In this document: one piece after another, positions 1 through 64,000 of the stretch
Layout: each line of letters opens with the position of its first letter
Position numbering within the stretch: the first letter of the stretch is position 1
NCBI RefSeq assembly: GCF_964213995.1
Contig: NW_027590154.1
Span: 1,054,001 to 1,118,000 of the forward strand
Reading direction: 5' to 3'
Source of the DNA: Mustelus asterias
Lineage: Eukaryota
DNA length: 64,000 nt
Program-made: the position numbers and the translations under genes
The notes under the pieces: model-generated
Told to the model about the DNA's origin: nothing
Seen by the model: the letters and a program-made list of their open reading frames with translations, nothing else
Database searches by the model: none

Positions 1-11353: not shown

Positions 11354-12185
11354 TTCGTTAAGCTTTCTCATGGAAGATGAGGGAAATCCTGTATGATTTC
11401 AGTTCGTTGCTGAACATTATCCGAATCTCGATATTACAACAATATTATCTTTGCTCTGACCTCAAACTCAAATGGTTTCTGTGAATAAGAAATGCTGATT
11501 TCTTTTTGACGCACTGACAGGAAAGAAACGTCTCTATTTTGACAACGTGCACATAGTATCACCTTGTTCAGTGGACAACAGAATTTAATGGGTTTTTAGG
11601 TGCAAACTAAAATAGCGAATCACCATCTGAAACATGTCTAATAGGAGTGTGTGCTCAACAAGACAGACACAAGTGATACTCGTGATTCAATTTCAGAGAT
11701 ATTCACTTCAGAATGATGTCATATGTGTGACACAATGTATTGAGGTTAAATATTGAAACAAATACTGAGTACAATTGTAAAGTGAGCTTTGGCAAAATGT
11801 CATCTGGATTCCAAACGTCAGCTCTTTTCTCTCCTTACAGATGCTGCCAGACCTTGTGAGATTTTCCAGCATTTTCTCCTTTGGTTTCAGATTCCATCAT
11901 CTGCAGTAATTTGCTTTCATTAATGAGCACAATTGGTTGAGATTATTCGAAGGAAGATGAAAATAATGCATTAATGAATGAGTGGAATTCATTGTTGCTT
12001 TGATATTTGACAGGCGATCGCTTTAAAATTTTGAAGTTCAAGATAAGTTGAGCAATCATATTGACAGTAACGGTTATCTTCCTGAAACAAGGGACATGGC
12101 CTCTCAGTCGAACCATTTGAAACTGCAGCAACACAGCGCAGTTGAACATTGCAGAGAGGCGGATTTGCTGTCATTGCTGTCACCT

Positions 12186-12258
12186 GTTTCTGTAGTGTAT
12201 TGGTTATCACATTCACCTCACACGCGAAAGGTTCCCAGTTCAAAACCGGGCAGAAACG
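12186..12258 (+). pseudogene. tRNA-Val(CAC), best-preserved copy (probable pseudogene)
   Basis: 9 mismatches to consensus, mostly CpG transitions; acceptor stem still pairs (GTTTCTG/CAGAAAC). Confidence 0.88.
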
Positions 12259-12309
12259 TTCATTAATCTTTCTAATTTAGGGTGAGGAAATCTGTATGAT
12301 TTCAGTATA

Positions 12310-13055
12310 AAGGACAAAGAAAATGACAGCATATGAACCAGCCCTCCACGCCTGCACCGACCATGCTGCCCGACTTAATAAAGCACCCTACCCTGCCGGG
12401 GGTCGTATCCCTCATTTCCCATTCTATTCATGTACTTGTCAGGACGCTCCTTAAAAGTCACTCCCGCATCAGCTTCCACTACCTCTCCAGGCACCCACTA
12501 GTCTCTACGTAAAAAATCTGCCTCGTGCATCTCCTTCAAACCTTGCCCCACGCACCTTAAACAGATATCCCCTAGTAATTGATTCTTCCGCCCTGGGAAA
12601 AAGCTTGTGACTATCCACTCTGTCCATGCCTTTCACAATCTTGTAGACTTCGATCAGGTCTCCCCTCAACCTCCGTCGCTCCAGTGAGAACAAGCCAAGT
12701 TTGTCCAATCTCTCCTCGTAGCAAATACTCTCCATACCAGGCAACATCCTGGTAAATCTTTTCTTTACCCTCTCCAAAGCCTCCACATCCTTCTGGTAGT
12801 GTGGCGACCAAATTTAAATATTATATTCCAAGTGCGGCCTAACTAAGGTTCTATAAAGTTGCAACATGACTTGCCAATTTTTAAACTCAATGCCCCGGCC
12901 GATAAAGGCAAGCATGCCGTATGCCTTCTTGACTACCTTCTCCACCTGCATTGCCACTTTCAGTGACCTGTATACCTGTACACCCAGATCCCTTTGCCTA
13001 TCAATACTCTTAAGGGTTCTGCCATTTACTGTATATTTCCTATCTGTATTAGATC
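12310..13055 (-). mobile_element. CR1 3' fragment inserted in the tRNA-Val array
   Basis: RT C-terminal ORFs 12505-12786 and 12814-; same subfamily as 25120-25925. Confidence 0.92.
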
Positions 13056-13951
13056 TTCGTTGCTGAACAATATCCGCATCTTGATGTTGCAGCCGTATGA
13101 TCTTTGCTCTGACCTCGGTCTCAAATGATTTCTGTAAAATAAGAATGTTGATAGCTTTTTGACGAACTGACAGGAAAGAAACCTTTGGATTTTGACACTG
13201 TGCGCATATTCGCATCACGTTCAGTCTACAACAGAATTTAAAGAGTTTATAGGTGCAGATTAACGTAGCTAATCGCCATCTGGAACTTTTCGAATAGTAG
13301 TATGTGCTCCAGGGGACTGACACAAGTGATACGGTAAGTGAACTATAGGAAATGGCGCACATTTCCCAGAAGAATCTTTTTTTAATCGTTCTTCAAAACA
13401 AAGAAATAGGAAAAAAAAAACATTCAGACAAATGAGGAAATCGAGACTCAGTGCGGATCTACTGAACTTTCATTTAAATGGCCGGAATTTATGCGCCTGA
13501 ATGTTTCACACCCAAAAAGAAAAAAAACTCAAGTGTCAATAACAGATAATTCTTCAATCTCGTCTATTTAAATGTAGTTCACCTTGTTTAAATGTAGTTC
13601 GCTATGGTCAATCTCATAATTGTGATCTGTCTTCCCCGGTGACTCGATTCCTGTTGGTCATTTATGTTTGCAATTCTATGATATTCAATTTCAGAGATAA
13701 TGAAGACATATGTGTTGAATAATGCATTGAGACTAAATATTGAAACAAATACTGAGTACAATTGTACAATGAACGTTGTTAAAGTGTCATCTGGACTCGA
13801 AACGTCAGCTCCTTTCTCTTCTTACAGGTGCTGTCAGACGTTGTGAGATTTTCCAGCATTTTTTCGTTTGGTTTCCGATTCCAGTATCCGCAGTAATTTG
13901 CTTTTATTGCTGAGTACAATTGGTTGAGATTATTCGAAGGAAGATGAGAAT

Positions 13952-14700
13952 AAAGAACAAAGAACAAATAACAATACAGCACAGGAACAGGCCCTTCGGC
14001 CCTCCAAGCCCGTGCCGCTCCCTGGTCGAAACTAGACCACTCTTTTGTATCCCTCCATTCCCACTCCGTTCATGTGGCTATCTAGATAAGTCTTAAACGT
14101 TCCCAGTGTGTCCGCCTCCACCACCATGCCGGGCAACGCATTACAGGCCCCCATCACCCTCTGTGTAAAATATGTCCTTCTGATATCTGTGTTAAACCTC
14201 CCCCCCCCCTTCACCTTGAACCCATGACCCCTCGTGAACGTCACCACCGACCTGGGGACAAGTTTCCCACCGTTCACCCTATCTATGCCTTTCATAATTG
14301 TATACACCTCTATTAAGTGTCCCTTCATCCTCTGTCTTTCCAGGGAGAACAGCCCCAGTTTACCCAATCTCTCCTCATAACTAAGCCCCTCCATACCAGG
14401 CAACATCCTGGCAAACCTCCTCTGTACTCTCTCCAAAGCCTCCACGTCCTTCTGGTAGTGTGGCGACCAGAACTGGACGCAGTATTCCAAATGCGGCCGA
14501 ACCAACGTTCTATACATCTGCAACATCAGACCCCAACTTTTATACTCTATGCCCCGTCCTATAAAGGCAAGCATGCCATATGCCTTCTTCACCACCTTCT
14601 CCACCTGTGACGTCACCTTCAAGTATCTGTGGACTTGCACACCCAGGTCCCTCTGCGTATCTACACCCTTTATGGTTCTGCCATTTATCGTATAGCTATG
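13952..14700 (-). mobile_element. CR1 3' fragment inserted in the tRNA-Val array
   Basis: ORF 14032-14640 LVRPHLEYCVQFWSPH...FTQRV. Confidence 0.93.
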
Positions 14701-14982
14701 AATGATGCATTAATGATGCATTAATGAAAGGCCCTTTATGGTTCTGCCATTTATCGTATAGCTATAGAATGATGCATTAATGAAAGGCTGGAAATCATTG
14801 TTCCCTTAAATATTTGCCAGAAGAACACTTTTAAATTTTGATGTTCAAGATAAGTTGAGCAATCAGATTGAAAGCAACGGTTATCTTCCTGAATTAAGAA
14901 GCATGGGCTCTCAGTCTAACCATTGGAACCTGCAGCAGTTGAACATTGCGGACAGGCCGATTTGCTGCAGCTTGCGTCCAGC

Positions 14983-15055
14983 TGTTCTCCAGTGTAGTGG
15001 TTATTATGTTCGTCTGACATGCGGAAAGATCCTGGTTCGAAACGGAACAGCAACA
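14983..15055 (+). pseudogene. tRNA-Val pseudogene (anticodon reads GAC)
   Basis: agtgtagtggttattatgttcgtctgacatgcggaaagatcctggttcgaaac at the homologous position in the array unit. Confidence 0.8.
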
Positions 15056-16237
15056 TTCATTAAGCTTTCTCATGTCGAGTGAAGGAAAATTGCATGATTT
15101 CAGTTCGTTCCTCAACATTATCTGAACCTCAATATTACAGACATATTATTGTTGCTCTGACATCGGCCTCCAATGTTTTCTGTAAAATAAGAAATGCTGA
15201 TTTTTTTTGATGCACTGACAGGAAAGTAACGTTTCGATTTTGACACCGAGCACATATTCGCATCTCGTTCAGTCTACAACAGAATTGAATGGGTATATGG
15301 GTGCAGACTAACATGGTTAATCACCGTCTGAAACATATCTAATAGTAGTGTCTGCTCCAGAAGACTGACACAAGTGATATTGTAAGTGATCTATCAGAAA
15401 TGGCGTTCATTTCCCAGACGATTCTTTTTTTAAATCGTTCTTCACAACAAAGAAATAGAAAAAAAACCACTCAGACTGATGAAGGAATCGGGACTCAGTG
15501 CAGATCTACTGGACTTTCCTATAAATGGCCGGAATTTATGCGCCTGAATATTTCACGCCCATAATAAAAAAGGCTCAAGTGTCACGAACAGGTAGTTCTT
15601 GACTCACTTCCATTTAAACATAGTTGACTTTGTTTAAAAGCTGGTTATGATCAATCTCAAAACTGCGATCTGTATTACCCGGTGATTCGATTCGTTCTGT
15701 TAGTCAGTTCTGTTTGCAATTCAGTGATATTCAATTCCAGAGATATTGAATTCATAATGAAGACATATGTGTTAAATAATGCATTGATCCTAAATATTGA
15801 ATAATAAAACAAATACTGAGTACAATTGCTCAATGAGCTTTCACAAAATGTCATCTGGACTCGAAAGCTCAGCCCTTTTCTCTCCTAACAGGAGCTGTCA
15901 GACATTGCGAGATTTTCCAGCATTTTCTCTTTTGGTTTCCGATTCCAGCATCCGCAGTAATTTACTTTTATTACTGATTACAATTTGTTGAGATTATTCG
16001 AAGGAAGATGAAAATGATGCATTAATGAATGGGCAGAATCAGTGCTCACTTAGATATTTGCCAAACGAAAGCTTTTAAATTTTGATGTTCAAGATAAGTT
16101 GAGAAATCAGGTTGAAAATACCGGTTTTCTTCTTGAATTCAGTGACATGGGCTCTCAGTTTAACCATTGGAACCTGCAGCAGCGCAGCGCAGTTGGACAT
16201 TGCAGACAGACCAATTAACTAAAATATGCGGTCAGCT

Positions 16238-16310
16238 GTTCATGTAATGTCATGGTTATCACGTTCGCCTCACACGTGAATGATTCCCGGATCAAAACCC
16301 GGCAGAAGCA
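16238..16310 (+). pseudogene. tRNA-Val(CAC) pseudogene
   Basis: tggttatcacgttcgcctcacacgtgaa core; damaged A and B boxes. Confidence 0.85.
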
Positions 16311-16361
16311 CTTTTGGACCATTCTTGTTCAGGGAGTGCGAAGCCTGCATGGTTTAACTTC

Positions 16362-16673
16362 CTAGAATCATGCAGTGAAGAGGGAGGCCATTCGGCCCAT
16401 CGAGACTGCACCGAAAACAATCCCACCCAGGCCCTATCCCCATGACCCCATGTATTTACCTACCTCGCTCCCCTGGCACTAAGGGGCAATTTAGCATGGC
16501 CTATCCACCTCACCTGCACATTTTTGGACTGTGGGAGGAAACCAGGACCCGGGGAACACGGGGAGAACGTACAAACTCAACACAGACAGTGACCCAAGCC
16601 GTGAATCGAACCCAGGTGTCTGTGAGGCCGCAGTGCTAACCAATGTGCCACTGTGCCGTCCCACTGTGCCACC
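16362..16673 (-). mobile_element. HE1-like V-SINE, full length
   Basis: Head, V-domain and CR1-type tail present. Confidence 0.9.
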
Positions 16674-17464
16674 ATCATTGCTCAACATTATGTGAATCTC
16701 GATGTTACATCAACTCAAATGCTTTTCGGAAAATCGGACCTTACATTAATTCAATTGCCTTTAGGAAAATCAGAAATGCTGTTATTTAGGATGCAATGGC
16801 AGGAAATAAATGTTTGTCTTGTTTGTACATATATTCTCAACTCGTTCAGTCCGCAACAAAATTTAATGCGTTTACCGGTGCAGACTAACAGATTTAATCA
16901 CCATCTGAAACATGTCTACCAGTAGTGCGGGCTCATAAAGACAGACACAAGTGAAAGTGTAACTGAACGAGAGGAAATGGCACACATTGCTTCGAAGGTT
17001 ATTTTAAAAATTGTTCTTCCGAATAAAGAAAGAGGGAAAAACACTCAGACAGATGAGGAAATCGGGCATCAGTGCGGAACTGCTGGGCCTCCGGTCGATG
17101 AAAGAGATTTAAGCGCCAGAATGTTTCACACACCGAATAAAGAAGGATCACGTATAACTAACAGATCATTCTTAAATCTCTTTCCTTGAAAGATATTTGC
17201 TTTTGTTTGAAAGCTGACTTTGGTCAATTTCAAAAAAATAATGCAAAACATGGAAACATTGCCAACAATAATATGTGTATTTCCCAGTGACTCGCGCTCT
17301 TTTGTTGATTAGCCATGCTTGCAATTCAATGTTGTCTATTTCAGAGATATTCAATTCAGAATGAGGACATTTGTGTTAAATGAATGTATTGAAGTTAAAG
17401 GTTGAATCAAAAGAACCGGGAAGATACAATGTGATGGGATGGGATTTATTTTCTCCGCCCATTT

Positions 17465-17580
17465 GCATATCGGCAAATATTCACTTTCTGCAAAAGGATG
17501 CCATGATTTTCGGTAAGCGATCAGAGAGCGCCCTCCGTGGACAGTACAACAGCATTGGAAACAGACGCAGAACCAAGAGA
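17465..17580 (-). pseudogene. Second V-segment relic (5' part), paralogous to 6905-7190
   Basis: taagcgatcagagagcgccctccgtggacag...attggaaacag aligns with taagtgatcagagagtgctctcccgtggacag...attggaaacag (7125-7173); translates SVSNAVVLSTEGAL*. Confidence 0.6.
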
Positions 17581-17599
17581 CCAAATATATACACCCAGA

Positions 17600-19210
17600 G
17601 ACATATCCAGTACAGCTACAACACTGGACAGGAAGAATCATCCGCTCAACATCCACACTGTTGGCACCCCTTAGCGTTTTAAAGCTTTCACTCAATTTGC
17701 CTCTTACTCTTCTGAACTCCCGTGGATACAAACCTGACGTCAACATCCTTTCCTCAGCAGATCACTCGCTCAGAGCTGGTGATGGTTTCGTAAACTCCTC
17801 TGAACTTTTTCTGATGCATTAACATGTTTCTTAAGATAAGGAGACAAGTAGTGTACACAATATTCGAGATATATCCAATGACCTCGCCAATGCCCAATTT
17901 TCCGCTCTATCCCGTGTGTCGTCAGCAGATATAGCATCCATATCTTCACTGCCTTCATCACTGCAGAAATCATCCCACTTTAATGCTTTTTGACAAATTC
18001 AGCCAGAATGCATTTGTTCAGGTCAAATCGTTTTCGTTCAACTTGCTTGAGTTTAATGCTGAACAACATAGATGGTTTGTGAGGGTATTTCTCTTAATGG
18101 GCGTCCAAAGGTGATATGGTGCTGCATCACAGCTTGTGAGTAAATGTGGAGATCAGAGAATAAAATGGATAGGAGCAACACGGATAGGAAATTGGCTGAG
18201 TGCCAGGAAACAACTCATAGCTGTTTTTCGGACTGGAACAAAGTTTGTAGTGAAGGTGCCAGGAATAGGTTACATGACTCTTGATCTTCCCGGCATAGTA
18301 ATGGCCGAGAGCTTGGTATGGAGGTCAGACTTTCAAAATCTGTGTATAATGCAAAACATGGAAACATTGCCAACCATCAGAAGACCGAGCAGAACTTCAG
18401 AACGAAAAAAAACTAATTTGTGGAATTGTCCTGCAATTGGGAGATTTAATTGATCGCATGTAAAGTTACATGATTAGTTTTGTTAAGCAGAATGTGAAGA
18501 GACAAAGGGAAATGATGAAAACGCTGTGAAAGTGGCGGTAAGACGCCGAGGGACCTGAGTGAATATGTGCACAAATCATTCATGGTGGAAGACAGTTTGA
18601 AAGAGTGGAAAATAAAATAGTTAACAGTCTTTGTCTGTTGGGGGAAAGAATACAGAAGCAAGGAAGTTATGCTAAATTTGTAAAAAGCACTGGAAAATAG
18701 CCAACTGAAAAATTGCGTCAAATTCTGGGCACCAAACGTAAGGAGAAATGTAAAGCCAGTAGGCTGGATGCAGGTGGAAAATACGAGATTAGTTCCAGAG
18801 ATCAGAAACTTCAGTAACGAAAATATATTGGTGAGGTTCGGACTGATTTCCTTGACAGGAAGTTGCTGATGTGATCCCTTTGAGGCCTTCAAAATCCTGA
18901 GGGGTCAGGAATTGTTCAATAGCAGATGGATTTTGTAACAGAGGGCGCGGGTTGAAGTTAATTGGTGAAAGAAGCATGGAGTCATAACGAAACACATTTT
19001 CGGACAGTGACTGATTCAGACCTGCAATCTGCTGTTTCAGAGTATGGTTCAGGGAGCGACAATTGATGGTTTCAAAATGGGATTGGATTATTGTCTGGAA
19101 TTGACAAAATGCTGGACTGTGGGGTATAGAGTGTTATTGGATGAATTGCTCCTTTAGAGGACCAGCACATACATGATGCTTCAAAATGGCCTTCTTCTCT
19201 CCTGTAAATA
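17600..19210. mobile_element. Old degenerate CR1 fragments (17600-17900 minus; 18130-19210 plus)
   Basis: LEYCVHYLSPYLKKHVNASEKVQR and IGNWLSARKQ remnants. Confidence 0.75.
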
Positions 19211-20589
19211 GTCTATCAGTGTGGAAAATGAAGACAGTGGCAACGTGGTAATATCACTGGGAGAGGATTTCTGAGGGGAGGCAATTTTCTCAAGGTACAT
19301 GTTCAAATCTAACTGCAAAAGAACGTGGGTTTAAAATGCAATTGCAATTTTGAATTTAAGCCTCGTTTCCGTAATTGCGGCCAATACATGTAATATAACA
19401 GATCCTCTAATGCCCAGCAGAAAAGGAAACCATCCATCATTTCCCAGTTTGGCCCATAGCTGACTCAAGGCCACACGTGTTTGGCGTTTACATGCCTTAG
19501 AATCATAGAAACCCTACAGTGCAAAAGGAGGCCATTCGGCCCATCGAGTCTGCACCGACCACAATCCCACCCAGGCCCTACCCGCACATATTTACCTGCT
19601 AATCCCTCTAACCTACGCATCTCAGGACTCTAAGGGGCAATTTGTAACCTGGCCAATCAACCTAACCTGCACATCTTTGGACTGTGGGAGGAAGCCTTCT
19701 GTGATGATCTAGGAAACCAATGAATTCAGAGTACTCGCGATTGCCAAATTATGCTGGCCTTGCCAGCTGTGTATACACCCCATGAAAGAATAAGAAACAG
19801 CAACGAAAATCAGCATTTCATAACATCTGCTATATCAAAGGACGTCCAGGAGATGGCAGTGAAACCGTGCTCTTTGGCACGACGCGAAACAGATCGTCTC
19901 AGTCATTGCTGCAATAGATGCAGTCTTTATCCATCCGAAACTAGACCTAGTTTATATGACACAAAATCATAATTCTGATTACATGACAATAATTCTCAAT
20001 TGATTCTATACTCAGCAAAATACCAGTTGTCAGTATACCGTACCAAGTCCCATTTGATATTACATTGCTGGAACCTGCAACGTATAAAGAAACCTCGACT
20101 TTCCCTCAATCACTGCTGCACCAGTCCACCTCCCTGTTTATACCGAATAATATCCTGTCTCTAATTATTGTTCTATTTCATGACTCGTTTATTGCTCTAA
20201 TGTCCCTGTCAAAACTTTTATCAATCTGAAGCCTTAGTTTGAAATTATTGCATCAGCTTTGTCTCAGTTTATATCATACAATGCCCAGAATCAGATTCAA
20301 CAGTATTTGAACCGATTGAACAGGTGGAGTTTTATTGCGCTAGCTGCTGTGTCCTTTATTAATGCGCCAAACCATACCACTGTTCATTTTACACATTATC
20401 CTCTCTCAATTATTGCTTTACTCTGCATTGCCTCGCTTTTTATTCCACTGGGTCACATCTCTGTTTATATCACACTAGATTATATCCCTAATAGATAATT
20501 ATATTCTAATAGCGTCCGTGTGAGATTACATTACACTAGAACCTGTCTCAGTTTAAATTATAGTACACCTTGTACTATAATCCATCGCT

Positions 20590-22665
20590 GTCTTGAGGCA
20601 ATTCAGAGTGGATAAATCCCCAGGACCAGACAGGGTATTCCCACGGACCTTGAGGGAAGCTAGTGTTGAACTTGCAGGGGCCCTGGCAGACATATTTAAA
20701 ATGTCAGTATTCACGGGGGAGGTGCCGGATGATTGGAGGGTGGCTCATGTTGTTCCGTTGTTTAAAAAAAGGTTCCAAAATAAATCCGGGAAATTATAGG
20801 CCAGTAAGTTTGACGTCGGTGGTGGGCAAGTTATTGGAAGGTGTCATAAGGGATAGGATCTACAAATATTTGGATAGACAGGGACTTATTAGGGAGAGTC
20901 AACATGGCTTTGTGCGTGGTAGGTCATGTTTGACCAATCTATTAGAGTTTTTCGAGGAGGTTACCAGGAAAGTGGATGAAGGGAAGGCGGTGGATGTTGT
21001 CTACCTGGATTTCAGCAAGACCTTTGACAAGGTCCCTCATGGGAGGTTAGTTAGGAAGGTTCAGTCGCTAGGTATACATGGGGAGGTAGTAAATTGGATT
21101 AGACACTGGTTCAATGGAAGAAGCCAGAGGGTGGTTGTGGAGGATTGCTTCTCTGAGTGGAGGCCTGTGACTAGTGGTGTGCCGCAGGGATCGCTGTTGG
21201 GTCCATTGTTGGTTGTCATCTATATCAATGATCTGGATGATAATGTGGTAAATTGGATCAGCATGTTTACTGATGATACAAAGATTGGAGGTGGAGTGGA
21301 CAGTGAGGAAGGTTTTCAAAGCTTGCAGAGGGATTTGGACCAACTCGAAAAATGGGCTGAAAAATGGCAAATGGAATTTACATAGAACATAGAACAGTAC
21401 AGCACAGAACAGGCCCTTCGGCCCACGATGTTGTGCCGAGCTTTATCTGAAACCAAGATCAAGCTATCCCACTCCCTATCATCCTGGTGTGCTCCATGTG
21501 CCTATCCAATAACCGCTTAAATGTTCTGAAAGTGTCTGACTCCACTATCACTGCAGGCAGTCCATTCCACACCCCAACCACTCTCTGCGTAAAGAACCTA
21601 CCTCTGATATCCTTCCTGTATCTCCCACCACGAACCCTATAGTTATGCCCCCTTGTAATAGCTCCATCCACCCGAGGAAATAGTCTTTGAACGTCCACTC
21701 TATCTATCCCCTTCATCATTTTATAAACCTCTATTAAGTCTCCCCTCAGCCTCCTCCGCTCCAGAGAGAACAGCCCAAGCTCCCTCAACCTTTCCTCATA
21801 AGACCTACCCTCCAATCCAGGCAGCATCCTGGTAAATCTCCTCTGCACTCTTTCCAGCGCTTCCACATCCTTCTTATAGGATAATTTAACGCAGACAAGT
21901 GTGAGATATTGCACATTGGAAGGACAAACTAAAGTAGAACGTATAGGGTAAATGGTAGGACTCTGAAGAGTGCAATTGAACAGAGGGATCTGGGAATACA
22001 GGTACAGAATTCCCTAAAAGTGACGTCACAGGTATAAAGAGTACATTGGTACATTGGCTTTGATAAATCTGAGTAACGAGTATAAAAGTTGGAGTGTTAT
22101 GGTAAGGTTATATAAGGCATTGGTGAGGCCGAATTTGGAGTATTGTGTACAGTTTTGGTCACCTAGTTACAGGAAGGATGTAAATAAGGTTGAAAGAGTG
22201 CAGAGAAGGTTCACAAGGATATTGCCGGGTCTTGAGAAGCTGAGTTGCACAGAGCGATTGAATAGGTTGGGACTTTATTCCCTGGAGCATAGAAGATTGA
22301 GGGGAGATTTGATAGAGGTGCATAAGATTTTGATGGGTATAGATAGAGTGAATGCAAGCAGGCTTTTTCCGCTGAGGCTCGGGGAGAAGAAAACCAGAGG
22401 ACATGGGTTAAGGGTGCAAGGAGAAATGTTTAAAGGGAATATTAGGGGAGAACTTCTTCACGCAGAGAGTGGTGGGAGTGTGGAATGAGCTGCCGGATAA
22501 AGTGGTAAATGCCACTTCAACATTTAAGAAAAACTTGGACGGGTTCATGGATGAGAGGGGTGTGGAGGGATATGGTCCAAGTGCAGGTCAGTGGGACTAG
22601 GCAAAAAATGGTTCGGCAAAGACAAGAAGGGCCAAAAGGCCTGTTTCTGAGCTGTAATTTTCTAC
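20590..22665 (+). mobile_element. CR1 LINE (RT region to 3' end), split by a nested CR1
   Basis: ORFs 20593-, 20663-21385 and 22054-22488 with RT motifs; host sequence atggaattta|acgcagacaagtgtgag resumes after the insertion. Confidence 0.95.
21380..21878 (-). mobile_element. Nested CR1/HER1 3' fragment
   Basis: ORF 21459-21914; possible target-site duplication (TSD) aattta. Confidence 0.92.
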
Positions 22666-22714
22666 ATTGTCTCTGCTTACATTGGAATAAACCTTGACAT
22701 TGTTACAGTTGCGT

Positions 22715-25064
22715 AATTCATAAGAACATAAGAAATAGGAGCAGGAGTAGGCCATCTAGCCCCTCGAGCCTGCCCCGCCATTCAATAAGATCATGGCTGA
22801 TCTGACGTGGATCAGTACCACTTACCCGCCTGATCCCCATAACCCTTAATTCCCTTACCGATCAGGAATCCATCCATCCGCGCTTTAAACATATTCAGCG
22901 AGGTAGCCTCCACCACCTCAGTGGGCAGAGAATTCCAGAGATTCACCACCCTCTGGGAGAAGAAGTTCCTCCTCAACTCTGTCTTAAACCAACCCCCCTT
23001 TATTTTGAGGCTGTGTCCTCTAGTTTTAACTTCCTTACTAAGTGGAAAGAATCTCTCCGCCTCCACCCTATCCAGCCCCCGCATTATCTTCTCAGTCTCC
23101 ATAAGTTCCCCCCTCATCCTTCTAAACTCCAACGAGTACAAACCCAATCTCCTCAGCCTCTCCTCATAATCCAAACCCCTCATCTCCGGTATCAACCTGG
23201 TGAACTTTCTCTGCACTCCCTCCAATGCCAATATATCCTTCCTCATATAAGGGGACCAATACTGCACACAGTATTCCAGCTGCGGCCTCACCAATGCCCT
23301 GTACAGGTGCATCAAGACATCCCTGCTTTTATATTCTATGCCCTTCGCAATATAGGCCAACATCCCATTTCCCTTCTTGGTCACCTGTTGTACCTGCAGA
23401 CTGGGCTTTTGCGTCTCATGCACAAGGACCCCCAGGTCCCTTTGCACGGTAGCATGTTTTAGTTTGTTTCCATTGAGATAGTAATCCCATTTGTTATTAT
23501 TTCCTCCAAAGTGTATAACCTCGCATTTCTCAACGTTATACTCCATTTGCCATATCCTCGCCCACTCACTCAGCCTGTCCAAATCTCTCTGCAGATCTTC
23601 TCCGTCCTCCACACGATTCACTTTTCCACTTATCTTTGTGTCGTCTGCAAACTTCGTTACCCTACACTCCGTACCCTCCTCCAGATCATCTATATAAATG
23701 GTAAACAGTTGCGGCCTGAGTACCGATCCCTGCGGCACGCCACTAGTTACCTTCCTCCAACCGGAAAAACACCCATTTATTCCGACTCTTTGCTTCCTGT
23801 CGGATAGCCAGTCCCCAATCCACTTTAACACACTGCCCCCAACTCCGTGTGCCCTAATCTTCTTCAGCAGCCTTTTATGGGGCACCTTATCAAACGCCTT
23901 TTGGAAATCCAAAAACACCGCATCCACCGGTTCTCCTCCATCAACCGCCCTCGTCACATCTTCATAAAAATCCAACATGTTCGTCAAGCACGACTTTCCC
24001 CTCATGAATCCATGCTGCGTCTGATTGATCGAACCATTTCTATCCAGATGCCCTGCTATCTCCTCTTTAATAATGGATTCCAGCATTTTCCCTACTACAG
24101 ACGTTAAGCTGACTGGCCTATAGTTACCCGCCTTTTGTCTCCTTCCTTTTTTAAACAGCGGCGTAACATTAGCCGTTTTCCAATCAACCGGCACTACCCC
24201 AGAATGCAACGAGTTTTGATAAATAATCACTAACGCATCCACTATTACCTCTGACATTTCTTTCAATACCCTGAGATGCATTCCATCCGGACCCGGGGAC
24301 TTGTCCACCTTCAGTCCCATTAGTCTACCCAGCACTGCCTCTCTGGTAACATTAATTGTATTAAGTATTTCTCCTGCTGCCAACCCTCTATCGTTAATAT
24401 TTGGCAAACTATTTGTGTCCTCCACCGTGAAGACCGACACAAAAAACTTATTTAAAGACTCAGCCATATCCTCATTTCCCACTATTAACTCCCCCCTCTC
24501 GTCCTCCAAGGGTCCAACATTCACTCTAGCCACTCTATTCCTTTTTATATATTTATAAAAACTTTTACTATCATTTTTTATATTAATTGCTAGCCTAGCT
24601 TCATAGTCTATCCTTCCTTTCTTTATCGCTTTCTTAGTCTCTCTTTGTTGTTTCTTAAATTTTTCCCAATCACTTGTTTCTCCACTATTTTTGGCCACTC
24701 TGTACGCAGCTGTTTTTATTTTAATACTCTCCTTTATTTCCTTCGTTATCCACGGCTGGTTCTCCCTTTTCTTACAATCCTTGTTTTTTGCTGGAATATA
24801 TTTTTGCTGAGAACTGAAAAGGATCTCCTTAAAAATCCTCCACTGTTCCTCAGCTATCCTACCTGCCAGCCTGCTCTCCCAGTCTACCTTAGCCAATTCA
24901 TCCCTCATCCTATCATATTTCCCTCTGTTCAAACAGAGGACACTGGTTTGAGACCAAACTTTCTCCTCTTCCATCTGAATCAGAAATTCGACCATATTGT
25001 GGTCACTAGACCCAAGAGGGTCCTTCACAATAAGATCCTTAATTCTACCTACCTCGTTACACAA
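22715..25064 (-). mobile_element. CR1 LINE, 5'-truncated, uninterrupted 750-aa ORF2 fragment (22812-25064)
   Basis: Begins at the end of the APE endonuclease (PLGSSDHNMVEF); complete RT (DFQKAFD, GVPQGSVL, KFADD); tail (ttcttatg)n. Confidence 0.97.
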
Positions 25065-25119
25065 TTCATGTTTCTGTCTATGTGAGAAAACATCACGCTG
25101 GTTAGTACTACGCTATACA

Positions 25120-25925
25120 AATTCTGGACAAATGTGAGGTAATGCATTTTGGAAGGTCTAATACAGATAGGAAATTTACAGTAAATGGCAGAACCCTTAG
25201 GAGTATTGATAGGCAAAGGGATCTGGGTGTACAGGTACATAGGTCACTGAAAGTGGCAATGCAGGTGGAGAAGGTAGTCAAGAAGGCATACCGCATGCTT
25301 GCCTTCATCGGCCGGTGTATTGAGTTTAGAAATTGGCAAGTCATGTTGACGGTTTATAGAATCTTAGTGAGGCCGCACTTAGAATGTATGGTCAATTCTG
25401 GTCGCCACACTACCAGAAGGATGTGGAGGCTCTGGAGAGGGTACAGAAAAGATTTACCAGGATGTTGCCTGGTATGGAGGGCATTAGCTATGAGCAGAGG
25501 TTGGAGAAACGTGGTTTGTTCTCACTGGAGCGACGGAGGTTGAGGGGAGACCTGATAGAAGTCTGCAAGATTATAAGAGGCATGGACAGAGTGGATAGTC
25601 AGAAGCTTTTTCCCAGGGTGGAAGAGTCAATTACGAGGGGGCATATGTTCATGGTGCGAGGGGCAAGTTTTAAAAGACATGTACGAGGCAGATTTTTTAC
25701 ACAGAGAGTGGTGGGTGCCTGGAACTCGTTGCCGGGGGAGGTAGTGGAAGCCGGCACGGTAGTGACTTTTAAGGGGCGTCTAGGAAAGTACATGAATGAG
25801 ATGGGAATAGAGGGATATGGTCTTCGGAGGCGTAGGGGCTTTTAGTTAAGTCGGGCAGCATGGTCGGTGCAGGCTTAGAGGGCCGAAGTGCCTGTTCCTG
25901 TGCTGTAATTTATCTTTGTTCTTTC
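25120..25925 (+). mobile_element. CR1 3' fragment
   Basis: ORFs 25142-25543 and 25384-25845 (frameshifted RT C-terminus). Confidence 0.93.
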
Positions 25926-26034
25926 CCAGCTCTCAGTAAGCACTGAACTGGACCCAGTCTGCATTCATATTAGTACAAGTGCTGTATCAATAATTGGTGC
26001 ACTCGACACTTTCTCTGTATTACTGTATTACTGC

Positions 26035-26099
26035 ATGGTATTTGTTACCAAATAAACCTGTTGGACTTTAACCTGGTGTTGTGAGACTTCTTACTGTGC
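26035..26099 (+). mobile_element. Mini Penelope-like pLTR fragment with TSD
   Basis: atggtatttgttaccaaataaacctgttggactttaacctggtgttgtgagacttcttactgtg nearly identical to 59233-59296; TTACTGCA repeated at 26028-26035 and 26100-26107. Confidence 0.85.
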
Positions 26100-27656
26100 T
26101 TACTGCACAAAACCCGTCCTTCGTTCATAATACAACAGATCGTATTAGATGGATTGGCTGTGCAAAATTGCCCGTTATTGTCCATAGGGTATGTGGATTC
26201 GTCATGGTAAATGTGTGGGGCTACCGGGGATAGGACAGAGGGGAGGGCCTGGGTGGGATGCAAACTCCGTGAGCCAGATGGTTTTTTGCTGAACTCGAGG
26301 GATTCTATGGTTCTATGTCTAAGAATTATCATATCATACCTTGCTTAGACATTTGAGTGCTTATTTCTTTTAAATATTCCTTTTTCCAATTACCCCCTTT
26401 CGAGAAATGATTTCTTTTAGCAATTTCCCTTCAGTTTTCCAAGTGATAACCTGCAGTCCATCTCTGCCTTCCATGAGTGTATGAAAACACCAGACAGTTC
26501 ATGTATTTCAACTGAAGAACATTTAATATGTAACTATTTATTGACAACCATTCTGCTGTGTGCTCTTGCACACAAAACGATTTCAATCTGACTATTTTGC
26601 TCCCAGCGTTGACTTATCTGTCTTTAAAAATCTGTTGGAAAATGGATAAATCACATCTCGAATGACGAGGAGATTACTGGAAATTGATCTTCTTCGTGTC
26701 TCACTAAAGTTCCTGATTTTCGACTCAATTATGTGCTGATTTGTGAAAATGATGGCGGAAATGACCGTGGGTATATAGCCGACAGGAGATAATTACACCT
26801 GTAATTCTCAAACTTCTTATTCCTATTAATGCAAAGGATTGAAACATCTGCTGTTCTCCAGAGATGGAGCAATATTTCTGTTTAACCGTTACATTCGCCA
26901 ATTCCATGGTAACCATCCTAAATATTTTCTACTGTGTATAGGTTGTACAATCTCGGTAACACGATGAATCAGGATCAGGTATATTATGAGGGTGGCCAGA
27001 CCTTGTGTGATACAAACAGTGATATTGCCTGGTGAACATGGACAGTAGCTGTTCGAGATGGCAGCTCATCATCACTTTGTCAGGGGCAATTAGGGAAGGG
27101 CAACAGATGCGAGTGATGCCCACATCCCATAAATGATTAAACATTATGCAGTAACAACAGAGACAGAATCTAATCTAATATAGACAGATGTGCTGGCGCA
27201 ATGATAACATAAACTGGCCGGGAGAATCATGTGAACTAATGTATGAGATAGATACAATAAGAGAGACAGAACATGATATAACATTTAAATAAACATTTTT
27301 TCCGTGTGATCATTCTAGAAAAAAGTAAATTGTCCAATAATAACTGGCAGGTGTCAAACGTAGCAAAATCAGATACAGGTTCCAATTCACAACTGATTGG
27401 GTAACGGTTTCCAAAAATAATCATAGAGAATTAGAATATTATAATTTGAATGGCCGGCCCCGGTGTTTCACTAACAGAGACAGCTCGGCCCGGAGTCAGA
27501 ATGGGACTTGATATAAGGAAGCAATCTTTTCGAGGGCCCTGCGCAGGTTTCCATGTCATGACGAGTGATGCAGGGATTTGTGTGGTAAACACGGATTGGA
27601 AACCGATGACAGCCGCAAGGGTCACTGACTCCACCTGACTAAGAGCTGTTATTCCC

Positions 27657-28100
27657 GGGGGGGGGGGGGGGGAGGGGGGGGGGTCAATCATGGTGGACTC
27701 CAAACAATTCTGTTATCTGAGGTAACAATGGTGAATCTGTCAGAGGAACAGAAAATAACATTCTCCTTCTCATTCTTACAAACGGTTCCACATTTACAGT
27801 CAGAATTGGGACATGTGAAGACTGAAAAGACTAAGTATGAAAATATAATCGGAGGCAAAACGAATAGTGCAATAACTGTTAAGGATTATTGCACTTTTCC
27901 GAAACAAGTTCGATCCAATGCTAATTTGTTCAAAGTGATGGCTTGTAAATAGAATTGAATAATTGAATTTCGGAATGGTTCCTGGCAAATGTCCACCACC
28001 AACCCTCCCATCCCCCCCCAACCCCCGCCGCCCCCCCCCCTCCACCGCACACACACACACACACACACAGCACACACATACACACACTCACACACACGTG
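27657..28100. repeat. Poly-G tract (27657-27683), C-rich tract (~28003-28045) and (CA)n microsatellite (~28048-28097)
   Basis: Directly visible. Confidence 0.9.
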
Positions 28101-30066
28101 CTGTCAAAAGATAAGATTAGCATAAGACGACAGCTGTATAAATATTGCGTGTTATTCAGTCTCAATGAAGGACAGGGGGAGACTCAGAAACGATGCTAGG
28201 ACAATGATGCATAAGAACCATTAAAATGGACCTATTCTCGAAAATCCTTCACATTTTACTCCATAAAGGATATATCTCATTTATTTTCAAAGTTACTGTG
28301 AAATCTGATTCGATCATACTCTGAAGCTGTTCATTCCAGTCCACAACAACTCTTGTGTAAAAGCAAACAATTACATTTCTGTCTCTCTGCTCAATAAAAT
28401 AAATCTGTGCCCACTGGTTGCTGACCGTCCTCCCAGTTGAAATATCCTCTCTTTAATTACCCCACTCAAAACGTCATGATTTTGAACACGAATAAAAGTG
28501 TTCAATACACTGGCAAGGAGATAGAGAGAGAGAGAGACACCGGGAGAGTTAGGAGAAAGAAAAACGGGGTGCTGACAGATAAAAGCTGAAGAACAAAAAA
28601 TAAATAGCAGATGGAGAGAAAATGATCAAACAATGCAAGATAACAGCTATCATTTCCTTTCTTCACAAAACCTGGGAGAGCTCAGTGACTGATCCACTGA
28701 CAATCCAGTTATGTCCGGGAATGGAAACTCTGAACAGATCGCACCAGACTCATTTGTAAATGTCACCACAATGTGATCTTTATAACACTGCCCTGGCTCT
28801 GTGGACAGATATAGGCCGCACTGACAGATGTTCTCATCAGATTGTGGCCCCTGGATTTATTTTCTGCTCAGAAGTGAGATGTGTGGTTTGGAACTGGCAA
28901 CAAGAATCAGGAAGTTATATTACCTGAGAATGAAACAAACGGGGCCAGTTTAATGTTATCACCGTGAACAGTCTTCCTGCCTGCGAGGGTGAACTGATTC
29001 TGAAAGCTTCAAGAACAGTTACAGAATTGCTGCCGGTCGCAGCATTACATTCACTTCGATTGCCATGTAATGAATCAAGAAAATGATCATATTTGGGGTT
29101 TAGGTAGGTTAATTGAAAGGAAGATGGATTGAAGATTATCGCTGAGAGAAAAGATGGAAAATTAAAGCAACATTTTTCCCCGCACAGGTGTTCTAAAATA
29201 GAAAGTTTAAGTGTGTTAGGTGTTGTGTGAGTGAAATCGAGGAGAGCGTATAAAAGAGTGAACTGGTCTGTTTCCGGCACTGAATTTTCCTCTGTTGAGA
29301 TTGTTGTGTTTCATCGTTTCAGTCACAAGTTGCCTTAAGCATGAAAGTTAAACATTTTTGAACGAGTAGCCAGATCCGGCTCATGGGTACCTGTGTAAGT
29401 GAGCTAAAGGAGATTGAGAGAGAGAAGAGAGGTTTTCCGATTTAGGTCTTGTCTGAGACAGAGAAAGAGAGGAGAGAAGTTCAGTGAGTCATTTGAAAGA
29501 TGCAATGCCTTGGCAGTGGAATGGCCAGCTGTATATCACATTCAAGAGCGTCCAGAGCAGTTCATTAACTTTAGGCATTGACTGAGGCAAAGAATGTGCA
29601 AGTAAATACTGAACAAATTACCATAAAATGCTTAACACTAATTGCAATTATTTACAAAGGAGTTATGACTGGTACCTCACATTGTTATGGGCATAGGGTC
29701 CACTTCGGCCTTGTGTAACTGTCTGTCTGGTTTTTGCAAATTGTGTGCATGGGTTTCCGCCAAGTTTACCGCTTTCCTCCTGCAGTCCAAAGATGTGCAG
29801 GTTAGGAGGAGTGGTCATGCTGAATTGTCCCTGAGTATCCATTTGCAGTCCAACGTGGCATACGTTTATTGTATTCCTCAATTTCTTTTGAACAAGAGGA
29901 TGTTACAAGATTCATCCCAAGCTTTCAACAAATTATTGCACACAATACGTGAGCAACTAGATATGATGTGCAACACCGAATATTTATTAACAAGATGAAA
30001 TGCATACTTCCAACCCCTTTCATCCACACGAATACGTTTCATTTCTTAAGTTAGTATCTATTTATT

Positions 30067-30352
30067 CAAAGTTAATTTATTAGTCACATGTCGGCTTGCA
30101 TTAGCACTGCAATGAAGCGGCTCTGAGAATCCCCCAGTCGCCACACTCTGGCAGCTGTTCGGGTACACTGAGGGAGAATTTGACATTCCCAATGCACCTA
30201 ACTAGCACATCTTTGGAATGTGGAAGGAAACCGACACAGACACAGGGAGAACGTACAAACTCCACACATATAGTGACCAAGCCAGGAATCGAACTCGATT
30301 CCCCAGCACTGTGAGGCAGCAGTGCTAACCACTGCTAACCACTGCGCCATCC
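30067..30352 (-). mobile_element. HE1-head SINE with alternative tail
   Basis: V-domain followed by ctccctcagtgtacccgaac...gtgtggcgac...tcattgcagtg...gtgactaataaa. Confidence 0.85.
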
Positions 30353-30399
30353 AGCTAGCTTGGTCTTCCTCTTTTTCCATCCATCAGACGCATTTTATA

Positions 30400-32320
30400 G
30401 AAAATTAGTAACTGAGGCAGTGCCTGCTATTTTATTCGGACCCAATGTAATGCAACGTGAGGTACCGGTGTACTCAGTAGTGCATGACATACAACCTACC
30501 AAAAATAATATCTGAGATGGAACCTAATGTAACATATGTGGACTATTGACTGAGCAACAACAGCTCAGAAATGATTAATTGTAGCACATATCACGGCATG
30601 TCTTCATGTAATATAAAGGAAGCGGCACGTAATGTAATGTAAACAGATACAAGGTATATTGCAATAATGATTCAAATGAATCAAATGCAGTATATAAAGA
30701 GGCATGGCCTAGTGCATTACTGTATACGACTGCACCAAATGGGTTATTGCAGCGAACATCGTCAAGTACAGTACTAACTGAGACAGGGTTAATTGTAGCC
30801 CTTATAGATCAAGGCCCAGTTCGTTAATAAATTAAACTTCAGGTTGCGTTATATAGTGCAGAAAGAAAGATAAAACGAGATGTGGTGGCGTACAGACATG
30901 ACTGAGACAACTCCTGTGCAATAAAAAAAATTACATGGTTAAATGCAGTAATAACAGAAGGAGGGGCAGTGTAATAAAACTAACCTCAATATATAGTGAA
31001 ATTTAAGCATATACATCGTCGTACCATAGTAAGCAATAGAACAAAAATGGCCATTAATATGTTCCTCGGAATCATAACCTAATTCAGTAATAACGATATG
31101 TGATCTAATGCTATGAATCCTGGAGGATGAACTGCAGTGTTGACTGAGGGAGGAGAGAGAGAGAGAGAGAGACAGATGGACAAGTGCACTAATGTCACTC
31201 CATTTATGATGAATGATCTGCTGAGTGTTTCTGGCAGTTAATTTTTCAGATCCCATGCATCCGCAGTATCTTGTTTTTGAGCAAGGAGATATTTGAACAG
31301 ATTACTAAAAGGACGATCAATAGAGGGACAGTTTTATGCACTGATTTAGACGAGGAAAGTGAGATAAGGAGATTTAGGGAGGGAATAACAGAGCTTAGGG
31401 CCTGGGCAGATTAACACATCCCAAACTGAAAAATAATTTTGAAGATAAGAATGGAAATTGCAGAAAATATATATATTTAAATTCTATTCAAACATACTTG
31501 TTCTGCGGCCATTTCGTTTTATTTCTCTCTGAAACAGATGAACAATTAATCATTGGTTAGAAAATTGGCCTGTGGGAGCCCATCTGGCGATATTGCGAGT
31601 ACAAAATTCTGTCTCATACCGCCAGTGTATCAGTTGAATGCTATTAATAAAATACGACAGGCGAAACAATCTTTATCGCTAAAATCTGCAGCAAATTGAC
31701 ATAGTGCACCACAATCTACAACGAATAAAATGCATCATAACAGAGATTCCTAAATATATTGCAAAGAGCACTGCACTATTGTTCATATTGACCTGTCCCT
31801 CAATGCCAGTTTATCACTGAGAAATTGTTATAACGTTCACGCTAAATATTACCCACACAATAGCAGAGTGATTAGACGTTTCTCACAGCTACTTATAAAT
31901 ATTAGCAAAAAATAAACCTACTGTTTCAAACAAGAATGATTGGTATCGGACAGGCACACCCACATATATCGTGATTGATAATATCTCGACAGACAACATA
32001 TTCATGGTCGCATGTTGGATTAACAGAGACAGGCTCTGATGTAATATAAAGAGACAAATCCTGTGTAATATAAAAAGAGTTGGGATCCGACGTAATATAA
32101 TCAGATCTGTGGTCCACTGTAGGACTAATTGAGATGACCTAATGTAGCATAAATAGAGAAATGGCTGAGTGTAGCATAACGAGAAAAACGACCGAATGTA
32201 GTATAAAGAGAGACAGGGTCCACTGCCATATCATTAAAGACTGGGTCTGGTACAACATAAATAGAAGTATGGACCAATGTCATGTAATCAGAGGATTGAT
32301 TCAGTTAATTAATAACCAAA
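30400..32320 (+). repeat. Degenerate ~26-27 bp minisatellite (ataaacagagacagggtccagtgtaat-like)
   Basis: Periodic gtaatataa...gagac motifs, clearest at 32030-32290; related tracts at 20090-20580, 38210-39720 and 56490-58500. Confidence 0.6.
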
Positions 32321-33099
32321 ATAGCAGGGTCTTCTACATACTGACCCTATTGCCAATGGATAGCGTTTTCATCATAATGAGCAAAACATTCTCATTCATA
32401 ACTTTGAACTTCTGTACTAAATCTCCCATAAACTGCACTGTTCTAAAGGAAAGAAACTCCGCGTTCAGCTGTTCTGATAGTGCAGCTCACGCATGATGAA
32501 CGTCAAGCTCCACACCACCTTCTGCCTCGCATGTTTCCCGATGTCATTTTAGGAATTGATGGAACTTTCACATGGATTCTCAGTAATCAATGGCATCGTG
32601 TCAGAATAAGATTCAAGGCCAAGAAAAGACTTGCTTCTGACAATTAAATGCATCAGTGAAATATTGGACACAGATCTCAGAGTTTAGACACACTGAGCTC
32701 AATGTCATGTCAAAACACAAACTGTGATCGGTTAACAGTCTTATCCCAGTGGAATCAACGTCATTTTTGAGTCAACTGGTAATGTGCTCAATTCCCACAA
32801 CAGATACCTGAGCTCATGGTACAACCTGTGACCAAGTGCTGAATGTTCAGTTGTTCCATTATTGGATGTGATGATATTTCAGTCCAAGGTGTAGCATAGC
32901 AATATTATTATTAAGAATGTATTCCAGAAGCTTGAAGTAATGCTCTGCGGGCAAGAGTTCAAATTCTACCCCAGCAGCTGGGGAATTTCATTTCAATTAA
33001 TTGATTAAGCTGAATCAAACATCGTTGTCTAATTAGTAACAATCATATTTCGGCAAAGCTCATTGTCTTCTCTGATGTATTTTAGGAGAGGAAATTTTA

Positions 33100-36000
33100 C
33101 TTTTTATTTCTAAGGCATATAAAATTGCCAGAAGAAGCAACAAGCCTGAGGGTTTGGAACGTTTTATAATTCAACAAAAGAAGACACAATGTGCGAGCGG
33201 GGTAATAGAATATGAAAGTAAAATGGCAGGAAGCAGAGAAACTAATTGTACAAGCTTCTCTGAATATCTGAAGAGACAAAGATTAGTTCAGACAAATTAG
33301 GTAGCTTCCAGTCAGAATCCAGGGAAATTATAATAGGGAACAAAGAAATGTTGGATGAATAGAACACAAAGTTTGACTCCATCTTCACAAAAGGGGACAC
33401 AAATATCCTCCCAGAAATGTTAGGGAACCAAGGGCTGGTTGGCATTGAAGAACACCAGCTTTAGTAGCAAATCATGCTGGGGAAATTAATGAGGTGAAAT
33501 GCTGATAAATCACAAAGGCCTGAGAATCTACATCCCAGAGTATGAATGGAAATGGCCCTGAAAATATTGGGTGCATTGGTGTCATCCTCTAAAATTCTAT
33601 ACACTCTGGATCAGTTCCATAAGACCATAAGACCATAAGACATAGGAGCGGAAGTAAGGCCATTCGGCCCATCGAGTCCACTCCACCATTCAATCATGGT
33701 TGATTTCAACTCCATTTACCCGCTCTCTCCCCATAGCCCTTAATTCCTCGAGAAATCAAGAATTTATCAATTTCTGTCTTGAAGACGCTCAACGTCTCGG
33801 CCTCCACAGCCCTCTGTGGCAATGAATTCCACAGACCAAGTTCCTATAGATTGGAGGGTGACAAATGAAATCCCAACATGTACAAAGGAAGGGAGAGTAA
33901 AAATGTTGAATTACAGCCTGACTTTAGCATCAGTGAAGATGTTGGAGGCTGTTATCAAAGACATGATAGCAAAATATTTGGAAAGCATTAACGGAATTTG
34001 ATGAAGCCAAAATGGGCTTAAGGAAGATATGTAATTCGTAACAAACATACTTGCGTTTTCTGAGGCTGTAAATAATAGAATAGGGAGGGGGAAGGGAACC
34101 AGGCTATGTGGTGCATTTGCACTTTCAGAAGACGTTTGAGACGGTTCCTCGTACAATTCCAGTCCAAAGATGTGCGGGTTAGGTTGATTGGCCAGGTTAA
34201 AAATTGCCCCTTAGAGTCCTGAGATGCGTAGGTTAGCGGGATTAGTGGGTAAATATGTGGGGGTAGGGCCTGGGTGGGATTGTGGTCGGTGCAGACTCGA
34301 TGGGCCGAATGGCCTCCTTCTGCACTGTAGGGTTTCTATATCTATTCTATATTAGGAGGTCAAATTAAAGCACGTGGGATCGGGAATAATGTATTGACAT
34401 TGTTGTAGAATTCGGTGACAGATAAGAAACAGAGAATGGAAATACATGGGTCTTTTTCCGAGTGGCAGTCAGCGAGTGATGGGGTACTTCAGGATCCCGA
34501 CTTATTTTATTTATTTATTAGTCACATGTCGGCTTACGTTAACACTGCAATGAAGTTACTGTGAAAAACCCCGAGTCACCACACTCCAGCGCCTGTTCGG
34601 GTACACTGAGGGAGAGTTTAGCATGGCCAATGTCCCTAAGCTGCACGTCCTTCGGATGGTGGAGGAAACCGGGGCACCCAGAAGAAATCCACGTAAACAC
34701 GGGGAGAACGTGCAGACTCCGTACAGTAAATGACCCAAGCCGGGAACCGAACCCGGTCCCCCCCGGCGCTGTGCCACCGTGGGATCTGGATAAGGAAATC
34801 AAATGTAACATGTCCTAAGCGGCTGGCGATATATAACTGTGAGCTATGAGGAGGGTGCAGTGACTTGTGAGCTGTGAGGAGGATGCAGGGGGGCTTCAAT
34901 GTGATCTGGACAAGTTGTGTGAATGGGTGAACATGTGGCAGCTGCAGTACAACGTGGTTCAATGTACAGTTATATACGTGTGTAAAGCACAAAACAATAT
35001 ATATTTGGAAGTGTGATCTACAAATGAATCTGGGTATCCTTGTACACCAACCAATGAAATCGGAGAGGTATGTGCAGCAAGCAATTAGGAAGGCCTTCGT
35101 TGCAAGAAGATTTGAGTTCGGAATTAGGGAAGTCTTACTGCAGCAATGCTGGGTCTTCATAAGACCACATCTGGTGTAATGCGTGTAGATTTGATCTCCC
35201 TCCCTAAGAAAGGGACTCTGGCGAGTGCAGCTGATACCCGGATTGGTGGGACTGTCCTATAAGGCGAAATTGATTCGACCGGGCCTGTATTCACTTGACT
35301 GACCTGATGAAGGAGCAGCACTCGGAAAGCTCGTGAGTCCAAATAAACATGTTGGACTTTAACCTGGCGTTGCGAGACTTCTTACTGTGTCCACCCTAGT
35401 GCAACGCTGGCATCTCCACCTCATGTATTCACTCGAGTTTAGACGGATGAGAAGAGATCTGATTGAAATACATAAAATTGTGATTGAAACATTCAAAACA
35501 TAACAAATGAGGGCGGTACAGTGGCACAGTGACTAGCACGGCTGCCTCTCATTGCCAGGGACCTGGGTTCAATTCCCACTTTGGGTCACTGTCTGTGCAG
35601 AGACTGCACATTCTCCCCCTATCTGCGTGGGTTTCCTTCGGGTGCTCCATTTTCCTCCCACAGTCAGAAAGACGTGCTGATTAGGTGCATTGGCAATGCT
35701 AAATTTTCCCTCAGCGTGCCTGAACAGGCGCTGGAGAGTGGCCATGGGCCCTTTCACAGTAACTTCATTGCAGTGTATGTCTATTTGTGCATTAATAATA
35801 AATGAAGTTATGAATAATTAAACGAATTCTAACAGGGCTGAGCAGGCGAGGTGAAGGAAGGACGTTTTCGCTGGTTAGGTAGTCTCAAACCAGGGATGCA
35901 GTCTCAAGACATAGGGTAGCCAATTTAGGACAGAAATGAGGAAACATTTCTTCACTTCAGAGGCGAGTGAACATACGGAGTCCTCTAGCACTGACGGCTT

Positions 36001-36180
36001 TGGATGTCATGCCACTGAATAGATTCAAGAAATAAATCGATCTGTGATTAGATTTTAATGGTATCAGGGGGTGTGGGCAGAATCCAATAATGTGGCCTTG
36101 AGATAGGAAATAACCCATAATCATGAAGACTGGTGGATCAGGCTCGACTGGCCTCCTCCGGCTCCTAATTTCTATGTACC
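33100..36180 (+). mobile_element. Old CR1 LINE with at least five nested insertions
   Basis: Degenerate ORF2 (VPIDWRVTNEIP..., tail at ~36150) interrupted by a CR1 tail 33620-33835(-), HE1 34158-34352(+), SINE 34503-34780(-), Penelope 35296-35423 and SINE 35511-35803(+). Confidence 0.82.
35296..35423 (+). mobile_element. Short Penelope-like pLTR insertion with hammerhead motif
   Basis: CTGATGA (35304-35310)...GAAAGCTC; 10-bp TSD TGTATTCACT at 35286-35295 and 35424-35433. Confidence 0.85.
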
Positions 36181-36500
36181 TAATGTTCAGTCAATGTTCT
36201 GAGGACCTGAGTTCAAATCCCGCCACGGCAGATGGTGGAACTTGAAATCAATAAAAACTATCTGGAATTAAGAATCTATTGACGACTATGAGACCATTGT
36301 TGATAGTTGTAAAAACCCATCTTGTTTACTCATGTCTCTTTAGGGAATGAAATCTGCCGTTCTTACCTTGTTTGACCTACATGTGACTCCAGAGTCACAG
36401 AAATGTGGTTGACTCTCAACTGCCCTGCAAGGGCAACTAGAGATGGGCAACAAATGCTGGCCAACCAGTAATGTGCAAGTCCCACGAATCAATAAATAAA
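36180..36500 (+). mobile_element. Second tRNA-derived SINE family sharing its tail with the CR1/L2-group LINE
   Basis: B-box gagttcaaatccc, core ggcagatggtggaa...gaaatctgccg...acatgtgactccag, tail gatgggcaacaaatgctggcc. Other copies at ~19235-19790, 32885-33095, 50340-50700, 52240-52572(-) and 63120-63470. Confidence 0.8.
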
Positions 36501-37934
36501 AGCTATGTTTAGCCTGTCTGTCCTACATGTGACTCCAGTTCCACAGTGATGAAGCTGACCCTTACGTGCCTCTGAAATTGACAAAACAGCCATTCAGGTG
36601 TTTCAAAGCTGCTGCAGAAAGTCAAACACAAATAAAACCAAACAGAGGGCAATAATTTCAAAAAGGTAGTTCGCAACCGCCTTCTCAGTATGGGCAATTA
36701 ATGCTGACTTTGTCAGTGATGCCCATATCCAGAGAATGAATAGAACAGTGCAAACTACTGCGACTTCCGGAAATCTAAAAGTAAAACAACAAAAAAGGCA
36801 GGTCAGCGGGCATTAGCAGTGGGTGAAACAGATTCTCATTTCAGGCCGATGACAGAATGTAAAATCTCATTGATGAAATTCGATATAACAGGACTGTTCT
36901 GCCCAGTAACCTGGCCACTCATTCCTCAACTAAAATCACAAAATGACTGTTCGTTTATCACATCTCGCTTTGTGGGAGCTTGCTGTGCACCAAATACTTG
37001 CTGTCTGTCCAATATTACAGCAGTGAATAACTTCAGCAAAATATATCAGTGAGTTTTAAATGGTTTGGGACGACCTCAGGTCAGGTAAAGCGTTATAAAA
37101 ATGCAAGGCCTTTCCAAATGTTATTATAAAATGCAAGAATTGATATGTCAAAAGCTCTGCGATTAATGCGATTATCGTCACTCCTCCGCCTGATGTTTTA
37201 ACATATCTAGTTTTAGTAGACTAAATCATCAATCAAATTGACATTCAGTGGAATACCAGCATTTTCAAACATGTTTTACTTATTCTGACATCAGAACTTA
37301 CAGAACAAAATCTTGATTAGAGGGTATTTTTTTATTTGAATTAAATAGCGTCTGGTCTAATGGGTATTCACGAAGCTTCTATGGATTTTGAACCTGCTGC
37401 CAATATACTTAAAAGAAAACGCTATTTTGAATTGAAACTAATGAATAAATGACGGTTTATCTGGTTTTGCTGCCATGAACATCTCATTGTAACCAGTGAG
37501 GTGTTTATGTAAATAAACACAGAAATAGCAATCCCAGATTAGATTTATTGATTGACAAAAACACAACAAATATTTCCCCATCAACACAGCACAGAAATAG
37601 AGACAAACATGCAAATCAATCATTGGATTTCAGTCGTGATTGTTTTTGGACATATGTTTTCATCAGTTATATGCGCAAAACAAGCTATGATTATCAATGT
37701 TCAAAATTAGGAAAGATTCCCTCTAATCACAAAATATAAGGACACGGCAAATATATTTGCGGCGATTTATTGTGCTTTATCTCTCTTTGTCTTTCTCCTC
37801 TCTGATTCTGTGTCTTGTTTTGTCTCTCCATGATGGGTCATTGTTTTTACTCAACAACTTCAAGTCAAACTCCAGCAATGTATTCTCTCAGGCCTATTTT
37901 CAGGCCTCTAACTAAATGGATTTAATTCAATCTA

Positions 37935-38210
37935 CAGAGGGAGCTTTTCTCCTGATCATTCCCTGTATCTAACCCTTTCTGTCCCAGCGTCCAATTGTTT
38001 CAATGGACAGTGTAGAGAGGTTTTTACTGTTTCTAAACAGTCTTCATTTGCTGGAAATGCTTGATTGAGATAGTGTGGATGGAGTTTCACTTTTTATCTA
38101 TCCCGTGCTACACCTGCTTGGGAGTGTTTAATGTTGCACTGTGGAGGGAGCTTTACATTCGGTGCCTAAACACATGCTACACCTGCCCTTGGAATGTTTG
38201 ATGGGACACT
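37935..38210 (+). repeat. Degenerate ~65-bp minisatellite (cagtgtagagggagctttactctgtatctaacccgtgctgtacctgccctgggagtgtttgatggga-like)
   Basis: About 4 units here and about 9 units at the paralogous 55900-56490. Confidence 0.75.
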
Positions 38211-39726
38211 AGGCCCTGTCTCTATATTGCACTCATCTGTGACCTGTCTCTGCTGATGTTAAATTAACTAATCCCTGTTTCGGTTTATATTAAAGAAGAT
38301 TTTGTCTCTGTTCATATTACACTGGACGTACTTTCTGTTTATAATAAACTAGATGCTGTCTCTGTTTATATTACACATCACCATGTCTCTGTTCATATTG
38401 AGATCGACAATGACTCTGCTTTTATTAATGTAGACCTGTCTCTGTACTAAACTGGATGCACTTGACCATGTCCATGTTCATTTTATATTGGGCACGGACT
38501 CAGTTATTACTGCACTGGACAATGTGCAATAATGTGAAAAGTGGCTATGGGAACACGATTCTCTGCATCCTCCTACAGATACAACTCTGACGGATGGAGA
38601 CAAGTGTTGGGAACTGGAAAAGAAGAAGTGATATTTGAAAGCTCATTCTACTGATGCATTGAAAATAGATATCAAACCCTGCGCAGCATACACTGTCGAT
38701 CCAATATTTTCCGTTTCAAGATCCTGCTGAATACAGATGTTTATAGCCCAGCATATTTATGCATTATATTATCTCTCTACCTCACAGAACCGTTGAGTAA
38801 TGTTCAGACAGAGGAATACTATAGTGCAGTAATAACAGTGACCTGGTCTCATGAATTATAGACAGAGTCAGGATCAAATGTCATATAAACAGGGATTGGG
38901 TCTAGTGCATCATAAACTAAGCTCTGGTCAAGCGGAGTATTAACAGAGACAGGATCTATTTTAATCTAAACAGTGGCCTGATGCAGTGAAATAGAAACGA
39001 GGTCGTGCCGAGTGCCTTGTGGGAAGTTAAATGCGAAATACTGGCCTTACCAGAGACACCCACATCCCATTAAATAAATATTTTAAAAATATGAATGACA
39101 TCAACGAATACAAGAAAAACTGAGATGGTGTCGAGTGCAATTTAACTGAATGCAGTTACTTGCGCGATATAAACTGAGACATATCGTGTCAATTACTGAT
39201 ACAGGCCTAAACCGATATTAACTGAGGCAGAGCTTAGCGCATTAGCAGTAATTACTGATACAGAATCTGGACTGACATAAACTGAGACAGAGTCCAGTGT
39301 GTTAGTGGTCATTACTGATGCAGGACCTAGACTGATAAAAACTGAGACAGGATTTAGTGTGTTATTAATGACTAGAGATACGATATTTAGACTGATATAA
39401 ACTCAGAAAGAGTCTAGCGCATTGGGAATAATTACTAATATGTGATCTAGACTGGCATACACTGAGATATGGACAATGCAGCAAATTAGAGGGATCACAT
39501 GATGCAATAATAACAGAGGCAGGGCACAGTGTTGAATAAACAAATACATGCACTTGTGCAGCATTAACTAAAACAGTGTCGACTTTATTAGATCTAATGA
39601 ACCATTAGAGTAATGACAGTGACCGAAACTTGTGTAACGCAAGAAGGATGTTGCTCCAGTATGGGAGTCACAGATAAAGGTTCTGTTGCAGTAGGAATTG
39701 AGACACAGTCTCTTCCCAGATTAAAG

Positions 39727-40015
39727 ATTTAAAGCTTATTTATTAGTGTCATAAGTCGGCTTTCGTTCACACTGCAATGAAGTTACTGTGAAGAACCCCG
39801 AGTGGTCACACTCCGGTGCCTGTTTGAGTACACCGAGGGAGAATTTAGCATGGCCAAAATGCACCAAACCAGCACCTCTTTCGGACGGTGAGTGGAAACC
39901 GGAGCACCCGGAGAAAACTCACGCAGACATAAGGAAAACGTGCCGACTCCACACAGACAGTCACCCATGTTGGGAATTGAACCCGGGTCCCTGGCACTGT
40001 GCCACCGTGCCGCCC
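39727..40015 (-). mobile_element. HE1-head SINE with alternative tail
   Basis: Same structure as 30067-30352; absent from paralogous copy B. Confidence 0.87.
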
Positions 40016-40136
40016 AGATTAACTGAAACATATTTCAGCACAGTCATAATTCAGAAACCATCGTGTAAACAGGCTTTGACTTCACTTATGAACAACTGAT
40101 AATGAGCCGAGTAGAGAACTAACAGAGACAGGACAT

Positions 40137-41317
40137 ATGGATTATATGGTTTATATGGATTTTAGCAAGGCATTCGATAAGGTCCCCCATGCAAGGCTTC
40201 TAGAAAAAGGGAGATGGCATGGGATCCAAGGGGCTGCTGCCCGGTGGATCCAGAACTGGCTTGCCCAAAGGAGGCAGATAGTGTGCATAGATGGGTCTTT
40301 TTCTAATTGGAGGTTGGTCACCAGTGGTGTGCCCCAGGGATCTGTTCTGGGACCCTTGCTGTTTGTAATTTTCAGAAATGACACAGATGAGGAAGCGGAG
40401 GGATGGGTTGGTAAGTTTGCCGACGACGCAAAGGTTGGTGGGGATGTGGATAGTCTGGAGGGATGCCAGAAGTTACAGAGGGACATAGATAGGATGCAAG
40501 ACTGGGCGGACAAGTGGCAGATGGACTTCAACCCAGATAAATGCGTCGTGGTCCATTTTGATAGGTCAAATGGGATGAAGGAGTACAATATAAAGGGAAA
40601 GACTCTTAGTACGGCAGAGGATCAGAAGGACCTTGGGGTCCGGGTCCATAGGACTCTAAAATCGGCCCCGCTGGTGGAGGAGGTGGTTAAGAAGGCGTAT
40701 GGTGTGCTGGCCTTTATCAATCAAGGAATTGAGTTTAGGAGTCCGGGGATAATGATGCAGCTATATAAGACCCTCATCAGACCCCACTTGGAATACTGTG
40801 CTCAGTTCTGGTCGCCTCACTATAGGAAGGATGTGGAAAAGATTGAAAGGGTGCAGAGGAGATTTACAAGGATGTTGCCTGGATTGAGTGGCATGCCTTA
40901 TGAGGATAGGCTGAGGGAGCTCGGTCTTTTCTCCTTGGAGAGACGAAGGATGAGAGCAGACCGAATAGAGGTGTATAAGATGTTGAGAGGCATAGATCGG
41001 GTGGACTCTCAGAGGCTTTTTCCCAGGGTGGAAATGTCTGCTACGAGAGGACACAGGTTTAAGGTGCTGGGGGATAGGTACAGGGGAGATGTTAGGGGTA
41101 AGTTTTTCACACAGAGGGTGGTGGGCGAGTGAAAACGGCTGCCGTCAGTGGTGGTGGAGGCGAACTCAATAGGGTATTTTAAGAGACTCCTGGATGAGTA
41201 CATGGAGCTTAATAGGATGAAGGGTCATAGGTAGGTCTAGAAGGTAGGGACGTGTTCGGCACAACTTGTGGGCCGAAGGGCCTGTCTGTGCTGTTGTTTT
41301 TCTATCTTCTATGTTCT
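40137..41317 (+). mobile_element. CR1 LINE 3' 1.2 kb; RT ORF 40137-41132
   Basis: DFSKAFD, GVPQGSVLGP and KFADD motifs; TSD AGGACAT at 40130-40136 and 41318-41324. Confidence 0.95.
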
Positions 41318-41424
41318 AGGACATGCTGTAATGTGGCTGGGACATGGCCTGTTGCAATACAAACAGACGTGGGGGCTAGTTGAACGTAATAAGATATATG
41401 ACCTGTTCAAAATCATTTAATGAG

Positions 41425-42950
41425 GTTTTGCTGTCACTGGTAACGTAGGATTTGTTGCCCCTTCTAATTTTTCCTTTGAGAATGTGCCAGTGAGCCCTCT
41501 TCTTAAATCATTGCATTCTCTATGAGCAAGTACACATACAGTGCTGATGGGAAGGGAGTTGCAAGATTTTCATCCACTGACACTGAAAAAATAGTGATAT
41601 AGATCCCAGTCAAGACGGTGTGGAGGTTTCATGAGCATTTTCAGGCAATTGTATTCTCCTGCATCTGCTGCCCTTGCCATGTGTTTGGAAGTTGCTACCA
41701 AAGGATTATGTTGCTGCTATACAAGTTGTATATGGTTCACACGGCTAGAGTTGTACATCTGTGATGCAGAGAGTGAATGTTTAAAGTTGTTGGTGGGGTG
41801 TCCATCCAGCCGCCTGCTTTTTGCTGGGTGGTTTCGAGCATTTTGGGTGTTGCTTCAATACCACACGCCAGGTAAATGGAGAATATTCAATCACAATCCT
41901 GACTTTTGCCTTTATATGATGGATAGGGTTTGGGAAGTCAGGAGGTGAGTTACTCCACGCACAATTCCCAGCCTCTGACCTGTTTTTGTAGCAATATTAC
42001 TGACATGGCTGTCCCAGTTCAACTTTCCATCAATGGCAATTCCCAGAATGATGATAGTGGGGTTTCAGCTGTAGTCATTCAATTAATGGCAAGCGGAGAT
42101 GATTGCAATCTCTCTTACTTGAAAGGGTCATTGCCTGTCACCTCGGTGGCGTGAATGTCACATGCCACTTCACAGCCAAAGCCTGAATGTTTTCTAAGTC
42201 TTTCTGCTTACGGACACGGACTGCCTCAGTATCTGAGAAGTTGTAAATGTGCTGAACATCGTGCAATCATCAGTGAACATCCCACTTCTGAGCTTGTATT
42301 GAAGCGTGAATATTAGGCCGAGGGCACTATCCTGAGGAGTTCCTTCAGCAAATACCCTGTGACTGAGATGATTGGCTTTCAACAGCCACAGCCATCTTAC
42401 TCTGTGCTCGGTTTGACTGAAGCCAGTGGAATGTTTTTTTCCCCGGATCCCCATTGACTGCAGCTTTGCTCGGGCTTCTTGATGCCACAATCGGTCAAGT
42501 GCTGTGTTGATGTCGAGGGCCGGCACTCTCACCTCACCTCATTAAAGCAGCTATTTCCACTAGATTTGGACTAAGCTTAAATAATTTCTGGAACTGAGTG
42601 CTCCGAGTGGGACCCAAACAGAGCATCATTGAGCAGATTACTATTATTTGTAGTTGTAGCAGTATTGATATTATTATATTATTTTTTTTTTAGATGATCC
42701 TTCATACTTACCATTACGTTGATCGAGTGAGGACGCATTGGGCGATAATTGGTCGGGTTGGGTTTGTCCTGCCTTCTGAAACAGGTCACGTCTGCCACTT
42801 TTCACACTGTTGTGTATGTGACCGTGATGTAGCTGTACTTGAAGAGATTGGCTGAGGCTCAGCTAGCTCCAGAGCACAAACCGTTATTATTACTGCTGAA
42901 ATATTGTCAGGATCCATAATCTTTGCAGTATCCAATGCTTTCAGCACAGG
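41425..42950 (-). mobile_element. Old CR1/L2-group LINE (paralogue at 59425-60390)
   Basis: RVPALDINTALDRLWHQ...PQDSALG...MFTDDCT RT remnants. Confidence 0.8.
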
Positions 42951-43039
42951 GTTAGGCCCACAGATCAATCATGATCATATTGCATGGCGGAGCGGGCTCC
43001 AGGGGCTGAATGGTCTACTCCTGTTCCTATCGTCAACGT

Positions 43040-43322
43040 TATAGAAACATAGAAACATAGAAAACTACAGCACAAAACAGGCCCTTCGGCCCCACAAGTT
43101 GTACCGAACATATCCCTATCTTTTAGGCCTACCGACAACCCTCCATCCTATTAAGTCCCATGTACACATCCAGGAGTCTCTTAAAAGACCCGATTGAGTT
43201 TGCCTCCACCACCACTGACGGCAGCCGATTCCAATCGCCCACCGCCCTCTGTGTGAAAAACTTATCCCTAACATTTCCCCTGTACCTACCCCCCAGCACC
43301 TTAAACCTGTGTCCTCTCGTAG
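43040..43322 (-). mobile_element. CR1 3' end, same subfamily as 40137-41317, inverted
   Basis: Near-identical reverse complement of 41043-41317. Confidence 0.9.
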
Positions 43323-43789
43323 CATGTTGAATGAATTGACCTCCTTGGAGACTGGCATCTGTGATGTTCGGGGCATTAGGGGAAGGCAGAGATGGAACAT
43401 CTTCTGCCTGAACATAGTAGCAATTGTTTCAGTCTTGTTTCTTTTCCCTTTCAAGAATGGGGGTTTCGTTTGAGGCTCCTGCTGCAGTTACTTGTTTAAA
43501 TGTCAATCACCATTCAGGACTGCATGTGGCAGAACTGCAAAGTTAGGGTCCAGTGTAGTCTTTATTGAGGCAGTGCCTTCTTCATGTAATGTAAACCATC
43601 AAGGTGCCAATTCCATCTGCTGGCAAAATTCTGCAATTACAGTTACTGTAAATATATCGCTGTCAGGTATGATTTATGATAGTAATATACAAATAATTCA
43701 CATTCATAAATGTAAGACCACATCTCCTTCTGCGGAAAGTGCCCAAATTTAAGGTGCAACGAATTATAGAAGAGATGAACGTTGCTGAA

Positions 43790-44630
43790 TAATACAGGTT
43801 AAGTTGTGTCCCGCAGGAATCTGTCTTGAGGTCTCAATTATTTACAATATTCATAACGGCTTAGATAATGCCACAAAAAGTCAAATAATCCAAATAATAG
43901 ATAAAGGTAGTTTTTAGAAGGCAGAAAGTAAAATTTAGTGGATGCCCAGCGAGATTTGGGTGTTCAAATGAATAGCTTCTTAAAATGCCACGAACTGATG
44001 CAGAAAATAGTCAAGCAGGTCAACGGAATTCTGGCCTTTGTATCTAAAGGACTGGAGTATAGGGATGCAGATGTTATGCTGCAATTATGCAAAATCCTGG
44101 TTAGAGCCCACCTGGAGTACTGTGCACAGGTTTGGGCACCACACCTTTGCAAAAATTTTAGTCCTGGAGGGAGTTGAACGCACGTTCACAAGAATTAGAC
44201 CTGGCCTTTAGGGGTTAAGTTGCGAGGAGAAATTAGACAAATTGGGACTTTTCCTCTCGAATTCAGAAGGTTGAGGGGTGTTCTGACAAAAATCTACAAA
44301 ATATTTACGGGTAGGATCGGGCGGATCAATAAGTTGAAGGCTCTAGAATAAAGGGCCACAATTTTAAAAAAACAGGGTCAAGCCGTTCAGGAGAGTTGAT
44401 GGAAAGTATTTCTACACACAGAGAGTGGTGGACTTTTGGAACTCTCTTCCGCAAAGGCCAGTGGGTGCTAGTTCAATTGTTAGATTTATCTCTGAGATCG
44501 ATTTTTTTATTGAACAGGGGTATCAAGGGATACGGGCCAAGGGCAGGTACATGGGGTTTGGCCACAGATCAGCGATGATCTTATGAATGGGGGGCGAGTT
44601 CGAGAAGCTGAATGGCCTGCGTCTGCTTTT
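43790..44630 (+). mobile_element. Old CR1 3' fragment
   Basis: QRDLGVQ...LVRAHLEYCAQVWAPH. Confidence 0.85.
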
Positions 44631-45864
44631 TTTATTCATGCTTGGGACATGGGCTTCGCTGGCTGGTCAACATTCATTCCCCATACCTAGTTGCCCTTGA
44701 GAAGGTTATGGTGATTTGCCTTCTTGAATCGCTGCAGTACATTTTCTGTGGGTAGACCCACAATGCCGTTAGGGAGGAAATTTAAGGATTTTGACTGAGC
44801 GATTGTGAAGGAACGGCGATATATTTCCAAGTCAGGATGGTGAGTGGCTTGGAGGGGAAATTCTGCTCCTCTGTTCCTATGATGCCAGGTCAGCATCAGA
44901 GCATAATGCCTCAATCCACGGTAATGTATATTTGTTCATTTTGGTTAGAAGGAGGAATGCTGACCAGGGCGCTGTTGGAGACAATGGGGCCTTTAATGTT
45001 CAGCTCAGCAAACATGGTGCTGGGGAAAATGTATTTGTTCTTCATTCCATCTGAAAGATAGTTGGGGTAATTGTCTCTTAAGCCCCCCAAGAAGCAAAGA
45101 TGGAGTCTTAAGTTGAAGGAAAATATGTGTGTGTGTCCGTGTGAGTGTGTGCGTTTTCTGAAAAACGTCATATTGTTTACAAATCAATTTCACAATGATA
45201 ACCGGCGTCCTTCCATTTAAAATAAAAAAAATAGACGCAGAGTAAACACATCAATTTCAGAATGGTTTCTTTTTCAAATGTCACCTTTGTTGGTGACTGA
45301 GAAGGACAATTTTTGAGAGGTTGGCTCTGTTACAAGTGCTGCTCATGAAGCTACCAATTGTGGTTTTATGTTGTCGTTTTCTGTGTCATGAATGAGACTG
45401 AGGAGTTTTGATGGAGAGCGACGTTTTCCCAAATATGGTAGTCCCTGCTCTGCTACCGGTGTTGAATGTCTTGATGAGATTGACGAAGGTAAAGATAAGT
45501 ACATAGGGCATATAAAGCAGATATTTTCCAGAGTCAATCTTCCATTAAAAACACAACATTGTGCTTCAGGATAATCCGGATCTTCAAACAGATGAATGTT
45601 TTCAGATGTGTCACTGGCAATGATGTACATATATCTATAGTTGTTGCAGTGTCCTCTGGCGGCTTTTTTCCCCGGTAGTGTTGTGCTTTTGAATCATGCA
45701 TCTCCTGTGGAGCGCATCCTATCTTCCATTCAGAAAGAGAAGATCATAAATGTTCACAAAATTGGTATTTATTTTCACCAATTGCCATCCATTCACAAAG
45801 TTGCATAATTTTGTTCACCAGTTATCAACCATTCATAGACATTAATATATTTACGTTTTAATTT

Positions 45865-46835
45865 AAGTGATGTGATCGTTGCTGGCTAGGTCAACGTTTG
45901 CTGCCTATCTCTAATTGCCCTTAGTAAGCTGGTGGTGAGCTACCCTCGTGAATTGCTGCGAAGCCTGTGGCGTATGTACTCACACAGTGCTGTTGCAGAG
46001 GGTGTTCCAGGATTTCAATCGAGCGACAGTGAAGGAAGGGCGATATTTTTCCAAGTCAGTTATATGACTGACTTGGAGTGGAATTTACAGGTGATATTCC
46101 CAGGTAACTCTTACCCCTGTCCTTCCAAATGGTAACAGTCCTGTGGTTGGAAGGTGTTGCCTAAGGAGTCTTGGTGAGTTCCTGAAGTGAAACTTGTAGA
46201 TACTTAGAAACTTAGAAACTTAGAAACCCGACAGCACAGAAAGAGGCCATTCGGCCCATCGAGTCTGCACCGACCACAATCCCACCCAGGCCCTACCCCC
46301 ATATCCCTACATTTACCCACTAATCCCTCTAACCTACGCATCCCGGGACACTAAGGGCAATTTTTAGCATGGCCAATCAACTTAACCCGCACATCTTTGG
46401 ACTGTGGGAGGAAACGGGAGCACCCGGAGGAAACCGTAGATGGTGTGTAATGCTGCTGTTGTTTGTCGGTGGTGGAGGGCGTGAGCATTTGCAAATGCTA
46501 TGTTGGTCAAGCCGCCTGCGTTTTCCTGAATGCTATAAAGCTTCTTGAATGTTGTTTGAGCTGCACTCATTCAAGCAAGTGGAATGAACTCTATTACACT
46601 CCTGAGTTGTTTTTTTGTAGGTGGTGGACAGGGTTGGGAAGTCAGAAGGTGAGTTACTCACAGCAAGCGGACCTGATATTCCAGCCGGAGCATTTATATA
46701 TCTAGTCAATTCAGCGATTAGCCAATGGTAACCCCGACGATGTTTATAGTGGGTGATTCAGTATCGTAATATCATTGAATGACAAGGAGCAATGGGTAGA
46801 TTCTCTCTTTTTGGAGATGGTCATTTCCTGGCGCT
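45865..46835 (-). mobile_element. CR1/L2-group LINE 3' fragment with nested HE1 (46205-46435)
   Basis: Family tail and body homologous to 5325-5930. Confidence 0.78.
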
Positions 46836-47244
46836 AATATTACTAATAATATGCAAATCACAAAAATAAATAAATATTCAACAAATTATTTTCAGCATTT
46901 TATTTGGTACAAATATAATTGCAGTTTATTTATTGTAGTTTATTGAGATTCAAATTTATTGAGGTCACTTTGGCCTTTCTGTCACCAAAGAATCAAATCT
47001 GTCCCAGAATTCACTGGGAAGTTGAATTAAATCAGACCGAGGATAATGAGCAGCTACCCAGCAGCCTCTGCGCTTTATTGACACGTAATCACCTCATCAT
47101 CACACATAAACCCCTGATATATAACTGGAGTGTGTAACCATTTTTAAAGTGACTGTATAACTGAAAGGACCTGTATCTAATGTTATATATAATTTATAAT
47201 ATCTAATCTGACGGTATAGAATCTTAAGATGCAGATTAATTATT

Positions 47245-47570
47245 CATAGAACAAAGAATCCACAGTGCAGAGTGAGACCATTGGGCCCATCGAGTCTGGA
47301 GCGACCTCAATCCTACCCAGGCCCTATTCCCGTGACCCCTCATATTAACCCCACTAATGCCCCTGACACAAGGGTTAATTCAGCATGGCCAATCAACCTG
47401 AACTGCATATGTTCGGACTGCAGGAGGATACTAGAGTACCCGGAGGAAATCCACACAGACAAGGAGAGAAACGGCAAACTCCACAAAGACAGTGACCTGA
47501 GGACGGAATTGAACCCGGGTCCCTGGCGTTGTGAGGCAGCAGGGCTAACCAATATGACACCGTGCCGCCC
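47245..47570 (-). mobile_element. HE1-like V-SINE, full length
   Basis: Head, V-domain and tail present. Confidence 0.88.
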
Positions 47571-47784
47571 TTGCACACTTACACAGTACTGGAAAGTCAT
47601 TTACCACTTGGATCTGTCCAGTGAGTTTCACAACATTTCAATTGCCTCATTATTTTTTTAGCCTGTTACCTTCGCTAATTTAGGTGATGATATGTTGAGT
47701 GATTTATTGCACTAGAAAGGGCCATATGTTACAAATATTACAATCCTCCCCCTCAACCTAATCCCTCTTTCCATCTTGGATTTG

Positions 47785-50147
47785 AAGATTTTGAAGACAT
47801 CGGTGAGGCTACACTTGGAATGCTGTGTACAGTTCTGGTCACCCTATTATAGAACGGATATTATTAAACTAGAAAGAATGCAGAAAAGTTTTACTAGAAT
47901 GCTACGAGGCCTTGATGGTTTGAGTTGTAGGGAGAGGCTGGATAGACTGGGACTTTTTCTCCGGAGCGTAGGAGGCTTGGGGGGAATCTTATAGAAGTCT
48001 ATAAAATAATGAGGTGCATAGATCAGCTCGATAGTCAAGATATTTTCCCAATGGTAGAGGAGTCTAAAACGAGAGGGCATAGGTTTAAGATGAGAGTGGA
48101 GAGATACAAAATGGTTCAGAGGGGATATTGTTTCACACAGAGTGTGGCAAGTGTCTGGAACAGGCTGCCAGAGGTAGTGGTAGAGGCGGGTACAATTTTG
48201 TCTTTTAAAAAGGGTTTAGACAGTTACATGGGTAGGATAGGTACAGAGGGTTATGGGCCAAACGCGGGAAATTGGGACAAGCTTAACGGTTAATAAAAAG
48301 GGCGGTATGGACAAGTAGGGCCGAAATGCTTGTGTCCATGCTCTCAACCTCTATGACTCTATGACTCGAGTCACCATCAGCAGATGGAAAAAAAATCAGA
48401 CTGCTCTTAGTTCATTTGTTCCCGATATCTCGGGGATTGAATTCACCGAGAAAATCTGGAAGGACTAAAGGTTGTCGCACAGCATAAAGGTCAAGCACAG
48501 CATTAAAGCAAAAGTTAAAGCATACAAAGCGGCAAAGATTAGTGGGAAGCCAGAGGATTGGGACGTATTTATAAGCGAGCAGAGGACAACTAAAAAAGCA
48601 ATAAGGGGGGAGAAGATGCAATATGAGTGTAAGCTAGCTAGTAATATCAAATAAGACAGGGAGAGTTCTTTTCAATCTAAAAAAAGGTAAGAAAGATGCA
48701 AACATTGACATTGGACCACTGGAAAATTAGACTGGAGAAGTAATAATAGGAAACAAAGCAATGGCAGAGGAACTGAACAGTTACTTTGCATCAGTCTTCA
48801 TTATTAAAGATGAGATCGCAGAGTACATGGAAGGGCATGATAAAGTAGGACTGAGTCAGCACAGCTTTGTGAAGGGGAGGTAATATCTGACAAATCTGTT
48901 AGAGTTATGTGAGGAGGTAGCAAGGAAGTTAGATAAATGAGAGCCAGTGGACATGATTTATTTAGATTTCCAGAAGGCCTTTGACAAGGTGCCGAAAAAG
49001 AGACTGTTAAATAAGTTAAGTGCACATGGTGTTAAGGGTAAGATCCTATCATGGATAGAGGAGTGGTTGATTAGCAAAAGGCAGAGAGTGGGAATAAAGG
49101 GGTCTTTCTCAGGATGGCAGCTGGTGACTAGTGGTGTGCCTCAGGGGTCAGTGCTGGGACCACAACTTTTCACAGCATGCATTAACGATTTGGAGGAAGG
49201 AACTGAAGGCACTGTTGCTAAGGTTGCAGATGATACAAAGATATGTAGAGGGACAGGTAGTATTGAGGAAGCAGGGGGGCTGCAGAAGGGCTTGGACAGG
49301 TTAGCAGAGTCGGCAAAGATGTGGCAGCTGGAATACAATTTGGAAAAGTGTGAGGTTATGCTCTTGGAAGGAGGAATGGAGGCATAGACTATTTTCTAAA
49401 TGGGAAAATGCTGAGGAAATCAAAAATACGAAGGGACTTGGGAGTCATTGTTCAAGATTCTCTTAAGGTTAAAGTGCAGGTTCAGGAAGGCAAATGCAAT
49501 GTTAGCATTCATGTCGAGAGGGCGAGAATACAAGAGCAGGGATGTACTTCTGAGGCTGTACAAGGCTCTGGTCAGACCCAATTGGAGTATTGTGAGCAGT
49601 TTTGGGCCCCATATCTAAGGAAGGATGTGCTGGCCATGGAAAGGGTCCAGTGGAGTTTCACAAGAATGATTCCTGGAATGAAGAGCTTGCTGTATGAGGA
49701 ACGGTTGAGTCCTCTGGATCTGTACTCGTTGGAGTTTTGAAAGATGAGGGGAGATCTTATTGAATCTTTCAGGATACTGCGAGGCCTGGATGGAGTGGGC
49801 ATGGAGAGGATGTTTCCACTCGTAGGAAAAACTAGAACCAGAGGGCACAACCTCAGACTAAAGGGACGATCGTTTAAAACAGAGCTGAGGATGAATTTCT
49901 TCAGCCAGAGTGTGGTGGACCTGTGGATCTCTTGCCGTAGAAGGTTGGAGGCCAGGTCATTGGGTGTTTTTAAGACAGAGATAGATGGGTTTGCGATTAA
50001 TAAGAGGATCAGTGGTTATGGGGAAAAGGCAAGAGAATATGGATGAGAAAAATATCAGCCATCATTGAATGGCGGGAGCAGACTCGATGGACCAAGTGGC
50101 CTCATTCTGCTCCTATTTCTTATGTCTTATGGACTTATGGTCTTATA
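47785..50147 (+). mobile_element. Two CR1 fragments (47785-48367; 48455-50147)
   Basis: RT ORFs 47776-, 48009-, 48947-49387, 49408- and 49744-; microsatellite tails. Confidence 0.92.
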
Positions 50148-51961
50148 TACTGACACACTTGGAATAAAGGACCTGCTTCGATTTTTGAAGTAATAAATCA
50201 CAAATATGCGAATGTAGAACAGCAAATTTTAGGACCAGCTATCGTCCCATCCATCCGTCCACTCTCTGATTTCTCAAGCAAAACATTCAGGCATCCAACT
50301 ATTGTTCATCCCTGCATCAACGCAAGTATTCCTTTATTGCTGGGTAGATGGTGGCGTAATATTAATGCCAGTGTACCAGTAATCCAGAAGCCCAGGCCAA
50401 TGATGTGGAGACACGAGATTAAATCCGACCGTGGCAGCTGGTGGAATTTGAATTCAATCAATAAATCTGGAATACATACTGACAGCGACCAGATAAACCT
50501 CTCTGATTCCCCAGTGAAGGAAATCTGCCATCCCTACCTGGTCTCATCAGGATGTGACTGCAGACGGACAGCAATATAATTAACTGGGCAATGCCTTCTG
50601 AGATGCCCTAGCTTAACACTCAGTTCAAGAGAAATTAGGCAAAGGGAATAAATGTTGGCCTTTCCAGAGATTCTCACGTCTCATGGAAGAATGAAGTGAA
50701 AGAAAACACAAGCATACATGTTTATCTAGTATAAAATATATCACCTCTTTGAATCAACTCTCATAATCTGCCGGTATTTTTTTTAATATCCATCCATCAA
50801 TGTTTTGTTGTGTTGGAGAGACCATCATTGTTGCTAACAAGGTGCCGGAGAAGCTGAATACTTTCTTTTCAGAAGAAATGGGAAACATTCAAAGATGTTT
50901 GCAACTTAAAAATAATTAAATTGCCTCCAGTACTGTTGCTGGGTAGATTTGTTTATAAATAGGCCCCATTGACAATGCTGAGAGTTTGAAGTTGGCTTGC
51001 AGCCAAGTGTTCAGTACTGAGGAAACAGGTTTTTGATTTACTGAACAAACACCCTCAGATGCTTCCTGTAAATATTTTTGGGTATTTGGCAGCAGGCTGG
51101 ACAGTTGCCAAATACTGCGTAGGACCGATTAACGTGAATCTGTAAGGATAACATGGGACTTCGTCAGTTATACAATAAATGTTTTATTCCCAAAAGGAAG
51201 GCACATTTTAAATGGTTTTTCTTCGAAGCAAATATTTTAAATGAATGCACTTTTCATGATGTGATTAAAAAGTATCAGAAACTAGTCAATTGACTTGATG
51301 CTATTTCATTTGCATCGCTTCCAAAGAAATGTCCTTCCAACAATTAAAGCCTCTTTATGAACAACTTATGCTGATGTCCCCAATCCCTCAGTCCCATGAG
51401 ATCAGTGAAAAGGCACAAAAATGAAAATAATTAAAAGTAAAACAAAATCATATATCTGCCTTGAACAGCAGGGATTTCTGGAATATTCTCAATGTTCTGC
51501 TCCTCATTAAAAACTTATATCTGATGTATAACATGTTCTGTTGTCCAGCATAATCTGATTTCAATTTTTTAACAGTCCCTCTCATAACTGCCAATGAGTG
51601 AAGAAATGACCAGTTCATAACCTGGTTCAGTGAAAGATAAAATATTTATTCTTGTGATATTGTGCATTATGCCGCAAAGTCCTGATATCTTATGTTCCCA
51701 ATACCAGCTGCTCGCCAATACAATGATCTGTCATGATTTGGATGCTGAAGGAGAACTTTCCTGATTGCCGTGTCCGTTCGAATTCATTAGCTTCTTTGTC
51801 AAAAGTCAATGTCAATTTTATGTTTCTCTGTCAACTCAATGTTTAATTGTAAGTCAAGAAGTTTTCTTTCACCGTTAATTTTCACAGGGTTAAGGAGCTG
51901 TTGGGGAAATATATGGTGTAACATTGTATCAGAGAAGGAGTTTATTTTGTTAATTTATTCA

Positions 51962-52240
51962 TGGGCGGCACGGTGGCATAGTGGTTACCATTGCTGCTTC
52001 ACAGCATCAGGGACCGTGGTTCAATTCCCGGAATGGGTCACTGTCTGTGTGTAGTCTGCACATTCTCCAATTGTCTGCCTGTTTATTCCCATTGTCCAAA
52101 GATATGCCGATTAGGTTGATTGGCGATGATGAATTGTCCCATAGAATCAAGTGAATTAGCAGGGATGGGAACAGGGCCTGGCTAGGAGCGTTGTCGGTGT
52201 GGGCCCGATATGCTCCTAATGCACTGCAGGGATTCTATGG
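51962..52240 (+). mobile_element. HE1-like V-SINE
   Basis: gggcggcacggtggcatagtggtt...gggattctatg. Confidence 0.85.
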
Positions 52241-53564
52241 ATATGGGTGCCGCTGGCTGATCAATATTTATTGCCCACTCATTGTCGAGGGCAGTTGAGA
52301 GCTAAACACATTGCTGTGGCTCTGTAATCACATGTCGGCCAGATGAGGTAAGGACGGCATATTTCCTGCTTGAAAGGACATTAATGAACCAGATAGGTTT
52401 TTACACATTCGACAATGATATCATGGTCATAAGTAGATTCTTAATTCCAGACGTTTTTACTGAATTTAAATTCCACCATCTGCCGTTCGGGATTCGAAGC
52501 CGGGTCCTGAGAACATTAGTTGAGTTTGTGGATTAATTGTCTAGCGATAATAACGCGAGGCCACTGCTTCCCTTCTTCTTATATCCAGTCCCAAATTACA
52601 ATAATAGCTATCGACACCTGAAACACAATCATCCCAGCATTAAGTTACATAAATCGATAATAATTCTTCTAATGAATTATATTTCGCTGTAAAGTGTTAG
52701 AGACACAGAATTATTGCAAATCAGACTGACATCTTTACCCTGATAAGGTAATGTCATCTGTGTATGTCCATTCCCTTGTGAAGGGGTGACGAAATAAAGG
52801 CACTTAATTTACAATGAAATTGTTTCTTTTCTCTAACAGATGCTCAAATGCAATTTCACTCTTGGACGAGCAGAGACATGACAATGGATTTCACTGTTAC
52901 TCCCTCGGTGTTAGTCTGTCTCTGGAATGTTCCATTGCCAGCAATCAATTCACCAGGAATAATCCTTGGTGTTTTTGATATATTTCATTTGATTTCATTT
53001 GACTTATTATTATCGCACATATTAGTGCACAGTGCAAATTATTGTTTCTTGCTCACGATACAGTCAGAGCATAACGTATATAGCGAAGGAAGGGAGAGAG
53101 TGAATAATGTAATTTTGCAGTCATAGGTGGGGTGTAGCGAAAGATGAACTTAATGCGACGTAGGTCCATTCAAACGTCCGATTGCAGCAGGAGAGAAATT
53201 GTCTTTGAGTCGGTTTATACGTGTCCTCAGACTTTTGTATCTTGTTCCCGATGGAAAAAGGTGAGCGAGTATGTCCGGAGTGCGTGGCGTTTTATTTTCA
53301 TAGGATTTTAGATATTTTTACAAGTGTCGAATCGGAGGTTGTGTTGACTCAGCGAGAGGCAGAAACTGGGCGTCCCTGAAACTCTTTGAGACTGACATGC
53401 AAAGCCAACGCGTTCAATGTTGGCAGTAACTGAATGGTCTGGGTCCGACAGGTCCCTGAACAGTGTTTACAGTGTCTTCCTCAGCACGATAGTCTTGGGT
53501 CAGCCTGCAATTCCTCCGCCCCAGGATTCAGAATCAATTTACTCCACCCGAAGACACTTCAAAC

Positions 53565-53797
53565 AAAGTAAAGAGAAAATGCTGGAAAATCTCAGCAAGT
53601 CTGGCAGCACCTGTAAGGAGAGAGAAGAGCTTACTTTTCGATTAAAGATGACCCTTTGTCAAAACTTTGTCAAAAGGTCATCTGGATTCGATATGTCAGC
53701 TATTTTCTCTCCTCACAGATATTGCCAGGCCTGCTGAGATTTTCCAACATTTTCTCTTTTGGTTTCAATTCCAGAATCCGCAGTAATTTGCTTTTAT
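53565..53797. mobile_element. Palindromic (head-to-head) Penelope-type pLTR element
   Basis: ~100-bp inverted arms meeting at ~53673; TSD ACTTCAAAC at 53556-53564 and 53798-53806. Confidence 0.75.
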
Positions 53798-54544
53798 ACT
53801 TCAAACGAAATCGTCTCTTTGGAAATAACTGAAAACCGAAGATTCCTATCTTTACCCTGTCTGTTCTGCATAGACTCCAATTCCACTCTGATGAAAATGA
53901 CTCTTAGCCACTACTGAAATTGCCGGGCAGGCCATCCAGTTGTATCAAAGCTGCTATGGAAAAACAAATAATAAAATCATCCAGAGGGCAGGTTTCAACA
54001 AGCTGGTTCACAACCGCCTTCTCAGCAGGGACAACTAAATGTTGGCTTTGTCAGTGATGCTCACATCCAGAGGATCAATAACAACAGTGTAAAGTGCTGC
54101 CGACTCTGGAAATCTAAAACTAAAGTAACACAAATGCTACTGAGCAGGTCAGTGTGCATCAGCAGAGAGAGAACCAGATTCACATTTAAAATCGATGCCA
54201 GGATGCAAAATCTCATTGATATAATTCTAAAGAGCAAGGCTGTTCTCCCCAATATCCTACCTTAATACTGATTCTTCAAACAAAATCACAAATTTACTGG
54301 CAATTTATCACACCTCGGTTTGTGGGAGTTTGTTGTACGTACATTACCTGTTGTATTTGCAACATGATAGCAGTGACTAAATTCAGCAAAGGTACATCAG
54401 TGAGTTTTAAGAACTTTGGGACTACATGAGGTCGGGTAAAGGGTTCTATAAATGTAAGCTCTACCAAAATGAAAGTTGTAATACGTTGGAAGTGCTGAGA
54501 GACTAATGCGAATATATTCATTCCTCTGCTGATCATAGCAGCAT

Positions 54545-55020
54545 AGAATCATAGAATCCAGTGCAGTGCAGTAGGAGGCCATTCGGTCCATCAAGTCTGC
54601 AGCTGCTCTCCAGCAGAGCATCCTATCCAGGCCCAGCTTTCACCCTATCCCGACAACCTCACATATTCAGAGGCTAATGTCTCTAACCTACACATCGTTG
54701 CACACTAAGGGGCAATTTAGAATCGCCAATCCACCTTGGGCCTGGGAATGATGCCCTGCTGGACAGCTGGTTCAGACTTGATGAAGCGATGGTCTCCTTC
54801 TGCACTGTAGGGATTCTGTGATTCTACGTTGCTCATCCTTGGACACAAAGGAGCAATTTATCATACCAATCCACCTAACCCGTACATCCTTGGACTGTGG
54901 AAGGAAACCGGAGCACCGGAGGAAACTCACATGGACATGGTAGAATGTGAAAAACCACACATAGTCACCCAAGGTTGGAATCGAACCCGCTTCCCTGTCA
55001 CTGTGAGGCAGCAATGCTAC
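54545..55020. mobile_element. Cluster of HE1 SINE pieces with inverted tails
   Basis: 54545-54735(-), 54736-54826(+), 54835-55020(-). Confidence 0.75.
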
Positions 55021-57630
55021 TTGTATCACTTAGTGATAACCACACTGGATTTTTTATTCTTCCCTCGTGTGAGTCTGATCACTAATTATGACAGGAATAT
55101 TTCACACATCAGTTCTCTTTGTTTTAACTTGTCTAGTTGAAGCAATTTAGATCATCAATCAAATTAACATTCAATGGAATACCAGCCTGTTCACAGATAC
55201 TTTATTTATTGTGACATCAGAATTTTCAGAACAAATTCTTAAATAGAATGTATTTATTCATTTAATTAAATCGCATCTGGTGTAATTTATGTTAAAAAGC
55301 TTTCTATTCTTTTTGAACCAACTGTTAATATTCTTAAAATAACCGCTATTTTGAGTTGAAACGAATGAATCAGTGACGGTTTATCTGTTTTTGCTGCCAT
55401 GAACATTTCATTGTAAACAGTGACGTGCTTATGTAAATAAACACAGAAATAGAAATCCCAGATTAGATTGTTGACTGACGAAAACACAACAAATATTTCC
55501 CCACCAACACAGCACAGAAATAGAGACAAACATGCAAATTGATCAACGGATTCCAGAAATGATTGTTTTTATACATTAGTTATTCATCAATTATATGAAG
55601 AAAAAAAATCATGACAATATCTATGTTCAGAATTAGCAAAGAATCCCTTTGATCCCGAAATGTGATAACACGGCAAATGTGTTCGTGGAAATTCCCTGTG
55701 TTTCATCTCTCTCTCTCTGTCTTTCTCCTTCTGGTTCTGTGTCTTGTCTCTTCACGATAGGTCATCGTCTTCCCTCCACAATCTGAATTCAATGTTGCCC
55801 AATGTATTCTCTCAGCCGGAGTTGTAAGGAATGCAACGCAATGAATTGGAATCCATGAGGGAGATTTACTCTAAAAGATCTCTTGAGCATCTATGATTTT
55901 GGGATATTTTATACATTTTCCTCTGTATCTAACCTGTATTGTACCTCGTAACAAGGATTCGATGTGGCAGTACCAAAGAGATTTTCCCTGTATTTATCCC
56001 TGCCCTTGGACTGTTTGACTGGACAGTGTAGAGGAATATTTAACCTGCATCTAAACTCACGTACCTTCCCTTTGAATATTTGATATTACTTGTAAAGGGA
56101 GATTTAATCCGGATCTAATCTCTGCTGTACCTGACCTGGGTGTATTTTATGGGACTGTGTCGAGGGATCTTCCCCCTCTACCGAACACCAATTCAAACTT
56201 GCCTCCCGATTCTCTGAAGGAAAAATGCAGAAGTGGTTTTACCTAGAAGAGAGTCCCTGGTCTCTCTGCCTTCATTGTGTTTGAGCAGACTTTGTAGAGG
56301 GAGTTTCACTCTGTTTCTAGACAGTCTCCCTTTTCCAGGGATGTTTTATTTTGATAGGGAGAGGGAGGTTCACTTTGTATCTAAATCATGCTATTCCTGA
56401 CTTGGGAGTGTTAAATTTGGCAATGCATGGGGGAACTTTACTGTTAACCCCATATTACTCCTGTCCTGTGATTGTTTGATGGGGCAGTAGGCCGTCTCTC
56501 CAAATTTCATGGAGATTGAACCAGTCTCTTTATTAGACAGTCAGTTTACCCCGTGTCAGCTTCTATTATATAAGGTCATGCCTCGGTTTATGTTGCACTC
56601 GACCCTATCTCTTCACATATTAAACGAGATGCTTTCTCTGATTATACTAAATTAGACCTTGTCCCTGTTTATATTATGCATCAACATGTTTCGGTTTATA
56701 TCAAACTAGACGCTGTATCGGTTTGTATTAATTTAGACCTGTCTGTTTGTATTAAACTAGATGGAGTCTTATTTCTGCACTTGACCCTATCCACGTTTAT
56801 ATTGCATTGGACGTGGTCTCAGTTCTTACTGCACTGGACAATGCCAGTAATGAGGAAAGTGTTTAGGGGGACACAATTCTCTGCATCCTCTTAAACAAGG
56901 AAAAGAAGCAGTGTTATCTGAAATCTACTTCTGCTGACTGCATTGAAAATGGTTACTAAGACCTGTATAGCATGCACTGTCAACACAGAACAAAGAACAA
57001 GAAAATTACTGCAGAGGAACAGGCCCTTCGGCACTGGAAGCCCGCACCGACCAAATACTGTCGATCCAATACTGCCTGTTTCAGAATCCTGCCAGAGACC
57101 ACTGTTTTTCATCCAACATAATATCTCTTCTTCTCGTAGAACCGCGGAGAAATGCAGACATCATTCAAATAGAGGCAACATTAAGCACAGGCATAACACT
57201 AACACAGTCTAGTGAAATATGTACAGGGTCAGGATCAAATATTACTGAACCAGAGAGTGTGGCTATAAACTGATTTCTAGTCTAGCAGTGTATTAACAGA
57301 GACAGACTCTAATTTAACATAAACTGGGTCCTGATCCAGCAAAATAGAAATGGGTTTCTTTCCGAGTGCCATGTGGGGATGGTCAAAGGCCAAATGCTGA
57401 TCTTTTCAGTGACACCCACATCCCATGAAACAAACATTACAAATATATATGACAATGTCGAGGAAAATAAAACTGAGACAGTGTCTAGTGCAGTTTTACT
57501 GGACATAGGAGCTTATGCATATAAACTGAGACAGAGCCCAGTAATTAATGATACAGGACCTAAATTTCTTTAGAGTGAGACGGAGTCAAGTGCATTAGTA
57601 ATAATTACTAATAGATACAGGACAGTGACA

Positions 57631-58170
57631 GATGTAAACTGAGACAGAGTCCAGTGTATTAGTAATGATTACTGATACAGCACCTAGACTGATGTAAACT
57701 GAGACAGAGTCCAGTGTATTAGTAATGATTACTAATACAGCACCTAGACTGATGTAAACTGAGACAGAGTCCAGTGTATTAGTAATGATTACTAATACAG
57801 CACCTAGACTGATGTAAACTGAGACAGAGTCCAGTGTATTAGTAATGATTACTGATACAGCACCTAGACTGATGTAAACTGAGACAGAGTCCAGTGTATT
57901 AGTAATGATTACTGATACAGTACCTAGACTGATGTAAACTGAGACAGAGTCCAGTGTATTAGTAATGATTACTGATACAGCACCTAGACTGATGTAAACT
58001 GAGACAGAGTCCAGTGTATTAGTAATGATTACTGATACAGCACCTAGACTGATGTAAACTGAGACAGAGTCCAGTGTATTAGTAATGATTACTAATACAG
58101 CACCTAGACTGATGTAAACTGAGACAGAGTCCAGTGTATTAGTAATGATTACTGATACAGCACCCAGACT
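57631..58170 (+). repeat. 60-bp minisatellite, 9 near-identical units plus diverged flanking units
   Basis: Unit gatgtaaactgagacagagtccagtgtattagtaatgattact(g/a)atacagcacctagact. Confidence 0.98.
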
Positions 58171-58633
58171 GATGTAAACTGAGACAGAGCCCAGTTTATT
58201 TGTAATAATTACTGGTACAGGGCCTAGACTGATACACACTGAGATACGGACAATGCAGCAATTAGGAGGTATTGCAAAATGCAATTATAGCTCAGACGTG
58301 ATATAGTCTTAAATAAATAAATACATGGACTGGTGCAGCATTAACGCAAACAGGATCGAGTTTCTCAAAATCTAATGAACTATTAGCATAATAACTGTGA
58401 CAGAACCATGTGTCATGCATGAAGCAGTTGCTCCAGTTTAGTATGCAGTGGCTAATGTTCTGAGGCAGTAAGAATCGAGACACGGCCTCTTGTCAGATCA
58501 GCAGAAGCATGGCTCAGTACAGCCATAACTTAGAAATTATAATATAAACAGGGCCTGTGTCTCATATACGAACACCTGATATTGAGCCAAGCGCAGGAAA
58601 TAGCTTAGACATGACCTCCTGGAATATGATCCA

Positions 58634-59326
58634 CGTAAGAAGTCTCACAACACCAGGTTAAAGTCCAACACGTTTATTTGGTAGCAAATACCATAAGCTT
58701 TCGGAGCACTGCTCCTTCGTCGGATGGAGTGGAAATGTGCTCTCAAACAGTGCACAGACACAGAAATCACGTTACAGAATACTAATTAGAATTTGGCTAT
58801 CAGTTTCTGCTCAGCGACTCTGCGCTGTCGTGTGTCGTGAAGGCCGCCTTGGAGAACGCTTACCTGAAGATCCAAGGCTGAATGCCCGTGACTGCTGAAG
58901 TGCTCCCCCACAGGAAGAAACTGATAGCCAAATTCTGTACACATGAGGACGGCCTAAACCGGGATGTTGGATTTATGTCACACTATCAGTAACCCCCATA
59001 GCTTGCCTCCTGGGCTTGCAGAATCTCACGAGCTGTTCTGTCTGGAGACAATACACAACTCTTTAACCTGTGTTTAATGCTCCCTCCACCACATTGCCTG
59101 TACCTTTAAGACCTGGCTGGCTTTAGGGATTCGCATTCTAATTAGTATTCTGTAACTTGATTTCTGTGTCTGTGCACTGTTTGAGAGCAAATTTCCCCTC
59201 CATCTGACGAAGGAGCAGTGCTCCGAAAGCTTATGGTATTTTCTACCAAATAAACCTGTTGGACTTTAACCTGGTGTTGTGAGACTTCTTACTGTGTTCA
59301 CCCCAGTCCAACGCCGGCATCTCCAC
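58634..59326 (+). mobile_element. Penelope-like element 3' end with inverted 5' portion; GIY-YIG C-terminus and hammerhead ribozyme
   Basis: 158-bp inverted arms 58635-58792/59135-59292; minus strand LPVGEHFSSHGHSALDLQVSVLQGGLHDTRQRRVAEQKLIAK continues on plus as KLIAKFCTHEDGLNRDVGFMSHYQ*; TSD ATATGATCCA at 58624-58633 and 59327-59336. Confidence 0.92.
59200..59236 (+). ncRNA. Minimal type I hammerhead ribozyme motif
   Basis: CCAT-CTGACGA-A-GGAGC(AGT)GCTCC-GAAA-GC-TT^ATGG: helix I CCAT/ATGG, intact core, helix II, palindromic AAGCTT in place of helix III. Confidence 0.82.
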
Positions 59327-60994
59327 ATATGATCCAGGCACAGCCTACTGTAATACAGACAGAGGCAGAAGCTAGCTGAATATAGGTAGAGATATGGTAT
59401 GTTTAAAATTGTTGTGATTTTGATGTCACTGGGAAAGTCAGCTTTTGTTGCCAAACCATGAATTCCTTTGAGAATGTGGTGGCAAGCTTTGGGAAGCTGG
59501 TGGGTGGGGTGTTCTTCGAGTCAGCTACTTTCTCCAGAATGACATTGAGCTTTTGAGTGGCACAAGTCAGGCAAGTAGAGAATATTCAATCATCTGTGTC
59601 GGCACAGACTTGGTGGGCCGAAGGGCCTGTTCCCGTGCTTTACTGTTCTGTGATATTTGTTCACACTCCAGCCTTTTGCCTTGTAGATGATGGATAGGAG
59701 TTTGGAATTCAGGAGGTGCGTTGTTCACAACAGAACTCCGAGCGTCTGACCTGCTCCTGTGGCCACATGATTTAAACGTCTGTCTCCGTTCAGATTTTCA
59801 CGAATTATAATTCATAGGATGTTGATAGTGGACGAATTCAGCGATGGGTAATGCCATTTAATGTCATGGGGAGTGGTTTGGAATCTCCCTCATTGGAGAC
59901 TGTCATTGCTTGCCACTTGTTGTGCATTAATGTTCCTTGTCACTCGTTAGCCAAACACTAAATGTTTTCGAAGTCTTACTGCATATGGACACAGACTGTT
60001 TCAGTGTCTGAGGAGCCGCGACTGGTGCTGAACTATGTGCAATCATCAGTGAAAATCCCACTTCTGAAATTTGATGAAGGCTGAAGCTTGGGGCTAGGTC
60101 ACCAACCTGAAGAATTCCTGCAGCAATGCGTGTGACTGGCATGATTGGCCATCAACAATCATCTTCCTTTGTGCTCAGCATGACTCAGGCAGTGGACTCT
60201 GTTCCCCCTGATTCCCATTGACTGCAGTTTCGCTCGGGCTCCTTGATGCCACAAACGGTCAGACGCTGCGTCCATGACAAGGGCAGGCACTCTCTATTCA
60301 CCTTTTTAATTTATTTTTTAAAATCCATATTTGGGCTCTTTCCAAATCATTTCTGGAATCGAGTGCTCCTTGCGGGACCCAAATTGAGCATCTTGGTGTG
60401 TGTGTGTGTTGTGTGAAATACATCGTGTTTGATACAAATTAATTCCACAATGATCACGTGCATCCTTCCATTTACACTACATGACGGACACACAATAAAC
60501 ACATCCAATTCAGATTGGCTTCCTTTACATATGTCACCTTTTCTGATGATTGAGGAGGCCAATTTTTGAAAAGTTAGTTCGGCCACAAGTGCTGCCCATT
60601 AAGCTACTATTCGTCATTGTGTGTTATTGTTTTTGTATCATGAATGGATATTAGGAGCTTTGGTGTAGAACCAGTTATCACCAAAATCCTGTATTCCTTG
60701 CCCTGCTGACGGTGGTGAATGTCTTAGCGAGATTGACCGAAGTACGTTAAGATATGGACATATATGGAACATGGAGAAGTTGTTGGCTGGAGTAAATCTT
60801 CCAATACAATCACTAAACTGCACATCAGATATACCCGGTCTGCAAGCAGATGATGTATTTCAAGTGTGACCCCAGCAAAGAGCTTTCCCGTGATGTTATG
60901 ACTGAGATATGCCTGTAGTTGTAACAGTCTCTTCCATCGGTTTAGTTTGCAAAAAGTGTGATAAATTTGAATCATGCATGTCTTATGGAATGAT

Positions 60995-61297
60995 GGGTGC
61001 CATGGTGGCACAGTGGTTAGCTCTGTTGCCTCACAGTGCCAGGGCCACTGGTTTGGTTCCCGGCGTGGGTCAGTGTCTGTGCGGAGTCTGTACTTTCTCC
61101 CCGTTTATGCGTGGATTTCTTCTGGGTGGTCCAGTTTCCTGCACAAGTCCGAAAAGGCATGCTGGTAATGTGCGCTGGCCAGGCTAAATTCTCCCTCAGT
61201 GTACCCGAACAGACGCTACAGTGTGGCGACTCGGGGATTTTCACAGTGACTTCAAAGCAGTGTTAATGTAAGCCTGCTTGTGACATTAATAAATGAA
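60995..61297 (+). mobile_element. HE1-head SINE with alternative tail
   Basis: Full head, V-domain and tail; empty site at paralogous ~45710. Confidence 0.87.
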
Positions 61298-61779
61298 CTA
61301 CAAACCTCAAATCTTCCAGCAAGTAAGGAGAATGTCATAAATGTTCAGAAAGATAGTAATTATTTTCACGAATGACCGTCCATTCACAATTTAATAAATG
61401 CATTCACCAATTCTCATTCATTCACAAAGGTTAGTATATTTAAAATTACTTTATGGAAGGTGGGTGACTGTCTAAGCTATAATTTATTTCACATTGTTAA
61501 GTGCATTCGGTAAGCTGGTGGTTAGCCGCCTTCTTGAACCGCTGCACAACCTGCAGTGTAGGTACACCCACAGTGCTGTTAGGAAGGGTTCTCATGGATT
61601 CCGACCCAGCGACAGTAAAGGAGCGGTAATATATGTCCAAGTCAGGTTTATGAGCGTCTTGGAGGGGAATATCCAGGCGGGGTAGTTCAAATTCATCAAT
61701 TAACATCAATTAATACAGATAAACAATTATTTCACCAATTATATTCAGCATTTTAATAAATGCAAAACATGGCGGATTC

Positions 61780-62285
61780 TGGAAACTGAAACAAAAATAA
61801 GAAAATTCTGAAAATCTCAACAGGTCTGACAGCATCTTTGATGAGAGAATAGAGTCAAAGAATCAGGATGACCCTTTTTTATGTGGAGAAAATTGAAGAG
61901 GGCGATGGCATTGGGAAATGATGAGGATGGAAAGGGATTAGGAAGTTTCTTTAGGATATAGTTAGTGATTGAGACGTTGATTAGGTCAGTTAGCATGGAT
62001 AAGTTGATTATGATATTTGGGATCCGTATGTAAGTTCATGCAGCTTGTGTGTGGCTCGAAATAGTGCATATAATTAAACAGTGCCTATTTGAACTATTCA
62101 CATCTCACAAGAAAGTTATGCAGCTTGTCTGAGACCTTGTTGGATACAATGATAATCTCCCCAACGCATCAGGAACACTCTGCCGAAGCGTCATCCAGAC
62201 TCGAAATGTTGGGTCCACTCTGTCTCCACAGATGCTGTCAGATCTGCTGAGATTTTCCAGCATTTTCTGTTTGTTTTCAGTATTT
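61780..62285. mobile_element. Old Penelope-type element with inverted pLTR arms
   Basis: 61780-61878 is a diverged reverse complement of 62180-62285; degenerate hammerhead ctgccgaagcgtcatccagactcgaaatgt. Confidence 0.65.
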
Positions 62286-64000
62286 CATTCTATACAACTT
62301 TGCTTTGAATAATTTATTGATATTAACATTTCTTGACATTGTATTGACCTTTTCGTCGCCAAGGATAAAAATCTGTCCCAGAATGCAGTGGGAAATTGAA
62401 TGAATTCAGACTGAGGATCATGAGTCGCTACCCAGCAGTCTCTGCGCTTTAAACTCCTGATACATAACTGGTGTGATGATTTGCAAAGTGATTATATAAA
62501 TTAAACTATCTTGCACCTTATATTATTTTACTGAATTTTTAAATCCCGATTCATTATTACACTGTTTTGGGAAATATTGTAACACTTGTAGTTGTCCAGT
62601 GAGTTTCACAATATATCTGTTGCCACATTATTTATTTTACAGCTTGTTACCTTCACTAATTTGGGTGAGGGCATGGTGAGTAATTTGCTGCACATGTTTC
62701 AAATATTACAATCCTCCCTCCTCAGCCAAATCATGTTCCCTCTTTCGATCTTGGATATGAATATTCAGCATCAGCAGAGAAATGAACCATCCGTGCCGCA
62801 GGAAAATGCCCTCTTCTTTTCGTGAGGATCAGTTTGCTAACTCCCTCGAAAATCGGGTTTGATTTCACCCAGACCCTCTGGAAGTATTGAAGTTATTAGG
62901 CTGACAGAAATGGAAACAAGGAACTGTTTCAATTTATGAACCAGTCAAGTACAAATATGGGAATGTGGAACAGCATCTTTCAGTACCATTTAACAATGCA
63001 TCCATCAATCCGTTCACTGATTCCTCAATCAAAATATTCAGGCATCCAACTGATATTCATATAATTCATTCAACGGTCATTCATTCCTGCATCAACACAG
63101 TCATTCATTTATTGTTTGCGCAGATGGTGACGTAATATTAATTGAAGTGGCCCAGTGATCCAGAGACCCAGGACAATGATGTGGGGACAGGGATTTAAAT
63201 CGGAGCATTGCAGCTGGTGGAATTTGAATTCAATTAATAAATATGGAACAGATGCTAATGGCGACCATCGGACCCTCTCTGATTCCCCAATGAGTGAAAT
63301 CTGCCATCGCTACCTGGTCTCACACGGATGTGACTCCAGATGGACAGCAAAATAGCTGACTCCTTCATATGTTCAGAAGTGGCCTAGAAAACCAGTCAGT
63401 TCAAGGGAATTTGGGAAAGACAAAAAGTGCCGGTCTTTGCAACCAAACATCCCATGGAAAGATAAAGGGAAAGAAAATACAAACATACATGTTCATGTAT
63501 CGTCTCTCTGAGACATTTCTCAGTTTGCCTGTAATTCTTTCTATCCATCTATCACAATATCCTGATGTGTTGGAAAAATCATCATTGTTGCTAACAGGGT
63601 GCCAGAGAAGCTGCATGACTTTCCTTTCATTAGAGATGGGCAAAATTCATCCAGATTTACAACTTTAAAAAAGTAAAGTGCCTGCAGTACTGTTGCTGGG
63701 TAGATTTATTTATAAACAGGCCTGATTGACAATGTGAAGGGTTTTAAGTTGGCTTGCAGCCAAGCGGTCAGTACTGAGGAAACAGATCATTGTTCTGCTG
63801 CACAAACACCCCCAGATGCTTCCTGTCAATAACTTTGAGCATTTGACAGCAGCCTGGATTGCTGCCAAATACTGTGTGGGACAGATTAGCGTGAACCTGA
63901 ATGGACAAAATGGGATTCAGCCATTTAAACAATAAATGTTTCATTCCCACAAGAAAGACACATTTTAAATCGTAATCATTCTAATCAAATATTTTCATTT

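Follow-up and report, generated by a model that had tools for sequence, protein, structure and literature searches.

Minimal hammerhead ribozymes are known from the Penelope-like elements (PLEs) of metazoans, where they are described as type I motifs with a short helix I, an unpaired base before stem II and a palindromic helix III, which are located in the pLTR and occur as many dispersed single copies (PMC4209133). According to the same source, their in vitro activity is low and in vivo evidence is absent. For the Poseidon element of Anolis (PAc), it has been reported that reverse transcription is primed internally at two tail-defining sites with the hammerhead just upstream of them, that both strands of AT-rich targets are nicked and extended, and that the uncut RNA is the main template (PMC11167929). 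The PAc ribozyme cut in vitro only in the presence of protein, and none of the Anolis RNA-seq reads presented there had its start or end at the cut site (PMC11167929). Insertions of canonical endonuclease-bearing (EN+) PLEs are characterized by an inverted 5'-truncated arm, a one-sided tail, target site duplications (TSDs) and palindromic joints, and their pLTR carries a TATA/Inr-like promoter (PMC3846280; bioRxiv 10.1101/2021.04.23.441226), whereby the function of the hammerhead in EN+ PLEs has been called unclear (bioRxiv 10.1101/2021.04.23.441226). Whether the minimal hammerheads of animal PLEs cut in vivo, and for what purpose, is left open in these accounts (PMC4209133; PMC11167929; bioRxiv 10.1101/2021.04.23.441226). 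Among other retroelements, R2 elements with HDV-like ribozymes set a precedent for 5' junctions that are determined by a ribozyme, since the cut position sets the genomic 5' junctions, with variable joints via microhomology, and the complete productive template begins at this cut (PMC3774820). RtcB-made U6/LINE-1 chimeras arise from a cellular RNA with a fixed 3' end, which is joined to retroelement RNA and then retrotransposed, and they need a 5'-OH (PMC6789731). Non-LTR retrozymes are described as non-coding, PLE-related and hammerhead-linked (bioRxiv 10.64898/2026.07.22.740005). The hammerheads of PLEs, their inverted arms and tails and the internal priming have therefore already been published; no publication in which the ends of PLE insertions are mapped relative to the cut of the hammerhead was found in a literature search of main texts available without subscription.

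Here we describe a 69-base insert at positions 26035–26103 (+) of a 64,000-nucleotide stretch of the Mustelus asterias genome, referred to as the window, which represents a solo, short-ended copy of PLE subfamily A1 and runs from the first base after the predicted hammerhead cut (+1) to a short 3' end without a tail. The insert is a target-duplicated, 5'-truncated EN+ PLE stub that was probably copied from an RNA already cut by the hammerhead. The hammerheads of its family share the type I architecture, the pLTR location and the dispersed single-copy distribution of those in PMC4209133, whereby the difference is that the genome here offers a countable surplus of 5' ends at the predicted cut. 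The presumed priming from two tail-defining internal sites, the nicking and extension of both strands, the AT-rich targets, the uncut main template and a hammerhead that lies a short distance 5' of the presumed priming sites are as in Anolis PAc, but the ORF, which in PAc starts inside the ribozyme (PMC11167929), begins with an ATG 97 nt downstream of the predicted cut. The insertion structures and the TATA/Inr-like promoter likewise agree with the canonical EN+ PLEs, in whose descriptions 5' ends are not mapped to the ribozyme cut, unlike here (PMC3846280; bioRxiv 10.1101/2021.04.23.441226). With R2, the element shares the putative setting of genomic 5' junctions by the cut position and the variable microhomology joints, whereas the products here are rare dead stubs and both the ribozyme and the retroelement class are different (PMC3774820). 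The insert shares its non-coding nature, its PLE relationship and its link to a hammerhead with the non-LTR retrozymes; the assignment as a retrozyme was ruled out because retrozymes consist of tandem units that each contain a ribozyme, and the focal stub is single and has lost the ribozyme (bioRxiv 10.64898/2026.07.22.740005).

Positions 26035–26098 are identical in 62 of 64 bases to the pLTR at 59233–59296, and the local alignment begins at the A of ATGG. On both sides the insert is flanked by the duplicated target sequence TTACTGCA, with the left copy at 26028–26035 (+) and the right copy at 26100–26107 (+). The region 25926–26230 has at least 38 paralogues elsewhere and the window lies inside a large segmental duplication, so that paralogous empty sites were available for comparison. 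Twenty of these loci were fetched, two of which are filled (this window and one locus on contig C127), whereas all 18 empty loci carry one TTACTGCA and no insert. The focal insertion and its TSD are real. Since the A at 26035 is present in the empty sites and is also element +1, the focal 5' end is +1 or +2. The first 4 nt of the right TSD copy, TTAC, are element sequence as well (GTGCTTAC in many family copies), so that the 3' boundary is ambiguous by 4 nt. An extra 8-nt tandem duplication of the target is located beside the 5' junction (26016–26023, +) and occurs in 2/2 filled copies but in 0/18 empty paralogues; thus the 5' joint involved either filler from repair synthesis or later slippage. 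The target duplication might also be 12 bp long (26024–26035) with a right copy that is partly element-derived, and 12 bp is the modal TSD length of the family. The sequence-only reading had postulated an insert between duplications that starts exactly at the predicted cut and shares its first A with the TSD. The duplications and the one-base ambiguity are borne out by the empty sites, and the alignment does open at ATGG, but the start is fixed only to +1 or +2, and the clean TSD-bounded insert is blurred by the element-derived TTAC and the additional duplication on the left. In itself the single insert is ordinary and constitutes weak evidence; it is the family-wide counts that carry the cleavage claim.

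The hammerhead motif was found in a sister pLTR at 59200–59236 (+), where stem I (CCAT/ATGG), the core CTGACGA, stem II (GGAGC/GCTCC) and the segment GAAA-GC-TT, with the palindromic helix III (AGCT), together provide the CUGANGA and GAAA core, stem II and the NUH triplet of a minimal type I hammerhead with a predicted cut between 59232 and 59233. The surrounding region 59180–59330 has three identical copies elsewhere in the genome. The sister insertion (58635–59328, +) consists of a short-ended inverted arm (58635–58792), element fragments and the direct pLTR with a long tail; its inverted repeat is 158 nt long and 96% complementary, and both arms read through the cut site. Another copy in the window, a diverged C-type-related pLTR with a hammerhead core (35304–35419, +; 83% identity over 123 nt to 59204–59326), also reads through its own cut site. 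An Rfam search over the 64-kb window gave no hammerhead match, and the hammerhead call therefore rests on pattern and covariation. The core pattern is matched by 173 read-through copies, in which pair 1 of stem I is Watson-Crick in 91% (T-A 91, C-G 67), compared to 50% (maximum 61%) in a shuffled control, whereby the copies are related sequences and few independent events stand behind the T-A/C-G swap. The register with the cut before ATGG/GTG pairs in 93% of the copies, compared to 6–34% for shifts of -2 to +2, and stem I thus closes, with covariation at pair 1, at the predicted cut. In the fold prediction, the hammerhead shape of the monomer has -9.6 kcal/mol at a minimum free energy (MFE) of -10.7 kcal/mol, and the modelled active dimer has -18.1 kcal/mol at a cofold MFE of -33.0 kcal/mol, so that this dimer is not favoured over alternatives; the wider fold around the motif has a z of -1.26. 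These modelled energies would be in line with the low unaided hammerhead activity that has been reported. The subfamilies differ at the cut, with GCTT/ATGG in A1, GCTA/ATGG in A2, GCTA/GTGG in B1, GCTT/GTGTGG in B2 and GCTC/GTGA in C, and a CUU triplet, as in A1 and B2, is a poor hammerhead substrate. An AAGCTT palindrome sits directly 5' of the cut, and just 3' of it begins a hairpin (TGGTA...TACCA in A and GTGGC...GCTAC in B), which is absent in C.

A 30-base piece of the focal insert occurs 72,723 times as an exact match in the 3.68-Gb genome. A 410-aa frame upstream of a sister pLTR at another locus shows similarity to RVT_1 (E 5e-6) and GIY-YIG (E 4e-4), both just short of the Pfam cut-offs, with the GIY-YIG endonuclease domain C-terminal to the reverse transcriptase (RT) in the linked ORF. 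Since longer copies run into this RT and GIY-YIG frame, the element belongs to the EN+ PLEs, and the pLTR with inverted 5' arm, the one-sided tail and the TSD that define EN+ insertions were found in its family, with the TSD confirmed at the focal insert by the empty sites. The family copies have two kinds of 3' ends, a short one at about +62 to +69 and a long one at about +95, and 306 of 340 inverted pairs among the fetched loci (90%) combine one long with one short arm, which fits priming from both nicked strands. A TSD of at least 7 bp accompanies 256 of 319 inverted pairs, compared to 17 in shuffled controls, with a mode of 12–13 bp and common lengths of 12–14 bp. At six loci, the junctions contain stuttered repeats of the first 8–20 nt after +1, which suggests repeated re-priming during end-joining.

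For the genome-wide count of 5' ends per base, a copy was considered only if none of its three upstream bases agreed with the element, and five positions were covered in subfamily A and two in B2. In A, the raw counts were 54 at -3, 176 at -1, 238 at +1, 63 at +2 and 51 at +3, which corresponds, after correction for the filter pass rate, to 133, 403, 950, 391 and 219 out of 40,596 anchors, whereby about 263 of the corrected -1 ends are expected leakage from +1. Accordingly, +1 exceeds -3 by a factor of 7.1 and +3 by a factor of 4.3 and accounts for ~2.3% of the copies. The correction assumes random flanks and is rough, since most +1 flanks are an inverted arm: in 25/28, 24/25 and 30/40 cases (79/93 together), the +1 copy forms one arm of an inverted insertion of the ordinary kind, the last sample having been picked without palindromic joints. 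Palindromic joints, which are ambiguous between +1 and +3, make up about 42 of 100 among the A +1 matches listed when counted by hand (41 entered the calculation), and dropping them lowers the +1/-3 ratio of A to ~4. In B2, 1148 ends at +1 compare with 125 at -3 under equal filters (9.2-fold), which amounts to ~5.7% of 49,966 anchors. In C, 99 ends at +1 compare with 38 at -3 (~3.8-fold after correction), whereby ~35 of these +1 ends fall on joints with stem-I microhomology and several more belong to mutated read-through or deleted copies. The sharp excess in A1 and B2 was what the sequence-only reading had asked of a histogram of family 5' ends at the predicted scissile bond, and it is well supported as the putative footprint of ribozyme cleavage in these two subfamilies.

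The fetched loci agree with these counts. After exclusion of four read-through or deleted copies and six unassigned ones from 96 in A, and of 4 and 14, respectively, from 77 in B, the A1 sample (n = 62) had 13 ends at +1, 10 at +2, 2 at +3 and 16 over -1 to -6 together, and the B2 sample (n = 59) had 11 at +1, 12 at +2, 8 at +3, 3 each at -1 and -2, none at -3 and 4 at -4; the A2 sample (n = 24) showed no peak (3 each at +1, +2 and -2). Measured from the 3' anchor that both subfamilies share, the cut of B2 is 2 nt more distant than that of A, and the peak shifts along with it, whereby at the same anchor distance 23 of 59 B2 copies end but only 4 of 62 A1 copies (Fisher p 2e-5). The +1 peak thus tracks the ribozyme and not the distance from the 3' end. 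Solo copies, as called naively, end at +1 in 10 of 31 cases, compared to 6 over -1 to -6. A naive +1 share of 28/100 counted by hand still contained A2 copies, which have an A at -1, and was corrected by these subfamily-aware samples. The predicted cut site is read through by most copies: of 154 copies taken without selection, five have their end at -1 to +2, 38 at -45 to -26 and 27 within the 75-base stretch from -120 to -46. This histogram was made with 97 references, since one reference per subfamily exaggerated the pile at the front edge, and a DNA search of the genome returned near-complete copies alone and gave no basis for a 5'-end histogram. Ends are also frequent from +4 onward. In the upstream control window from -16 to -6, which gave 277 matches with total anchors uncounted, no evident single peak was seen by eye; the downstream window from +13 to +23 was set aside as a control because small deletions dominate there. 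Background 5' ends amount to ~0.3–0.5% of copies per base, so that ~70% of the A ends at +1/+2 are excess and ~30% background, and from this excess the chance that the focal copy is a cleavage product can roughly be put at ~70%.

A second accumulation of ends lies at -35, where 1,543 copies pass the 5'-end filter. Among the matches listed, a G precedes this end of B/C copies in 88 of 100, compared to 29% expected; outside the GTG class this is the case in about 47 of 59 by hand count (45 of 57 in the calculation) and at true solo-class loci in 6 of 7, whereby some of the G's have a template in the inverted arm as well. In front of +1, no excess of a cap-like G was found in A (2/28), and in B2 the excess is slight (39/100 among the matches listed, p 0.05), with 31% expected. 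A TATA-like motif is present in 33 of 47 B/C copies, nearly all of them at -65 to -70, which is ~30 nt upstream of -35, and in 0 of 72 copies of the subfamily A pLTR. In L1 insertions, an untemplated G has been read as a copied cap (PMC9341517). The front-edge pile at -35 is therefore likely to mark a capped transcription start, which would lie inside stem I of the hammerhead, and since the G excess occurs at -35 but not at +1, the junctions appear to record RNA ends, with +1 looking uncapped.

At three loci on three chromosomes, a fragment of the 18S rRNA with one fixed end base is bluntly joined to +1. Since the rDNA continues with G and the element opens with A at all three, there is no microhomology at these joints, and since the loci are split between A1 and A2, at least two events are required. 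At one locus the joint is present in either inverted arm, which hints at a chimera formed at the RNA level, and another locus is solo inside its TSD. In a search from the 18S side, in which the element was not required, both element-joined loci were again at +1 (among 100 of 160 matches listed, with all large chromosomes included). At two or three loci, the 3' end of a CR1-like LINE is joined to the same 18S end or to one that is 1–2 nt further; the fragment is thus a general partner and not specific to the PLE. A recurrent rRNA break point has been captured by several retroelements. When 40 additional +1 loci were compared with Rfam, the 18S locus was the only one with an RNA partner. At three other loci the element's own ORF-start region stands in front of +1 in circular permutation, two of them ending at the same base with an extra G, as expected from circular RNA or template jumping. 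The joining of a cellular RNA with a fixed 3' end to retroelement RNA before retrotransposition is like that in RtcB-made U6/LINE-1 chimeras, and a blunt, microhomology-free joint at a fixed donor end is shared with RtcB-type chimeric retrocopies at 3/3 18S loci; unlike in U6/LINE-1, the cellular part comes from 18S rRNA, and the element always enters the joint with the base that follows the predicted ribozyme cut (PMC6789731). By this analogy the 18S/+1 chimeras may have arisen by ligation, with template jumping as the alternative.

It could be argued that the +1 peak reflects RT stalling or junction microhomology at the hairpin, the AAGCTT palindrome or inverted-arm AT/TGG/G, without any cut of the RNA. 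Most +1 copies are indeed inverted-arm joints, ~42% of the A +1 matches are palindromic, joints recur at other palindromes of the region, and the presence of the hairpin in A and B and its absence in C, which has the weakest peak, keep this explanation alive. However, the B2 peak has its edge 2 nt before the hairpin begins and follows the hammerhead, the strict filters shut out the stem-I joint CAG (A, B2) and the CAA joint (A), solos peak as well, and the blunt 18S joins sit exactly at +1, so that we consider such an origin of the peak improbable. The chance is somewhat greater, if still low, that the family peak is real and the focal insert itself an ordinary 5' truncation that fell on +1 or +2 by accident: the background share of +1/+2 ends and the focal joint with its 1-nt microhomology and 8-nt filler would allow for it, but most of these ends exceed the background, and other +1 joints, too, often contain fillers or stutters.

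If +1 were instead a second transcription start or the product of a protein nuclease cutting at U/A or U/G, this would agree with the pyrimidine/purine step at +1, the missing TATA-like box in A and the slight G excess in B2; it is even less probable in view of the strong G excess that is found at -35 and missing at +1, and because +1 is the one register set by the stem-I covariation. The sequence-only reading had also proposed a lineage of ribozyme-defined micro-retroposons, i.e., that the stubs propagate themselves like SINEs or retrozymes. Several solo, TSD-flanked copies of 60–100 bp do begin at +1, and by extrapolation there are probably hundreds of them genome-wide. But the copies carry the diagnostic bases of their parent subfamilies (A1, A2, B2) and varied fillers, have no promoter, ribozyme or ORF start, form no tandem arrays in the loci seen, and end 3' at the ordinary short or long start points of the element, and most +1 copies are inverted arms. 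In addition, for the Anolis element it is described that the RNA must contain the initial 172 nt of its ORF (PMC11167929). This proposal is not supported and is very unlikely. The in vivo activity of the ribozyme that had been claimed along with it is favoured by the 5'-end excess, the shift between subfamilies, the blunt 18S joins and the lack of a cap-like G, with the weak or missing peaks of C and A2 against it.

Overall, ribozyme cutting in the germ line has likely left a genomic record in the focal stub and in a few percent of the other family copies. In such a course of events, pLTR transcripts would start near -35 and be capped, as suggested by the end peak, the TATA-like box of B and C at about -67 and the G excess. 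The hammerhead, which fills the first ~37 nt, would then cut off the capped leader and leave a 5'-OH at +1, a cleavage suggested by geometry and covariation and probably carried out as a dimer or with the help of a protein. The element protein would nick both strands of an AT-rich target ~12 bp apart, and priming would take place at two internal RNA sites at about +62 to +69 and +95; for the nicking and this presumed twin priming, the long/short arm pairs, the TSDs and the in vitro precedent speak (PMC11167929). If the template had been cut, synthesis would stop at its end, +1, after a mere 60–100 nt, and a solo stub or an inverted pair would become fixed by end-joining that involves microhomology and filler. 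Some cut RNAs were likely first joined to other RNA ends, such as the 18S fragment or the element's own downstream part. The stubs would be dead by-products of a minor dead-end route (~2–6% of copies), with uncut RNA as the main template. As a more tentative thought, which we hold to be possible rather than probable, the junctions might present a fossil map of RNA ends in the germ line, with a capped start at -35 and an uncapped end at +1 that can be ligated, whereby the hammerhead would act as an in vivo decapping switch that sheds a 35-nt leader and its 5'-OH product would be joined by RtcB-type ligation to rRNA fragments or the element's own tail before retrotransposition.

With tens of thousands of copies in one genome, the footprint of the cut becomes countable and a rate per subfamily can be given. 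Rates of ~6% in B2, ~2% in A and little in C predict an order of ribozyme activity that can be assayed, and the cap-like G at -35 only, together with the blunt 18S joins, suggests an end chemistry and a role, namely the removal of a capped leader. The same counting is applicable to any genome that is rich in PLEs. Apart from the PLE copies, the window contains two tRNA genes or pseudogenes according to Rfam (187–259, -; 12186–12258, +), a 60-bp tandem array at 57563–58282 with a related stretch at 39206–39505, and an open frame of 766 codons at 22812–25112 (-), which we take to be the reverse transcriptase of a CR1-like LINE.
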